Shown: positions 1 to 64,000 of the stretch, one piece after another
How positions within the stretch are numbered: position 1 is the stretch's first letter
How the letters are laid out: every line of letters begins with the position of its first letter
Origin: Zancudomyces culisetae HAW-14-8
Lineage: Eukaryota; Fungi; Kickxellomycota
Length of the DNA: 64,000 nucleotides
Assembly (NCBI GenBank): GCA_052426225.1
Contig: JBNJNM010000008.1
Span: 310,001 to 374,000 of the forward strand
Direction: 5' to 3'
Program-made: the position numbers and the translations under genes
The notes under the pieces: model-generated
What the model saw: only the letters and a program-made list of their open reading frames with translations
The model's database searches: none
Told to the model about the DNA's origin: nothing

Positions 1-21
1 ATTGAAATAAATAAATTTTAG

Positions 22-890
22 ATTCGGTAAATAAAAATAAAGGAGGGAGCAGAATAATTTTAAAAAAGGAAAATCATGAACGAGTTACAACGTCACAGGC
101 CATCTCGGCATTCCAAGCGAGATTAGGAATAGATCTAGATCCAACAGTGTTGGAGACAGCGTTAACACATAAATCCTATTATTCAAACAACGACACGTCA
201 GAAGTAAACGATACAAGTATTGAAAATAATGAAAAACTCGCAGGCTTGGGAAAACAGATATTATCACTTTATACAATGGAATATCTAGATGCCAAATTCC
301 CAAATCTACCACCAAATGTTTTGGTAGGCTTGCAACAATACCACTTTGTAGGACTTGGACCTCTAAGTTCATTTGCAAAGGTTGTTGGATTGGAGTATTT
401 GGTTAAATGGAAACCAGTAGGTGGACAGCCAGGATCACCACCAATTGCAGGAGTAGGAGAGATAGGAGGCGGAGGGTTAACTAAAGTACTTGTGAATGCA
501 GTTCAAGCACTTATTGGAGCTATTCATAGTTCATCAATAATCAAATCCAAATCCAAAGCCAACGATAGCAATAACAATAACAATAACAATCAAAATGGAA
601 ATGGAGATGCAGCAAAAGAATTTATTCACAAATATTTAATTCCACAATATAGATTATATGATAACCAATTCTACCTCCACAACAACACTACTAACGACAA
701 CTTGACAGCAGGAAGCTCAGCAATTATAGCCAACTTGATGAACTGTACAGCATACAGCTCTACAAATCCTAAACGGGTTCTTAAAGCACTTTTGGATAGA
801 AAAGGATTGCCATCAAAGCTACACTATCGAATCCTCAAGGAATCAGGTAGATTATCAGCCAACCCAGTTTTTATTGTAGGAGTATTTATT

Positions 891-924
<34 letters not shown>

Positions 925-1103
925 GTTCAACTCAACTAATCAAAATTGGTGAAGGGTTTGGAAGTAGTATCAAAATGGCTGAATTTAGAGCAACTAGACA
1001 TGCTTTGCTCAGCTACTATGCAAAGGAATTGAATACTTTTGATCTTCCTTCAAATCCAAACTACAGACCTAATAGGCTTGGTGATACCATTGCTATTCCT
1101 TAA
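22..1103 (+). CDS. MRPL3: Mitochondrial large-subunit ribosomal protein mL44 (RNase III-like domain + dsRBD); 5' end lies outside the window
   Basis: The frame of ORF 147..1103 stays open upstream (AISAFQARLGIDLD..LETALTHKSY) to a ttttag acceptor at 16-21, with an in-frame TAA at 12-14. It has an RNase III-like signature (NNEKLAGLG..L....EYLDAKFPNLP) and a dsRBD-like tail (ESGRLSANPVFIVGVF..KIGEGFGSSIKMAEFRA). Confidence 0.85.
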
Positions 1104-1107
1104 TCTT

Positions 1108-3174
1108 TCAAAACATACTTGATTTTATTCGTATTTTTTTGTCTTTGATTTTTTCATTTTCTTTAATTCTAAAGTATATTTCATGTCCAAATATTTCTAC
1201 CATTTCCTTTTCCTCTTCTTCTCCTTCTCCTTCTCCTTCTCCTTCTCCTTCTTGTTCTTGTTCTTGTTCTTGTCTTTGAGCATGAATATCTTTACAGTTA
1301 TACACTATATAATCAACTATAATCTGCGTAATTGTTTCCTTAATCCTCTCATACAACGTACTATATTTCCCTTTTCCTCCTCCTCCTCCTCCTCCTCTTC
1401 CTCCTAAATGATTCTGATTCTGATTAATACTAAGCTTAATAAGCATCATAATACTCTTAATATTTGGAACCAACAAGTGTCGAATAATCTGTGCCTCCCT
1501 AAGCCCTTCTACCCCCTTCAATGCACCATATATTCGAATCGCCGCCTGGCTATTGGTTGGATCCATCAATACTCGAATGTATGTCTTGGCTATTCTGCTC
1601 TGCAGTGTATGATATGTTTTTCCGTACTTTCGGCTAATTGTTCCTATAAGTTCTGCCGCTTTATCTCTAACCTTTATATCGTATTCTTCCTGACTTTCTT
1701 TTCTCTTTTCCTCTGTTTCCATCTCTTTTTCTGTTTCCATCTTTTTTTCTGTTTCCATCTTTTTTTCTGTTTCTTTTTCTGTTTCTTTTCCCACGATTTC
1801 CTGCTCCTTTTTCTCTGTTTCCATTTCTGTAATATTTTCCATCTCCATCTCCATTTCTGTTGTTTCTTTTTCTTTTTCTTTCTCCTTTTCTATTTCTTTT
1901 TCTTTTTGTTCTTCTTGTTCCTCAACCCTTTCTTTCTCTCCAACAATTATACCATTGCTATTCACATGACCTCCATTACTTAGTAAAATTGTCATCAAGC
2001 TCGGCATCAATAAATGCAAATACGGCTCAATATATATATGTTCATTTTCAATCAGCGCCCGTGCCATCTCTATATTATCCTCCATCTCCCTGATTCCTCT
2101 TCCTAGTCCCTGTTTGTCCCCAAGATTTACTATTGTCTTGTCATTAATCAATTGAACAAAATACGCCACCAGTGGCTGAATTCCTGCATCTTTTCTAATA
2201 CTTTCCAATCCTACTCGCTTCATTTCCTCATCGAATTCTTGATATATTGCCTTGATCACACTATTGTAATATACCACATGCTCTTTGCTAATGTTTTGTA
2301 CCACCACTTCTTGCTTGGCCCTCTTTCTTTGCTGTACCATATCTGCTTCTTCCTCGCCATATCCCCCATCTACGTCTACGTCTACATCTACATCTACATC
2401 TACATCAACATCCATACCTTCACCCATATTACTATCCTTATCTATATCTACATGTGTATCTGATCCCATCTTATCACCTTTCTCTTCTTGTCCTAACGAT
2501 GATCCTAGTGTTCGCTTGCCTCCACTGCTTCTCATGTTCATGTGCATTCGCTTTATTTTATTTATTTCCAGTGCTGTTGGGTTTTGTGGGATTCTCGGCT
2601 GCACTCCCTCAATACATAACCAATGGCTCGTACATTCAATCTCCCCCTTAATCTCTGGCAATTTCTCATTGATGACTTGTTCAAGGTCCAGCTCTTCTTC
2701 CTCTACATAGTATATATCCTCCATTGCTGTTGACACGCACTTGTATTTCTGGGATTTATCCCCACTTCCTCCTATTCCATCGAGTTCGTACCCATAGATC
2801 CCCTCAATATTTTTTACTTTTAGCGCTCGATTGATATCATGTGTCGTTAATATAGTTCGCTTTCCGTGTCGCATAAATTTTTTAGCCTCTTGAATAACAT
2901 TGCGGATTCTGTATTCCACATCTTGTGCCAATTCCGAAGTTACTTCTTCCTTGATTTTGTTTATTCCTAATGATTCCGCCACCGACTAGTTTTATTTATT
3001 TATTTATTATTATTATTATTTAGTATTCATTGGTATGTTGTGTTTTATTGATCATATTCAACCATCTAAAATAAACACACGAATAATTTACATTAATATT
3101 TCCAAATCAAACAGATTAAATAAAGAATTTGTTAGAGTATGGGTACTTACTCTGATTGAATTTTTCGAAAACAT
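1108..3174 (-). CDS. TAF6: TFIID/SAGA subunit TAF6 (H4-like histone fold + HEAT domain); exons 3174-3151 and 2985-1108
   Basis: Spliced N-terminus MFSKNSIR|SVAESLGI..LAQDVEYRIRNVIQEAKKFMRHGKR; also HWLCIEGVQPRIPQNP, DAGIQPLVAYFV and YIEPYLHLLMPSLMT. Intron is gtaagt...ctag. Confidence 0.95.
1700..1925 (-). repeat. Degenerate 18-bp/6-bp coding repeat (ETEKKM/EKEK/EMEM) forming an E/K-rich insertion in TAF6
   Basis: Tandem ctgtttccatcttttttt units on the + strand; the translation contains KETEKETEKKMETEKKMETEKEMETEE. Confidence 0.85.
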
Positions 3175-3690
3175 CTTATCGTTTCACTCTTCCTCCCTTT
3201 CTTTCTACTATTTTTCTTTTATTATTTTGTTTTACTGTATTGAACTGTATTGTATTGAAATACTGTTTAAAATAAATAAATAAAATAAAATAAAAAAACT
3301 GTAAATAAATGATAAATATTCGTGATTTCAATATTTAAATTACACCAACTCATTCGCCTATTTCTTTTATTTTTTGCTTTTTTCTTTATTTTTCTTTATT
3401 TTGAGTGTATTTACTCACTAATTTAAATATATTACTAATCCGAATGGAATAATAAAAAAAAGTGGGAAAAAATATAGAAATATCAGATTAAAAACCCGTA
3501 AAATTTCCCATATAAATATTAAACTCCCCTCCACTCTGGTAACTTTTGAATAACCATATTTTCCAACTTTATAAAATATATTTTGCTAAACTTTTTTTTA
3601 TACTTTTTACTTTTCACTCCTTACCAATTACTGTATATTAAGGATACTATTAAATACAAAAAGCAAATAGTACAAGGAAAATAAAAAAAA

Positions 3691-6051
3691 ATGTCGTTTT
3701 CACAAGGAATAAAACTATCAAACATTAGCGACTACTTGGCACCCTCTGAATCATGTGTAATCCCCACTACGAAGAAAGCCATACCTAACGCTGGTAAGGA
3801 TTCGAACTTCACATGGAATAACGCTCCCAATACTACCGCTACCGCCACGACTGCAGAGATAAATTTGTCGGATTGCTTGGCTTGTAGTGGATGTATAACC
3901 ACTGCCGAATCGGTTTTGGTAAATCATCAGAGCTATATCAAAGTTGCCGATCTATTGCTACCAAAGAATAGTACCAAGGAAACCAACAGAGTCATTTTTA
4001 GTTTGTCTCCACAGAGTATTGTTTCGATCGCAAACAAATTTCCAATTAGTCTGTTGCCAAATTCAGTCAATGACGTTACATCCACAAATGGTGAAAATAT
4101 GGCTGATACAGTAAACGCAGCAAACAATATAGGAAATATCACTAGTGAATTTACGAGTTTGGATGTATTCTCCGCTATAAAAATACTGGCGTTTTGGTTA
4201 AACAAGTTTGGTGTTTATAAAATAGTAGATCTCGGCTATGGCAGATTAATATACCAACAAGCAAGTTATCAAGAAGTATTGGATAGATCAAGAACTACTG
4301 CATCTAAACATACACACTTGAATCCAAATCCAAATAAAAACACAAGCACAAACAATTGCGACAAGGGGTCAATGGTGATTTCCAGTTGGTGTCCTGGAGT
4401 ACTTTCGTTTATTGAAAAAAAGTATCCAACTTTGATTAACCACCTAAGTAGAGTGAAATCACCTTTACAGTTAACTGGTGCTTATGTCACACAGAAATAC
4501 AAGCTGGGAAATCCGTCTCATAAATTAGAAAATGTCGAAAATTATCATTACCAACAAAACAAGCCTATACCGGGAACCGCTTACTATCATGTTGGAGTAT
4601 TACCATGTTACGATAAAAAACTAGAATCCTTCAGGAACAACACCGATGATAGCGATATTGAGAATCCAAGCAAAGTCAATGTAAAGGATATAGATATAGT
4701 TTTGAGTACAATTGAGTTTATTCAATTATTGGAGTATCTAGTCAGTGAATATCGAAATTCTTCCAAAGATTCGACAACGATTTTGCAAAGTGAAATCAAA
4801 TCCAATAATAACAACCAAATGGGTATACAAGGAATCGAGAACATTAATTTGAACAAGTATGTAGAAATGTTTGATTCTAGTTTTCGTTCAATACTTGAAC
4901 CATCAGAATTATCTAATACAAAGCTTTTAACTGGTATGGAGAATGAACTCAAGTCTACGAGTAAAAATGGGCAAGAAATGGATATTTCCAATAATAAGGT
5001 GATAAATACTAGTGGAGGCACATTGGAATATATCCTTACTAGAGCTTTATTTGATGAAATAAGCAAGATAAAAAGTGCCGGTATTGCTGATCAAAGAATG
5101 GAAAGCTCCAACTGTGCCAATACCGATGGAGGCGATTTATTAGCAAACCAAGAGTTTCATAATGTGGTGTCACTTTTATACACGACAAAACCTATCGAAA
5201 CATCTCTGACGATTAACTATAGCCCGAACAACAATGATGTTTGTGGTTTTGATTCTGGAATGAGCATGGATGTGGATATGAATATGGATGTGGATATGGA
5301 TATGAATATGGGTGTAAACAAGGGCATAATAGTGAATCTAAGCATCAAGTATCCGAAAATTAAACAATCTCCAAATTATAAAATAATAAAGATTTCTATT
5401 ATGGAACCTAATAACACCGAACCAAGAAAGGTAATAATAGGACTTGGGATTTATGGATTCAAGTATATGCAAGGATATTTAAACAAACTATCGAAAATTG
5501 AACCATCATCAACAGCACCAAAAACGGCAAGAGCTAACGGTAGCAGTAGTGGTAGTGGTAGTGGCAGTGGTAGTATATCTAATGAAGAACGAGCATTGTT
5601 TTCAAACGATACTACATTTGTGGAGATAGGAGCTTGTCCCTCGGGATGTATCAATGGTGGTGGACAATTAAAACTGTCTACTGTATCGAATAGGAGAAAC
5701 GAATTGACAAAGTTAACTAGAACATTTTCAGAGCATTTCGATTATTATCGTCCGTATTATAAAGTAAAAGACAAAGATGTGAACGTGAATGAGGGTGTGA
5801 ATGAGGGTGATAAAAAATACAAGAATGAAATCAACAAAGTGTACCAAGACTTGGAAAACAATAAACTGATGCTCAATGAGGAATATAAAGCAGTGGGAAA
5901 ACTTTCAACAGGTTCTGATGAACATCTTTTAGGGACATCTGCAAATAATAATATGACGGTAGATAATACTGAGAATAGAGCTATAGATGGTAAAACTGGC
6001 AATCCCAGCAAGAATGTCATTGGTGTAAAAAAAGTAGATTTAAGTTGGTAG
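3691..6051 (+). CDS. NAR1: Cytosolic Fe-S cluster assembly factor Nar1/NARFL (Fe-hydrogenase-like), expanded by low-complexity inserts
   Basis: Motifs SDYLAPSESCVIP, LSDCLACSGCITTAESVL, SSWCPG, RVKSPLQLTG, LPCYDKKLES and EIGACPSGCINGGGQ. The protein ends in LSW, an aromatic C-terminal tripeptide typical of Nar1. Confidence 0.95.
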   Translation: MSFSQGIKLSNISDYLAPSESCVIPTTKKAIPNAGKDSNFTWNNAPNTTATATTAEINLSDCLACSGCITTAESVLVNHQSYIKVADLLLPKNSTKETNRVIFSLSPQSIVSIANKFPISLLPNSVNDVTSTNGENMADTVNAANNIGNITSEFTSLDVFSAIKILAFWLNKFGVYKIVDLGYGRLIYQQASYQEVLDRSRTTASKHTHLNPNPNKNTSTNNCDKGSMVISSWCPGVLSFIEKKYPTLINHLSRVKSPLQLTGAYVTQKYKLGNPSHKLENVENYHYQQNKPIPGTAYYHVGVLPCYDKKLESFRNNTDDSDIENPSKVNVKDIDIVLSTIEFIQLLEYLVSEYRNSSKDSTTILQSEIKSNNNNQMGIQGIENINLNKYVEMFDSSFRSILEPSELSNTKLLTGMENELKSTSKNGQEMDISNNKVINTSGGTLEYILTRALFDEISKIKSAGIADQRMESSNCANTDGGDLLANQEFHNVVSLLYTTKPIETSLTINYSPNNNDVCGFDSGMSMDVDMNMDVDMDMNMGVNKGIIVNLSIKYPKIKQSPNYKIIKISIMEPNNTEPRKVIIGLGIYGFKYMQGYLNKLSKIEPSSTAPKTARANGSSSGSGSGSGSISNEERALFSNDTTFVEIGACPSGCINGGGQLKLSTVSNRRNELTKLTRTFSEHFDYYRPYYKVKDKDVNVNEGVNEGDKKYKNEINKVYQDLENNKLMLNEEYKAVGKLSTGSDEHLLGTSANNNMTVDNTENRAIDGKTGNPSKNVIGVKKVDLSW

Positions 6052-6242
6052 ATAACTAACATTGGAAATAAACCATATATTTAAAAGTATTTTTATATAC
6101 ATATATATATATGTATATATGTATAAGCATTATTTAATCGAATAAATAAAAGTCAAAAAATAAAATAAAATGAATAAACTAAAAACTAATATCTAAATCA
6201 CCCCATCCTTCATTTGTATCTACCTCGGGGAAAGGATCATTG

Positions 6243-9200
6243 TTAGTATGTTTTTTTTTCACTTGCAAGATTATGTGATTCTTGGTTTTTGCTTTTATCT
6301 ATATCGCTATCACTATCACCATTGCTATCACCAAAGCTATTAGTACTAGTACTAGTAGCTTTGTTGGTATCTTTATCAGTATTGGTACTAGTACTAGTAC
6401 TAGAAATAATTGGATTGTCGGTAATATCATGTGGTTTCAGATCGAGATCAAGTTCCAAATCGCCCCATCCCTCAGTTTGTGCCAAATCTAAATCCAACTC
6501 GTTTATTTTTGAGTTTAATGCGTCCAAATTATAATCTTTGCTCTCATTTTCACTTTCATTCTCGCTTTCATTGTCATTTTCATTCTCATTTTCATTATCG
6601 TTACTGGAAATACTTGATGAATTATTATCAAGATCTTGGTTATACGAAAATAAAGCACCAAAGTTATTACTCGTGGAAATGTAGGTTTGATCTAAATCAT
6701 TTAATATAGAAATGACATTTCCCAACATACCAACTCTCTCTGGATTACCACCACCACTATTATTAATATGCGTAGAATGCTCGGGTTTAATAGATAATGG
6801 ATCATTGATGCTGTGAATTTCCGATTTCCATTTGGTCAAAATATAATCGGTTTGTATTTTGTACTTTGTCTTCAAGATCAGAATCATTTTTTTAAATAGA
6901 AACCCCAGCTTAAAGTCTGCATAACTACTATCATTTTTGCCAAATGACAATACGTTGAGAATGTTGATTCCATTAAGAACCAGATCAGACTTGGACAAAT
7001 ACAAGTTGTCAATAATTTCTGCTATACTCTTATGTTTCCATACCCACGCCATATCCATTTCTCCAGTAGCTGGCGGTGCGTTTTCGTCATTAACATCATC
7101 TAATGATAGCAATAGTATAGATCCATCATTGGCCTGCTTGTTATAATACTCACTTGTCGTAAAAAACGATTCCAAGTAACAACTGATAATCTCTTGCTCG
7201 ACTCTTTCCTTTTCAATATCGTCAATGATCAATTTGAGAGTTCCAGTTGTATTCAATTCATGTGAAATGGTGGTCAACAGCACCAAATTTATAATAAATC
7301 TGTATTCAGGGCTTATAGACCGCTTCAACATCTCACAAAGGTATAGGTAGAATTGGTAGCGGAATGATTGGATATCACTGATCTTGGCCTGTGTTACATA
7401 GTTGTTGAACAACACAATATTCAGCAACACTTTGTTCATACCAAGACTACTTATTCCTGTGTTTATTTTCTCTTGTACTTCGCTTTGTTGGATTTCAAAG
7501 GCATCTAATTTGTCTTTGAGTAACAAATGATACTTGTTTATTGTTTGGTAAACCACAGGAAAATCACCTGGCTCACCCAAATTACAACCGCCAACAGTTT
7601 GGATATTTGGTTGTAAATTCAATGCGATTATTTCCATAATCTCATCAACAAATACTTGAGAATATTGTGGTATGGATTCTAGTAACCAATCCACCATTTT
7701 CAGTGTACTGTTTATTCTTTTTATGTTTTCTCTAGCAGTTCCAGTTCTGGCATTTCTAAACATCATAATGCTGATATCTTTGATTTCCTCGCTGGTTGTA
7801 AATTCTTCAATAAGCCTTGGGTTATTGCATACAGTATATATCCACAAATCTCCTTCGCCAGATTGTTTTATGAGTTGAGCCATTTTGGGTCGTAGGTATC
7901 CGATATAATCGTCAATATTGTCACTTTCGTCACCAAACATGTGGTAATAGCTTGTCAAATCAATCAGACTTTCTAGCACTACTTTTCTAGTACCACTTCC
8001 GACCTTGTTTGGGTTTTCCAAGTGACTATTTATTCTCTGGTTTATCAATTCCAACACATCTATTTTGCCTCCGCTATAATATTTTTCAAACTTTACAACC
8101 TGTTGAACTGCCAAATACATTACTTGGTTGTTTTCACCATCAATTTCGCTGATTTCTTGAATAAACAAATCGCGAATTGTCGCTTCAACATTTCTCAAAT
8201 TTCGCAATAATCTGCTTTGGTGTAGCTCTACATTTTTAATCTTTGTAAATCCAAATGGTTCCCGAATCTCTGCCAACTCTTCAATCTTACAAATCAACTC
8301 TATTTCGTCTGCAAACATTCCTTTTTGTCCGGCTATTGACTCTGTGGTATACATCATTGTCACCCTTTGTTTTCCTGTTATGTTATCTGCAAATTCGTTA
8401 TTGCTGTTGATTAGCACTCTTTCAGCCACCTTTTTGATTTTTTCAGTATCTGGCTTGAGTATTTGAATAGTTGCTATATACTCATTCAATATATTCCCAA
8501 CTCGACTTTTCAAACTTCCTTCTGTTTCCATCTTGTTTACCATTGAGTACACCAATAGCTCGTCATAATCTCTTATTTCACTGCTGCTGTAACTTTTGAT
8601 TTCTTTCACTAGTTGTTTCAGTTGTGTTTCTGAAAGTCCAATTGCTCTAAACCGCTTCAACTTTTCAGCCTCTACTTCATCAGTACCACCTTCCTGTCCA
8701 CTCTTTCGCACTGTCACAAATCTATAAACTGCTGCCATTGTCCTTGCAATGCTTTCATGTGCTAACTGTGGCTTGACTTTCATTAACAGTTTACCCAACT
8801 CCAGCCGTTCTTTGTATTCTTTGTTTGCGCTTTGTGCTTCAGTAACTAGAAAGTTGTCCAGTTTAACTATCTCTTCTACGCTAATCTCTGGTACTTTGGT
8901 TTCCCTTTTATCTGTTGTGCTTTTCAAGAAATCTCCAAACTCAATGTCTACCTGTTTATCGAATATCTTTTTCTGCTCCTCACCCAGCTCTTTTATCTTT
9001 CTTGTTATTAATGCCTGATTACTGTCTTGTTTTGATCCTGAGACCGTCAACTTGCCATTTAAAAATCGATATTTTATCCATTCTACCAGATATTCACTTG
9101 TATTTCCTTTGATTTCTTGCAATATCCTCTTCAATACAACACCATCTGATGTGTGCATATCTATTGGCTCCCATTTAATGCCCACTTCTTCTTCTTCTTC

Positions 9201-11510
9201 TTCCGCTTGCTCTGTTTCCTTTCCAACTCTCAAGGCCTTTGTTTGTTTGTTTATTTCGTCCTTTTCTATCCCTCTTGTACTTTGTACATCCATATCCATA
9301 CTCGTACCCACATCCATCTTTGTATCAAGATTTTTATCTACATTCATATCCAAATCTTGAACATTTCTCACCTCTTCTTTAACTTGGTTTGTTTTTTGCG
9401 TTCTCTTTACCATTTTTGGTATGGGTTCACTTAATAACTCGATAGGATCATTACTCGTTTCAAAGACCTTGTTGATTTTGCTCATATACTGATAACTCCT
9501 TTTCAGTTGTCGCCATTTATCACTCATTTCCAAAAGCAATTCACTATCACACACTCTAATTACATAACCAAGCAGTTCTTCCGCCTCCTTGGCCTCTAAC
9601 TCCTCAGTCAGCCGAACTATTTCTCGACACATCGCTTCATCCACGCTGTTTCTACCTCCCATCACTGTCTTGACAACATCATATCCAAACTTATAATCTC
9701 CATTGTCAATCGCTGATTCCAACACCTTTCTAATGACCATCATTTCTGTGTTGGAATATATCCCTTTCTCCTTTCTTGTTACATTTTTGGCTTTGGTTTC
9801 GGTTTCAGTTTTATACATTCCTAACAACCGTCCTGCTTCTCTTAGTACACCTATCTTTCGATATCCTTTCTTGTTCTCTCGCAACACTTGATCAATTACT
9901 TGCTCAATTTTACTATTTCGAACCACCATTGGTTCAATGTTTGCATTTACTGTCCACAACAGATTTACTCCTTCCAAAAACCGTATTTGTTCTCTAGTTT
10001 CTTCGCTATCTACTAGTTTCAGTATTTCCACCGCCTTCTGGTTATCCATACTCTTCATATCACCCGTTCCGCTATTGTCACTAAGCTCTCTTCCCGCATG
10101 CAATACTGCCTCCTTGTATTCACCGTCACCCAGTTTTGCTCTTCGACATATTTCCTTTGTCACGACTAGTTCATAGTTCACCAGCACATATTTGAAAAAT
10201 TCATTTTTAATATATTTCTCACTTAGAACCGAAAACAACCCACTACTCAACTCCATCACGTCATCGTACACCTCTTCCAACATTTCTGTCGTCTCTTTTT
10301 GGTCTCCACCCCATAAATCCACGCTGTTGTCCTGTACAATCATTTTTCTTAGCATTATCTTTATATTTTCTACATCTCCCCTAAACTCCACAAGATCTTT
10401 TACTCCACTTTTCGTTTTTATCCCTCGCCTTTTTAAAATATCATATTCAGCAAACAGTTTTTTCAGTGCTTTTACCGCATTTTCTTTTCCTCCTTGTAGC
10501 TCTACAAATTCTCTTATCATCTTGTATTGCTCATAAAACTCTTTAATCCCTTTCTTTTCCATCTCTCCCACAAATTCACACAACTTTTCTATAACACATT
10601 CCTTCTCTTGACCTTTCTCCAATACTCTCTTCTCCTTATCCTTCCCCTCTTCTCCAATCCCCTTCAAAACTATACTTTCAAGTTCGTTTATTGAGATGTC
10701 CTTGCTATCCAGCATCACTATTGCACAAAAAACCATCTCCCACGGAATCTTTACATCCTTATCGCTTTCTCTTTTTCTCGTCTCATTTCTTGATTTATTT
10801 TTTTCTAGCGTTACATTCATAACTGATATTATCTCCATTCCAAAGGTTTCAAATAACCCTGCTATGTATTTTTCATACTTTTCCTTTGTCATCCCCTTCG
10901 CCTTTATACTTTCGTCCTCTTTACTCTTCTCTTCATTTACATACTCCTCTAGAACCTCTAAAAGCTGCCTCATCTTGGGTGTAAACTCTTCGCATTGTAT
11001 CCATTTACTCTCGTACCCGTTTCGTACAATATCTCTAGGTTTCACTACTAATCGTTCAAAGTTGTCGTCATTCTCGCCATTTATAAGTTCATCTACCCGG
11101 ATATCACTATATGATATACCATTGTCTTCCACAGCTGCCTCACAGTCATCCCCAAACACCTCAATCATCCCTTGAAACAATTTTACATCCCTATACATTT
11201 TATTTATTGCATTGAATTTCCTCTTGCTATCAGGAGTCAATTTGATTTCCTGACACTCGTATTCCAGAAGTTGCAGTTGTTCTTGAAAATAGTTCATAAA
11301 TTCTACCACATAATCAACTCTGCCTGTTACATTGTCTATTTCTTGACTGCGACTCCTTATTACCTGCTCGTAAAGCTCTGCAATTTCTTCTATACCGATA
11401 CCATTCTTTAGTAATTCCTTTAACCCTAGGCCCATTCCTTCAATGTACTCTGTTGGTCTTTTTCCCTCAGGAATGTATGACAACTTTGTCTTGACTCTAT
11501 TTATATCCAT
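6243..11510 (-). CDS. SEC39: Sec39/NBAS-like ER-Golgi tethering (Dsl1/NRZ complex) subunit, divergent
   Basis: 1755-aa helical ORF. The segment LHAGRELSDNSGTGDM...KAVEILKLV...RFLEGVNLL...IEPMVVRN..IEQVIDQVLRENKKGYRK resembles the Sec39 domain. Acidic low-complexity tail. Confidence 0.6.
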   Translation of the reverse strand: MDINRVKTKLSYIPEGKRPTEYIEGMGLGLKELLKNGIGIEEIAELYEQVIRSRSQEIDNVTGRVDYVVEFMNYFQEQLQLLEYECQEIKLTPDSKRKFNAINKMYRDVKLFQGMIEVFGDDCEAAVEDNGISYSDIRVDELINGENDDNFERLVVKPRDIVRNGYESKWIQCEEFTPKMRQLLEVLEEYVNEEKSKEDESIKAKGMTKEKYEKYIAGLFETFGMEIISVMNVTLEKNKSRNETRKRESDKDVKIPWEMVFCAIVMLDSKDISINELESIVLKGIGEEGKDKEKRVLEKGQEKECVIEKLCEFVGEMEKKGIKEFYEQYKMIREFVELQGGKENAVKALKKLFAEYDILKRRGIKTKSGVKDLVEFRGDVENIKIMLRKMIVQDNSVDLWGGDQKETTEMLEEVYDDVMELSSGLFSVLSEKYIKNEFFKYVLVNYELVVTKEICRRAKLGDGEYKEAVLHAGRELSDNSGTGDMKSMDNQKAVEILKLVDSEETREQIRFLEGVNLLWTVNANIEPMVVRNSKIEQVIDQVLRENKKGYRKIGVLREAGRLLGMYKTETETKAKNVTRKEKGIYSNTEMMVIRKVLESAIDNGDYKFGYDVVKTVMGGRNSVDEAMCREIVRLTEELEAKEAEELLGYVIRVCDSELLLEMSDKWRQLKRSYQYMSKINKVFETSNDPIELLSEPIPKMVKRTQKTNQVKEEVRNVQDLDMNVDKNLDTKMDVGTSMDMDVQSTRGIEKDEINKQTKALRVGKETEQAEEEEEEVGIKWEPIDMHTSDGVVLKRILQEIKGNTSEYLVEWIKYRFLNGKLTVSGSKQDSNQALITRKIKELGEEQKKIFDKQVDIEFGDFLKSTTDKRETKVPEISVEEIVKLDNFLVTEAQSANKEYKERLELGKLLMKVKPQLAHESIARTMAAVYRFVTVRKSGQEGGTDEVEAEKLKRFRAIGLSETQLKQLVKEIKSYSSSEIRDYDELLVYSMVNKMETEGSLKSRVGNILNEYIATIQILKPDTEKIKKVAERVLINSNNEFADNITGKQRVTMMYTTESIAGQKGMFADEIELICKIEELAEIREPFGFTKIKNVELHQSRLLRNLRNVEATIRDLFIQEISEIDGENNQVMYLAVQQVVKFEKYYSGGKIDVLELINQRINSHLENPNKVGSGTRKVVLESLIDLTSYYHMFGDESDNIDDYIGYLRPKMAQLIKQSGEGDLWIYTVCNNPRLIEEFTTSEEIKDISIMMFRNARTGTARENIKRINSTLKMVDWLLESIPQYSQVFVDEIMEIIALNLQPNIQTVGGCNLGEPGDFPVVYQTINKYHLLLKDKLDAFEIQQSEVQEKINTGISSLGMNKVLLNIVLFNNYVTQAKISDIQSFRYQFYLYLCEMLKRSISPEYRFIINLVLLTTISHELNTTGTLKLIIDDIEKERVEQEIISCYLESFFTTSEYYNKQANDGSILLLSLDDVNDENAPPATGEMDMAWVWKHKSIAEIIDNLYLSKSDLVLNGINILNVLSFGKNDSSYADFKLGFLFKKMILILKTKYKIQTDYILTKWKSEIHSINDPLSIKPEHSTHINNSGGGNPERVGMLGNVISILNDLDQTYISTSNNFGALFSYNQDLDNNSSSISSNDNENENENDNESENESENESKDYNLDALNSKINELDLDLAQTEGWGDLELDLDLKPHDITDNPIISSTSTSTNTDKDTNKATSTSTNSFGDSNGDSDSDIDKSKNQESHNLASEKKTY

Positions 11511-12447
11511 TTTCGCTCTTTTTTTCCCCCAACTTGTTTAGAGTTATATCTTCTATTCTTTCTATACTAAGAATCCTAAACTGTCCAGGTTTCACTTGCT
11601 TTCTTGTCGTTTAATGTAAAAGAAGTAGATCGCTTTTTTTATCTCTTTCAATTCCATGCAATAGACACTCGATGGTTCTGAATTGTCAATTATTTGCAAT
11701 CTTTTTAACTATATCAATACGGACTAAATAAAGATAAAAAATACTATATACCAACAATGAATTGTAATATTATCTCAATCCCTTTTCTTTTATTATATCT
11801 TTAGATTTTGTTTGTTTTTTTTTTTGCAAAAAAGGAGTGTATATAGATATGTGTATTGAATTTTAGTCAACAAGACTTGTTGTTATGAGAGAACATAACC
11901 AATGGACCTGTTTTACTTCATTTTTACAAATTCTGTATTATTTTCTTGTTTCTACTCTGTAATTCAAACTCCCTTTTAACTATTTGCATTCTTTCCAATC
12001 AAAACATCCAAGTCAATTCAACTCTAATTTGAAACATTATCTATTATTGTCAGCGTTAAAAAGCAGTAAGAATTATAAATGCTAGATCTATTCATCAACC
12101 AAATATAAAAAATATCAAGCTCTAAAAACACTAATCACTGCCAGCATCGAATACCTATGTTTTCTCGAATATATATAATCTCTGAACCACAATTTTCTGT
12201 CAGTATATCAAGTTTATTAATTCGACCTTTTCTTTAACTCAAATTCTATCATCTAAATAAATTGAATTACCCATCCAATCGTAAATACTCATCGCCCCTC
12301 CTCCCACCTTCCCAAATAAATAAAAATAGGAAAACATGGATCATCACAACGGGATTAAAAACTATTGAATACACATCAGTTTCTAGGAAATATCCTTGGT
12401 AATAAGACTAATTCTATAGACATTAGCGTTGTTGTATATCCAAAATC

Positions 12448-14049
12448 TTAATAGTATCCTGCAAATATCAACAGCAGAACCAATGCACCAAACCTGTTAC
12501 TTTTCATAAACGCTTTCCAACAGCTTTTTGGGGATGCCAAGTCCACATTTTTTATAGTCTCATACAGCATATATGGTCCTGCAGTAAACAGTCCCATGAA
12601 ATACATGCTCCCAAAGCTATTTTGGTAACCAGAATACCCCAACAACAATATCACAAAGGCCGAGAGTGTGTAAAGAATCGGCTTTGTATACCGATCTCCA
12701 AACAATAGCGCTGTTGATTTAACCCCTACCTTGATATCATCTAACTTGTCTTGGTGTGCGTAAATTGTATCGTACACAAGTGTCCAGAGAATTGTTGATG
12801 CATATAATGGTAATATGATACTTAGGTTGAAATTTCCGCCGCCAAATGCTATATCTCCGTTTGAAAGTATCGTAGTTATGCTTGTGCTAATTTTCTCTGC
12901 CAAATCATAAATGTTTCCATTAGTAAATAGTCCACTATTTAAAATCCCTTCATTAAGTGGTGGGGACACATCTACTGAAGTGGCTGCTGGTAGGGACAGG
13001 TTGGTTGCAACTGTTGTTGTATTTACTACTGCTGCAGGTGATGAAAGTGAAGGTGGATAGTTTCCTGAAATCATGGCCCAGCCCATAGGTATTCCATAAT
13101 TAAATGTTATTCCCAGAAACATTTGTGGCCAATATGTAATTCTCTTCATTAATGGATAGATCACTATGAGAGGTATGCTAAGAAAACCAAGTAATATACA
13201 AAATGGGTTCAGATGTATCAAAACGCCAAAAAACCCCGCGCTCATCATCACAGTTAGTAGCCCAAATGCCTGTAACCTTGTCGCTTCGCCACTAGCCAAC
13301 GGTCTAGAACTCCGCGTACGCTCCACATACTTGTCAAACTTTACATCACACATATCATTTATTATACATCCCGCTCCTCGCATTATTACTGCACCCACGG
13401 CGCACAATGCTGTGTATTTAAGCAGTACCACTGGCGTCAGCGATTGCAAAACTGTTGCAAGTTCTAAATTATACATCGTATATTCCGTTGTCAGTATCGT
13501 CGTTTGAAAGTAGTGGTAGGCATATGCTAGCGACCAGGAACATGGCCAAAAAAGAAGTGACGAGCCTATAGGCTTATCCATACGTGCCAGCCTGTAGTAC
13601 GGTCTTAATTTGACTAAAAACGTGCTTTCGTTTTGGGTTGCCACTTTTATACCTGCTACACCGCCTCCATTTTTCAATAAAACATCGCTGGTTGTTGCTT
13701 TATCGCTCTTTTTGTTTCCTGCTTTTCCACTTTTAAGATTGCTGGTAATTTCCCCATACGTCGTAGTATTTGAGATTGCCCTGCAGCTTTCCCGTTCGCT
13801 CACTCTCTTAAGCACTTTCGCTTCTGCCAGTTCTATTTTTTTGTGCAGCTTTCTTATACTATTACGAGATGCTCCATCCTCAAATCCACGTGGGTTGTGA
13901 AATGTAACCAAGACTGGTTTTGTAAAAAAAATTCTTTGATTTTCCGTCGAAAAGCTGTTGAAAAGATTGTTTTTTGTCAGGTTCAGCACGCTTTTGAACG
14001 CATGTGTGTTGTTTTTGAAAATTAGTCTACTTCCCGTGTGGCTAAACAT
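12448..14049 (-). CDS. COQ2: 4-hydroxybenzoate polyprenyltransferase, copy A (canonical UQ-type residues)
   Basis: UbiA motifs PYYRLARMDKPIGSSLLFWPC, MRGAGCIINDMCDVKFDKYVERT, YPLMKRITYWPQ..LGITFNYG and YDTIYAHQDKLDD..GVKSTAL. Basic/hydroxylated mitochondrial-type presequence. Confidence 0.95.
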   Translation of the reverse strand: MFSHTGSRLIFKNNTHAFKSVLNLTKNNLFNSFSTENQRIFFTKPVLVTFHNPRGFEDGASRNSIRKLHKKIELAEAKVLKRVSERESCRAISNTTTYGEITSNLKSGKAGNKKSDKATTSDVLLKNGGGVAGIKVATQNESTFLVKLRPYYRLARMDKPIGSSLLFWPCSWSLAYAYHYFQTTILTTEYTMYNLELATVLQSLTPVVLLKYTALCAVGAVIMRGAGCIINDMCDVKFDKYVERTRSSRPLASGEATRLQAFGLLTVMMSAGFFGVLIHLNPFCILLGFLSIPLIVIYPLMKRITYWPQMFLGITFNYGIPMGWAMISGNYPPSLSSPAAVVNTTTVATNLSLPAATSVDVSPPLNEGILNSGLFTNGNIYDLAEKISTSITTILSNGDIAFGGGNFNLSIILPLYASTILWTLVYDTIYAHQDKLDDIKVGVKSTALLFGDRYTKPILYTLSAFVILLLGYSGYQNSFGSMYFMGLFTAGPYMLYETIKNVDLASPKSCWKAFMKSNRFGALVLLLIFAGYY

Positions 14050-15877
14050 TGTTCATTCCACTCTGTTTGTTTGGGCTTCTTCCTATGTTTTGTATAAAGG
14101 CTTTATCCTGCTCTGCCTGCTTTTCTAACTTGTGAGTGGTAAAAAACTGTTGTTGTTGGCATTAATACTGTTATTATCTTTTAAAAATTAGTTTTACAAA
14201 AAAAAATGAATATTTATTATTAGTATGTATTTTATATAGGAAAGTGCTTTTTTTCTTGCTGATATACAAAAAGAAAATATCTAGTTGATATCTCCTAACT
14301 GCCTCTTTAAGGTTGGTCTTATCTTTGCCTATATATCTTTGTTCCTTTTTTTTTTGCTCACTCGATATGATTGATATCGGGTTTATTTATACCTTGATTT
14401 GGCAGACCAGGTCAATAAATAGATTCCACAAGCCAATTCTTGAATACGAAATTTCACATTTCGTTAATAAGCATTATCTTTTCCGATTTGGCTAAGCATT
14501 AAAATTTTTTTTCGTAGATTTTGCTTGGTGGATTAACCGAAAATTGTTGCTATAAAATGGCGGTTCAACTCTACAAGTCACAAAACAATAAGACCTTAAT
14601 TCTTGCCCCTTTTTTTTTTTTATTCCTCCTACGCTTTTTTTCGAAATTATAGTAGCAGGGTAAGGACAAAAAAAATTTTTTATACAATTTTTGAGGTTTA
14701 AAGTGCAATAGTATTTGTAACTTGTTTGCAGGTTTGTAACAAAATAAAATAATGGAAAGGGATAGGAGGAAGGAGCCTCGCATAACATTGTGGAAAATTG
14801 CGCATTGTTAGTGTGTAGCTTTGCGCCTGAGTGTGAGAGAATCAAAGATTTTGCTTTTACGATTTTTTTCAACTTTTTTTTTTTAAAACTCTTTGTATAT
14901 TTTTCAGATTTATAATATGGCATCTCGCTAGCATTGTAAAACTGGGGCTGTGTGCTGTTAATTATATGAATCGGTTCCGAGGTAGATATCTGATGATCGA
15001 TGGTACATAAATCCAAAATACTATTGGGTTTTCTGAGTACAATTCCAGATTCTTGTTTTTTAATGAATTCGTATATTAATTGAGTTGTTTTAATGTAATA
15101 CTATTTGCCCTTGGTACTGCTCATTCGTTGGTTTGTTTCATATGAAGGTTACCTTATTAAAATACTTCAACATGACGAGGATGCAAAGTCTAAAGCAAAT
15201 TCATTCCCGCACATTTGATATAACTCACCATTAAAAAAAAACAAGTTGGTAACTTGTATTAATACATGTCGGTCGTTTAAGCTGCAAAGTAGTCACGATA
15301 ACATTATGGCTTTTAAGCCAAAATCACCACAATACATTTAATCACAAGGGTGCGCCAACTTGCTCATCGCGTCATAATTAATGTGGTTTGTTCAAGTAAA
15401 TACATCCGCATTGGTGGTTCTTGTCATAAATCTAATAAGGCTCGCCATGCCACAAGATATAAATGATAATGTAGAGTGTGTTAATAGCGAACATACCTAT
15501 TATATGATTCCTATTCAATGACTTTGTGTCTCTTAAGATACCAGCACTGTTTTTTTATTCTTTAGTTTTCAAAGTTGTATATTATTAGGGGTGGTTTACT
15601 ATTTTGTTATAGATACAAAGTGCAATATATTCGAATATCGAATTTTCTGGATAGAACAAGTAAAAATCTTACTGAAATTAACTACAGAGCAATAGCAAGT
15701 CATAAGTGTGATGTACAAGTATGTCTCAATAATCTAGAGTTAATGAACCAAATGAAAAAAGAAGAAATTATATCATTTTCATACTTTTCATACAGTAGTG
15801 ATAACTAATTAAAAAAGCAGAAATATGGATATCAAATACTGCAAGATTCCGAAAAAAAAATGCAAACTGCAGGACAA

Positions 15878-15942
15878 GGTATTGGTATTGGTATTGGTAT
15901 TGGTATTGGTGTTGGTATTGGTGTTGGTGTTGGTGTTGGTGT
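15878..15942. repeat. Hexamer microsatellite (GGTATT)n/(GGTGTT)n
   Basis: About 10-11 directly visible tandem units in the COQ2-A/PHO81 divergent intergenic region. Confidence 0.9.
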
Positions 15943-16201
15943 AGGAGGACCTGAACTTTTCTTTTGTATGTTTGGAAACCTTCATTCATCATTTTCCCCA
16001 ATTCCTATCATACCTTTAGTTTTTATTGCGTTTTTACATGTGTTTCTTATTCAAAGTTCAAGTGTAATTGTACCTAGGATACATTGACAATGTTCGTATC
16101 AATGTAACAAACTTGTTATCACAACATTATCGAGAAATGTTGCTAACCAAAGTAACTCGATTTTGGTTAATCATCGTTTTTATTTTTATCTTTCAACAAA
16201 T

Positions 16202-17075
16202 AAACGTGCCTGGATCTTGTGTTTTGACTGGTCAATTAGATTTTTAGCAAAATAAGAGTAAAACACGGATCTAAGTATTTTTTTGCTCTTTTCCAAAAAC
16301 ACCAAAGGTGGTTACAACAACCCAGAAGCTGCGTATGGATGCGATCTAAACATATTAGGTGTAATAAAATCAACAATGCCTAACCCTAAAGGCTAATTAT
16401 ATATGCCCATCCCAAGGCATGCTAACACATACCGAATGAAAGTGCACGTTTGTTTTTGTTTATATCAGAATAAGCGTAAAGTGAAAGTCTCAAGTTTGAA
16501 AAGACAGCAAAAGGAAATTAATGTACATGTATGAGGTGAAAAGGGGAGGGGAGCATACATCAGAATATTCGGATGCAGGGGCTTCAAAAACTTCAGCACG
16601 TTTTTTTTTCGCACGTTTTTTTTGTATAAACCTATATTTTTATTATGTGCCATTATACCAAATGATATATTACTAGCATTTTCCTTATTCGCTGGTTTTT
16701 AATCCTTGGCTTAAGCTGAATATAAAAATCTGGCCAAGGAAATAAAACGTTTTTGATTATTTTTCTAATGGAAAATATTTAACTCCTAAAATCTACGAAA
16801 AGATGGTTAGCCAATTTTGCTCTAATAGGCATTTTCGTTGTTTATTACGAAAAAAATTTAAAATCTACGTAAAAAGAATATTTGGACTGTATATTCGAAT
16901 TTGTGAATAATAGAAAATTGTAGTATATTCCTAGGTTGTAGCCAAAGGGTAAGTGAAAAGGAACGACACGAATGATTGTTAGCTGGCCATATACCCCGAC
17001 CTTTTTTTTTTCACTCTGAGGTCCTAATTATTTTAGGTAAGTATAGGCAATAGCCGTCCTTTCGACCTAAACGTG
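16202..17075. promoter_or_regulatory. Cluster of five CACGTT E-boxes (Pho4/NUC-1-type, four as GCACGTTT) upstream of the PHO81-like gene
   Basis: CACGTT at 16445, 16597 and 16612; AACGTG at 16203 and 17070. They lie 0.3-1.15 kb upstream of the ATG at 17353. Confidence 0.6.
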
Positions 17076-17352
17076 TACTCACCATTTATTTTTATTCAAT
17101 ATACAGCCTAAATTGTACGTCATACTGAGTGTTAAAAAAAAGAGGGATAGAGGTATTAAGGGGATGTGTGTGTAGACGGACGCATATAGTAGTAAAATTT
17201 AGTTTGGAGTACTAACAACCGACTGCGAAATTTGATTAATATCAGCGAATTCATAAAGAATTATAGAAATTTACTGATTTTTTTTGTTTCTAATCTAACC
17301 CAAATATAAAATTCGACAAAGATTTGGTATCAGCAGTATCAAAAATCGAGAA

Positions 17353-20300
17353 ATGAAGGTAACTATCACATTAGCTAGTATATCAATATTTACAAATTCA
17401 GAGAACTGAGAAAAATAATGCTACAAAGAAAAAACGCGATTAATTAAAGTGGTGGGTAATGAATCAATATATAGTTCGGAAAACACATATTGACCCATCG
17501 ACAAGAAAGTTGGGAGGATCAGTACTTGGATTATAAAGCTTTAAAGAAACTAATAACCAAACTACTTGGCAAGGATCCCCAAGGTAAGTTTAATTTGTGT
17601 TGATATATTTCCACGAAAATGTTTATGATATTTGGGTCACTGGACAGTAACGTATAATATCTTTTTTGAAAAAAAAACAATTTTATAGGTGACTTATTAG
17701 CAGAAAGTGAAAGGACGGAGAAGCGAAAAGAGTTTTTTGCTAGACTAGAACAAGAGATAGAAAAGGTACGGGTTTGTTATACGATGGCTAGATAGAAATG
17801 CTTGGATATGTTCTTATGATAGAGAAGATTAAAAATGGGAGTTTATTCTAGTATACAATTTGGATGGATACAACGGATTTATAGGTAGGAAGCTTTTACC
17901 AATCAGAGGAGGAAAAACAGCATGCAAGGTATAAAGAGCTAAAAGAAACACAAATACTACTGCTGGAGAGAGAAAAAACCGAGGAATATGAGGGATGTAG
18001 AACTTATGTGGTACTATGTGGGATAGGTGAGGGTTGGGAGCAGCTAAACCATGAAGTAGACAATTTGGCAAGTTTTGCAGAACTAAACAGTACAGCAGTG
18101 CGGAAAATAGTAAAGAAATGGGACAAGCGCGCACAAAGTAGTTTTAAAGAAGTGTATTTAGAGCAACAACGGAAATACCAGGCGTGGTTCGATAGGAAAA
18201 AGATAACAGAGTTGAGTGACAACGTGTTGAAGGAGATAATTTCAACAGAGAACCTTGCACGAGCACTTGTAAACAAATCGTCGTGGGAATTATGGATGGA
18301 GCAAGCAATACAGAAGAATAATGAAGCTGAAATCACACGGCAGCTGTTTACAGGTGCGTTGATGGTGGAAAAGGGGAAAGAGGGGAAAGAACCATTCATT
18401 CAGTATATAAAAGGGATTAAAAGAATAGACAGCGAGTGGAAGGCAAAAATTAGCGGCCGAACATTAATCCATGCAGCAGCAAAGGTTGGAATTGTGGAGT
18501 TGGTTATTCTGTGTATAGAAAACAAGGTGGATGTTGAGGTAGTGGACAGATATGGAAAAAAGGCACTGTACTACGCAATATCCAATGGAAATAGTCAGAT
18601 AGTCAAACTAATTCTCGAAAATTTTGACAAGAATGAGTTAATGGTAGATTCACATGATACTCAGGCAGTTCAGTTTGCAGCATCTGAAGGTCAGCTCGAA
18701 TGTATGAGCGAAATATTAGAGTATTTGAAGCAGAGAGGGCTGCTAAACGAATCTATTCCAATTATGGAGAGGGCATTGTTTAAGAGCTGTGGACGTGGCA
18801 CGTGGGAGATCGCCAGATTATTGAGCCAGTACGGTTTGGAAGTAGAGAGTGCAGTTGAACTCAAGTCGGGGTTAACTGCCTTACACACCGCAGCAGCACA
18901 AGGGTGTCTTGAAATTATGGTTTGGCTGATTGAGCAAGGTGCGGATATTGACATCAAAGACAAAGATATGGGATGGACAGCGTTGTTTTATGCAGCAAAG
19001 AATGGGTATGGGGACTGCGTTGATTTGCTACTTACACATGGCGCAAACATCAATCAGACTGATGAACAAGGGAAGACTGCTGGCTTTTATGCTGCATATG
19101 AGGGCCACCATGCTATTTCTTGCAAACTAATACCTACTATTTCTGACTCTACGATGAGTTCAATGCAACTTGAAGATTTTATTCCGGATTTGGAGCTTCC
19201 ACCACCAGTTATTCCTTATTATCGTCGTGAATACAGTCAAAACCTACGTACAAAACAGCTAGTAGTACGCTTAAAAATCTTGGATAAGGGTAAAACACAA
19301 CCAATAAAATTTATAAATCACCTCAATCTGTCATCAATAAGAATCCAGGTGGGTTCGCTAGGGCAGGAGTCTCACACGTTTAAACTTCCGATTTTGAAAG
19401 ATCAATGCTGTGTAATTGATTTACTCACAGAATCGATTGATATCTCGATTTTTGCCACATTTGGAAACTATTTGATTGCTAACGGCACAATCACATCGGG
19501 TGTGTTTTCATCAACTGAAAAAGTTGAGAACTTTGTGGTGCTATTGACAAATAGCCTAAATGCTGTTGTTGCAGAGCTGAAGCTGTCGTTTTTGGTTATC
19601 AAACCGTTTGATCTTAGTGCTGTTCCCAACCTAAATTATTCGATAGCTACACCACCACCTGCTCCTTCTCATGATGAATTTGCATCCAAATATTTAAACA
19701 TCAAGGTACAGCTAACAAAGGATTTAGTTCCAGTTATTTATAAGGATGATCTTGTTTTAGTTAACGAATCCATTGGGCTGTACTTGCCCATTTGCGCCTT
19801 GACCTATTCCGAACTTTCAAAACTGCTAAGAAACGATCCTTCGGTATTTCCTAAATTTGGTTTCCTAAAAGCTGCATCTCAAGAGTTCACTACCACCAGA
19901 TACCTTTCTGAGCGATTGGCACTTGGGAGTTCTGGATATCCATTAGAAAAGGCACTTACTGAGATTGATGAAAGAATAGGCTTGAATATCGAGGTATATT
20001 CGGGTACATCGCATTCTGCTGATGAAACTATGACTTGTTGTTATGGAAACAAGAATTTAGCGGTTGATATGATTCTTAAAACACTGTTGCCGTTTTCTTG
20101 TTCTTCACAAGCGCTAATAGACGCTGGTGATCAGTTATTGGGCGAGAGGGGTCATCTGAGAAGGTCAATTTTTGTGAACTCAAAGGATGTTGACACAGTA
20201 TTAATGTTGTGTTCCAAACAGGCTATTTTCCCGGTGTTTTTAAGAGTGGATACGGAAACCATGTCGCTCAAAAGTGCAACAGAATTTGCGAGTCTTAACA

Positions 20301-20632
20301 GGATATTTGGACTGATTATTAGCTACCAGCAAATCCACGATTATTTCCAGCCAATAATCAATGCGGTGCGGAAAACATCTTCAGACTTGAAGATTTGTAT
20401 CAAAATGGATGATGAAAACGAAGATAAAAATGATGGAACGAGTCCATGTGATGTAGAAGATGTCTGTAGTGAGAGCGATAAAGACAACAGGACACAATTA
20501 GACTCAGGCCTTAGAAAACACAGAATGAATGGCGTTTTGAGCAGAGACAAGTGTTCCTGTTTGTGTAACAAAGTAGGCTTTGATTTAGGTGTGGATGTGA
20601 TCACATGTCACTTGATCACCAGAACATTTTGA
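17353..20632 (+). CDS. PHO81: SPX-ankyrin-degenerate GDPD protein, Pho81/NUC-2-like CDK inhibitor (4 exons; introns after MK, after ..DPQ and after ..EIEK)
   Basis: Spliced N-terminus MK|FGKHILTHRQESWEDQYLDYKALKKLI (SPX). ELNSTAVRKIVKKWDKR..SFKEVYL...ITELSD is NUC-2/Pho81-like. Ankyrin repeats (GLTALHTAAAQG, GWTALFYAAKNG) and IPDLELPPPVIP follow. The GDPD-like tail (VQLTKDLVPVIY) has no recognisable catalytic HRG motif, arguing against GDE1. Confidence 0.8.
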
Positions 20633-22015
20633 TTTCTTTTTTTCGTAAACTTTAATTAATAGAGCGGGTTTCATGATAGGCAAGGGGAGATAGGGAAACG
20701 GGGGGTTTTTTTTCTTCTTTTTGTTAGAGTAAATGAAAAATAAGGAATGTAAAGATCACTTGGTTGAGGGGATGGATACTCTAGGAATTTGCAAACTCCG
20801 GCTATTGAGGCTGTGAAAGATTGGATTGTTTGAATGTGGTAGTGGTGGTAGTGATGGTAAAAGCGGAAAACAAAAGAAAAAAAAACTAGAAAAAAAGAGT
20901 AGAAAATAGTAGAAAATAAAAAGTGGCATGATTTAAGGGAGGGGAAAAAAAGTATGGTACGATGTTTTTTTTTACTTTTGCAGTATATATTAGAGGTTTG
21001 AAATTAATGTTCATTGATAATTTCAATCGCTGAATCAGGAAAAAGGAAAATCGTATTGAAAAAGGCAAAAAATAGATGCAATAATATCGCTGTATCCCCA
21101 AGTATTACAAAAGAAAATAGGATAATGGGATAATGGGATTTTGGACATGTAAACGTTTCAAATAAAAGATGAGCATTAACATGGTGTTAATAATAGGATT
21201 TACGAGAAAAGTGGTAAATAGTCAACAACCCAGGAGGAGAAGAGACCATTGTATGTGCTACCCCTGGCTAAAACTGGGTTTGAATTTGTAAATAAAAGGG
21301 GATTTTGAAGAGTTTGTGTTCAGTTATTTAGGATAAGGAATGTGAAATGAGAAGAGTAGTTTTGATGGTTAAAAAAGAAAAATTTTGAACTGAATCAGTG
21401 TTACTATGTTGCTATATACTTTTAGTACAAAGCACAATTTGTTTGAAATGTTATTGATAGAAAATATGAAAATATAAAAATATATTTTGTTTGTAACTTG
21501 AATACAAGAGAAAAAAACAAGCCATTTTTAGTGCTTTTACCAAAAAATTAAAGATGGGATAATTGAAAATAAAGATTTACTTGTCAAATCAAAAATCGTT
21601 AATGTGTACACAACCATTTATGAAATAAACGAAAGGAAAAAAAAGTACCTGATTTTCGTTATTTTTTTTCTATTTTTTTTTTTTGTAAATTCTTATTGGG
21701 ATGAATAGCAGCAATTAGCGGAATAAAGAAATGCAAATAATAAAAAAAAGAATAAAGAAAAAACGCCAAAACACTGGCATTTCATTTGCCAGAAATAAAA
21801 AATGCAGCAAGACTCAAAAAATTAAAAGCGAAGGTTAATCGATTTCGAAATAATCTGAAGGATATATTTGCTATATTTACTTTTTCAGTTTCATGACATT
21901 GAAAAAAAAGTATATTACAAGAAATAGAATAAAGAAAAAGAAAGAGACGATATAAAGAGACAGAAAAGAAGCAGGATAGACACTTGTGAATATATACAGA
22001 TATACATATACACAA

Positions 22016-23818
22016 ATGCATAAATTTGGAACGTGGGGGGCAGTTCAGTTTGGCAGGCTATTGCACCAGCAACAGCAGAGCGGGGGGATAAATATAGTTT
22101 TGGCACACGGATATTCATCACTAGTTCAAAATAAAAGTAGTTGTAGTAGCCTTGCAAAGTTTGTACATATAAAGCCCATAAGAATAGAGTTTTTGGCAAG
22201 AGCAGTGGGTAATAGTGATAGCAGTAGTAGAAGTAATGCTTTGACAGGGGGTGGACAGGTGGCTGGAATATTTACAACAACAGATATTCTGAGTAAAAAA
22301 AAAATAAAACAAGGTCTCGCGTCAATGGATAAAGATAGAAACATCAGCAATAGTCGAGATAATGGAAGAAGTAATGGTTGTGGGCATGGGAATAGTGGTA
22401 TTGAAAAGATAGATCATAACAGTATCATAGAAGAAAGTAAAATTCTGATAACAGAACAGCTACAATTGTCAACATCTTCATCTCCAACTCCATCATCATC
22501 ACCACCACCGCCATCAGTACCGTCATCGTCATCGTCATCACCATCAACATCGACATCGACATCGACATCGTCATCACCATTACCACTACCACTACCAACA
22601 CCAACGAGCGGCAGTAGTATGGACAGTGGAAATGGGAATAATAAAGGTAATAATGGCTTGGTTGCGAAACTGCGGCCATACTACCTGCTAGCACGAATGG
22701 ACCGACCAATTGGATCACTACTACTGTTTTGGCCCAGTGCGTGGGCACTAACATTTTCATACCTACACTTCAGCACACTGGCGGCGAGCACAGCAACTAC
22801 AACGGCGGCAGGTGTGGCAGCCACGACAGCAACAGCACTTGTGTTAACACCGGGGGTGTACTTGCATTACATGGCGATATTTTTAGCAGGATCTGTACTG
22901 ATGCGCAGTGCAGCGTGTATAGTGAACGATATGCTGGACGTCAAGTACGATCGGCAGGTAGCACGCACGCGGTTTAGCCGACCGCTGGCAAATGGCACAG
23001 TGACGCGCATGCAGGCAGTTGAGTTGCTGGCGGTAGTGCTGAGTGCGGGATTTTTGGTGCTTGTACAACTTAATAACTTTTCGGTGCTTTTGGGGATGTG
23101 TTGTTTGCCTTTAGTGGTGATATACCCACTTATGAAGCGGATTACGCACTTACCACAGGTATTTTTGGGACTGACGTTGAATTATGGCGTGTTGATTGGG
23201 TGGAGTGCAATTTCGGGTAATTATCCGCCACTTTCATCGCTAGCAAACGAGTCGTGGATTAGCAAGACAAGTTCAAGCGAGAATTTAATTGGAAATGTAG
23301 TTAATAGTGGTACTAATGTTATTAGCAGTAGTGGTAGCGGTAGTGGGGTATATGATATCATGGAGCGATTAACGACATCAGTATCTACAATATTTTCAAA
23401 CGGAGACATTGCATTTGGGGGTAGCAATTTCGATCTCAGTATTGTACTCCCGCTATATACAGCGACTATTTTATGGACAGTTATGTACGATACTATTTAC
23501 GCCCACCAGGACAAGGTTGATGATGCACGGATAGGCGTTAAATCCACCGCATTGCTGTTTGGAGACCGGTTTACCAAACCCGTACTGTATACATGTGCCG
23601 CTCTAACGATTGCATTATTGGTGTATGCTGGGTACCGCAATGGGTTCGCTGGTCCGCTGTACTATGGTGGCCTGTTGACGGCGGGTACGTATACATTGAT
23701 GGAGAGTATTTACAAATTGAACCTTAATGATCCAAAGAGTTGTTGGCGTGCTTATTCCAAGAGCAATAGATTTGGGTTGTTGGTTTTGTTATTGATATTT
23801 ACTGGTAACTTGGTATAA
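22016..23818 (+). CDS. COQ2: 4-hydroxybenzoate polyprenyltransferase, copy B (divergent paralog)
   Basis: PYYLLARMDRPIGSLLLFWPS, MRSAACIVNDMLDVKYD, YPLMKRITHLPQVFLGLTLNYG and YDTIYAHQDKVDD..GVKSTAL. First in-frame ATG at 22016 (the ORF track starts at an upstream GTG). Long S/P/T-rich N-terminal extension. Confidence 0.93.
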   Translation: MHKFGTWGAVQFGRLLHQQQQSGGINIVLAHGYSSLVQNKSSCSSLAKFVHIKPIRIEFLARAVGNSDSSSRSNALTGGGQVAGIFTTTDILSKKKIKQGLASMDKDRNISNSRDNGRSNGCGHGNSGIEKIDHNSIIEESKILITEQLQLSTSSSPTPSSSPPPPSVPSSSSSSPSTSTSTSTSSSPLPLPLPTPTSGSSMDSGNGNNKGNNGLVAKLRPYYLLARMDRPIGSLLLFWPSAWALTFSYLHFSTLAASTATTTAAGVAATTATALVLTPGVYLHYMAIFLAGSVLMRSAACIVNDMLDVKYDRQVARTRFSRPLANGTVTRMQAVELLAVVLSAGFLVLVQLNNFSVLLGMCCLPLVVIYPLMKRITHLPQVFLGLTLNYGVLIGWSAISGNYPPLSSLANESWISKTSSSENLIGNVVNSGTNVISSSGSGSGVYDIMERLTTSVSTIFSNGDIAFGGSNFDLSIVLPLYTATILWTVMYDTIYAHQDKVDDARIGVKSTALLFGDRFTKPVLYTCAALTIALLVYAGYRNGFAGPLYYGGLLTAGTYTLMESIYKLNLNDPKSCWRAYSKSNRFGLLVLLLIFTGNLV

Positions 23819-24037
23819 AAAAAAAACATTTCTCTTATAAACTGATTAATTAATAATAAATTTATTAAGTATTTTTAAAGAAAGTCAAAGAGAGAAAAAA
23901 AGAAAAAGAAAAAAGAAGGGTGGGGGAGAGGTAATATTTTTCTTTTTTTTTTTTTAGTTTTTTGTTTTGTTTTTTAAAGAATAGTTCATAATTTAAAACT
24001 TGATTCAGTATGTAGAAATAATTAGTTGGTTTATAAA

Positions 24038-26542
24038 TCAAGAAATAGTATATACCAAAATATACGCGGTTTTATCGATTTTTTCTGCTTTGACTTGGTC
24101 AATATTTCCAATGTGAGAAAGTTTTGTATCATCAAACATCAACCATTGAGATACAGCCTGAGTTACCATTTGTCCACTGCTACTATTGTTAGTACCAAAA
24201 GCGACATTTTTCACGTTGCGTTTCCATTTGATATCACAAGTATAATGACCACCATTGGTATTATCACCATGATGGTAAATAACAGATTCAAGATTATAAG
24301 TAGTGGGTTTGAGCTTGGGTTTGGGTTTGGGTTTGGATGTAGATGTAGATGTGGGTGTGGGTGTGGGTGTGGGTTTGAGTTTGAGTTTGAGTTTGGATTT
24401 ATCGTCTTTTTTGATCTTGTTAATATTGGTACTGGTATTTGATGATGATGGATGGAACCATTTATCTTTAATTACGAGTGTTTCAGGGTACTTGATATAC
24501 TTGTTGATTTTCTTGATTAGTCCATCATGAATGCTATATTCAACCCGTTTAAGTATAATAATTAGAACTGGAGGAAGTGATTCGATATACATTTGTTTTG
24601 TAGCCTTGACAAATCTACCACTAGTATTAGTATTAGTATTAGTATTAGTATTAGTGTTGGAATTGGAATGTGAATAAATTTCATTATCGTTATCCATTGC
24701 AAATGTAGAATTTTGTTGATGAGGTGCAAGGTAATAATCTTCAATGACTTCGGGGAATAAGAGATTTTCAATAGCATCCTCAATTGTGTTAATATCAGCA
24801 GTGGCATTGATCTGGCCATTTTCAACGCTATTATTCGCCAAAGTGGCGGAATTGTTAATCCGATGATTATTTACTATATCCAGAGCTAAATACTCAAATG
24901 GTTCAAAAGTACAACTGGGTTTTTGCCCTGGAATCTTGAGTTCTGATCGCAAAACTCCCTGGAAAATCTTGGTAATTGGTGTCTTGACCAAATTCAAATT
25001 ATTCAGATTTTCACTAGTTACCATCATTGCCTGAAAATTATCTTGAAATTGTGATTGTGATTGTGATTGTGATTCACCATTCCCTACAGTACTAGCTGCT
25101 GATTCCGATTGCTGTACCTGTCGTTTGCTAACTATATTTTTCAGTACTTTTTTCTTGGTTTTGGATAACTTGACGTTCCAATTAGGTTCGTTTCCTTCAA
25201 CCATTCCATTTTCACTATCTTTAATATCAAGAAAATGATATTTACTCCTTATTGCTGTAATAAATTCTTCATTCATATATTGCAAGAAATGACCCATAAA
25301 TTCTACCGCATCTTCTTGTTGATACTGCGTTGATTGTTGTTGAGTTGATATATTCCAACTTTTCTTCTTTGTACTACCTGTTGTTCCAGACCCAAAACCA
25401 TCACCTCCACCAACATTTATATCGTAATATTCCAATCCACTTGTAAAAGAATAATCTTGTCGTTTATTTCGTTTCTTTTTTATTACATCATAAAGATACT
25501 CTGGCATAAATGGTGTATTGGATTCATTTAATTCCTTGACAATCTCCCGTGCAATCTCACTCGAAACAATTATTTGAGAACCACCACTGCTATTGCTATT
25601 GCTATTGCCATCATTATTATTACTTTCTAGGTTATTATCCGATGGTTCAGCTATAGAATGGTAATAACAGGCAGTTTCTTTATTAGTCACGTCAAATTCA
25701 CTAATAAACATTAGTAGGGCCTCTAACAATTCGTACTTTTCATAATCACGCAAACTAAATTTGACTGTGGATTTGAGTTGCATCATCATTGATAAGAAAT
25801 AAGCGTTATGTAAGAGTGCTTGTAATACTACGTTCATAAAACAAGTGTTGCCAATATTGACTAGGCCTCTTGGATTGCTTATTGTATATGAACAAGAATT
25901 TCCAACTCCTCCTTTATCTATATTTGTATTGTTGGTTGAAGTAAAAGAGTGTTCGATAGAGTAGAAATCTATAAAGTCGGCCAAATCTATATTTCTATTG
26001 GCACCAACACTAGCACTACCAATTCCAACTACAGCATCGCCATTTTCATTTTCATTTTCATTGTCATTGTCATTATTATCGTTGTTGTTATTGTCAGTTC
26101 CAATACATCCAGAAGCTTGCAAATGTTGTTGTACAAGTCTTTGTCTATGTAGCTGGGCATTGGGGTCGTTATCAGTGGCAAGGGTATTTATATTTGGATT
26201 TTTATTTTTATTTTTTGAAAATAAAGAAGCCCAAGAAGATGGTTTTTCACTTTTAAAAGTAGATTCAGTTGTATTAGTAGTAGTAGTGTTTGTTGTTGAT
26301 GCTGTTGATGATGCAGAATTATTTAGTGGTTTTGATTTGGATTTTGATTTTGATTTGAATTTAACTTTAGCTTTAGCCTTTTGATCTTGGAATTTCCAGT
26401 ATTCTAATGTATCAGTTTGGTTTGGAATATAAATGGGATAAGCATCGAGTAGTAGAGCTTGGAGAGTTGTATGGTCGTTGAGGATTTGAGAACGTTGGAT
26501 TACACGTTCGGATTGAAAAGGGTTTAAATCCTTTTTCGTCAT
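24038..26542 (-). CDS. UBP3: Ubiquitin-specific protease, Ubp3/USP10-like
   Basis: Cys box PRGLVNIGNTCFMNVVLQALL, QQEDAVEFMGHFL, His box YNLESVIYHHG..NGGHYTCD, WLMFDD and TAYILVY. N-terminal KPSSWASLF motif. Confidence 0.85.
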   Translation of the reverse strand: MTKKDLNPFQSERVIQRSQILNDHTTLQALLLDAYPIYIPNQTDTLEYWKFQDQKAKAKVKFKSKSKSKSKPLNNSASSTASTTNTTTTNTTESTFKSEKPSSWASLFSKNKNKNPNINTLATDNDPNAQLHRQRLVQQHLQASGCIGTDNNNNDNNDNDNENENENGDAVVGIGSASVGANRNIDLADFIDFYSIEHSFTSTNNTNIDKGGVGNSCSYTISNPRGLVNIGNTCFMNVVLQALLHNAYFLSMMMQLKSTVKFSLRDYEKYELLEALLMFISEFDVTNKETACYYHSIAEPSDNNLESNNNDGNSNSNSSGGSQIIVSSEIAREIVKELNESNTPFMPEYLYDVIKKKRNKRQDYSFTSGLEYYDINVGGGDGFGSGTTGSTKKKSWNISTQQQSTQYQQEDAVEFMGHFLQYMNEEFITAIRSKYHFLDIKDSENGMVEGNEPNWNVKLSKTKKKVLKNIVSKRQVQQSESAASTVGNGESQSQSQSQFQDNFQAMMVTSENLNNLNLVKTPITKIFQGVLRSELKIPGQKPSCTFEPFEYLALDIVNNHRINNSATLANNSVENGQINATADINTIEDAIENLLFPEVIEDYYLAPHQQNSTFAMDNDNEIYSHSNSNTNTNTNTNTNTSGRFVKATKQMYIESLPPVLIIILKRVEYSIHDGLIKKINKYIKYPETLVIKDKWFHPSSSNTSTNINKIKKDDKSKLKLKLKPTPTPTPTSTSTSKPKPKPKLKPTTYNLESVIYHHGDNTNGGHYTCDIKWKRNVKNVAFGTNNSSSGQMVTQAVSQWLMFDDTKLSHIGNIDQVKAEKIDKTAYILVYTIS

Positions 26543-26999
26543 TGTTTTCTCTAGTATATTATTATTATTAGTTACTGATTGATGTTTGTTTGTTTGTTTG
26601 TTGATTTTCTTTTATTATTAGATTTTGTTTTATTATATTTTGTTTTGTTTTGTAAGAGGAGCTTGGAATAGGATTACGTATTATACTTTTTATATTTTTT
26701 TTTGTTATAATTTTACATGTGGAAATATTCCAAATTTGCAGTAAATAAATAAATTTAAAAAAATTAAATTAAATTGTTTGGGGTAATTAGAGGGAAAGGT
26801 TAGAGGAATTGAAGGGAGGAAAGGGGGGGGGAAGAAAGGGAGGAGGGGAGGAGGGGGAAAGAAAATGAAAAATTTTAAAGTTTCAAATATATTATAATAA
26901 AAATACCAAAAATTAAAAAAATAACGAGAAAAATAAAAATGAAAAAGAAACAAGAAAAAAAAAGAAAAAGAAAAAAGAATCAATCAATCAATCAATTAA

Positions 27000-29900
27000 T
27001 TAATCACCTTCATCCATTTCAGAAGGTTTAACAAGCCCAGGAATCAACAAATCAGCATTACGTTGTTCAAGTTTGAGTTTTTCAATTTCCAAATCGTTTT
27101 CCAATTTAAACAAGACTTGGTGTTCCTCGACCTCACCATTAAAGACCTTGAGTTGAATCAAAAAATCATGAACTACAAGTTTGAACTTGTTAAAGTCAGA
27201 AGAAAACGCAAATAGCTCGCTCACAAAGACAGAGACTTGAGATTGAGATAGGTTGGGGAAGGCAGAAAGTAACAGGTTGGCAAGGTATTGCGAAACAGCT
27301 TGTTGGTTGAGTTCAGAAGGCAAGTGAGATTGGGATTGAGGTTGGGATTGGGATTGAGATTGAGATAGAGAAAGATTAAAGAGACGAGAGAGGATCAAAC
27401 ACTGAGAATGGAAACCAGATTTGTGGTCGGAATCAGTAAGAACATAGAAAATGTCGGATAGCAAGTCAAAGTAGTAGGAAGAAAAGAACGAGGAGGAAAT
27501 GTGAGGTTCGGAATTAACAAACAAATTGACCAAATCATACAAAAGCGACAAACTCTGTTCGGAGATGTCGCGCTGGGTATGTTTGAAGCCCCAGACTATA
27601 GCATGGACCAGCATTTTGAAGGAATCAGGATCCAACAACAAGAGAGCAGTAAAGCATTTGGTTGACAGAGCCGTCAGCAAAGAATAGAAATGAAGTCTGA
27701 GGTCGGGATATTCAGTAAAATCACGGTTTATAGAGGCTAGAGTTGGGAATAGCAAGTGTTGGACTATATCGGGAACACGGTCGTTGACCAAATGGCCCAA
27801 CACGTCAATAACGGTAGTGATCAGCGACAAGACTTCATAGTCACGATACACCACATCTGCTGCTGCATAGTCTGGAATCACTGTCTCAAACAGAGGTGGC
27901 ACAATATGCGAAATAATAGGCGACAAGTCGTGGTCCTTGGAGCTGTTTATAAACTCGCGGGCCAGCACCAGCGCATTCTTCTTGACCGACCGGTACGCCC
28001 GAACCACTGGATACTTGACTGCCACCGGCCCATTCTGCGCAACAGCCTGTGCCACTTTGGTCGACAGCGCAGCATAAATCGACATCAAATCAATGTATAT
28101 GTTGGCCAGCTGCGGCAGAAACGCATATCCAAGCGGCTGACACACACTGATATTGATGCGCAAAAACTGGTCTATCGACTTGACCAGATCCTGCTTGCCC
28201 AACGCCTCGGCATCGCGCGCCAACGAACTGCCCACCAGCCCCCACGACTTGTTGGGCAGCGCCATCATCGACGTCAGCAGCCGGTTGAGTGTCGCAGGAT
28301 CCGACTCTGCCGCCACAATCCGCCCCACCGCATTGTAAAACGTCACAATCTGAGCTGGCTCCAAATCAGATATAATCGATTCCGTCGTCGCTATAATCTC
28401 ATCAATAAACGGCATCTGCTCATTCTGCTGCAGAAACAAGAAATGCTTGCGACACTTGTCTGCCAGCTTGATAAACGTGTCTATCGCCATATCCTGCACT
28501 CCCGGATGCAACTCATGCATAAACTCAAACAACTTGTTCACTACTGTCTTCAAAAACTTCCAGTGCGCCTTCAGAAACCGTGGATACTGTCCCACCACAT
28601 ACATAATGTTCGCTGCCACCACCGCCTTGTTGTCCTTTCCCCTCACCATCTCACACAGCCCAAGCAGCCCCTTAATCACCACCACCAAAAACCGCCGCTC
28701 CTGCTCCTCTCCCATCGCCCCGCTGATCGACCCAAACGCCCAACACAGCTTGTTCAAATTGTTCCAGCTCCACTCCGTCGAATCCAACTGCTTTGCCAGC
28801 TTCTCCATCATAATCCGCTCCATGTCCTCTGAATCCAAATGTGTCAACAACACCAAACACTCTCGCTGTGCCTTGTACACATTAATCGTATCTGTCTCCT
28901 TGATAAACTCCCGCACTATCTCCCCATCATCATTCTCCACCACCAACACCTCTGACGGCTTCGCCATATTGTCTATCACCACTTGTCGCATCTCTGTCAA
29001 TATCCCCTCATAATGCAAACTTCGATTTCGCTTCAAATTCAACAATGACCCCAACGCAAGCCTTCTCTCCTCATATAACCCCTTCACAAACCCATTGCTA
29101 TATTCCAAACACACCTTAAACAACTCCCGGTCCTGGATCCCCATCATCCCTACCAAATACCGATGTCCCTGTATCACTCCTGCCATGTTCGCTCGGCTCT
29201 CCAACAATGTCAAGTGCCTACCCAGCACCGTCGCCAAAAACTGCACCACATTCTGTATAAACTCTTGCTCATCATCCTCCAAGGTCTCCCACTCCTCTCC
29301 AAACTGTGTCTTTTCTCCTAACACCTTCCCTATCCCCTCCATCGCCCCTTCATACAACTTTACTATCTTTCCTGCCTCATTCGACCCCATATTCACCTGC
29401 AACCCTGCTATCTCTGCCAAACACTTTATCGTCACATTTCGTGTCTCTCGTGCCTCCAAAAATCGCGTACACATTGTCTCTATCAACTCCGTCTCAAATA
29501 TATACCCCACCGGAATCCAACTCAAAAACCTCAACAATGTCTCCAACGTCGCCTTCACTAACGACGCCTGCATCGCCGTCTGTATCACCTCGTTACACAA
29601 CTCAAATATCGAACTAAACTCCCCCCGCAATTGTGTCTTCATATCCTGTGCCTTCTTACTTGTCATCTGTTCCTCTGAAAAATCAAATATCTCCTCACTC
29701 AACAACCGCAATATCTCCATATTGTTATAACACAACGATATACTCGTTTTGCTACTTGCCACTAGCTCTGGTATAAACGTCGGCCAGTTCTGTGGCCACT
29801 CTTGCTTCAGTATCTCTACCAATATCAAATTCAGCTTCGACAAATACATCTTGTTCTCCTTAATCTGCCCCTCCGAACTCGATATCTTTATTATTATCGA

Positions 29901-30422
29901 CACTATAAAATTCTTAATCCCTGTTTGCTGTTCCCCCGGCAATATCTTCCATCGCGTCTGTATGATCTTTTCCAAAATCTGTAACCCTATAAACTTGGTA
30001 TGCGCCATTCTTGACTTTTCTAATATTGTATCTACTCGTGTCCACGCTTCCAGATTCTCCTGAAACTGTGTCAATATCTCTTGTGCTCTCTTTTGCTATT
30101 TTTTATTTTTTTTTTATTTCATTTTTTTCATTATTCATTTTTCAATAAAAAGAAAAACAATAAATTTTAATCGCTTTTTTATCTCTCTATTCTCTTGCTT
30201 CGTTTGAATCCGTTTACTTACATCTTGCCCACTTCCTTTAAAAAAGGTTTCCACCACTCTATCTAAGAGCTCTACATCAAGCTCTTTACTAAAATCCAGT
30301 ATTCCCTATTTACAAGTATACATTTTCATTTTCATTTTCATTTTTTTCCTGATCTTTTCTTTTCTTTTCCCTTCCTTTCCGTTCATATCGTGTAAACTTC
30401 AATCTTTTTTACTTACCTCCAT
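27000..30422 (-). CDS. CRM1: Exportin-1 (3 coding exons: 30422-30417, ~30305-30222, ~30095-27000)
   Basis: Spliced N-terminus ME|GILDFSKELDVELLDRVVETFFKGSGQD|QKRAQEILTQFQ; also EVLVVENDDGEIVREF, WSWNNLNKLCWAFGSISGAM and LCEMVRGKDNKAVVAANIMYVVGQYPRFLKAHWKFLKTVVNKLFEFMHE. Confidence 0.98.
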
Positions 30423-33137
30423 CCTGTTACCGATTTATTTATTTTCCTTTCGATTTCTCTTTTCTCTTTTCTTTATTTTTTATTTTTTTTTTACAATCAA
30501 AGTTAAAATCACATATATTATATTTATTTTTATATTTGAAACCCTGTATATTCTATATTTTCACAATTTTATTTACCCTTTCTTTATTTATTATTATTAT
30601 TATTATTATTTATTGTGATTACGAATACAAAAATGTCAAGAAAAAAATAAAAACAAAACTCCTCACCCTCCAATTCTCCCAGCAAACCTTTTCTTTGTTT
30701 TTATTTATTTCATGTGGATTTTTTTTTTCTTTCAACTCGTTTTTTCTATTAGCTTTGCTTTGTTTGAAATACCAACAATTTACCCTTTTTTTTCTGTATT
30801 TTTTTTTTTGGCGGTTTGCAATTGAGCTTGAACACGAACTTGTTAATAAATATAATAAAAAATTTTTTACATTGTTATTTTCATCCATCATTCAAAGACA
30901 TGGATTATAATTCTATCAGTAATATTTAAAATAATATATAGACAACTTAATTTAAACTGGTTTTCAATATTGTTTTGAAATATTATCTCATACTTTCGTG
31001 TTCTTTACATATATTAGCATAGTGTTATATATGTTACCAAACTTTTGAATAACTAGAGATCATTCCACAAAGGATACAATTACAATCACAAACGTAATAT
31101 TACTTTTACATTAATACTTCGTTCTATATATCATTCTCTTTACCAACCCTCCCCACTCCCTCCCTGACCTTTTTTCTCTCACACTCTCTTCCTTTATATT
31201 AATTTTCTTTTTAAAAGATTATCCTCTTGATTACCAAAAGCAAGAATAATGAAAAAAAAAGAGTTAAAACAATCACCCTATTTGTATCCAAACTTTTGTA
31301 AATAAGGATAAAATAACTTTTAACTGTTACACTACTTTTACTTTTACTTTTACTTTTCACTCTTTCTCTTTTTTGTTTTAGTAGGTAGTCTTAGCCTTTC
31401 TTCATAGTTCAGTTTTTTTATTTACTTCAGTTTCCCACCTTTCCCTCTTCTGCTTGTTTTTTACACTCTTTTATTTATTGCAATTTTATACTTGCGAGTA
31501 TATCATTTAAACTCGTTTATATTTTTACAAGAACAAAATTAACCCAGCCTGCTAGTTGTAATGTATCACCATTCCACCTCATTTCACTTTGCTCCACAAT
31601 CACTTCACTACCTAAAATCTACTTTCCCCATCACTACCCACCACCCACCACCCACCACCTACCACCTACCACCTACCATCCACCAAACTATCTCCTTTTT
31701 ATTTTTTTCCTTTTACGTAAATTGGGAACTTTAAATTTTTGCCAATTAGTGATTTTAAAATCAAAAAATCAAAAAATCAAAAAAACCATAAAAACCATAA
31801 AGACCATAAAAAAAAAGTATGTATACATACATACATAAATATACGAATTAAACTAAACTGAATTGAATTGCAAATATAATTGGCATTTTATTTGACCATT
31901 GGGAGGGAAAGGAAGGGAAGGGAGAGCAGAGGAAAGGAAAGGAGGTCAGAGGAAGTATCCTCTCTATACTACTTTTTTTCCGCTACTTTTCCTTTTTATA
32001 CCCATATATATGAATATATGAATATATGAATATGGGTACATTATATAAATACGCATATACATTTGTTTTAGTGCTACATTACAAGTTCCCACAATTTCAT
32101 TTTTTTTTAATCCACAAATTAATACAACATCCTAATAAAATTTCTCTTAATACATAAATATATGTGGCACACACATATTACAGATGGCTTTGGTTTGATT
32201 TGATTTGATTTGATTTGACTTGATTCGATTCGACTAATTTGATTAAACCATTTGTATTTGTATGTGTATTTGTATTTTATTCTTTGACTATACCCATCTC
32301 CTCATATTCAAACATGTATAACTCTTTCCTTTTTCTTTATACTTTTAGTTTGAAAGAGAAATGGGTGTGGGAGGAGGCATGGGTAGGTCAACTGCTTCAC
32401 TAACACTCTTTTCTATTCACAATTCAGTTTGAAATCTTTTCTAGTTAACAAACCCAACCAACTAATGGAATTAGAATTAGAAATATAATAAATTTCATTT
32501 CTCAACTTTTTTTTTTTTGTTTTTGTGGTCTTGTTGATTTTTAGGCTCTGTTTTGGTTGTTTAAATATAGAACATCAATTAAATTGCGATTAAAATTATA
32601 ATTCAAATAAAAGTAAAAATAATTGCAATTAATAAAATACAATTTATAAAAAGCGATATTTTTTTTTTACACTGTTTTGCAAAGAAAAAAAAAGAGAAAT
32701 TATTACTCTCCCCTCTCTCTCTCTCTTTGTCTCTTTCTCTCACTTTTCTACTCGCTCAACCCAACCTATATTTTCCATCATTTCGGTATTTTACATTCTA
32801 TATTTCTTTAATTTCCTTCCTATACTATTGAAAAATCGATTTTTTATGGTTCATCTTAAATTTGGTACTTTTCTTTTTTGATATATTCTATAGTTTTATA
32901 AAAGTATCCAAAACAAAGTAACACCTTTCATATCAACCTCCTTTCTTTTTTGATTTTACTTTTTTGATGAGTATAATTTCACTTTTTTAAACAAACAAAA
33001 TTCACAGCTAACTAAAGGCTTTGGTCTCCAGTTTTTTTATTATTAATTTTCTGAAAATTAAAACAACAAAATAATAATAATAGCTACAAAAAACCGACAA
33101 GGACAAGAACAAGGACAAGAACAAGAACAAGGACAAA

Positions 33138-35930
33138 ATGGACAAAATGGACAAGGTTGAAAAAGATTCGGATATAGAAAACTGCAACCTCAACACCGAG
33201 TTTGCTGAATTTCAAACTCTAATAAATCCAAAATATTACAGACAAGCAAAACCGGCTTTCAAGGACCTCGAAGAAACCTTTGAAAAGTATCCTATTATAA
33301 TGGAGGAAAAACTCGCTCGGTTGGAAAAGGCCAGTACCGAGTACCTGGCAAAGTCCGAGGAATTTCTGGATGCTCGTGAAAGACTTGGTAGCATTCTACA
33401 AGATCTTGTCAATACCGAACCTATCCGAAACGCTGAGCTAGAAGAATTGTTCGATCAGTATTTTATCAATACCGGAGAAATTAATAAAATCAGCAGGATG
33501 GTTCAAACAGAAGCTATTAGAAAAATAAAAACCGAAATCATAAGGCCGTTAAGTCGGGGTATCACCGAAGCAAAAGCAGAGAGAAAAATAGTTGATACTC
33601 TTCATAACGACCATGAATGGCAACTAACCCGCTTAATGAACCGAAAACAGGATGATGCAAACACAAAAAGAATGCTCGATGAAGTGGCAGAGCTGAAGAG
33701 GCAAAGCGGTGCCCATTCTAGCGAATATATAAAAAAATTGGCACAAGTAACAAGTCTGGAAAAACTCACCAGTATGGAAAGAGTAATGGAAGTGATGATC
33801 GCTGAATTCGCGTATTTTCACCAGGCATACGCAATTATGAAGGATTTCGAACCAACCATAGAAGCAATTTCGTCAGGCCTAAATACCACAAAGGCGCGCT
33901 ATCAAAAATTATTGCAAGAAAACGAAGAACGCTGCCGCCGTCCATCCACAAACTTACTCGAGGAGAAGGCCGGATATTTATACTTGCGGGTATACACTGT
34001 GCTTGGTACAACTTCTTGGACAAAACGGTGGTTTGAAATAAATGGGGGAAATCTAGTACATTACACGAAGGGTGATAGGAGCGATATCGAAGTATTTCCT
34101 CTACATTTGTGCAAGCTGAAAGGACCCGTAGCCCAACCTCCTGGTGAGCGAAGACGGTATATTATTGAAGTAGTCTCGCCTCAAAAACCACTCGTGCTGC
34201 AGGCAGAGACCGAGCACGAAGAAGAGCTGTGGCGACATATTTTGACCACCGAAATCGAAGACTCGGTATATTCAACTTTTAGAAGCGATGCCAAGTCCAT
34301 TGATGATGACGAATATGAAGAACCAACATCTGCTTTCTCCAAAAAGACAAGTACTCGAACGTTGAACTCTACTACTCCTGGAAGTCGTGCCTTTTCAGCT
34401 TCCCCAAGTGCCAAACGGAAATCTCATTACAACATTCGTTCCGAAGAAAAGACACAGCTTAGAAATATCTTGGAATCGCTATCTAACGAATCATGCGCAG
34501 ATTGTGGTGAAAACAAGGCCACTTGGGCTGTCATCAATTATGGCGTGTTGGTATGTATAGAATGCAGTGGAATTCATAGAAGCCTAGGCGTACATATAAG
34601 CAAAGTACGATCCATTCTTTTGGATAAACTAGAACCAGAAAACCTTCATATCCTCCAAAGATTGGGAAATAAACTTGTAAATACTATTCTTGAATCTGAA
34701 AACATTTCTCATAACATGGCTACCGAGGGTGGCGGGCGTGTGCCAAACGATATCATGCAGATCCACATCGCAAACAAGTATCTGCATAAAAAATATCTTT
34801 CCCACAACCAAAATGATATCATGGATTGCGATACACTTTTGCTTGGTTCTACAGCTAGGGCTGATATTGCAGGGGTTTTGAAAGCACTTTTGTATGGTGC
34901 TAATCCAAACAAAGCCACTACCTCAACCCCACTTATCAATGCCGTATTTGCCTGTGATTACGCCATAATTGAGCTATTGATTCTTTGGGGTGCCGATATC
35001 AATCTACGGATTTCACCATCTTCACAAGATCCAGATACCCCCGAATTTTCGTTTAATAAGGAGGATGTTCCATTAATCACCAACGGTGTCCCATCATCTA
35101 TTCTGTTTATGGGTGGTTCTGCTCTCCATGCTGCTGCCTGTTTGGACAACCCTGTTTTGATTTCCTTTTTGACTCGAAAGGGTGCTGACTCTTCTATTCC
35201 AAATTGCTATGGATACCTACCCTTGGATATTGCTCTAGGTTATAACAATATCATGTCCATTATGGCCCTGCGCTATGCAAACATGAAATCCTCACCCCTT
35301 CCTTTTTCTCCAAGACTCAGCTCTCCTCGTGACTTTAACGGTTCTGACGCGAATTTCACCAATGATCCATCTACTGATGATTGGGCAATTCCACTCTTGT
35401 ACACTCCTAATCCGCCTGATTTTACCTCTGCCCTCTCCCTTCAGTCCTCCCTTCCTGCTACTTTGGTTACCAATTCTGCAAATACTTCACGTGACGAACT
35501 ACCAGATCCTTCGATTTCCTCTATTATAACCCCTAACACATCTGTAGCCGGCCATGGGCTCGATTTCGCTACTATTCCTTCCCTTACTTCTCATGAATCT
35601 ACTGAGCTCATCGAAACTTTTGAGCCTGTTGAACCCGTTGAGCCAGTTGAGCCAGTTGAGCCAGTTGAGCCAGTTGAGCCAGTTGAGCCAGTTGAGCCAG
35701 TTGAGCCAGTTGAGCCAGTTGAGCCAGTTGAGCCAGTTGAGCCAGTTGAACCCGTTGAGCCAGTTAAAACTACTGAACCCATCAAAACTGTTGAACCTGC
35801 TGAATCTATTGAACCTGCTGAACCTGCTGAACCTGCCGAAACTGCTGAAACCGCTAAAACCGCTAAAAACGCTAAAACTGCCAAAGCCACCAAATCCGCT
35901 AAAGCCGGCAAAACTAAAAGACAGGAATAA
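33138..35930 (+). CDS. BAR-PH-ArfGAP-ankyrin protein (ACAP/centaurin-beta-like)
   Basis: Helical N-terminus; PH domain ([31 protein letters not shown]); ArfGAP zinc finger [37 protein letters not shown]; ankyrin repeats ([10 protein letters not shown]). Confidence 0.9.
35622..35765 (+). repeat. Coding 9-bp minisatellite, 16 units (12 perfect GAGCCAGTT) = (EPV)16
   Basis: Units counted directly in the sequence. Confidence 0.95.
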
Positions 35931-36344
35931 ACTCGAAGTAACTTCACGTTACAAGTTCTCGGTTAACTGGCTATCCATTCACTCCTCTCTAAATAGTTTT
36001 GAATTTCTTCTCATTATCACACTTCCTAGACTATCTGCTTCTATAGATCAATTCGTTCCATTTTTCTTTAATCTGCATTTACTATCAAACTTAGTATGTT
36101 AAATTTAGACACTTCTATAAATACCTTTGGCGGGGTTTTATTCCTTGCCACCTTTTTTGCATAATTTATCTTTCATTGATAGCTTTATAAAACGAAAATC
36201 TTAGTAAAATGAGTTAAATGATGGTTTATACATGAAAGTTAGATATTTGAAACGATATAGTAAGGTTGAAGAGATGAAAAAAATACTGAACAAGTAATGC
36301 TCTGTATGCGTTTTGTGGGAACCAATAATTACACTTAAATAAAC

Positions 36345-37145
36345 TCATGCCTCGCCATTTTGGCGCGCCCGCCGATTTCTTTTGGGCATAGAGAACTTAA
36401 GTGGCTCTAATTTGTTTTGCTCATCCTTAAACACCTTGTTTTGTAGGAAAGTACCTAAAATGGCTATCAAGAGCCATGCTCCCAGCATACTCCAGGCCGC
36501 ATTTGTCTTTAGGTATTCAGCCTTGTTGTCCCATTTTTGGAGAACCACTGTGTAGATACCTGTTTTTGCAAACACATCAACTCCTGTGACGAAAAACATC
36601 GCACCCCAGAAGGTTGAACCCAAAAGATACGCAGCCTTCTCCAAAAATATTATTGCTACAAATATACCAGAAAGCACGGTCAGGTATATAAAAGTTATCC
36701 AGTTGTTGGTAAAAAGAAAGGTGTTGGCTTGACACAGTATGAATTTTGCAATGGCATATCCTGTCAATGCACCAGTACTCGCGTAACCAAGCGCTGGGAT
36801 AAACACAAAAGCAACAGCTGCACACAACGCTATGATCATTGTAACTGATGGAACTGCTCCATTGTTATAGCTGGTCGCAATCTGATATCCAAGTGCTGAT
36901 AATAATTGTTCTAGTTATAAATACATTTGCATTTGGTTTTAGTTACTTTCACTTTAATTGCACTTTTGCTGGTTGGTATTTTGTATAGATTTATTTTTTT
37001 TAGGTGATAAATACTTACGTGAGATAAAATACCCCGCAATAAAGTAGGTAATCCGAAAGAATTTATTCGAGAGGAAAGTCACAAACAAGCCTCCTGGAAT
37101 TAGCAATATGACTGCCAGTACTATATCTGCTACAACCGTGCCCAT
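36345..37145 (-). CDS. Multi-pass membrane protein, DUF4203/TMEM198-like (2 exons, intron ~37018-36911)
   Basis: ORFs 36954..37145 and 36345..36839 join in frame via gtaagt...ctag. About 7 hydrophobic segments, with FFRITYFIAGY and STFWGAMFFVTGVDVF motifs. Confidence 0.7.
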
Positions 37146-39477
37146 TATCGTCTTAATTAATACTATTTATGTGTCTTGATTTATAAAAGTAATACTGATG
37201 TTCCCGATATTAAAGGATTCGCAATAATTTACTCTATGGTATGTCCAAAAAGAAAAAAGGATAGTCGGTATGAGGTTGGTTGCTTTTTTCCTTTTGAAAT
37301 TATATTTTGTACGGTGAAAAATAAAAAAGTATATAAAAAAGGGTATACTTTTCTAAATATTAGCGCTTATATTGTTAGAGTACGGTGTAACTAATTCTGT
37401 GTTTAAGAATCAAAGCTTTGGATGCTAAAGCTGTTCAAGTCCGTATTTATAAGTCTTTTTTTTTGGCATACAATACCTTTTGGCTACTAGAATGTTATTA
37501 AGGGATTGGTACCAACAGGGACAAGTACTAGTGTTGCATACCCAAATCATTTCCTAAAGAAAAAAAGAATAAACAATATTTTCCATTATTTTGTAACTTT
37601 ATTAGATCTCTGCATTGCCATTCCCTAAATAATCAAGTTCCTAGCTGAGGACATGATTATGGCTATGTTTATCATTTCTATTATTCTTATTATTTATTTT
37701 TAGACAATTTAGCAAGCCTTTATTCTATATCAAATTTATCATCGAACTTTTACTTCTCACCCTACTAGTAACGGGTTTTCGATATTATTTAAAGAAATGG
37801 CAGTGTATTCTTTAAAGCATTTTTTGAAAACATACAAAGAAAATAAAAATTCAAGAAAAACGAATAGTAAACATACACTATAATATTTGTATACATATTT
37901 TTTTTTTCCTTTTAAACAATAAGTGGGTGTATAGAGAATTGGTATGATTTGCAAACCCACGCCATTATACCCTAGTTCACACTAACAAATACTGATTAAC
38001 TATATTGTATATACGTCAAATAATTCACATTGTTTCTGTGAATTAATTTAGCTCGTATCCAAATATCTGTATCTCATTTTGCCATAGTCATTTTTAATCG
38101 TGCACAATTGGCATTTTTTCAGAGCCTCTTGGAAAAAAAAATCAATCACGAGTATACCTGTTTATTCTTTTCCCTTATTCTTATTCCTTTTTTTATTCTT
38201 CAAAGTTTTGTCACTTGGTTTTTTTTATCAACAGTTTGTTTTAATATTCTTTCGTCCTCATATTTGTATAATAACAACAAAAGTGATTGTTACAAACCCG
38301 ATATATCCATTGTACTTTTTCATATCTTTTATGTATTCGGACAAAAATTACTTTTCAATAAATGTGTTTTAATTGTTGTTATTCGTCTCTGTAAATCGTT
38401 GGGTTCTCTTTGCCTTATTCTTTTTTGATCACCATCCACAAAAAAAAAATAAAGATGGAAAGCTAAGCTATGCAATTGTTTCGCATCTCTATTTTTTGTT
38501 CCGGAAGATGTTGGTTTCTTTTCTGGGCAATACGCGGCACCTCTCCGCGATTCAAATTAGTTTTTCATTATTTAACTGCTAAGCTCAAAGGTGGATGTCT
38601 ACATGACACAAGTTTTTTTTATGCAAATAAGAACAATTAGCCGCATTCAGTAAAAGCGCTTTCTCGCCAGTATAATGTATCACGGTTATACTTCTTTTCA
38701 TCCGTTTGACGGCACACAAATATCATCAAACTGAAAAAAGTAATAAGGGGCGGGAAAGAGACAAAGCTATATATCTGCCCATGTAGATTGGTTTCATTCT
38801 GATGGCAAAAGGAAATCTGCCTTTTTTGCTTTAAATCTTTTTGGTTTTTTTGTGCCTGGTTACATCGGCATGTCTGGCGCATAAAGTTTAAGCGATATAA
38901 GCGCCTAAAATTTAGTGTAATAAAGTACCTATTGTTGCTATTACTTAGATGTAAAACTAGCGAAGGGTAGAAACACAAAATGCTAAGATTCTCGCCAACT
39001 GTATCAAAAGCATATATTTTTATTTAGTTTTTTTTTTTTCATTTACTCTGGGGTTTTAAAGTGTTTTGTGTTTAGGTTTAATGCGAATTATTTTTATTTG
39101 GTTATTTAGTTGTTTATTCATTCGGCTTGGCCTTATTTTTAATGTTGAATGCGCGAAGGTGGTAGTATACATAGGTAGTGATATTTTCGGTAATTCTAGA
39201 AGTTGTGTCATTATATGCGAAGTTTTAAAGGAAATGAGGATTAGGGTATACAGTCGAGTTTTATACAGCCAGGTTATTAACCTGTTGTTTTAGTTTTTTT
39301 TAAAATTATTTTCTGATATTTTCCGTTATTTTTTTTGTTATGATCCATATTTTAAAATTCGATTGAAAGGTTTGTAGGAAGGTGTAGCGGGAGTTTAGAG
39401 GAGATATTAAAAGAATGTAAAGCATAGTAGGTGTTTAGGGTGATGCTAATTAGTGGATATAACACTATAATTGCAGA

Positions 39478-39590
39478 GTCGTTACAGTCGTTGCAGTATT
39501 TACAGTAGTTACAGTCATTACAATATTTACAGTCGTTACAATCATCAAATGGTTACAATCATTCAGCAGTTACAGTAGTTATCGTTACAG
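39478..39590. repeat. Degenerate 9-bp minisatellite (GTCGTTACA-like)
   Basis: Seven contiguous units at 39478-39540 plus scattered partial units. Confidence 0.8.
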
Positions 39591-41091
39591 TGGCTATGTT
39601 TACTTTTTTTTTACACGTTCTGTTCACTTTTTTTTACAAGAGCAGCCTTTACAAATATCGACTTAGAACCATGCCAGATGCTCTATGTCGTTTTGGTATT
39701 GCGCCGCTATACTCTGTACACTTTTGTAGGATTGTCTGTTTTGTTACATAATGAGCGCTATATTCAAGGTGAAGGGGAGAGGAAGTTTCATAATGCAAGG
39801 CGTTTGAGAGATTCGTTAGTACATTAGGGATACATGGTTTTATTCAGAGTGCATACTACACCCTGTTTACAAATCGTGACTTGTAGCTCATAAAGAAATT
39901 TTGAAATCGGAAAGGCGATGAAGGAATAAGGAAGGAAGAGTTGTATATTGATACATTAAAGTGGATTGAAGCCATCCCTTTTATATAAAATTCATTAAGC
40001 TGGCCTCAAGTAACCTCTATATTCAAAAGAAAAAAAATAAACACTGTGTATAGTAATATAGTCTTGAAAAAATCCTTAGTAAGCAAAAAATCGTATCTTT
40101 TCTATGCCAGAATATCTTTATAATATTTTCAAAAGGATAGTGGGAATACAGGTATGTTTATACAGACAATAACGTGATACAGGCAGAAAAAAAGTATCAA
40201 CAATGAAACCGTGTCTCTAATATTATATAAGCACAAGTATATTAGCAACCTTAATAGCCGCAAAAAACAATGGCGTACCGAGTTTAACAAAACGATGTAT
40301 AAAAAAGATAAACCTACTTAGTACTCTGTTGTAAAGCGCATACTATCTAGGGTAAATTGGCTATAAAGAGAGCGAGATGCATAAAAATGTACTATTGTTT
40401 TTTTTGCAAGTTCACATCAGAATCTTCAGCAAAAAACGCCTTGTGGATAAATTGGAATACAATAAGCGTGAAATAAACGGAAAATAGACTCCGATATGTA
40501 CATACAAATTCGGGCTTTTAGTAGTTCTAGTCCTTTCAAATCAATTAGTTTTACCAACCGGATTGAAATCACCAATACTTTTTCCCTTGTCGATTATGGT
40601 ATTTTACTCCTCTTTAAAAAAAACCACGTGAAAAGAAAATAGACCTATCTGACATCCATCTCTTTGCACGCAGAGAAGGTAGCAACTCCCAATAGTAGAA
40701 AATACTCATTGTTATGGGTAGTGCATAATAACTTTAACAAATCAGCAAATGGTGAACAATCAACACTTCTTATAATAAATAACAGACATTTTTTTCCTGG
40801 TATTGAAAATACAAATCGCCTGTCTTGTTTTTAATAATCAAAAGTGATTCTACTTTCAAAAGAGTTTTATCTTAAGCATTTATTTTTCTTTGTTTTATGC
40901 CAGTGAAAAAATCGAAATAATAATATTATTAATACCATTAATGACGATGATAATATGACGGAAAACACCTGCTACACAGCTGAATACAATCCCCAAAATA
41001 AATCAACAGATGTGTGTAGTTAATCAAAGAATTGCCATTTATGGCTAAATCCTGCGCTAAAAGCCATCAAACTTACAAAAAACAAGAAGGT

Positions 41092-42538
41092 CTATTCAAC
41101 TGACTTTTCATACAGTGTTTTTCTGGCTTGAGTGGAGCTCATCTTCTCTAATACTCCAACTTTCTCGTTGATTCCATTTTCAGTAAACCCGATAAGCTCA
41201 ATCGAAACAATATTCATGAGCTGCATACCTTTTTCTTTGCGGATATCGTTTGCTAATAGGTAAATCAAATGTATTACAGCTTTTCTACAAAGTGTGAGAT
41301 GAAAAATTCAAATGAACAATGGTGTTTTTATTAGCGAGAAAAATACCTTTGTCGCATCCAGCAAGTGTCTCTTTGGAGACCACTAGCGTATCTATGGTTT
41401 CATCCACAACTATTGGGCCAAACGGGTCGTAAAGTGGTACAAGCTAGGTTTTCCATAATTCAGGTAAATGAATGAATCAATATTTTTCGACCTCCTTTTT
41501 TTACTTGGGATGACATCATCCAGTAGAAAATCTAAAAATAAAAAATCCCCCTCGTGTAAAGAGGTATACTCTTACATTGTAATCAACCCCTTTTCTAATA
41601 CATTCGAGAAACTCCAAGACTCTTGCCTTTCTTTCATCATATGGTTCTAAGAATTCCTTGTACTTCTTGTTAACCAACAATACATCGCCTATAGTGGGTT
41701 TGTACACGTGCATTCACTTCAGCTTTTGCAGTTAGCTTTACAAAACATGAAAATCATATACCGATAGCACAGAGTAAAAATAACAATAAATTTAGTTATT
41801 ATTTTTTACTTGTAAGACCGCAGGTAACCTTAGAGTTTGCACAGTAGGCTGTCATTGACAAAAGAATCTTATGGCCTATGTGAATATGATCAAAGGTGCC
41901 ACCAACTGCAACATGGCTACCAAAACCTGAGAAGTAGTCATGTGTGGATATGCTTGAAATCAAGGTAGTATCCATAGTGTTATGAGCTTCTTTATCAACT
42001 GCTTCGATACAATAATATTGTGTTGTATATTCTTCTAGGGCTTCTATTTCACAAAACACATTTCTTATATTCTTTAACAAATTCAAATACCTTTTTCTGC
42101 AAGATTCTATAAACATGAACAGAAATATATAGTAAGTCAAGTAAATATGAGCTTACCTGAATTTAGAACAATGGCTGATTTAGAGACTTTGTCGATTTTT
42201 CCTGTTGATAGATACCTGCTCCCTTCAATCCACACGACATTAAATTCCAAATCTTCTCTACCACATTTTATTGCCTTTGTTAAACAGGTAATGTAAAAGA
42301 AGGAAAGTATATTCTGAAGTCCCGCCCATGCCTTAGAGAAGCTAGAAAAATCCTTTTTGATGAAATCCAACTCACAAAAGCCTCTTCCATCTGAAAACCC
42401 CGCCAAATCGTCAGGGTGGATTGAAAAGAGCAGCATTATGCCCTTTTCCGAGCTACGAATCTCGTTACCAATGACATAATCGAATGAACTTAGTTTCTCA
42501 TTCCTTTGTCCTTTTAAATCAAAGTAGCAGTATCTCAT
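41092..42538 (-). CDS. CAB4: Phosphopantetheine adenylyltransferase (CoA synthesis), 5 exons
   Basis: HIGH-type motif VAVGGTFDHIHIGHKILL, then LLVNKKYKEFLEPYDER, LYDPFGP....DTLVVSKETLAG..|ANDIRKEKGM and KMSST. All four introns are GT-AG and keep the frame. Confidence 0.9.
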
Positions 42539-44034
42539 GTTGTCTCGAGTTTTAGCTTGAAGAAGAAAAAAAGGTGGGAAGCCTACAATCAAATCAACCT
42601 GAAACACCCTGTTAGTGTTGTACCCATTTTGTATTTACATTTTCGCACCAGTGATTCGTCCACCCATTTTTGTTCTTTCTGAGATTATTTCACTAACACG
42701 TGCTATTTGAATCCAATTTTCTGTTTCCGCCATCTTAGCTGGGTATTCCCGTTGGCTGCATGAAACGTTCTGGACAGATAAGAACAAAAAGAACCTTAAG
42801 GTGTTTTGTGATCTTGATAAAGCTGATATCTGTGTGTAGTGATGTCGATTTATGTTTTTGAGCTTTTTTGCAAAGATGTATTGGTAGCGGTATAGCTGGA
42901 AAAGGGGACACGTACCAAGTATACACGTTGGTTTGTTATGAGTTGTACTGGATACATTGGGCTCATCAAGCAGAAAAGTAAAAACAAGTATAGGTATTTT
43001 TTATTTGGATATGATGCTATGCAAGGCATTATTACCTGGCTATGCACTACGACTCTCCAATATTATCAACACTCCAAGTCTACGACTATCCACAGAGAGC
43101 CATCCCGGTATAACAAGAAGATGTAGTTGTGCAAGCCGGAGGCCAAATCACATTTAGTTGCGCATTGTATTGGTTTAGATTTACAAAAGAAAGAAAAACG
43201 GAGATACTTAGTTTTTCCCCGCATTCACCCAAAAACCGCACTTGCACACATGAAATAAAAAAAATACATTTGGGGAGTGGCGCCTAAAGAGATTGTCACA
43301 CACTTTTTTTTTTAGTCTCTTTTTGCAGGTTGGTCCTGCCAAAACAACTTTGAAATTACATGCTTCTACTTTCGGTTATCCCTATAAAATTAAGTAGAAC
43401 GTGATGCAGGGGAGGGTGTGTGTGTGTGTACTGGCTAGGAAGTAGAGCCGGGGATGTAATATCCTAGGTTCTAGAACCAGTGTGTCCGATACATATCCGG
43501 TTTTTTACTATACCGTTTTTACTTTAAAAGGTTTTTTTGATTTATTCAAGAAAACATACACTAACAGCGCAACGTTTTTGAGTGTTTAGGATTCCCAAAC
43601 TTTGGTAATGAGAAAATACACAGATACTTTCGTCCTATTATGCTGGTACAAGCACGATTATATTTCAACTATTGGTTTTCCGGGTTAAGAGTATTTGTGG
43701 GCTGCCTTAACCCAAGTAAGGCCTAGATATAGCGGTTATTAAACTTTACTCTTTTCTTGTGTAACTGAGAGCAATATATTCTGAAAAAGCACAAGTGAGG
43801 TCACAAAAGGTTTGTGGAATTTTTTCAAAGAACCTTACTCCAGAACAAAAGATGGTACTGATGCAACCACAAAAGCATGATAACGACTTTACTTTATTCA
43901 TTTCGGTTTTGCTATACGGGGAACGGATAAAATATATATAAAGGTGCATCTGTACATATGAAATGTTATGTTTATTAGCTCATCATCAAACTATAGTTGG
44001 TAGAGTTGAGAATATTAATTTATTAGTGTGATAT

Positions 44035-45374
44035 ATGAAAATGATTGCTAATGGTATAATAAAATTCTTTTTTATTGGGCTGCTTGGTATAACTGTATGC
44101 GCACAAGAATTGCCAAAAATACCCATATCAACACAATCATGCACTGAAATCGTAACAAGAAAAGAAATTACAAGAATGACACCTGATGAGTGGAACGCAT
44201 TCACGGCGGCAGTTACAGAAATGCACAACAGGGGATGGATGGCTGGCTTGGCCCGAATTCATAACACGTATGCAAGCGACATACATGGAAATGGTATATT
44301 CTTTCCTTGGCATCGAAGGTTTTTGATACATATACAAAGCTTGCTATATATAATTAACCCAAAAGTTGTCCTGCCATATTGGGTAAGTTGCTATAATTAC
44401 TTGCTAATACTCATTCCAAAAGTTTATAAGGCTGAGGTAGAATGAAACTTATTGTTGTATATTTAAACTAGGACTGGACAATAGACTGGGACGCCCCAGA
44501 AAACGGTAGGGTACTATCGAATTCTTACTTTGGTGGAAATGGTGACCTAGCAGATCAGTGCCTAAGAAGCGGATTCCAATCTGGGTGGATGAGAACAGTG
44601 CCTAGTGATTCGTGTATAACTAGAAAATATGTAAATGGAAACACACCTGGCCCATTTTGGCCGATGGAGGCGCTTGTTAGGCTGATTTCAACGACAAATG
44701 ACTATTATGAGTATTCAAAAGGAATAGAAAATGGATCACACGGAGTGGTGCACGTTGGGGTGGGAGCAGATTTTATGGAAATGTGGGCGCCAAATGAGTA
44801 AGTTTTCAACTTTTTATGAATCTACCTTAATACAATACATTTTATCAAGAGTTTTGAACAAAAAAAGAACTTAAAAACAGCTAAAAATAGTATTAAAAAG
44901 TTGATGATATTAACAACACAATAACCTCTTTTTACAAATAGTATGCTCTTTTTTATGCATCATGGAATGGTAGATAAACTCTGGTTGCTATGGGAAAATC
45001 AAAACTCTGCGAGGTTTTCCCAGATGAGTGGTAGTGGGCCACAGGGAACAACTATGTCCTTGGATTCAAACATGCCCTACTACAACGAGCCCGTAAGTGT
45101 GGTGATGAGACCAACAGATCCTGGAAACTGCTTTACCTATGATGACCTTGCTACTGACCAGAACCGCATTTCTACGTTTGCTTCAACAGGACGATTTAAT
45201 TCGACCATATCCTCAAACGTCGCGGGCTCCGAAAAAATGGCAAGCAAAAAACTTGTTGTTCCTAGACTTGTGGTGCATGATATGGGCTCGCTATTCAAGT
45301 ATGACATGGTCTATGTAAACAAAATGAACGATTTTGTACGAGATACAGTGCACATGATGCAAGAACAGTTGTGA
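44035..45374 (+). CDS. Secreted tyrosinase / type-3 copper oxidase, 368 aa (exons 44035-44382, 44472-44797, 44942-45374)
   Basis: Signal-peptide-like N-terminus, RKEI..MTPDEW, CuA site IHNTYASDIHGNGIFFPWHRRF, LPYW|DWT, and CuB site SHGVVHVGVG...APND|MLFFMHHGMVDKLW. Confidence 0.92.
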
Positions 45375-46110
45375 TAGCTGTTTTGTATTTTTTCGCATTT
45401 TTTTTCTCTTTCACCCTTATCTTCTGTGTAAATTCTAGTTTTTCATGTCAGGTTTTGAATATATAGTATTTGTTTATATATTCTAGAAGCCGGTTAGTAA
45501 ATAAATGTAAATATGTATATAATCCTACTGAGTGTATAGTCGTTAAATAGGTATGGATTGTCGGTAGTTGATGTAGACAACAATAGTAATAGTAATAATA
45601 GTAGTACCAATAGTACCAATATAAAATACGTGGTCGAGGAATGCTAGCGACAACTAGCAACTATGTTATATGAGTGTTCAACAGAATCCGCATAATCCAA
45701 GTTCACAAAATTGTGGTCAATATCCTGAATAAACTGGCTGAGGTACATCTATCAACTTAAAGGACAAATGTGACTATATAATTGACATTGCGCAATGATA
45801 ACAAAAAAAACTAGCCATTAGAGGAAACCTTGATTGATTTCCAAGATCAAACATGCAATGCTGTGTCTTTGGACCTGAGCGAACAATGAAGTTGGTGAAT
45901 AATGCACGTATGACATTTGTCTGTTTATATTGAACTTTCAATAATTAAGCCACAAGTTATTATTAACTTGTGTATTAGATTTTACTGTAGGAACAGGGAT
46001 AAATGGTAGAGTCATAAAAGTACTACCAAAAAAAAAGAAAATAACACAAACGAGATATTAACTCCATAATAAGACTTTTGCAAAATGTAGGTCTATTTCG
46101 TGGCATATGG

Positions 46111-47840
46111 TCAAACCTCGGAGATACATGTCCAGCCCTCCCGACTAAAGTTTGGTGGCGCCCATCTACAAAAGTACAGGGGTATTTAATACAAGCTAGG
46201 TATGAAAAAACACCCTTTCCCTCCATTCTCTATAAAACACATTAAAAACTTACAATTGAAGAAGTCGATCAGGATCTGGATTGCTTTCAGAGCACAGGGC
46301 GTTGGGTAGTAGTGTTTCGATAACTTTATACATAAACTCGGGTTTGTAGTCTGGCTCTTCGGCTATTGAATAAAACAAAAAAGTTAGAAGGTTTTCCTAA
46401 CCCAGATAGACATAGGGCTTGACCCAATAAATATTATAAGCGCAGAAGAAATGAAATCAGGGAAAGATAGGCATAGCGAGGTAAAAAAAATAGTTACCAT
46501 CATTTTTGGGTTTAATAAAATCAAAAACGCAATCAGGACTTCGCTGGTGCCGCATTTCAAGTTCGCCATGTGCTCTAAAAATTAAACAAGTTAGTTTTGA
46601 CTTGCAAAAGTACCTCGACGGAAGTTTTGCAATCTGGTTGTTCGGGTGTTTTTTGATCCAGCAGAAATTCTCTACATACTTTAGCTTCCATGAATTTTCG
46701 GCCAACTCAAATAGCCGTGGAAAAAGTTCCTTTTCGGACCAGATAAACACAAAGCCACCCGGGCATACTAGCTTGGATACGGGTATGTTTCTTAAAAGAG
46801 ATATTTGCATTTTGGAATTTTTTTGCTGAGGGTTTCCGCTGAGCTCACCAGGAATAAGGAGCTGCGGATCCATATATATTGCATGATATGTTCTCTCAAA
46901 TGATGACCAATCAAAATCTACAACGCTTGGGCATGTTAAGCTTCTCGAGTACTGTGGTATCTTGTCTTTTTTTGAGGCTCGAATGGTTTTGGCCCATGAA
47001 AGAGGGATTGGATCTGGTGGTATTCTAATGTAAGTTGGCATGAATGGGTTGATCATATTTACTTTGCGTTTGACATAGAATGTTCTACCGCTTTGGTCCT
47101 TTAATTTGATTTGCATGTACTTGTATCGTTGAAGGATCTGCTCCCTCAATCCCAATTTTTCTCCCTTTTGTACTAGTTTTCTACCCTTGGATTTATTTTT
47201 GCTGAAAACTCCAAACTCTTCGTCCCACATATCATTGTCATCAAAGTTGTAATAATCACTATTGTGCGTTTTTATAGTATAGTTATGTTAATTGACTCTC
47301 TTTCATAACCCACTTTTAGTTTAAAAAATATCAAGATAACATCGAAGCTACTGTATTTATATATAAACTTACTCTTCTTCTTCAAACTCTGCTGTATCGC
47401 CATCGAATTCTGCCCTCCAAAGCTCGACGTCATTCAACACCTCGATATCTTCGTCATTCATCATTGCTCCCTTAACGGTAAATGCACTAGTTCTTTTGAA
47501 AACCTCTAGCAAAACATCTTCAGGAAGCCCCTCCTCGCCCCCTTCTTCTTTTTTTTCAAGAGAGACTTCAGCCTCCTGTTCCGGCTCTCCATCCTTCTTT
47601 TTTTTGTGCTCATGCTCCGCTTTAATACTGTCCAGTTCTTCAAACTTTTTCATTATGGCTTCGATTGATTCGTCATCTTCTACATAACCTACAAAGTACT
47701 GAGAGCTAGAAAAAATTCCGAAAAAAAGCATGGATTAATATTTTTCTTGTGATACAAGCCTAAATCTATAACATCAAAAACAAAAATGTGGGTTACCTGA
47801 TCTCTTTTTTCTGCTTGTTCCTCCCCCTAGTCTGACGCAT
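46111..47840 (-). CDS. MT-A70-family N6-adenine methyltransferase-like protein with degenerate motif IV (DPQL); likely the MTA9/AMT6-7-type partner subunit; 5 exons
   Basis: Spliced MRQTRGRNKQKKEI|SSQYFVGYVEDDESIEAIMKKFEEL...YHAIYMDPQL...GFVFIWSEK..WKLKYVENFCWIK...KSKLTCLIFR...RHQRSPDCVFDF...KPEFMYKVIETLLP...RLLQ|LWA...REGWT. This is the MT-A70 motif order. Confidence 0.85.
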
Positions 47841-48693
47841 TTTCGAATCAATTACCCAATTTATGGCTTTTGTTTCTTCTCTACTAATTATTTTTTGGTA
47901 TTTAAGCGCATTAAATTCCAAGGAAATTTTGATTCTATACCGATTCTTTTTTTTAGTTAAATCCGTTATATATGGTTCTATATTCTTTAGTACTCCATAA
48001 AAAGCGAAATGAAAGAGACAAATAAACCTGTGTATAAACGTAGATTCAACACGGAATACGATTGGCTATGGCTATTTACAATTTAGCTTTTCTCTGTTTA
48101 TTTTATGATTTGCAAATCGAGTTGATTATTTACCTTTAAACCCAAACATAAGCCCAAGTTATGTGTCTTTTTTTGTAAATTCATTTTTTATCAAACACAC
48201 AAACCTAGGTCAGGTCTCCTGTATTCATAGAACATTCGGAATGTTGATTTTTTTATGTGCCCACCTTCATTCGCCTGTGTGCTCTGGCTAAGCTTTTCTC
48301 AAGGTGTATGATTTAAGCAAATGCAACAGCCAATAAAAACAATAGCTAATTTTTTAAAAAAATAGCGAATTAAATAACACAGTTCAATGCAAGGATAAAG
48401 ATCCAATTTTCATGTGGACAACAAACACCCTTGTTACAAAAGCATTTTAGGGAGTAAATTAAGCTGACTTTTTTCTTTAATTACGACAGGCCCGATTTTA
48501 AGATTTTTCATGTGCGAAAAAAGCAAGGTTTTATATTTTGGTTCCAAATGTATAACAAATTGAAATGTTTATTAACACATGCAGGTTTGAGTTGATTCTA
48601 AAAATTTCTATATAAAATGGTAAAAGGGAGCATCCAGTCACTGAGATAAGGATAAAAAAATATCTTGCAAATACAAGTTTCGATAAAAAAAAA

Positions 48694-50039
48694 ATGAGTC
48701 CAAGTTTGAAAGGAAAGGTTTTGTTTATTACGGGAGCATCCAGGTAACACAACCATATTTCATATTTATACCACGGAATTATATATTTCCAAAGCCATAC
48801 ATATGTAACCCGATCTAGACTTCCATTTTTTCCTGGGCTAAGCTATAAATTTTGCTATTTTAGGGGTATTGGTGAGGCTATTGCACTTAAAGCAGCTAAA
48901 GATGGTGCAAAGATTGCAGTTGTGGCCAAAACCACCGAGCCACACCCAACTGTAAGTAAAACGGGTTGTGTTTTCAATAGAAAGATGCTCATTTTCTGAT
49001 TCCTAAAATTACCTTTTTTTCATTTGTAACTCACAGGTTTGTGTGTCATACTTGTTTTTTTACATATTACTAATGTCAACTTCACAACTTAGCTTCCAGG
49101 TACAATCTACACTGTTGTCGAACAGATAAAAAAGCTAGGTGGTGATGCCATACCAATAAAATGTGACATTAGGGACGAAAAACAGGTAGAACAGGCCATC
49201 AAGAAGACTGTTGAGACATTTGGTGGAATCGATATTGTGATAAATAATGGTAGGTTGTCTTTATTGAAGGCTCAAACACCTTTTCAAAATATATTTGGCA
49301 CCATTAAGATGTTTGGGGAAAAAAGCAACAAAGGATAAAGTTTTTTATTATTTTTCTTGTATTCACCATGTTCGTTTCTGATCGTGTGGCAAAGAATATT
49401 AGGTGTAATTGGGTCTAATTGCTAACAACATCAAAAATATCTATAATAGCATCTGCAATAAATATCACTGATACTGAGAACATGACTTTATCAAGATATG
49501 ACTTGCTGCAATCCATAAATGCGAGAGGCGCCTGGGTTGTCTCTAAGTACGCAATCCCATATTTAAAAAAAGCAAAGAATCCGCATATTCTCACTTTATC
49601 ACCACCACTTTCTATGGACCCCCACTGGTTCAATGGCAGAACCGCGTACACTATGTCCAAATATGGAATGTCCATGACCGTCCTTGGTCTTTCCGCAGAG
49701 TTAGAAAAGTATGGTATAGGTGTCAATGCTTTGTGGCCACTAACAACAATTGGAACAGCTGCGCTTATTATTGTAAGAAAGACAAACCCAGACCTAATCA
49801 ACAGAACTCCAGAGATAATGGCTGATGCTGCGCATGTTATTTTGACCAGCAACTCTAAGGAGTGTACCGGAAACTTCTTTATTGACGAGGTTGTATTGAG
49901 AGAGTACGGCGTTCGAGATTTTTCCAAATATATCGAAACTCCAGGAACCACTGATGCTGATATGACACTTGATGGCTACATCGAAGAGTCCACTTTGAAG
50001 CACCTCGCACATTTGCGAAACATACAAAGCAGGCTCTAG
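48694..50039 (+). CDS. HSDL2: Hydroxysteroid dehydrogenase-like 2 short-chain dehydrogenase with peroxisomal PTS1 (SRL), 4 exons
   Basis: LFITGASR|GIGEAIALKAAKDGAKIAVVAKTTEPHPT|LPGTIY, IDIVINN|ASAI, HILTLSPPL, AYTMSKYGMS (YxxxK), and a C-terminal SRL. Confidence 0.92.
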
Positions 50040-50613
50040 TCCAACATCATAGCACTTACGCATCCTTCTCCCATCTTGTTTTTTTTCTCGTTTTTTTTAC
50101 TTTTTGGTAAACTCGTGTCTTCTTATTGGCCATCTACTTTTTAAATAATACACTTTATCTATGACCTTATTATGTCCTCACAAATGTAGCCAGAAAAGTT
50201 TTGAAACTCGGCCCTCATCATCCTCATGCTTGTGATCTGTGCCTATGTTTGGCACAGAATATGTTAACTGGTCATGGATTAACACATTTAAAAGATTTAT
50301 CCATGAGATTTTTTTTAAATGAACTGAGCAAGGTTGTGTGGTTCAGCTTGAATTTCCCCCTGATCTTTGCTTTTTTTTTTCCAAATAATTGCCCAGGTGG
50401 AAATTTTTTTTGTTCACGTCAGCATTTAGAATGTTGTGGAAAACTATGCGAAATGAAAAAGGTTTCATTTTCTTTGAAAATGTTACCCTGACCAAAGTAG
50501 TGGATAAAATTGCTGAAATATAAATAAAACAAAGAAAGCTGATTGAAAAAAAATAAACATCCACACAAAAAGACACTCAATCACACAGCAAAGGTATACG
50601 GATAAACACGAAT

Positions 50614-52110
50614 ATGGACAAAGATACGGTAAATAGTTTGGTATGTGGCTTTATCCAGTTTATGGATCAAGTTTCACAGGATCCTACAATCGTTAATCAA
50701 GAGGAAGTGGAAGGATTGGAAGGTAAAAAAATAAAATAAAATAAAACATATATTCTCGGTTTGGAGTTAGAGCTTAGTAGCATTATTACTTGTTTTTTTA
50801 AAAAAAGTTTACACAACGGGACACCGTTCGTACCAAGCAAATCGGTAAATATATGTTAATTTATAACTAGTCGCGAAGCAATGCTTACTTAGCGCATTCA
50901 GACTTGAATCTGAGGACGAAGGAAATAGCATTCACGATTTTTCAAAAACAAGTTTATTGGAAATTTATGAAAGCTATTTGTCTGGCGGAATCAAGAGTGC
51001 CCCCAGAGACGAAACCCCAGTCTCGAATGCACGAAACCCCGAAAAGGCTGAGGAACACAAAGCAATCGGTAAATATACAAAAACAATATATATTGCGACA
51101 TCACCTGTGGCGGATTGATTCAGCAAATACGCAAAAAAAAATTTTTTGAACAAGGATATAATGAAATGTACATATTTGTAAATAATAACAAAATAGGAAA
51201 TAAGGAAATGGCTGCCAAAAACTACACCGAGGCAGTTGAAAACTATTCCAAAGCGATTGAATTTGATAAACTTAACGCAATATACTATGCAAACAGATCA
51301 GCAGCATACTGTCAACTAAACAAAATGGTAGAGGCTCAAAACGATGCGGAAATGGCAATAAGCATTGACCCCAATTATGGAAAAGCATACTCTCGCTTGG
51401 GTCATGCTCACTTTGGACAGCTTAATTATGAAAAGGCACTTGAAGCATACAACAAGGCAAAGGCAATGGACCCATCCAACAGACTGATTGACGGATATAT
51501 AAGAACATGTGAGGATAAATTGCAAGTTTCGGAGAGCAGGAGCGCCGCTGGTGCAGGTAGTGGTGGCATGGGAGGAATGCCAGACCTATCATCACTGCTG
51601 AACAACCCAGCACTAGCTAGCATGGCCAAGAACATGATGGGAAGCGGTGCACTAGACGAACTATCTAAAAACCCAGAGATGTCTAAACTGTAAGTCCAGA
51701 ATAATATAACCAGATATTCATATCAAATTTTTTTCCTATGTAGAAAGACTTATAGTATAATTGTATAATTTAAAAAAACCTAAATGTGTATGTGTATATT
51801 AGTGCCGACGACTATCGAAAGACAGGAAAGCTCCCCAATTTTAATGATCTAATGAAAGACCCCGCAATCATGAACCTTGCAAACAAGATGGCGTCAGGTT
51901 CCTCAGGTAGACCTGCAAGCAACCCTGACTCTGGCGGCTCAGCAAATCCATTCGGAGACATCATGAACAATCCAGATCTCATGAAAATGTAAGATTGTTA
52001 TTTGAATTATCAAACTCGTATTATTTTATTAAACAGCTTTGGCTTGCTAAACAAAAAAAAATAGGGCTTCCCAATTCATGAAAAATGGCGGAAAACCACC
52101 AGGAAACTAG
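50614..52110 (+). CDS. SGT2: Small glutamine-rich TPR co-chaperone (GET pathway), 5 exons
   Basis: Dimerisation motif EGLE|VAKQCLLSAF; TPRs GNKEMAAKNYTEAVENYSKAI..NAIYYANRSAAY..YGKAYSRLG; DP-like tail MPDLSSLLNNPALASMA. Confidence 0.92.
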
Positions 52111-52351
52111 CGAGCTACTTATATACACTATATTTTCCATCTTTGTTCATAGTTTTTAATAAAGTTTTGAGCTCAAAAGCCCGGAAATATTGTATTTGAA
52201 CTGTCATGACTATTTACCACCAACGTTGCCTTTATTTTTTGCTTTATTTTTGCTCTCATTTTTGGTGCAACTAGGCATACACAACTGGATACTTGCAAGC
52301 TTATGCCTGCATGCGCAACTGCCATAGGTGTAGATGTGATATTACTCCGGT

Positions 52352-53404
52352 TTATTGCTTAGCAAAAGTTTGTGCGACCAGCAATGGGAATACCAATGTA
52401 GCATCACTGCTTACTTTTATTGACTCTCCATCAACTCGTATCTTTCCCCAACTGACGGCCTCATCGGGACTAGCCCCGGCATCGCTACCATCGAACTCCT
52501 GGCCGGTGTTGATGTATACAGCATAGTCTGTTCCGTTTCTCATCAGGTTTGCATTGCAAATGTGGTGCTTTACGACACCTCCCCCCAGGATAATTGCACC
52601 CGTCTTTTTTGCAAATACGGCTTCTCCATTCATTCCACGTATATCAGAAACTATGTCGATTACCAAACCAGGTGACTTAAATGAATGAAAGTATAACATA
52701 TCACCAATTGATCCATCCGTAAATGCAGGACAATATACAGGTATTCCATTCTTATGTGCCCAATAATAAACTGAATCCTCATGGTTGATCTCTTTTCCCA
52801 ATCTGTCTATGATTTTTGAAGGCGTCCATAGAGTTCCATTCTGATTTTGCTCTTCAAGTAACTTGTCAAATATTGGGATTATCCAATCCTCAAACTTGCA
52901 ATAGTTGTTGTTAGGGACAATCAGATTTCCTATTCTGTTGATGCCCTTCTTTCGTAACTCTGCACCGTCCAAATTAAATTTGCCTATATAAGTGTTTCCT
53001 AGGCATTTAATTAAATCCTCCTCAATCCCACCAACGGTTGTTACTAAAACTTGGACCTTCTTGTGTTTAACCAAATATTTTATTGTTTCTCTTAGACCTG
53101 AACTTATCAGATTTGAAGTGTATCCCAAAAATATTTTGCAACTTGCATCGCTCAGTTCAGGATCTTCAGCTATCTCCTCAGGAGTTGCCTTCCAATTTAT
53201 CATTTTATTGATTATTCCTACAGCCTTTCCAAAGTGTGTTGCTTGAAATCCAGTAGCCAGATAGCTTTGCAATATTTTTTCGTATTGGTTCTCGGACTCT
53301 TCGAAATCATATCCCCGAACTACGATTGATCCCGGTGGCACTTCTTCGGATGCTTTGAATACAGCATTCTCTGTTATCTTTTGCAATTTGTTAACCTCTT
53401 TCAT
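52352..53404 (-). CDS. DYS1: Deoxyhypusine synthase (single exon)
   Basis: [57 protein letters not shown] and [19 protein letters not shown]. Confidence 0.98.
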
Positions 53405-56400
53405 GCTTGTTTGTGATTTTTTCTGTCCTAATCATTTCTGATCTATTATAGTGATAAGAATGATCAAGCTATTATTTTTTCCCTCTGCTTTATCCATCTC
53501 GTATATAGACATTTGCTTTTAATTGGACAGTTAAAGTGGATGGAGAAAAACTTTTCCATTTCCATCTCCAAAAGATCAAAAAAAAAAGTTATTATTGGAC
53601 ACTAAAAGCCGGCATGTATTTTTTTTTTGCCTTTACATGCCTTACCAGCTTATTCTAGTTAAACTAGAGATTAAGAGCCTTGTGTTGTGGGATCATGTAG
53701 AGAAATGAAGAAACGTTTACCTATAAGTGTTTTCAGCTGTACTATAATTTTGATAACAAATCTTTCTCTATAGTGACTATACCAGTACCACCTTTGTAAA
53801 TGTAAAACTAGACTTATAGTTTTGTGATAAACTGTGCAAGACCTATTACTATAAACTATGATAGCTCAATATCAATTTAGAAATAGTATGCATTGGGATA
53901 TACACAAAGTATTGAATGAAAATAGACCCGGGCTCAGTATCTACGCTGGAATAATATAAACAAAATCTTTAAACACAAAAAAAAGGTTCATAAATCAATA
54001 TCGCCGGTTTTTTCTCAAAACTAATATCCTTCGAAAAGCTTTATAGATGACATTACAAACCACGATCAGCATAGACCCATTGCACCATTTTTATCCAACA
54101 CCACGTTTTAAATTCCAAAAATATATTGTATACAGGGCTAAACATATCCAACAAATCTAGCTATTAATTAATTTTGACTGCCTTATCGATATTTAATATT
54201 CTCGTCTTTTCGATTACATGTATTTTTTAAAAAAGTGTCTTTATTAATTATTCACACAACATGTGTATCAATCTGTTAATTAAAATATGCTTGGGAAAAA
54301 AGCTAATTAAATTCTGGAGGGGGGGTTGCTCTTCTTTTTGAACATGTTTCAACTTTTCTCTACCCTTTAACTTTTTTGCTAAGCTTTGTTTCTATAACTC
54401 TAGGAATTTAGCATTAAAACAGGTAGTCACAAGTTTAAGTGAACCACTAGCATGTTGAAATTAAAAAGTTACATCAATTGATTCCAAAATGATATCATCG
54501 CCGAATCAGACCCTATATGCAGCTCAGTATGCCTTCTCTATCATTTCTTGCTAATTGGTGTGAAAAAAATTGAACTGTATTTGTCAAGTACTGTTTGATC
54601 AAAGATTCTATTCCAACTATTTTGTAGAAATCTAGATGCTGGGAGAAGTGAATGTGCTTTATAGGTGCTAAAAGTTGTCTTCTATATCAATAGTGACTAG
54701 AAAACCATTGTGGTCTGCACAACACATGACAAACTTCTTTTTAAGAACAGAATTCTAAGCTGCTAGCTGGAAGGAGTTTGAATGGACATTTACAATGCCA
54801 ATGCTGATACAACTCTTGATAGTTTGGTTCGCTTCGCTTGGGGGTTTTTTTTCCTTTCAGAACTTTTTCTATCGTAATTATGTAAAAAGCACAAATTTTG
54901 GTCTATTTCCATAATCCACTCGAAAAACTGAAAAGAATATTCCCATTGCTCAAAAAAAAAGAATCCTCATCATAAGCGATTCCATGACCACGGTCTTCAA
55001 ATGCAACCTCATCACACATCCAACAGTATTGCTTTGCTAGGGATTACACTTTCATTTATCTGGAACAGGAAATATTTGCGATCGTGTTTTTTTCCCAGCA
55101 CGTAATTTATGACAGTAAATTGCCAATCTCAATTTTACTGCTTTTGGATTAACAACACCTCAAATAAGAAAAGCCATCAATAAGCCTGAAGTCATTCACT
55201 GTAACGATCCTCCCCTCCCTACTAGAGTGAGTCAAACACGTTGTCGTGGTAAGATTATCTATTTGTGACACTCGCCTGCCCACCATGCCGTGAATATAGG
55301 CTGCAAAAAATACATCTGAAATGGATCGTCCGTCTCCTGGATGAAAAATCAAATCGTCTTGTTTCTCCTATAATACACTGACAGTATAAACTTTAACTGT
55401 TACCCAAAACACTACACCTATCGTTTCTACAGTTTTTTACTAGCAAAAAAATGCGTTGTTAAATTTAAATTTGGTTTGGTGTTGCTAGAAAATGTAACAG
55501 AAAAAATACCACCAGAAAAATCCTTGCGCTTTTTTTTTTGCTATTGCTTGTTAATCGTTTTCAAAAAAAAAGTGGACGAGTTTCTCCAAACATCCGGATC
55601 CATGTCCCTTTTTTTGCAAATGCGCAAATTTGCTAACAAAACGAGATGGGGTAGATTTGGTAACTACCTTGTATATTTTTGCTAATATTGCAGAGGTGGT
55701 CACTATACACAAAACTACATGAGCTATACCCCCTTCTCCTCTCCCTTTTTGTGCTAAAGTTGTGTAACCCCCCCAAAACCATTAAAAATGTTTTATAACT
55801 TATCCCCACAGTGTGTAAATAGATAGCCTCAATTTGGCTACGATCTTTTTTTTTTTGAATTTACAGTTTAACGAATCAAAATAACAGTGTTCCCTTTTTA
55901 TCCCAAATTGCTTTTTTTACTCATATACTTTTACTAATACTTAAATAACCATCCCGTGAGTGGTTCTGCTGGTCCATAATTTATCTAAATTGGAGTTATT
56001 ACGATCAAATTGGCATATATTTGGTAAAAAGATAAATCCATTATCCTTCAACTTTACAAGAAAACCGGTGATGAAAATCAAAGAGTTATCAATTTAGACC
56101 TAAAGTGGAAAACCCTTTTAACGCTTCCGCCTCCATTTTCAAAAAAATTAATTTTTAAACTATTCAGATCAAAATTAAAATTATAAGGGTGAATTGGGAT
56201 AAATTAAACATAAAAAAAATTTCTCATTCAATCAGCATTCCCCATTATTTCTTGACACAATAGGTGCTGATAACAGGAACCAAAGAGTAGCTGTATTTGT
56301 GGAAATGTCCTATTCTCGGTATTGCCGCAAAGACATCAGCATTGGCACTGCCAACCGAATGAACCCAATAAGTAAGCCAAATTTGGACTACATTCTCTTG

Positions 56401-57124
56401 TTGCTATATACACACTGTTGTCCTTTTTATTGGTTTGATGCACTTCAAGTACTCGTAAATCCTTCCGAAAAGTGGGCCACGTAGGTGTGTCGCCATCTCT
56501 GCCCACCACTGAGAATAATACGGGGTGCAAACATGGCTATCGTCTGTGCCTCCGCAGTTACATCTGTCCTATCACATCTACACTCACATATCTACTACAA
56601 CCTTTAATCATAAAGATCTCTCTAACTACTTTATTATCTATCTGTTGAGCATCGATAACCAATTTGCCCATTTTTACAGCTAATTGCCTTTTCATTAATA
56701 AATATTCCCAGAGCCTCGCAATGGGTAATATGCTAGAAGGCTTAATTGGTTTTTAAGCAAAAGCGTGACCTTATTCAATTACTTTACTCTAAAGGGTAAT
56801 ATTTGATCGTGTACTATAACTACTTCTCTCTCTCTCTTGCTCTCTTGCTCTCTTTTTCTCTCTTTTTCTCTCTCTTTCTCTTTATTTTCCACAGTTTCTG
56901 TTAGTGTTTCGAAAAATAAACATAAAACAAAACATACGACTTTAGCTGATATGCAAATCATTTTTTTTAACACGATTAATGTCGTTGTTTTAGTGTGCAT
57001 ATTTCTCGTCTAATTAATGACCCCTGTTGAAGATAAAGTAATAATGCATTTTTAGATTTGTTTCGTACAGTATGTTAGCACCAAAGTCTTTATATTCATT
57101 AAAAAGTGCCTAGCGTGCGGTTGA

Positions 57125-57143
57125 TATAAATTCAGATATATAA
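57125..57143 (+). promoter_or_regulatory. Tandem TATA-like boxes (TATAAA, TATATAA) upstream of the Cys-rich microprotein ORF
   Basis: About 180-200 bp upstream of the ATG at 57323, followed by a CA-rich leader. AATAAA near 57705 downstream. Confidence 0.4.
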
Positions 57144-57322
57144 GCAACCAAAAGTTAACCCAAAACACAACTTTTTCTCTAACCATCAAGTGTCCATACA
57201 AAAACTTTTTTAAAAAAAATACAAAAGATCCAGAAAAAAGAACAGCATATCAAACTCCAAGAGATAGCACAAGCATACACAGCTGATAGTCATTCCTTGT
57301 CAACCTCGTGATAAAATATACC

Positions 57323-57463
57323 ATGTTAAGAATAAGCAAAGAAGAAACCAAGGCTCAAGAGCTTTCAACGCTAAAGACCTGCATGCACAAAGCGGATGTA
57401 TGCTGCGGTAAAAGATGCCCCTGTGAATGCCATAAGTGTATATACATCAAGCATCTTATTTAA
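57323..57463 (+). CDS. 46-aa Cys/His-rich microprotein, metallothionein-like
   Basis: MLRISKEETKAQELSTLKTCMHKADVCCGKRCPCECHKCIYIKHLI*. Seven Cys in 20 residues (CC, CxCxC, CxxC), accATG start context and an upstream TATA. Confidence 0.55.
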   Translation: MLRISKEETKAQELSTLKTCMHKADVCCGKRCPCECHKCIYIKHLI

Positions 57464-58213
57464 CTCTTTTTCCATATTCCATCTCAATACAACTTGACAG
57501 TTGAGAGGCACGCTCAAGTATTCGAAAATAGCATACATTACTCAGTTACTGTATTATACACTTGCAATTTTTCGTAAAACATTTATAACAACCGGTTTTA
57601 GAACCCAAAGGTTGATTTAGTACGCACGTCATATTATCATTTTTTTTGTAATTTATTTTAAATACCATTATTGAACGCCTAAATTTTTATTATTACGCTT
57701 TCTTAATAAACAGTTATATATTGAAATGGCTGCTAATTATTTTTTTCTTTGGTACATATACGTATTAGCGTGTATATGAATACAACAACATCAAACGAAA
57801 AAAAGACGAGGGACTTGCCAAGTGACCAATTGTTTCATTAGCTTCCATCATAGTATTGCTTTCCCTCTCCTTCACCTGTCCATTTTTTTTCTGGCATATG
57901 ATTTGTAATGCGTTTTTTTACCAATAGCATCAACAGCACGGAGCATATCTTCTTTTTTTTTGTTTTGCAATTCCCCAAAGCAAATTATTTATTGAGCTGA
58001 AATTGTATGGAATTCGGTAGCGTTAAATTGCATTAATGACTTTATTATTGCATGACCAGCTGAAGGATTTAATGGTAGGATATCCAGCGTATTTTTCACT
58101 AGTGCATTCAACATTCGAAAACTTTAATCGAGCCATAATAGAACGAGGACATTACAAATTACGATTCTTGTTATTTCTTCAACAGGAGCTTTTAAGATAC
58201 TAACTATAAGAAA

Positions 58214-59842
<1,629 letters not shown>

Positions 59843-60104
59843 GCTGCCTCTACATACTTCTACACGCTTTTTTCTTTTTATTTATTCTTTGCACGTGTTT
59901 ATTCACATTAGATTTAGTCATAATCTTTGATCAACCGGCGATACGCTTAGGGCCTTTTCCGGTTATTGCACTGTGTTCTATGTACCAGTACCATTTATCT
60001 GTTCCTTTTTTGCCTTTACTTTTGTTTTTAAACTTTTTTGAAAAGTTTATTTAGTTTACACAACAGTTAATGCAAAAAAAAAGTATAGCTAGGAAAATCA
60101 CATG

Positions 60105-60625
60105 TTAGCCCAAGAAATGCGCTACAATGAAGTGCAAGATGATATTACAAAAGATGAATTCGGCCAAGGCTCTATTTTTTTTGTTGTTACAAGTGTTGTT
60201 GCGTGAGTAAGTGTGATCAAGATGGTATGAAATTAAATTCGCTATCTTGGCTAATTTTCTCTAGAAAATAGTAATATATAACCTACTCTTTTGGTGTTTG
60301 CTTATTCTCAGCGGCGTTTTTTGGATTGAATTTGATTCTCAGATTTGCTAATAGGAATACTCACTAAATTGTAGATATTGAATATTTTTATAAAAACTGT
60401 TTAGTCTTGCTTACCTGAAAGTACAAAGCTAGCAACAGCGGATCCAAAGCCAGCCAAAAAGGCATTGTAGGGGTATGTTCCAACTACTAGTAGATAAACA
60501 GCCTGCAATACCCCAAGAAGTACACAAAATACCATGTAAAGGTCGAGTAATTTTAGTTTCTCTGGAGTCTCAGATTTGTATTTCTCCAAGGCCTCAGAGT
60601 ACACGCTCGAGATGCTTGAAATCAT
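60105..60625 (-). CDS. OST2: Oligosaccharyltransferase subunit Ost2/DAD1, 3 exons
   Basis: TPEKLKLLDLYMVF..QAVYLLVVGTYPYNAFLAGF...SFVLS|ANLRIKFNP...PK|EALAEFIFCNIILHFIVAHFLG*. Confidence 0.95.
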
Positions 60626-63600
60626 TCTGATTTGTTCTATTTAGTTTTCTTGATTTTGTTGTTCGCTGTAAAAAAGCAAGGATTCCTGAGGATCGAATGA
60701 TATATACCAAGTTGCTCACCAACGTTCTGTCTTTTTTTTCAATTAGAAGTCCTAATAAATTAATTTAAAGAAGGCTGAATTTTAACTACAGCTTTAGAAA
60801 CAAGTGAATAACAAACCAAAACCTGGGGAGCAGCCTTAGCTGACAAATGGGTTTTTTTTTCGTGTTGATTTTTGAACTTTCTTGCTTTCATCTGTTTTAC
60901 TACTCGCTAGATTTGCATAAAAAAAAGAATTTCCCAAAACCAATAGAAATATACTTTAATGAGGCACAAACTTTTTGGTTTGAATCACTGACCCTCTTGC
61001 GAAGTACCATTATGATACTACCAAGACAGGCTATGAAACGAAACATTCTGTCTTTAGATCCAAGGGTGTTGATATATATTGATATATATTGATTTTATTC
61101 AAAGGATATAGTATCACAAAGCTATAATATTATAAAATGTGGCATTTATACCCAGTTGAATGGTGACGAGCTATCTAAAAGGTGTATTAAGATAGACGCG
61201 GCTTATGCATACTGTCTGTAATTCTGGTACACTCCTGACTTCAATATACATAATATCAAAAAATCGAGGTTCTGAGCAAGTGAGAACTGTGGTGTGCTAT
61301 AGGTATTTATTGAATACGCGTGTACATTAAACTAAGCATTCATTAATATATCTACTTTTTACCATCTTAAAAAGCGAAGACAGGTTAGGTAGAGTTTAGT
61401 TCTTGGTTATAAAATATTATGTTAAATGTTTTAGAGATATGCCAGATATGTTGTTAAATCCATCATTACCTCCATTTCAAGAAGCCGAGTATATAGAACT
61501 GTAGAAAAGAAAAGAGACAATTCTTATCCACTTGGTAAAACTTCACCGATAAAGAATCCAACCTCGCAGCATTAATATGCTCTAATACACAGGAAAATAT
61601 GACAAGAAACTAAAGCTAGGCATTTGTTTCATTTCATAATTTTTATACTAAGCTGCCATGAAAGGTAGGTGAATCTGGGTATTTCGACGTTGTCGTGGTG
61701 TTTTCTATCAAATACCCAGTTAACTCAAGGTTATCACCAGAGAAAATTTTGCTGTGATTTATGTACACTGAATGTGAATTTTTTTCCGATTCTAGAACGT
61801 TTTCGGGTTTAAACATGCCAAAAAAACACATCTACACTTTGCTTTCAAGGATTGTATACACTAACAAAGTGAGCGTTTGAGGGGTACATTATATTTTTTG
61901 TATATGACACAAAAAAGAGTTATATATATTTTTTAAAAGCAGTCTATTAATAAAGTAAAACGCTTTTAGTAAAGACTAGCTAGCACAAAAGGCTAGACTA
62001 TATAGCATCCTCCAAAGCTGCTATATGCTTTATAAATACACTTGGTTCATCTTTTCCCCATTAATTATTTTTGTTGCCATCTATTTTACTTGTTTTTGTT
62101 CAATTGTAGGGAAAATAAAGCATGATGGAGCCATAAATGCAAAATCCATAGTTGATTACACTTTCAAACAATTGAAATAAGCTAGAAAACCAAATGCTCA
62201 AAATAGCGGGAAATGTTGCTCAGTTATAAAATATAACGCATTTATTGGATCACCCATTCCCATTCACAAACGCTGATGGCCAGTACTTTTACTAGTCAAT
62301 CACTGGATAGTTTCCACTCTCATAGCTTATTTGCAGATTTTTTAAAAGTGAACCTGAAATTGTCTGAACTATTATCTCTTTTTTTTTTGGCAGTGATGAT
62401 CCTGTTTGAATACCAAACTCTCCCTTAAAACAATAATAGTGTTAACCTGAACTATTTTTTTTAGCATAAATAGCCAAAAACACCTGTAATATATTACACT
62501 TTATTTGTTCGAATGATTGGGAATTGGTGAATTATTAGCCACCACTTTTTTGAAACAGTTCTGAAAGATAAACCGATTTGAAGCACAAGCAGAAATATCA
62601 TAAACGATTTACAGGGCAAATGAGAATGAAGTTCGCTTACCCGATCCTTACAATCGTTTCGATTACATACACTGCATTCCAAGCGATGTTTTATATTCAA
62701 AATAGCAGAGGGCTTGAAAAATGTAAGTTTAAAGGCAGCCAGATTCTCAGATATTCCAAAGAATTGCGGATTGGGTTTATGCTCCCCTCCCCCTCTGCAT
62801 TTTTTACCATATTTATCTTTATTTTAGCAAAAAAAGAGAAAAGAACCTGAAAATGTAAAGATGCTGCGGAAAATAGGTGTACTGGAAACACAAGCAGCAA
62901 AGAGTAAACTGAGCTCTGCTATTTTCAACAGAGAAATAACAATTAGATACGACAACCCCAACCTGTGGTGTCTGATTTCGGAGATAATCAAAATCCTTGT
63001 TAAAAATATCTATTTGCTTGTGGTAAGTGCCGATTATACACGTTTTCTATATACCCATTCATCTTTAACTGGGTTTGGGTTAAATGTTTTTTTGAATATT
63101 TTCCAAAATTCAAGATAATTTCATGTTCGCCCCAGGAAAGGCTAAAGGGCGCAATATTTGAGTGATTATAATGGGTATCTAAATAAAAAACTTAGTTTGT
63201 CGCAAATTTTGTCGTGATATGCATCGTCTTATTTTACAAGAGGCTAAGAGATTATAACCGTTATATGAAATTTTCGACAGACACATGGGTAAGTTATTAT
63301 CTGAGCCTATTCTTATTCTTTATCTCTCTGCAATACACAAAATATAGGACACTATATGGCTAACATTGATAATGTTGTGTTATTTTGTAGATCCCCCTTG
63401 GTTATCCACGAAACTTTTTCTTATTCAAAACAATAGTAATTCAACCAATACTTAACTTTAAGCTGGAAGATTTTGTTTTGTGGACTCTTTCCTATAGTTT
63501 GATTTGTCTGTTATACGAGATATTGAAGCTTTGCAAAGGATATGTTAAAGGTGTAAGTTTAACTCACCAATAGAATATACATAGGGTCTTTGATGGGTTA

Positions 63601-64000
63601 CATTATATAGTTTTATTTATAACTAATAACGGAGATGGAGCACAAGTAGTTTGGATGCTCTTGAACTATACATACAAAACAAGCTTGAAAAGTCGAGTCA
63701 AGTCAACCTTAGATTTTTTAAAAAACAAAAATACAAACAAATAGTCGGCAAACCCAAGGAATCCAGTAAGCATGAAAAGGCTGGACGAGTTTCCCTTCTA
63801 CTTTCTGTTGATTTTGGTTACACTTGTCAACTTTCTTGCTGCCTGGATGTTTTGGAGCAAGCTAAGAGCGTTTTTCCCATTTCTAGCCATCGAGGTTTGT
63901 CTACTATTCTTTCCCATATTTTATATATTACTGCTATAGCGCACAAACCCAACACTATGTTACCGGTTCTACCCTCTTTTTTATATTTCAACCACGAAAC

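Follow-up and report, generated by a model that had tools for sequence, protein, structure and literature searches.

An old pair of COQ2 genes in a fungus allied to the Harpellales, one with a partly COQ-2e-like ring pocket

The window, the whole stretch of 64,000 nucleotides that was analysed, holds two COQ2 genes in divergent orientation, about 8 kb apart, with the main open reading frame (ORF) of a PHO81-like gene between them. The genes and the sites within them that bear on substrate choice are listed here by window coordinates; residue states are compared with those of the animal enzyme forms COQ-2a and COQ-2e.

12448 to 14049, minus strand: COQ2 copy A, 533 amino acids, ATG start; Pfam UbiA and TIGR01474 matches
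13102 to 13104, minus strand: codon TTT of Phe316 in copy A, the equivalent of C. elegans Phe204
13366 to 13383, minus strand: MRGAGC of copy A, immediately upstream of the first Asp-rich motif (from the translation and a column census)
18008 to 20632, plus strand: main ORF of a PHO81-like SPX-ankyrin gene; Pfam ankyrin repeats and C-terminal end of the SPX domain
21986 to 23818, plus strand: COQ2 copy B, open frame of 610 amino acids; Pfam UbiA and TIGR01474 matches
22901 to 22918, plus strand: MRSAAC of copy B, with the second Gly changed to Ala at residue 310 (from the translation and a column census)
23177 to 23197, plus strand: helix 1 of the pocket in copy B, with COQ-2e-like Leu398, Val402 and Ile404 at positions 0, +4 and +6
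23215 to 23445, plus strand: insertion of about 70 amino acids between the pocket helices of copy B, common to copy A
23447 to 23512, plus strand: helix 2 of the pocket in copy B, together with its second Asp-rich motif; e-like states at Thr492 and Val499

Both copies belong to the UbiA family (PF01040, E = 1.3e-46 for copy A and 1.7e-45 for copy B), and both pass the curated cut-off of 275.45 bits for TIGR01474, the NCBIfam 4-hydroxybenzoate polyprenyltransferase equivalog, at 290.4 and 277.4 bits, respectively. The listed ORF of copy B begins with GTG, and its true start is probably the earliest ATG, at 22016. The two copies are separate intronless genes and align end to end with their homologues with no intron required; the ORFs and both family matches bear out the first-pass annotation, which had described two intact, intronless COQ2 paralogs diverging around PHO81. 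The SPX domain of the PHO81-like gene begins upstream of the listed ORF. Apart from these two, COX10 was the only gene of UbiA type that the genome yielded, and an exact-protein look-up of copy A matched no record.

The first Asp-rich motif (NDxxDxxxD) reads NDMCDVKFD in copy A and NDMLDVKYD in copy B, and the second, YDTIYAHQDK followed by xDD, is present in both. The translations also confirm the MRGAGC to MRSAAC difference and the YDTIYAHQD common to the two proteins, as previously read, and both enzymes are predicted to be catalytically active. Each carries a long N-terminal extension, and the two share just 16% identity over their N-terminal 140 to 220 residues. These N-termini are basic and poor in acidic residues (5 Lys/Arg and 1 Asp/Glu in the first 40 residues of copy A; 3 and 0 in copy B), and both proteins may be mitochondrial.

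The duplication is old. Copies A and B share 56% identity with each other but just about 45% with the COQ2 of other fungi, and in the tree they are sisters with 100/100 support, on a long stem adjoining the COQ2 of Smittium. Copy B, with a branch length of 1.03 against 0.62, has evolved about 1.7 times faster than copy A. Between them dN is 0.39 and omega across the domain is about 0.2, a rough upper-level estimate only, since pairwise dS is saturated. Neutral evolution of copy B, a possibility raised by the first-pass annotation, does not fit this omega or the open frame. Departures from otherwise conserved columns are equally frequent in the two proteins (15 of 96 in copy A, one of them at a column where all other sequences have Phe, and 16 of 96 in copy B); copy A, earlier cast as the ubiquinone enzyme, is not an unaltered one. 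Several near-invariant residues are altered in copy B, as Gly310Ala, Ser373Cys, Trp389Leu and Phe590Tyr; the column of residue 310 is 98.7% Gly, and in a set of 146 rows six have Ala, copy B being one of them.

By CRM1, the nearest named relatives of this fungus are Harpellales gut fungi, in agreement with the affiliation first suggested. No orthologue of either copy, and no sequence above about 49% identity, was found in a search of 5.8 billion proteins, an exhaustive search of 50%-identity representatives, or a metagenome scan. The top match of the 5.8-billion protein search, Tanacetum P0001, was rejected as a relative; it is a plant gene model fusing two tandem COQ2 copies. The closest real match, P0353 from a metagenome, has in common with the pair a Thr/Ala-rich insertion in the first loop; it is of the Phe/Ala type and does not have the second insertion. 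The contig bearing the Smittium megazygosporum COQ2 has neither PHO81 nor a second UbiA gene within reach.

All COQ-2e exons carry two diagnostic exchanges, Phe204 to Leu and Ala243 to Ser (PMC7434440), as the first-pass annotation had correctly stated, and in C. elegans sufficiency has been shown only for the double edit F204L;A243S, the single edits not having been tested (PMC8659336). Copy A has the conventional Phe/Ala pocket. In copy B, the TTG codon at 23177-23179 (plus strand) places Leu398 in the Leu204 column of the nematode, Aplysia and Macrostomum e-forms, and the codon at 23501-23503 encodes Ala506, the ubiquinone-type state at the Ser243 column. The Phe and Leu codons read as originally claimed, and alignment to real nematode, mollusc and flatworm e-forms agrees that copy B has the first exchange and lacks the second. 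Two further conserved e-form states, Val at +4 and Ile at +6, are present in copy B, which keeps Gly rather than Ala at +7 and has Met rather than Ile before YDTIY. The spacing of 39 residues between the Phe and Ala sites, noted earlier, is true of most COQ2 sequences; here, the insertion widens it to 108 residues in copy B and 115 in copy A.

The earlier assumption that the Phe site is conserved holds for the named fungal COQ2 in our sample, where Phe is found in 16 of 16, but it does not extend to COQ2 at large. Among the 50%-identity representatives the site is Phe in 114, Ile in 11, Met in 10 and Leu in 7, so that about 20% of these diverse sequences carry Ile, Met or Leu. Other COQ2, among them a dolphin sequence and a plankton cluster, also combine Leu, Ile or Met with Ala, and exactly Leu with Ala was seen in a dolphin COQ2 and two unnamed sequence clusters. 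The snail sequence P0412, also Leu and Ala, was not counted as a free-standing case, because it comes from a lineage with rhodoquinone (RQ) and its gene model probably joins both exons.

Across the equivalent of the animal a/e exon, copy B has the e-discriminating state at 6 of 16 positions and copy A at 1 of 16. True e-forms have 5 to 13 such states, and the maximum among 299 COQ2 from lineages without known RQ is 4, making copy B the sole COQ2 of about 300 from such lineages to fall inside the e-form range. Of the six well-conserved states of e-forms, copy B has three (Leu, Val at +4, Ile at +6), and 16 of the 19 residues in its helix-2 stretch are those of a Caenorhabditis e-form. Our first e-versus-a position-specific score was discarded, as its unequal pseudocount floors favoured any divergent sequence. 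Re-testing with balanced pseudocounts, with simple state counts against a larger null, and with a test conditioned on divergence reduced the e-like signal, at first z of about 6, until P was about 0.01, without removing it. With the Phe204 column, which had been specified beforehand, left out, the match of copy B has P = 4e-4 when computed from the frequencies in each column and P = 0.013 when conditioned on its own divergence. The outlier count and these P values suggest that the ring pocket was remodelled in a directional way and did not simply drift, and the e-like states beyond Leu are an addition to the first observation. The case for Val at +4, Ile at +6 and Ala at +7 as independent markers of RQ is weakened, since bacterial and alphaproteobacterial-type UbiA that keep Phe already vary at all three positions.

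The kynurenine pathway, whose genes the first-pass annotation had proposed checking, is complete in the genome: three IDO genes, KMO, kynureninase and, downstream, 3-HAO. This set is permissive only, because the pathway is the ordinary fungal route to NAD. SDHA, SDHC and SDHD are present as one copy each, and the genome yielded no additional isoform of the complex II subunits that bind quinone; complex II was compared by copy number, the papers' text on SdhC/ETFDH pocket residues giving no mappable position. The genome also has a soluble fumarate reductase gene, which offers a quinone-independent route. A search for AOX gave no match, an outcome flagged as uninformative. Of its 14 Methyltransf_11 matches, 8 open frames were scanned against NCBIfam and gave UbiE/COQ5, UbiG/COQ3-like, CFA synthase and BioC-like assignments only; no rquA-like gene was seen among these 8, in a library whose RquA model is unconfirmed.

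The best overall explanation, to which we give an even measure of belief, is that the locus encodes two COQ2-type enzymes that both feed ubiquinone synthesis after an old duplication, with no true switch between ubiquinone and RQ. Judged from their sequences, both genes would yield working mitochondrial polyprenyltransferases of the 4-hydroxybenzoate type. The insertion of about 70 amino acids in the catalytic loop would have been gained first, in a fast-evolving fungal lineage near the Harpellales, followed by an old, local and inverted duplication. Purifying selection would then have kept both copies, copy A retaining its conventional aromatic pocket and the faster copy B acquiring conservative hydrophobic or beta-branched replacements in both pocket helices, Phe to Leu included. 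The most likely outcome would be that both supply ubiquinone synthesis, and the two may have been retained by sub-functionalisation, whether in their differing N-terminal regions, in regulation or in life stage, or alternatively by a modest widening of the ring precursors that copy B tolerates. Supporting this explanation are the intact ORFs, the TIGR01474 scores, the Asp-rich motifs, the sister placement and the low omega; the equal departures from conserved columns, the Ser243 state not acquired and the occurrence of Leu, Ile or Met with Ala elsewhere; and the variation of Phe-type UbiA at +4, +6 and +7, the single-copy complex II genes and the dissimilar, basic N-termini. Against it stand the unique position of copy B inside the e-form range and the retention of two COQ2 genes for so long, which is unusual in itself.

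A second reading, possible although we consider it the less probable, is that copy B is an alternative-substrate COQ2 favouring an arylamine (3-hydroxyanthranilate or pABA), so that RQ or another aminoquinone would be made through one gene and ubiquinone through the other. It would achieve by gene duplication what animals achieve with the coq-2a/e splice switch, and would be of use in a low-oxygen arthropod gut. The part of this proposal, first made from the Leu, that has gained ground is the resemblance to e-forms: Leu398 in the e-form column against a background of Phe in the named fungi, half of the well-conserved e-form states, Thr and Val in a helix 2 close to that of Caenorhabditis, and an outlier position among COQ2 at large, in a relative of gut fungi with every kynurenine gene needed. 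The switch itself fares worse, given that copy B lacks both Ser243 and Ala at +7, that the worm result is for the double edit, that the kynurenine genes serve NAD synthesis in fungi generally, that the quinone-binding subunits have no second isoform, and that the soluble reductase is already at hand. The paralogue pair is real and unusual, but an RQ switch is improbable, and so is the fuller proposal that an arthropod-gut fungus makes RQ or a related aminoquinone from a kynurenine-derived arylamine via a copy B convergent on COQ-2e.

That copy B is a redundant duplicate heading for loss, unexpressed or neutral, with Leu as relaxed-constraint noise from G-biased mutation, would fit its longer branch, its altered near-invariant residues, its TIGR01474 score barely over the cut-off, TTG as its commonest Leu codon and the positive GC skew of the region, but is the least credible reading by far, as its 610-codon frame is still open despite saturated dS at an omega of about 0.2, both catalytic motifs are intact, and copy A strays from conserved columns just as often.

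In animals, the choice of COQ2 between 4-hydroxybenzoate and an arylamine decides whether ubiquinone or RQ is made, and it is an anthelmintic target. As the pair sits on one background, with copy B carrying Leu and e-like helix states without Ser, it offers existing material with which to tell apart what each of these residues contributes. Should copy B take arylamines, anaerobic quinone metabolism would reach into a fungal lineage along a path unseen before; were RQ or a related aminoquinone made in this way, it would be the first COQ2-based RQ route outside animals and a natural experiment in which Leu204 and its helix partners act without Ser243. Should it not, Leu would be compatible with ordinary ubiquinone synthesis, which bears on its use as a genomic marker of RQ.

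Among known systems, the animal COQ-2a and COQ-2e forms of nematodes, flatworms, molluscs and annelids (exons 6a and 6e) are likewise two versions of a prenyltransferase that differ in the ring-pocket helices. Copy B resembles COQ-2e in Leu at the Phe204 site, in Val at +4 and Ile at +6 and in the helix-2 stretch, and the kynurenine route to 3-hydroxyanthranilate is present in the fungus too. The fungus, however, uses two separate genes rather than mutually exclusive exons; copy B lacks Ser243 and Ala at +7; the insertion splits the segment; and there are no RQ-type complex II isoforms. Canonical fungal Coq2, which uses 4-hydroxybenzoate or pABA and is represented by Smittium megazygosporum P0039, the sister of the pair in the tree, has the same family assignment, Asp-rich motifs and Phe/Ala pocket as copy A. 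It differs in that a single Smittium COQ2 appears in the match list against two copies here, in the absence of the loop insertion common to copies A and B, and, as in all named fungi sampled, in having Phe where copy B has Leu. RquA, found in bacteria and microbial eukaryotes, aminates finished ubiquinone, and no change in COQ2 is needed. This route would give a low-oxygen eukaryote the same end product as that proposed for copy B, and it has been predicted in the chytrid Quaeritorhiza haematococci, so RQ is already predicted for a fungus (bioRxiv 10.64898/2026.04.08.717022). Lastly, the UbiA of Aeropyrum pernix (PDB: 4OD4 and 4OD5), a distant archaeal homologue of the same fold family (E = 4.9e-10), has in a phmmer alignment Leu at the position equivalent to Phe204 and Ser at that equivalent to Ala243.

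The window carries two COQ2 (UbiA-family) paralogs, copies A and B, as long open reading frames (ORFs) placed back to back across a PHO81-like gene. This arrangement is as described in the first-pass annotation, whose codon assignments are exact and whose motifs (MRGAGC in copy A versus MRSAAC in copy B, with YDTIYAHQD in each) are reproduced in the translations.

12448-14049, minus strand: COQ2 copy A, 533-aa ORF with an ATG start
13102-13104, minus strand: copy A Phe codon TTT, in ...GITFNYG...
18008-20632: SPX-ankyrin (PHO81-like) ORF, between the outward-facing copies A and B
21986-23818, plus strand: COQ2 copy B, 610-aa mechanical ORF from GTG; first ATG at 22016
23177-23179, plus strand: copy B Leu codon TTG, in ...GLTLNYG...

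Both proteins match Pfam UbiA and score above the curated threshold (275.45 bits) of the NCBIfam 4-hydroxybenzoate polyprenyltransferase equivalog, with 290.4 bits for copy A and 277.4 for copy B. Because COX10 is the sole further UbiA-type gene detected in the genome (27.1 Mb, 25 contigs), the number of COQ2 genes is exactly two. The two share hardly any similarity over their N-terminal 140-220 residues (16% identity), and both N-termini are basic and acid-poor, as in mitochondrial presequences. In each copy, a Thr/Ala-rich stretch lies in the first loop, with the FWP..W helix on one side and the MRGAGC motif on the other. P0353 (490 aa), the metagenomic protein nearest to the pair, carries a comparable poly-Thr/Ala stretch and lacks the second insertion (~70 aa) of copies A and B. 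Low-complexity runs of Asn, Ser, Thr, and Gly-Ser recur in coding regions of the window, for example in a UBP-like ORF (24038-26542) and the N-terminal half of copy B, and the GC skew flips sign in several-kb blocks.

The copies share 56% identity across 397 residues, and they have in common the insertion of ~70 residues, which separates the ...NYG helix from the YDTIYAHQD helix. Through this insertion, the usual 39-residue spacing of the sites equivalent to Phe204 and Ala243 (C. elegans numbering) grows to 115 (copy A) or 108 (copy B). In a maximum-likelihood tree, copies A and B are sisters with 100/100 support, and their common stem is long (1.81); the branch after duplication is longer for copy B (1.03) than for copy A (0.62). 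Adjoining the pair is the COQ2 of Smittium megazygosporum, a gene that lacks the insertion and has no PHO81 next to it; this join carries a warning of long-branch attraction and is consistent with CRM1. The window's CRM1 shares 59% identity with that of Furculomyces boomerangus, 53-57% with those of four Smittium species, and ~50% with those of Kickxellales and all else; these identities place the organism as a Kickxellomycotina fungus with Harpellales nearest, which makes the arthropod-gut habitat suggested earlier plausible. No close relative was found in the protein collections or metagenomes searched.

All rhodoquinone (RQ)-type COQ-2e exons carry Phe204 to Leu and Ala243 to Ser, each residue being adjacent to the substrates (PMC7434440), in agreement with the switch described in the first-pass annotation. 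We aligned retrieved animal ubiquinone (a) and RQ (e) forms with copies A and B. The e-forms of nematodes and mollusks read ...TLNWGVLIAW...YDTIYS, and their Leu shares a column with Leu398 of copy B, their Ser with Ala506; by cluster name, the Leu/Ser sequences belong to a nematode, Aplysia, and Macrostomum. Copy B thus holds one of the two RQ-diagnostic states, the first and not the second, as the annotation had read it, and copy A neither.

Among 232 COQ2 sequences from two word-index searches, the Phe204/Ala243 pair is Phe/Ala in 205, Leu/Ser in 10 (e-forms), Ile/Ala in five, Met/Ala in two, and Leu/Ala in two, namely copy B and Delphinus delphis COQ2. The dolphin protein (P0211, isoform X1; mammalian, single-copy) is annotated with Leu in LTLNWG and Ala at 243. 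All 16 named fungal sequences sampled have Phe, and so do all 36 COQ2/UbiA genes from metagenome loci that are readable there. The site is less strictly conserved in a more diverse set of 146 50%-identity representatives, with Phe in 114, Ile in 11, Met in 10, and Leu in 7. Leu with Ala also occurs in one unnamed Logan sequence and a 41-member marine plankton cluster; a snail Leu/Ala sequence is probably a merger of a and e exons. Given this census, Leu at the Phe204 site is rare, absent from the sampled fungi, and not exclusive to RQ makers; aliphatic residues are tolerated there.

The comparison was extended to the full stretch that corresponds to the animal a/e exon, using 16 columns at which the e-form consensus is unlike both same-lineage a-forms and the general consensus. 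Copy B matches the e-form state at six (in helix 1, Leu, Val at +4, and Ile at +6, counted from the Phe204 site; in helix 2, Thr492 and Val499 among them), although e-forms themselves conserve several of these states only moderately, and bacterial-type UbiA that retain Phe are variable at +4, +6, and +7. Copy A matches at one, and bona fide e-forms at 5-13 (Aplysia 6, Macrostomum 5). The helix-2 stretch reads LPLYTATILWTVMYDTIYA in copy B versus LPLYTATILHTVIYDTIYS in a Caenorhabditis e-form. With the pre-specified Phe204 column omitted, the 5 of 15 matches give P = 4e-4 under column frequencies and P = 0.013 when conditioned on copy B's departures from consensus, using the substitution spectrum of other sequences. 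A PSSM form of the test favored any divergent sequence and was replaced. Judged by these columns, one COQ2 copy has partly converged on the animal e-form. Copy B also has ...THLPQVFLG... (23150-23170, residues 389-395) versus ...T(Y/F)WPQ..LG in eukaryotic COQ2, where the Trp is 95% conserved; a group of metagenomic bacterial-type UbiA genes (loci L024-L038) typically reads THLPQVFLG as well.

Against at most four e-form matches in any of 299 sequences drawn from lineages in which RQ is not known, the six of copy B argue for a shift of its ring-substrate preference toward arylamines, a serious rival reading that we nevertheless consider less likely than the favored one. Neither Ser243 nor Ala at +7 is found in copy B in the e-form alignment, and the one published functional experiment edited Phe204 and Ala243 together (PMC8659336). 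Copy A is also off consensus, departing at 15 of 96 columns of at least 90% conservation (copy B, 16 of 96), and alters a Phe invariant in 231 other sequences; it is not a pristine reference, and the lineage as a whole is fast-evolving.

RQ production proper, the narrower part of the arylamine reading, is improbable. The kynurenine-pathway genes that the first-pass annotation proposed to look for were detected, and 3-HAO besides. KMO, kynureninase, and 3-HAO, the later steps, are single and outnumbered by three IDO-family genes (two strong, one weaker) for the initial tryptophan dioxygenase step:

Contig C12 of the assembly (G000), 2209424-2210920: IDO-family gene
Contig C10, 369136-370692: IDO-family gene
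Contig C23, 793045-794151: IDO-family gene

This route is the normal fungal NAD pathway, and the genomic context is therefore permissive support only. SDHA, SDHC, and SDHD are each single-copy, whereas in worms that use RQ, subunits of complex II are reported to be RQ-specific or duplicated (preprint 10.64898/2026.04.08.717022). A soluble fumarate-reductase-type gene is also present and would allow fumarate reduction without quinone. Of 14 Methyltransf_11 matches, the 8 scanned included none that looked like rquA. Contigs C6 and C12 share two pairs of inverted 3.2-kb stretches, 99.4% and 100% identical (L057/L058, L065/L066), one with a COQ5/UbiE exon and the other with a cyclopropane-fatty-acid-synthase-like gene; lying ~263-276 kb apart within each contig in collinear order, they resemble the product of a recent inverted duplication of very large size, or else a haplotig retained in the assembly. 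RQ in a fungus has been predicted earlier, from rquA in a chytrid (preprint 10.64898/2026.04.08.717022); a COQ2-paralog route to it would, if true, be new.

Between copies A and B, dN is 0.39, synonymous sites are saturated, and omega is roughly 0.2, which points to an old duplication with purifying selection on each copy and makes decay of copy B very unlikely. The reading we favor, with about even confidence, is that both are working ubiquinone-pathway COQ2 enzymes that sub-functionalization would have retained, the pocket replacements in copy B being conservative and in part compensatory. Relative to COQ-2e, copy B resembles the e-form in Leu398, the Leu204 state, and differs at the Ser243 and +7 positions; archaeal UbiA (PDB: 4OD4) has Leu and Ser aligned at the Phe204 and Ala243 sites. 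What is established, at the level of sequence, is a known enzyme in variant form, namely two anciently duplicated genes that share a large loop insertion, one of them partly e-like.
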